Below are positions 1-5,036 of a DNA stretch of 5,036 nucleotides, one piece after another. Origin of the DNA: a virus (lineage: Duplodnaviria > Heunggongvirae > Uroviricota > Caudoviricetes). Where the stretch lies: the IMG/VR virus record IMGVR_UViG_2698536676_000008, positions 1 through 5,036 of that record. The stretch is one strand, 5' to 3'. Below the pieces are notes generated by a model. That model was not told where the DNA came from, searched no databases, and was given only the letters and a program-made list of their open reading frames with translations. Numbering within the stretch: position 1 is the stretch's first letter; each line of letters begins with the position of its first letter. A program made the position numbers and the translations under genes.

Positions 1-702
1 ATCAGCCAGGCTATGGCGGGAGCTGCGCCAGTAGTTACCTCTGGAAAACGAACTATCACGGCACCAAGTGATGTGCAGATTTATGACAACGGCTACAAGG
101 TGGTTACAGGTGAGGATAAGAGCTTCTTTGGTTCGCTATTTGATTCCACGGTGTCAGGGCTTAAACAGACAGGAACCGCAGTAATTCCTGCCGTTGGCGA
201 TAACCTTTCACGACTTGTTGGGGGGATTGATAGTACAGGGATATTGAACGATCTTGTAATGCAGTCTACTGGGCAGAATAGTGCGATTGCGCGAGCTATT
301 AGCCCATTAACAAGAAATGTTGGAGACTGGCTGAATGGGGGGATTCAACAAACCGCTAATAGCATTAGGGGAATAGCAACTGGTGCCAATAACGCCATAT
401 TTGGCTCTGCTTCAGCTGTGCAAGAACCTTTTCTTGCTATGCCGCCACAACTCCCTACTGTAACCGATCTCGCACGAAGCGGAATAAGACAACCATTAAC
501 TACTGACACTATAAATAACGATCCTGCTATGTTGAAGGCGCTGGATAACATCTGCTCTATCCTGAACGATCTGCTGAATGTGAACAAGAACAATACAAAA
601 GGCGATCCGGATAATGTTGTCAAAACATCGCAGCCGCAGCCGCGACCACGTGCGAGCACAACTATTAATGACCAGTCGCTGGATGCTCTGCTTGAGGATT
701 AA
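1..702 (+). CDS. Phage tail/baseplate structural protein, C-terminal portion (5' end lies outside window); function unassigned
   Basis: Frame 1 is open from base 1 with no upstream stop, so the ATG at 13 is probably internal. Stop TAA at 700-702. Gly/Ala/Ser/Thr/Asn-rich low-complexity sequence with a Pro/Gln-rich C-terminal tail (QPQPRPR). Sits immediately upstream of, and co-oriented with, the gp25-like gene, the position a spike/hub or tape-measure-type gene occupies in myovirus tail operons. Function is inferred from position only. Confidence 0.55.
   Translation: MSQAMAGAAPVVTSGKRTITAPSDVQIYDNGYKVVTGEDKSFFGSLFDSTVSGLKQTGTAVIPAVGDNLSRLVGGIDSTGILNDLVMQSTGQNSAIARAISPLTRNVGDWLNGGIQQTANSIRGIATGANNAIFGSASAVQEPFLAMPPQLPTVTDLARSGIRQPLTTDTINNDPAMLKALDNICSILNDLLNVNKNNTKGDPDNVVKTSQPQPRPRASTTINDQSLDALLED
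694..698 (+). promoter_or_regulatory. Shine-Dalgarno-like GAGGA for the CDS starting at 708
   Basis: GAGGA ends 9 nt upstream of ATG 708, inside the 3' end of the preceding CDS. Confidence 0.5.
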
Positions 703-707
703 TACTG

Positions 708-1082
708 ATGCTTTACGAAATAGACGCAAGACTTCAAACGAATGAGAGCGGTGTCATTATTGCAGAAGGAAGTACCGCAGCATGGATGGCCCGACTTGAC
801 GAGTGGCTACGAACCCCTGAAGGGAGTGTTTATGGTTTACCCTCTTGGGGGAGTCCAATGGAAGAATTTAAGCATGAACCATTCGGCTCTGAAACTTCGC
901 ACATAGTTGAAGTGGCTATTGAAGGGAGAATGATGAAAAAACTACGACAAGACTTGCCAGGTTTGGATGTGCAAGGGATTCGTTGCACATCAATTTCTGA
1001 AGATTCTTTATTAATTAGTTTTTATGCGAAAGGTGGGAGCATGGATATTGTTATGCAGAAATCAAGTGGGGTGGGCGCGTGA
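708..1082 (+). CDS. Baseplate wedge protein, gp25/GpW-like (124 aa)
   Basis: ATG at 708 with GAGGA 9 nt upstream. The segment LRTPEGSVYGLPSWGSP resembles the core of the gp25/GpW family (T4 gp25 TRKGSRPFDPEFG; P2 gpW LRTPVGSR...DYGS), recalled from memory. Small size and position directly before a large baseplate gene fit the conserved gp25-then-gp6 order. Stop TGA 1080-1082 overlaps the next start. Confidence 0.6.
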   Translation: MLYEIDARLQTNESGVIIAEGSTAAWMARLDEWLRTPEGSVYGLPSWGSPMEEFKHEPFGSETSHIVEVAIEGRMMKKLRQDLPGLDVQGIRCTSISEDSLLISFYAKGGSMDIVMQKSSGVGA

Positions 1083-2509
1083 CGATTACAGAATTACTGG
1101 ACAAATTTAACGCCAAGTTAAATGAAAATACATGGTGGTCACGATTTGTAAATAGTCAGTTTGTGCAGATGCACGCTATATTCGGATCGCAGCTTATTTA
1201 TATTGCCCGTACATTTGCAAGTCGCGGCCTCACTGAGGGACTTATTTCAACGGCAACGCGCCGCTCAAGTATTTTAGCGGTTGCTGAAGACCGTAGCTAC
1301 GTAGGGCGATTTGTTAGTGCTTCATACGGAACAACGTCTATAACAAATAAAACTGATCGGGATATTACGTTACCAGCCGGGGCTGAATTGCTTGCCAATG
1401 ACCAAACACCTTTGGCAATTATTAACAGTGTTGTAATTCCTGCTGGAGGAACTGTTTCTGGCGTAGAAACTAAACAGCATGAAGCTGTTAGCATTACGTT
1501 TGATATTGAGAAGGAAACTTTATTTCTGACATTGTTGCTTTCCAGAGAGTTAACAAAAGAAGTCTCTAGCCTGGATGTTTATGTTATTACAGATGGAGTA
1601 GAAGAAAAATGGACATATAACCCATTATTTAGAATGTCCAGAGACAAGAGTAAGCACTATTCATTGGCATATAAACCTACAGAACAACTTGGAGTCAAGT
1701 TTGGTGATGGTTCTATGGGTATGATGCCTCCAGCAGGCTGTCAGGTTCGAATCGATGTTATGGCTAGCCTTGGCGACTATACTTTGGCTGAAGGACAAAA
1801 GTTAGAACCGGCTGGAAATATCGCTCAATATGTGGAGTCACTAGAGTTTAAAACTGATTCGATCATTACCGGTGGTAGTGGTATGGAAACTACAGAAGAA
1901 ACTCGAAATCGTGCTCAGTATTATGTTGCATACGATGAACAAGTGGTATGGGGCGGTGATTATCGCCAATTCATTCAGAATGTTGTTCATGGAACTTCAT
2001 GGTTGAACGTTTGGGGCGAAGCGTTACAAGAGAAAATAACTGGGTTTGACGTTCGAAACATCAACAAAATTTTCTTTTGCGGACATAAGCCGGGTGTAAG
2101 CCAGTCTCAGCTAAAATCAGAAATACTGAAAGCTCTAGAGAATGTTCCAAATGAGTTGAACAAGCGGTTCGAGTATGTAGATACAAATGAACAGCCATTT
2201 ACTATAAATTTTATAGGTATTGCACGTAAAAATGTTCTGATAGACGATGCTCAAAATGCTATTAAAGCAGCGTTGGAAGATAATTTTGGCCGTGATTCGT
2301 CATCATTCAGTTTATTACTACAGAGTGATGATGATTCCCAGCAATGTTATGCACAGGTAAAAGTTAAGGATATTTGGCGAGTAATAGAGTCTCTGGATAT
2401 GTTTCTGTCTTACGACATAACAATACAAAATATGAAAGATGCTGTTTACTTTAATGACTTCATTTATCTTAACGTAAAATCTTCAACGTTCAGCATTTCT
2501 TACCCGTAA
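1079..2509 (+). CDS. Baseplate protein, gp6/GpJ-like (Baseplate_J-type), 476 aa
   Basis: First start codon after the in-frame stop at 1013-1015 is GTG 1079, overlapping the upstream TGA (GTGA); a purine-rich GGGGTGGG lies just upstream. The first in-frame ATG is 30 codons further in, so the exact start is uncertain. Long uninterrupted ORF following a gp25-like gene; the segment AYKPTEQLGVKFGDGSMGMMPPAGCQV is reminiscent of the Gly/Pro-rich core of baseplate J proteins (from memory, unverified). Stop TAA 2507-2509. Confidence 0.65.
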   Translation: MTITELLDKFNAKLNENTWWSRFVNSQFVQMHAIFGSQLIYIARTFASRGLTEGLISTATRRSSILAVAEDRSYVGRFVSASYGTTSITNKTDRDITLPAGAELLANDQTPLAIINSVVIPAGGTVSGVETKQHEAVSITFDIEKETLFLTLLLSRELTKEVSSLDVYVITDGVEEKWTYNPLFRMSRDKSKHYSLAYKPTEQLGVKFGDGSMGMMPPAGCQVRIDVMASLGDYTLAEGQKLEPAGNIAQYVESLEFKTDSIITGGSGMETTEETRNRAQYYVAYDEQVVWGGDYRQFIQNVVHGTSWLNVWGEALQEKITGFDVRNINKIFFCGHKPGVSQSQLKSEILKALENVPNELNKRFEYVDTNEQPFTINFIGIARKNVLIDDAQNAIKAALEDNFGRDSSSFSLLLQSDDDSQQCYAQVKVKDIWRVIESLDMFLSYDITIQNMKDAVYFNDFIYLNVKSSTFSISYP

Positions 2510-2510
2510 T

Positions 2511-2514
2511 GAGG
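2511..2514 (+). promoter_or_regulatory. Shine-Dalgarno-like GAGG for the CDS starting at 2520
   Basis: GAGG ends 5 nt upstream of ATG 2520, in the 10-nt spacer after the TAA at 2507-2509. Confidence 0.5.
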
Positions 2515-2519
2515 TTAGC

Positions 2520-3365
2520 ATGAAAGATAATTGGCTTAAGGAACGATTAACTAAAGTAAAACAGGATTCACATCTCTGGAGTGCATTTATAGACGCTTTA
2601 CAGGATGTCTGGAATGAGGCAGTAGAACCAATATTAACAAGAATAAGTAACAGAAAATCCTTCTTCACTATGGACAGTGAGGATATGGATGCCCGCATTG
2701 CTGAATACGGGCGTTTTTTCGTTATCACTGAAAAAGATAATGCCCGTAGGCCAATGCTTCTGGCGCAGCGTTTAGATGAAGTGCACTTTAAAGGTACTAT
2801 CTTGCCTATTGAGCAGACATTCTGGCGTGAATTCGGTTGTATTCCTGTTAGTTGGGAACCGCTGTATGCACCTGTAAATATAGAAAAACACCCCTATGGT
2901 TCATATTTTGCGACCGAAATAGAAATACCTACGGCACAGGCTCAATTCGGTGAGCTCTTCCTGACATCAAGGGGGCTGGTCGTTGTTGATCAGAACAAGC
3001 TATATCGCTCATATGGAGAGCAGGATAAAGAAGCCGCTGTGCAGAAATTGTTATCTGACTTCGAAACAGTAATAGCCCCTTTGTTGCCATTGCATATTGT
3101 TTTTGATGGCGTCTCGTTTCGGCTTAGTGCTGTATTCCCTGAAGTGGCAGAAATATTAAATTACCTGTCTACGGATGTTTCGGTAATTGAAGGTGTTTAT
3201 GTTACTGAGAGTATGGCTGATATGCTATCCCGTAGTGATACCTCCTGCCAGGCAGACAATATTTCTCTTAATGCCATACCGAACCGAACGGCAGAAAAGC
3301 AATTACATCTTGATGTAACCCCACTCGATGCGTGGCCTTTGGATTACCACCTTCAATCTGTTTAA
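2520..3365 (+). CDS. Putative baseplate/tail protein (occupies the position of P2 gpI / Mu gp48-type wedge component); function not established
   Basis: ATG 2520 with GAGG 5 nt upstream. 281-aa ORF ending in tandem stops TAATAA (3363-3368). Co-oriented and closely spaced within the baseplate operon. No motif I can assign confidently; the call is from synteny. Confidence 0.55.
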   Translation: MKDNWLKERLTKVKQDSHLWSAFIDALQDVWNEAVEPILTRISNRKSFFTMDSEDMDARIAEYGRFFVITEKDNARRPMLLAQRLDEVHFKGTILPIEQTFWREFGCIPVSWEPLYAPVNIEKHPYGSYFATEIEIPTAQAQFGELFLTSRGLVVVDQNKLYRSYGEQDKEAAVQKLLSDFETVIAPLLPLHIVFDGVSFRLSAVFPEVAEILNYLSTDVSVIEGVYVTESMADMLSRSDTSCQADNISLNAIPNRTAEKQLHLDVTPLDAWPLDYHLQSV

Positions 3366-3368
3366 TAA

Positions 3369-3394
3369 TTCTTCCCCCGCATTTGGGGGAAGAA
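3369..3394 (+). promoter_or_regulatory. Perfect inverted repeat / RNA stem-loop (10-bp stem TTCTTCCCCC / GGGGGAAGAA, 6-nt loop GCATTT)
   Basis: Read directly from the sequence. Starts immediately after the tandem stop codons of the upstream CDS, inside the only long (94-nt) intergenic spacer of the operon. No U-tract follows on either strand, so it is not a canonical intrinsic terminator. Confidence 0.4.
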
Positions 3395-3442
3395 CAACGG
3401 AAATCACAAACTGAGCATACTCTCCTTTGGTTCATTGCTTAT

Positions 3443-3449
3443 GAAGGGG
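3443..3449 (+). promoter_or_regulatory. Shine-Dalgarno-like GAAGGGG for the CDS starting at 3460
   Basis: Purine-rich GAAGGGG ends 10 nt upstream of ATG 3460. Confidence 0.45.
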
Positions 3450-3459
3450 CTATGTTCGT

Positions 3460-3906
3460 ATGGCTGAAAATTTAAAGGCAAGAGATGGTAACCGCCTGTA
3501 TAAGGCGCAATTACTTTCCTACTATTATTCACGCCGCGCAGAGTCGGCGATCGGCAAAGGTGCGCGTTTTGTTATCTCTAAGGCGTATTGGTGCAAATCT
3601 AGTCTGGTAACTGCTAATGGTGCAGGAGGCTGGAATATAGCGGACATTCCGCTCGATTTTAAATTGAGTGGCGCTCAACAGTTTGCTGTGTCCGATCTGA
3701 TATTGTCCAGCGTGGATGGGATTATCACGATCAATGCAGCCTTCCCTCAAGAAAGAATGCCGGATAACACGCCTTACGACTTTAACACGCTTGTGCTTGT
3801 TGATGCTGAGGAACAGGCTTTTGGTGTGCTTTGCACCCAGCAAGATACCCTCTATAAAGGTAAACGTTACAGTATTCTCATGACAATCGAGCAAGTTGAG
3901 GGTTGA
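3460..3906 (+). CDS. Hypothetical protein, probably tail fibre-associated (148 aa)
   Basis: ATG 3460 preceded by GAAGGGG. Stop TGA 3904-3906 lies 2 nt before the fibre ATG, suggesting translational coupling. Position immediately upstream of the fibre gene matches the small R-type genes that precede S in Mu/P1-like fibre operons (from memory). No recognisable motif. Confidence 0.55.
   Translation: MAENLKARDGNRLYKAQLLSYYYSRRAESAIGKGARFVISKAYWCKSSLVTANGAGGWNIADIPLDFKLSGAQQFAVSDLILSSVDGIITINAAFPQERMPDNTPYDFNTLVLVDAEEQAFGVLCTQQDTLYKGKRYSILMTIEQVEG
3898..3902 (+). promoter_or_regulatory. Shine-Dalgarno-like GAGGG for the tail fibre CDS
   Basis: GAGGG ends 6 nt upstream of ATG 3909, inside the 3' end of the preceding CDS. 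Confidence 0.55.
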
Positions 3907-3908
3907 TT

Positions 3909-5036
3909 ATGGGGGCTGATAAAACGAACAACATAATGACACTATCCTCTGGTGTCTCACAGTCGTTGCTTGCTGATGTTCAATATTTCGAACTCTATAG
4001 TAGTCTGGCTCTTAACAGAAAACTAAAAAATATTGTTTTGCCTGGCTTTTACTGTGGATTTGAACCGGTTCCCGGCACAGGGTTGAGTGTCCGCATAACT
4101 TCTGAAAACTCAGAAGGTAAAGGGGCTGCTTCAGTAGATGTAAATAATGTTCAGATATCCGTTCAGCAAATAGAAGATGTGACTGTCTCGGTAAAGGCAG
4201 GGGCTACCAACATTATTGTGCTGGAAGCCAATTTTGAACATGGTGTAAAAACGACACAGGTAGATAGCGCATCTTCTGTCAGTGCTGCAAGAATTTACGC
4301 GCGTACGGACAATACTATTGGGCAGAATCAAATTGAATTATGTCGAGTTATCGTGCCTAGCGGCGCAACGGCTGTGACTAAAGAAATGATTGTGCTTAAA
4401 TACCGGGTTAACCGGGCTGTTGGTGTCGAATTCTCTAATGAAATAAGCAGTACAGAAGAAAGAAAAGCGGCTACACCGAAAGCTGTCAAGGCTGCATATG
4501 ACCTGGCTAACGGGAAGTACACAGCCCAGGATGCAACCACGACACAAAAAGGGATAGTTCAGCTCAGTAGCGACACCAACAGCACTTCTGAAACATTAGC
4601 TGCAACTCCAAAAGCGGTTAAAGCTGCATACGATCTAGCAGCCGGAAAGGCACCATCCAATCATATACATCCCTGGAATCAGATCACTGGTGTGCCAACA
4701 GCTTCATTGACAGCGAAAGGCATCACTCAGCTCAGTAGTGCCACTAACAGCACGTCTGAAGTGCTGGCCGCTACACCGAAAGCTGTCAANNNNNNNNNNN
4801 NNNNNNNNNNNNNNNNNAAAGCTGTCAAGGCTGCATACGATCTGGCAAACGGAAAACAACCGGCAGATGCCACGCTCACTGCTCTGGCAGGACTTGCCAC
4901 TGCAGCAGATCGGTTGCCTTATTTTACCGGAGCAGACCGCGCAGCGCTGACAACCCTTACAGCTATTGGTCGCGCTATTATCGCTAAGGGCAGTATAAAA
5001 GATGTCCTCAATTACCTTGGTTTAGGAGAAGGCTCG
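3909..5036 (+). CDS. Tail fibre protein, N-terminal constant portion (P2 gpH / lambda Stf / Mu-P1 S family); 3' end lies outside window
   Basis: ATG 3909 with GAGGG 6 nt upstream. This frame was not in the supplied ORF track because it has no stop in the window. My own translation is open from 3909 to 5036 and stays in frame across the N run. It contains three copies of AATPKAVKAAYDLA(N/A)GK, two copies of KGI(V/T)QLSS(D/A)TNSTSE(T/V)L, and then GKQPADATLTALAGLATAADRLPYFTGADRAALTTLTAIGRAIIAKGSIKDVLNYLGLGEGS, which closely matches the collar segment I recall from P2 gpH and lambda Stf. Confidence 0.9.
   Translation, partial: MGADKTNNIMTLSSGVSQSLLADVQYFELYSSLALNRKLKNIVLPGFYCGFEPVPGTGLSVRITSENSEGKGAASVDVNNVQISVQQIEDVTVSVKAGATNIIVLEANFEHGVKTTQVDSASSVSAARIYARTDNTIGQNQIELCRVIVPSGATAVTKEMIVLKYRVNRAVGVEFSNEISSTEERKAATPKAVKAAYDLANGKYTAQDATTTQKGIVQLSSDTNSTSETLAATPKAVKAAYDLAAGKAPSNHIHPWNQITGVPTASLTAKGITQLSSATNSTSEVLAATPKAVXXXXXXXXXXKAVKAAYDLANGKQPADATLTALAGLATAADRLPYFTGADRAALTTLTAIGRAIIAKGSIKDVLNYLGLGEGS
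4467..4856 (+). repeat. Intragenic in-frame tandem repeats encoding the tail fibre collar motif
   Basis: AATPKAVKAAYDLA-GK is encoded at 4467-4517, 4599-4649 and 4767 onward across the gap to 4856. The longer unit with KGI-QLSS-TNSTSE-L is at 4545-4649 and 4713-4789+. The 11-mer AAAGCTGTCAA occurs at 4479-4489, 4779-4789 and 4818-4828. Confidence 0.85.
4790..4817. other. Run of 28 N (assembly/scaffold gap or masked bases) inside the tail fibre repeat region
   Basis: Direct observation. The gap is flanked on both sides by the identical 11-mer AAAGCTGTCAA, and the fibre frame is preserved across it (AAN plus 9 NNN codons, then AAA). Confidence 0.95.
5005..5030. other. Candidate Din-invertase crossover-like sequence (cix/gix/hix-type) at the end of the fibre constant region
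   Basis: TCCTCAATTACC-TT-GGTTTAGGAGAA. The right half matches the recalled half-site consensus GGTTTTNGATAA at 10 of 12 positions; the left half is weak (about 8 of 12). It encodes the conserved NYLGLGE motif. The resemblance could simply reflect coding conservation. Confidence 0.25.

Follow-up and report, generated by a model that had tools for sequence, protein, structure and literature searches.

The gap in the tail fibre gene of a P1/D6-like phage-plasmid very probably marks an assembly break in an array of 300-nucleotide repeats

The window analysed here, that is, the entire 5,036-nt stretch of the IMG/VR virus record IMGVR_UViG_2698536676_000008, constitutes the module for the baseplate and tail fibre of a P1/D6-like phage-plasmid from E. 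coli. Its closest matches are plasmids of 89–100 kb, on which the annotated products include a transglycosylase, baseplate and tail proteins, a tail fibre, a fibre assembly protein, inverted partial fibres and a recombinase (individual relatives are denoted below by L numbers). In the loci that encode the exact 476-aa baseplate protein of the window, the order of the Pfam matches is Phage_P1_Gp16 (PF26903), Phage_P1_tail_fiber_R (PF26881), Phage_fiber_2 with Collar (PF03406 and PF07484), Caudo_TAP (PF02413) and Resolvase with HTH_7 (PF00239 and PF02796). The same succession of baseplate genes, a P1 gp16-like gene, R and then the fibre characterizes the P1/D6 tail-fibre operon (R, S, U), which has the Cin-invertible C segment, and as in P1/D6, the relatives continue with an assembly gene, inverted alternative fibre C-termini and the Resolvase plus HTH_7 recombinase. 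The window holds the part of this operon upstream of the fibre and, of the fibre region itself, only the constant region and the opening 20 nt of an inverted repeat, the remainder being present in the relatives. The P1/D6 ‘tail fiber gene inversion region' has been described previously (PMC6799933). Among phages, D6 is 96% identical to window positions 4340–4489 (150 nt in the 5' part of the fibre gene), but the high-identity 300-nt array discussed below is unmatched there beyond the first motif; P1 itself is not among the megablast matches in the phage collection. The 476-aa ORF (window positions 1079–2509), a P1-type baseplate protein, has no Pfam match and is named ‘bleomycin hydrolase' in RefSeq in several plasmids and ‘baseplate protein' in others; the former name looks like a propagated mis-annotation.

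The tail-fibre gene is represented by its 5' part, the constant region, which starts with the ATG at 3909 and runs off the end of the window in an open frame (3909–5036, plus strand). This frame corresponds to the coding sequences annotated as ‘phage tail protein' or ‘tail fiber protein' in L001, L002 and L021. Given the Pfam gene order, the identity to phage D6 and the annotation of the related plasmids, the gene is an S-type fibre (P1 gpS-type, with a D6-like N-terminus), with the gap located within its constant region. The match of the window fibre fragment to PF03406 (Phage_fiber_2) is highly significant (E = 5.8e-43, 144.7 bits, three stretches before the gap), as is that of the five-unit fibre of L001 (E = 2.9e-207, 670.5 bits, 11 stretches), both well above the curated gathering threshold of 22 bits. 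One complete repeat unit of 300 nt (100 codons) is present at 4470–4769 on the plus strand, and has exact counterparts in unit 1 of L001 and in units of L008, L009 and L010. The unit consists of sub-repeat A (132 nt, 44 codons) and sub-repeat B (168 nt, 56 codons), each with one AATPKAVKAAYD motif that belongs to PF03406, so that the unit of high identity differs from that of about 35 codons assumed in the original prediction. The 3' side of the array is followed by a unique ‘exit' segment of the constant region (4838–5016, plus strand), which was delineated from the right-flank match in the relatives. Tandem Repeats Finder (TRF) detects no array in the window, because only 1.07 units stand before the gap.

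PF03406 is a phage tail fibre repeat of about 42 aa, and the presence of two such repeats in each 100-aa unit is in line with this family. The fibre of phage Mu, protein S (PDB 5YVQ and 9KI1), gives one matching stretch in the sequence search, between its residues 112–148 and residues 665–701 of the L001 fibre, which cover the last motif and the exit (E = 2e-6), and the search detected no counterpart of the amplified array in it; among the solved structures searched, none covers the 300-nt array. The 56-codon sub-repeat bears an insertion with an H-x-H motif (SNHIHPW). In T4 fibres, H-x-H motifs bind metal and, by analogy, the motif in the sub-repeat might be a putative axial metal site. The fibre repeat that underlies the gap is of an already known kind, and the gap itself holds nothing biologically new.

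The single N-run in the window consists of 28 Ns at 4790–4817 and begins within the third of the AATPKAV motifs, which have their starts at nt 4467, 4599 and 4767. The 11-mer AAAGCTGTCAA has three occurrences in the window, at 4479, 4779 and 4818, with no further one on either strand; in 200 shuffles, the mean number of matches was 0.01, and three matches were never reached. Positions 4779 and 4818 are 39 nt apart, and the fibre frame from 3909 remains open across the Ns. Accordingly, the original prediction, which placed the N-run inside the third repeat copy, pointed to the identical 11-mers on either side of it and at 4479, and held that the 39-nt spacing preserves the frame, agrees with the sequence on each of these counts. 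Only the extent of the flanking identity had to be corrected, the repeated flanks being 20 nt each. On the left, the end of contig A (4770–4789, plus strand), which is the opening 20 nt of the next unit, is identical to 4470–4489; on the right, the start of contig B (4818–4837, plus strand), corresponding to unit positions 10–29, is identical to 4479–4498. In both cases, the identity ends at exactly 20 nt, as the longest repeated suffix of contig A and the longest repeated prefix of contig B, respectively: the 21-mer at the left contig end differs by having C at 4769 versus G at 4469, and the array exit is first distinguished at 4838, by a C in place of the T of internal units. The two 20-mers 4470–4489 and 4479–4498 overlap in the 11-mer.

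The start and the end of the window also fall within repeats. The first 20 nt of the scaffold (1–20, plus strand) are common to the copies of a tandem repeat of 75 nt located upstream, in the transglycosylase (P1 Sit-like) gene; this 20-mer recurs at 75-nt spacing in L001 (five times) and L009 (twice), and is also present in L002 (three times) and L007 (once), with divergence at base 21. The 75-nt (25-codon) repeat is located at 1287–1681 in L001, and the window starts exactly 20 nt into the last copy. The number of copies varies among the relatives, whose transglycosylase products range from 1260 to 1378 aa, and in L006, a 100-N gap (4689–4788) lies about 135–235 nt upstream of the site that matches the start of the window, seemingly within the 75-nt repeat or next to it. 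A premature stop considered near window position 5 turned out to be merely a Ser/Asn change.

The scaffold ends (5017–5036, plus strand) with the opening 20 nt of the inverted repeat that belongs to a putative invertible fibre segment. This 20-mer, TTGGTTTAGGAGAAGGCTCG, occurs once per strand in L006, L008, L009, L010 and L001, whereas the 21-mer at the window end has only the homologous site in L006, L009 and L010 and is absent from L001 and L008. In five relatives, 5017 is where identity to the alternative fibre cassettes in inverted orientation starts, between TT and GGTTTAGGAGAA, which places the junction of the constant and variable fibre regions, along with the start of the putative invertible segment, at the very end of the window. 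The last 32 nt (5005–5036), which read TCAATTACC TT GGTTTAGGAGAA, are a putative cix-like crossover region, presumably similar to the cix/gix/hix half-sites, and a Resolvase plus HTH_7 recombinase gene lies downstream in the relatives. The invertible segment is a second failure point of short-read assemblies in the fibre module; in the draft genome L007, two 10-N gaps (11787–11796 and 12186–12195) lie inside it.

All four contig ends (1–20, 4770–4789, 4818–4837 and 5017–5036) therefore lie exactly 20 nt inside repeats, a regularity which suggests that the window is a whole scaffold made of two contigs from an assembly with k = 21. The 28 Ns are, with little doubt, an ordinary k = 21 de Bruijn scaffold gap in the 300-nt fibre array that hides n units, where n is uncertain and likely to be at least 1. 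The entry into the array diverges from the unit end up to unit position 1, and the exit diverges from the internal unit from position 30, so that the entry, the loop closure and the exit have 29 nt in common (unit positions 1–29). At k = 21, this shared stretch would act as a repeat node: on its way out of the unit body, a contig would stop at unit position 20, that is, at 4789, and the exit contig would start at unit position 10, at 4818, 20 nt ahead of the first exit-specific base, such that both contig ends bounding the gap would be k − 1 = 20 nt inside the shared stretch. The duplication of the 11-nt AAAGCTGTCAA would result because 2 × 20 − 29 = 11 when both ends are written consecutively, and Ns would be inserted because the node, having been placed once at 4470–4498, could not be used again. 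The passage through 4470–4498 is contiguous here, although a plain k = 21 unitig would break there as well, and the scheme assumes a single use of the node by the scaffolder; the N count of 28 has no explanation under the k = 21 model. Compared with other scaffold gaps at collapsed repeats, the contig ends that extend k − 1 nt into the repeat, the mutual duplication of the two sides and the contiguity of long-read relatives with variable numbers of units are all as usual, and k is unusually small.

If the gap arose in this manner, the true sequence would be the window minus the 28 Ns and minus one 11-mer, plus n × 300 nt. The frame would be kept at every n, and reconstructions with n from 0 to 3 all leave the ORF open. 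The shape of the graph is the same for any n, so the window itself cannot reveal how many units are hidden. With k = 21 below the shared 29 nt, a break would occur even without a second unit, and the gap alone is no proof of more than one unit. The junction of the flanks through a single 11-mer in complete relatives and the variable number of units there both speak for the original view of the N-run as an assembly gap inside a repeat with the copy number left open. The two readings offered there, namely that the scaffold ends overlap and that further units are hidden, each retain their validity, and what does not hold is their opposition as mutually exclusive alternatives, because the ends overlap in sequence whatever the value of n.

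The structure of the array is directly observed in the relatives. In L001 (plasmid NZ_CP115379.1), the 50 nt that precede the gap occur five times, 300 nt apart, and TRF reports a 300-nt unit with 5.1 copies and 99% identity; for L002 (NZ_CP022228.3), TRF reports a 300-nt unit with 2.1 copies, and the units of these two plasmids are 98–99% identical. In both plasmids, the right flank comes after the last unit, and its overlap with the left flank is exactly the 11-mer. The 219-nt right flank (4818–5036) has zero to three mismatches to the post-array sequence in L001, L002 and L006–L011, and none in L013 and L014 over the 212 and 155 nt, respectively, that precede their contig ends. A rebuilt 240-nt junction query, composed of 120 nt from each side with a single 11-mer joining them, is found ungapped at 100% identity in six complete E. 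coli records and at 98.8% or more in 14, and is covered over at least 80% of its length in 730 records. Hence, the junction that is 39 nt shorter than the window, as proposed originally, is contiguous in natural sequences. Conversely, a search for the two flanks separated by 28 bases or by 28 Ns, with a pattern that does match literal Ns, gave no matches in the metagenome, viral and genome collections. A 30-mer of the left flank alone is absent from the genome contigs and matches three other relatives among the viral contigs, and the contigs that encode the exact 476-aa protein, all of them long, include none with a gap of 28 Ns. Taken together, the junction without the extra 39 nt and the lack of any 28-spaced sequence in these collections imply that the extra 39 nt are not biological.

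The number of units ahead of this junction varies widely. Complete or gap-free relatives have from 0 to 4 extra whole units (1 to 5 units verified): direct counting gave 5, 2, 5 and 1 units for four complete records, and 3, 5 and 4 units for three gap-free assemblies. The ratio of internal AGTGCTGGCCGCTACACCGAAAGCTGTCAAGGCTGCATATGACCTGGCTA to terminal AGTGCTGGCCGCTACACCGAAAGCTGTCAAGGCTGCATACGATCTGGCAA junctions is 4:1, 1:1, 2:1, 4:1 and 3:1 in L001, L002, L008, L009 and L010, respectively. Across 225 complete E. coli records, the unit body (4499–4769) has 810 matching places, the median being 4 per genome. For 45 plasmid rows sampled at even spacing, the counts, which are approximate because they represent ‘places per record' and can exceed the true number of units, are one copy in 3 rows, two in 4, three in 7, four in 10, five in 11, six in 4, seven in 4 and ten in 2. 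Among the 11 plasmids with units at least 99.3% identical to that of the window, there are 2–11 places each, and none has a single copy.

Places mostly agree with units, but two records illustrate why the former could not simply be taken as the latter. The 10 places in L019 (NZ_CP027133.1, a linear RefSeq ‘complete genome') are five units plus an inverted duplicate of the record end; this duplicate (42820–47167), an inverted and frameshifted version of the fibre, R and baseplate region, is probably a long-read assembly artefact, and the apparent repeat count is doubled because of it. The 11 places in pGF4-B (L021, NZ_CP172219.1) are not 11 units either, as its sequence comprises 3 A and 11 B sub-repeats.

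On the basis of the distribution of unit numbers in complete relatives, it appears probable that at least one unit is hidden in the gap, single-unit fibres such as that of L017 being known among these relatives. One relative, L012, was considered and discarded as an argument for such hidden units: its array contains B-B junctions, and these are excluded by the contig end in the window. A B-B junction would be ruled out in the genome represented by the window because the contig would otherwise have halted at unit position 14.

The strongest competing explanation is that nothing is hidden (n = 0), so that the ends merely overlap, the array is limited to one 300-nt unit and the window exceeds the true sequence by exactly 39 nt. 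The 29-nt shared stretch by itself suffices to break a k = 21 graph, with no second unit being necessary, and single-unit fibres do exist, in the complete plasmid L017 and in the drafts L007, L013 and L014, although the one-unit drafts may themselves be collapsed. The small number of Ns is also nearer to the −11 expected for n = 0 than to 289; however, a gap estimate from read pairs on a collapsed unit would come out short at any n, and for this reason, the length of the N-run was rejected as a guide to n. Since a single copy is present in only 3 of the 45 sampled plasmid rows and in none of the 11 plasmids with the most similar units, a single unit is an unlikely state of this fibre, albeit one with some claim to attention.

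Two further explanations fare far worse. Were the Ns a mask over 28 real bases, the window would contain a genuine in-frame duplication of 39 nt (13 codons), with KAVKAAYDLANGK present twice; the preservation of the frame by 39 nt and the description of one sequence collection as containing a few masked stretches would fit, but the 39-nt spacing is seen in no relative, the 730 records have the junction without it, the gap-spanning scans were empty, and the limits of the N-run coincide, like both ends of the window, with contig ends predicted at k = 21, which those of an arbitrary mask would not, making this version very improbable. That the gap conceals something else, for instance an insertion sequence or another fibre segment, is scarcely credible: P1-like plasmids carry IS elements elsewhere, which is no direct support, neither contig ends in unique sequence, both being cut at the repeat boundary, and in every relative examined the flanks are separated by whole units or sub-repeats only.

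The interpretation of the N-run as a scaffold gap in the 300-nt array gains from other assemblies that are interrupted at the same place. The ENA metagenome scaffold L006 has 100 Ns in the fibre array, with flanks that extend 55 nt into the repeat, and L011 (GCA_046372325.1) has 97 Ns, with flanks about 78–79 nt into the repeat; the rule that contigs end k − 1 nt inside the repeat thus also holds in these two assemblies, at other values of k. Unlike those of the window, the contigs of L006 would not break on the 29-nt shared stretch alone. The contig of L015 ends inside the second 300-nt unit, and that of L012, within a run of repeated 168-nt sub-repeats. More generally, in 363 of the 890 collection blocks that contain the 476-aa baseplate protein of the window, the longest contig with this protein is only 2–5 kb, which fits routine breakage at these repeats.

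For the record itself, the warning that the constant region of the fibre is not to be trusted at this point was justified, the phage DNA itself having neither the Ns nor the duplication of the 11-mer. As written, the fibre gene (376 codons, with 10 X) is wrong: the 13 codons across the gap have to be deleted, and further 100-codon units may be absent. Inferences from this fibre on protein length, domain count or host range are accordingly unreliable, because of the spurious 13 codons and the units that are perhaps missing. In many public short-read assemblies of P1/D6-like phage-plasmids, the 300-nt array is the site of a break or a collapse, and fibre lengths read from drafts will be systematically too short.

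The array itself appears to be subject to rapid turnover. The units of one plasmid are 98–100% identical at the DNA level, which points to a recent amplification, conceivably via unequal recombination or slippage; in this respect, the array is unlike the old, diverged protein repeats of PF03406, with pairs of 44 and 56 codons that would have been re-amplified very recently. L008 has three units and L010 has four, with no mismatches between them over 4469 nt upstream, as anticipated by the suggestion that the number of repeats may differ among related fibres, and L012 is identical to the window across 4469 nt upstream and yet has an A-B-B-B array with B-B junctions (9692–9957). Because the arrays in these two pairs differ despite identical flanks, the number of repeats is, judging from sequence comparison, one that changes rapidly compared with point mutation. 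Sub-repeat B (168 nt) can amplify alone, as seen in L012 and in pGF4-B, where the array at 4186–6447 has the structure A-BBB-A-BBBBB-A-BBB within a 1176-aa fibre. In L020 (NZ_CP087567.1), units of 300 nt with about 98% identity (2336–4666) follow a different fibre N-terminal domain (MNDVTVVTSV...), which is presumably P1-type. The array appears to have been exchanged between, or to be common to, D6-like and P1-like fibres.

The polymorphism of the repeat number is real, but within the expectation for modular fibre shafts. The literature searched covers the inversion region, and no description of copy-number variation of the 300-nt array was found in it. Tentatively, and with considerable doubt, the array, together with the 168-nt sub-repeat, can be viewed as a fast-changing length dial for P1/D6-like tail fibres, whereby in-frame shaft segments of 100 aa (or 56 aa) would be gained and lost by unequal recombination at a higher rate than that of point mutation. 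If so, the reach of the fibre might be tuned to the surface layers of the host, complementing the Cin-driven switch of the fibre tip.

Follow-up and report, generated by a model that had tools for sequence, protein, structure and literature searches.

The window, the whole 5,036-nucleotide stretch of DNA analysed here, covers the tail and baseplate end of a D6-like phage-plasmid of the P1 family. Positions 187-4477 match phage D6 at 96.7%, and the DNA similarity to D6 stops at 4477. Positions 1-4789 are 99.8% identical to the plasmid NZ_CP022228.3, while the 219 nt that follow a run of Ns, 4818-5036, are 100% identical to the plasmids NZ_MN101851.1 and NZ_MN101855.1 and one base off NZ_CP022228.3. 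The genes, named by the D6 annotation, are listed in Table 1 and end with the constant part of the tail-fibre gene S. The translation of this open reading frame through the site that concerns us, which we term site a, ends ...DVLNYLGLGEGS. In the full-length relative the Pfam matches are Phage_fiber_2 repeats followed by a Collar domain.

Table 1. Annotated features of the window (coordinates in nucleotides from its first letter).
Feature	Position	Strand	Remarks
sit			3' end only in the window; D6 annotation
pmgA	708-1082		D6 annotation
bplA	1079-2509		D6 annotation
gene 16	2520-3365		D6 annotation
P1/D6 gene R homologue	3460-3906	+	D6 annotation 'similar to P1 gene R'; adjoins the fibre gene on its upstream side
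Constant part (Sc) of tail-fibre gene S	3909-5036	+	Homologue of D6 gene S; reading frame exits the window
Gap of 28 Ns between duplicated AAAGCTGTCAA	4790-4817	.	Within a tandem repeat of about 300 nt in the fibre gene
Crossover site (site a)	5005-5030	+	26 bp, where the constant part of the tail-fibre gene meets the variable part
Left half-site TCCTCAATTACC	5005-5016	+	Remains attached to the constant fibre part
First 23 nt of an imperfect inverted repeat of about 229 nt	5014-5036	+	Shared start of the alternative fibre tips
Central TT dinucleotide	5017-5018	+	Where staggered cleavage and strand exchange are inferred to occur
Right half-site GGTTTAGGAGAA	5019-5030	+	Encodes GLGE; moves with the invertible segment

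The run of Ns sits in the tandem repeat of the fibre gene with AAAGCTGTCAA duplicated on either side, and is therefore an assembly gap. Relatives have at least one extra copy of the fibre repeat at this place. A scaffolding error here would mean that the 219 nt after the gap came from a chromosomal P2-like prophage of the same genome, and that site a was the crossover site of another phage. Such an error would fit the gap itself, which has duplicated 11-mer flanks and lies in a repeated motif common to many fibre genes, and it would also fit the distribution of the stretch carrying site a, which 609 out of 5426 complete E. coli genomes contain, at 676 chromosomal places and only 12 on plasmids. 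However, complete plasmids contain the same fibre-gene junction without a gap. In addition, the post-gap stretch carries T4823 and A4950, the bases of the plasmid lineage, and both are absent from all of the chromosomal prophage copies examined. Given these two bases and the perfect plasmid identity around them, we conclude that the scaffold join is sound and that the plasmids are fair proxies for the DNA downstream of the window; a mis-join is scarcely credible.

Within the fibre gene, positions 5005-5030 read TCCTCAATTACC-TT-GGTTTAGGAGAA, and the frame passes through them as NYLGLGE. An earlier note on this DNA had proposed that these bases form a crossover site for a DNA invertase at the junction between the constant and variable parts of the fibre gene. 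The half-site that it gave, TTATCNAAAACC, was essentially right, being close to the real half-sites TTATCCAAAACC of gix and TTATCCAATACC of cix. We read five sites directly out of the annotated genomes of Mu, P1 and e14: Mu gix (TTATCCAAAACC-TC-GGTTTACAGGAA), P1 cixL (CAATCCTAAACC-TT-GGTTTAAGAGAA), P1 cixR (TTATCCAATACC-TT-GGTTTAAGAGAA) and the two e14 pix sites (CTCTCGAAAACC-TT-GGTTTGGGAGAA and TTTTCATAAACG-TT-GGTTTGGGAGAA). A half-site weight matrix was built from these five, and on this matrix site a scores 21.9 bits, with the second-best 26-mer in the window reaching 1.9 bits. The right half contributes 19.5 bits and the left half 2.5 bits, in agreement with the earlier note, which called the right half good and the left one degenerate. 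The left halves of the partner sites described below score lower than this 2.5 bits.

A chance resemblance to invertase sites was considered and rejected on the score of 21.9 bits, which none of 2000 windows simulated with a first-order Markov model attained, the highest simulated value being 20.2 bits. Site a has the organisation of gix, cix and pix, with 12-bp, imperfectly symmetric halves around a 2-bp core. The peptide encoded across the site is LGLGE in the window, as it is in e14, whereas P1 and D6 have LGLRE. Furthermore, the site is identical to a published inversion endpoint, to which we return below. The proposal that an invertase site lies at the constant/variable junction was correct, and 5005-5030 is a genuine DNA-invertase crossover site.

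Only 6 nt of the window follow site a, and the partner sites and invertase are known from relatives. The earlier note had suggested looking for an inverted copy of the site downstream, fibre C-terminal segments in the opposite orientation, an open reading frame for a fibre-assembly chaperone and a serine recombinase of about 190 residues nearby, and all of these are present in complete plasmids 99.8-100% identical to the window. In these plasmids the fibre reading frame runs for about 168 further codons into a Pfam Collar domain. It is followed by a 204-aa assembly gene of the Caudo_TAP type, two more Collar-domain segments, which lie on the other strand and lack start codons of their own, a gene for a 190-aa recombinase on the same strand as the fibre gene, and the lydA holin gene. 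Two inverted partners of site a lie within this cassette, both on the opposite strand and both with the same TT core. Site b (GGCATAGAAACG-TT-GGTTTGGGGGAA) is about 1.6 kb downstream of site a. Site c (GAGAGATAAACG-TT-GGTTTGGGGGAA) is about 2.07 kb downstream, with the invertase gene directly after it.

Inverted repeats of 229 nt begin inside site a, and their partner arms end at sites b and c. In the locus L002, where position 10876 corresponds to window position 5014, the arm at 10876-11104 is 95% identical to that at 12709-12937 and 86% identical to that at 12270-12498. All three alternative tips are read in the frame ...NYLGLGE then GSALPVGVPVPWP..., carry a Pfam Collar domain and end ...NYIVRA(A/V). 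As the right halves all encode GLGE followed by GSALPVGVPVPWP..., every exchange between the sites preserves the reading frame. The fibre gene is accordingly split, with a switchable C-terminal part, as are S/S' of Mu and of P1 and StfP/StfE of e14. There is a single assembly-chaperone gene, co-oriented with one of the three tips. Annotation pipelines give these tips no label beyond 'phage tail protein'.

The recombinase encoded next to site c matches the Gin structures 3UJ3 and 4M6F with an E-value of about 1e-93. It is 73% identical to Gin, 72% to Cin and 76% to Pin, with Ser9 among the invariant columns of the alignment, so that in the relatives a serine recombinase of the invertase subgroup and of about 190 aa adjoins the crossover sites. 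An NCBIfam scan returned only matches below the cutoff for the invertase, and none for the fibre protein and its neighbours. The same protein, WP_000904922.1, is the invertase in NZ_CP022228.3 and in ST131 chromosomes alike. At least 2.8 kb of sequence follows site a in 17 loci, and in 15 of these the invertase is encoded on the fibre strand at a distance of 1.7-2.2 kb downstream. Two loci, L008 and L025, have site a and no invertase within about 7 kb downstream.

We also compared the invertase gene with the enhancer of P1, which lies at nucleotides 19-90 of cin. The homologous stretch is identical at 54 of 72 positions (75%), compared with 69 of 110 (63%) over the next 110 nt, the region being conserved coding sequence. 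At third codon positions identity is 12 of 24 inside the homologous stretch and 13 of 36 outside it. These values do not separate enhancer function from coding constraint, and are no more than suggestive of a Fis enhancer in the 5' part of the invertase gene, where it is annotated in P1.

The presence of two loci with site a and no nearby invertase bears on the question of whether the switch in the window's own element is intact. It may be that site a is a relic there, the cassette or invertase having been deleted, truncated or inactivated, and that the fibre is now fixed in one state or is switched only in trans, by another invertase of the cell. The window itself stops at 5036, and damaged inversion regions have been reported in P1-like plasmids (PMC6906374). 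In the prophage Phi4 of E. coli EC958 inversion still occurs with a truncated invertase (PMC4134206). A relic is nonetheless very unlikely, since all five of the complete D6-like plasmids examined that carry site a keep the full cassette with an intact 190-aa invertase, and the segment of the window after the gap is identical throughout to two of these plasmids. We favour instead a switch that is still in place.

Evidence for inversion at site a came from assemblies of different isolates and from the published PacBio study of EC958. Across 30 loci, comprising plasmids, chromosomal prophages and IMG/VR contigs, the left half of site a with the same upstream fibre sequence is joined at TT to at least nine different right-hand sequences. 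Conversely, the same right halves with their downstream sequence occur behind the left halves of a, b and c in different genomes. We then carried out inversions in silico, cutting exactly at the TT cores and aligning the product to a sibling sequence. Inverting NZ_CP022228.3 between a and b gave NZ_CP032875.1 over 6500 nt at 100.000% identity, and the same operation on NZ_MN101851.1 gave NZ_MN101855.1 over 7500 nt with no mismatches and one gap. In the ST131-type chromosomal prophage L005, inversion between a and c reproduced L006 (7000 nt, 100%), and inversion between a and c followed by b and c reproduced L003 (7000 nt, 100%). All four reconstructed inversions were free of mismatches, and two of the four are on D6-like plasmids. 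Inversion at the TT cores exactly interconverts the isomers, of which public genomes contain at least four, and all three tips are seen there fused to the constant part.

These results place the inverted partners, with their common TT core, within a few kilobases of site a in the relatives (about 1.6 and 2.07 kb), and show both orientations with exchange at the central dinucleotide. The earlier note had suggested that, with a functional site, the C-terminus of the fibre would be switchable by inversion, and sibling plasmids and prophages do differ by exact inversion at the TT core. It had also looked to long reads for both orientations, and these exist for the identical site in EC958, where PacBio reads assembled both orientations of the invertible segment in the prophage Phi2 (Forde et al. 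2014, PLoS One 9:e104400, PMC4134206).

Inverted repeats of 229 nt, at 95% and 86% identity, are long and similar enough for homologous recombination, and a RecA-dependent exchange between them could also invert the segment. The 26-bp motif would in that case be merely the conserved start of a repeat. A short patch of site a converted to the sequence of its partner in NZ_CP028585.2 may point to some exchange of this kind. However, homologous exchange is expected to be scattered over the 229 nt and to leave hybrid arms, whereas the four reconstructed events all resolve, with no mismatches, to the first seven nucleotides of the repeat. Since the base just 5' of TT and the sixth base after TT are not the same in all the sites, exchange is confined to TTGGTTT, as expected from a staggered cut at the core and not from homologous recombination along 229 nt. 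The motif also matches the gix, cix and pix sites and, as described above, has a Gin-like invertase adjacent in most of the loci. Homologous recombination is thus a highly improbable source of these inversions, and we attribute them to the invertase.

Taken together, we are very confident that the 26 bp are the fixed, fibre-gene-side site of an invertase of the Gin/Cin/Pin type that switches the receptor-binding C-terminus of the fibre in a D6-like phage-plasmid of the P1 family. By analogy with Gin, Hin and Cin, dimers of the invertase would occupy site a and an inverted partner and synapse with a Fis-bound enhancer, which is probably located at the 5' end of the invertase gene. Both strands would then be cut with a 2-nt stagger at TT, one half rotated by 180 degrees and the ends religated. 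Such an exchange would place a different tip in frame behind ...NYLGLGE, and may thereby change the host range. From the same enzymes we would expect no productive recombination between directly oriented sites, such as b and c in the arrangement of L002.

Site a marks the place where the phage-plasmid can exchange its receptor-binding tip, so the sequence of a single assembly does not settle the host range. Sites of this kind also account for contig breaks, chimeric consensus bases and 'partial' annotations of fibre genes. Elements of this kind also spread resistance genes (PMC9600943). A scan of species-representative genomes with a degenerate 26-mer gave no matches, and the records in which the site was found are enterobacterial.

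The cassette has been described before. In EC958, an E. coli of ST131, the two sites given for Phi2 are Phi2_5prime, TCCTCAATTACCTT GGTTTAGGAGAA, and Phi2_3prime, GAGAGATAAACGTT GGTTTGGGGGAA, and they bound an invertible segment of 2067 bp and lie within an imperfect inverted repeat of 227 bp (PMC4134206, Table 3). Site a is identical to Phi2_5prime at 26 of 26 positions. The invertase-side site, GAGAGATAAACGTTGGTTTGGGGGAA, is also identical, and our distance of about 2.07 kb from a to c is close to the published 2067 bp. The invertase protein is the same, WP_000904922.1, and so are the Collar-type tips. The two differ in their context, the EC958 cassette being carried on a P2-like prophage by aroA-serC, whereas here the N-terminal part joined to it is that of a D6-like gene S, in a P1-family phage-plasmid. 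They differ too in the number of sites, two being given in the EC958 paper, whereas here a third, internal site, GGCATAGAAACG-TT-..., is also used. The cassette is the EC958 Phi2 cassette, and here it replaces the Cin C-segment that P1 and D6 carry. Site a is therefore already published and the mechanism is that of the textbooks, so the scientific addition is little; what we add is modest, namely the context of a P1-family plasmid and the use of the third internal site.

The C-segment of P1 and D6 occupies the same position as the cassette, with R and the constant part of S ahead of it and the lydA holin gene behind, and it follows the same logic, with a crossover site inside S and alternative variable C-terminal parts. 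Published work already places the greatest variability of D6-like and P1-like plasmids in this inversion region (PMC6799933, PMC6906374). The fibre-side site of D6, TTATCCAATACC-TT-GGTTTAAGAGAA, matches site a at 21 of 26 positions and differs at 5. Cin is 72% identical to the cassette enzyme, and in D6 the cin gene lies on the strand opposite to S, whereas the cassette invertase lies on the same strand. P1 and D6 have two sites, Sv/U pairs of the P1 type and two chaperones, in contrast to the three sites, Collar tips of 140-168 aa and single chaperone of the cassette. Orthology of the cassette to the Cin C-segment was considered and rejected, as the site, the enzyme and its strand, the tips and the number of chaperones all differ, and the similarity to D6 ends at 4477. 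The overall interpretation in the earlier note is supported, and only details differ, the cassette being of a Gin/Pin-like type shared with P2-like prophages rather than Cin/cix, with three sites rather than two.

Among the classical systems, Pin/pix of e14 in E. coli K-12 is the closest in both site and enzyme, Pin being 76% identical. The pix sites share with those of the cassette the TT core, a left half ending ...AAACG by the invertase and the peptide LGLGE. Unlike the cassette, e14 has two sites and the pairs StfP-TfaP and StfE-TfaE, and its left half-sites are different.

Multiple inversion has been described for Min of p15B, a plasmid related to P1 (Sandmeier et al. 1990, PNAS 87:1109). 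The likeness to Min lies in the P1-family plasmid, the presence of more than two crossover sites, the overlapping invertible segments and the several alternative tips. On p15B there are six mix sites, and more segments than in the cassette. It is likely that the cassette is a three-site, Min-like system of multiple inversion rather than the two-site switch given for Phi2 of EC958. In this reading b, whose left half consists of the final codons of one tip segment together with its stop codon, recombines with both a and c to give at least four isomers and three expressed tips, one of them with a co-oriented chaperone. By the same reading, the switch was transplanted from P2-like prophages into a P1-family phage-plasmid through recombination in the conserved fibre repeats, displacing Cin and its C-segment.

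Judged by its sequence, the tail-fibre gene at the end of the window (3909-5036) is a mosaic of three parts, whose joints map to the conserved ATPKAVKAAYD motif. A ~300-nt tandem repeat within the gene, built of Phage_fiber_2 units, encloses a 28-N gap, and the repeat region also takes in window 4430-4789. The number of repeat copies varies among relatives, giving a fibre of 628 aa in plasmid NZ_CP022228.3 versus 828 aa in NZ_MN101851.1.

Features of the window and of L002, the related locus on plasmid NZ_CP022228.3
Feature	Position	Strand	Remarks
P1 bplA homologue (baseplate protein)	window 1079-2509		D6 annotation 'baseplate J wedge protein'
Hairpin, TTCTTCCCCC-GCATTT-GGGGGAAGAA	window 3369-3394		perfect 10-bp stem
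Fibre gene, part 1	window 3909 to ~4477		D6-like DNA
Fibre gene, part 2	window 4467-4789		repeat unit, 97-98% match in phages vB_EcoM-813R1 and vB_EcoM-673R5
Fibre gene, part 3	final 219 nt of window		common to P2-like prophages
28-N gap	window 4790-4817		duplicated AAAGCTGTCAA on both flanks
Collar-domain tip	L002 10893-11396	+
Caudo_TAP assembly gene	L002 11396-12010
Collar-domain tip	L002 12017-12481	-
Crossover site b, GGCATAGAAACG-TT-GGTTTGGGGGAA	L002 12482-12507	-	third, internal site
Collar-domain tip	L002 12501-12920	-

Upstream of the fibre gene, a hairpin begins 4 nt past the stop codon of gene 16 and precedes R. The 56-nt stretch that contains it (3355-3410) folds with an energy of -20.8 kcal/mol (z = -4.6 against shuffled sequences), and no T-run follows the stem. 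The hairpin is also the second-best match in the window to the crossover-site matrix, built on the half-sites of gix, cix and pix, yet this match is negligible. Further upstream, a Pfam search assigned the bplA homologue to no family. In related plasmids RefSeq labels this protein 'bleomycin hydrolase' (WP_023908648.1), a name that is probably a propagated misannotation. On NZ_CP022228.3 we also observed a TnpB-family RNA-guided endonuclease gene (L002 17593-18801), a few kb past the inversion cassette and beyond the darA/ddrA-like genes.

Within the cassette of this plasmid, three alternative Collar-domain tips are accompanied by a single Caudo_TAP gene, which is co-oriented with only one of them. 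In the isomers expressing the other two tips, the assembly gene lies either antisense or 3' of a ~500-nt untranslated tip segment. Two IMG/VR contigs (L008 and L025) carry site a, the crossover site inside the fibre gene, and no invertase gene was found within ~7 kb downstream of it; their cassettes may have lost the enzyme or may depend on an invertase supplied in trans.

Comparison of L002 (10701-13100) with the sibling plasmid NZ_CP028585.2 (7700-10100) over 2400 nt revealed differences only at the crossover sites. Two bases of site a differ, both in its right half and both A to G in the sibling, giving the sequence of the partner site, and site b carries a 1-nt indel in its G-run. These differences could have arisen through short-patch conversion at the crossover sites, or could reflect consensus polishing of a culture containing both isomers.

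Site b is also present in the ST131-type chromosomal prophages L003, L005 and L006 and in locus L034. One of the tip segments ends at a stop codon (TAG) that falls within the left half of this site, and in public genomes site b has recombined with both site a and site c, the other inverted partner of a. Site b is absent from the list of crossover sites reported for the E. coli EC958 prophage Phi2 (Forde et al. 2014, PMC4134206).
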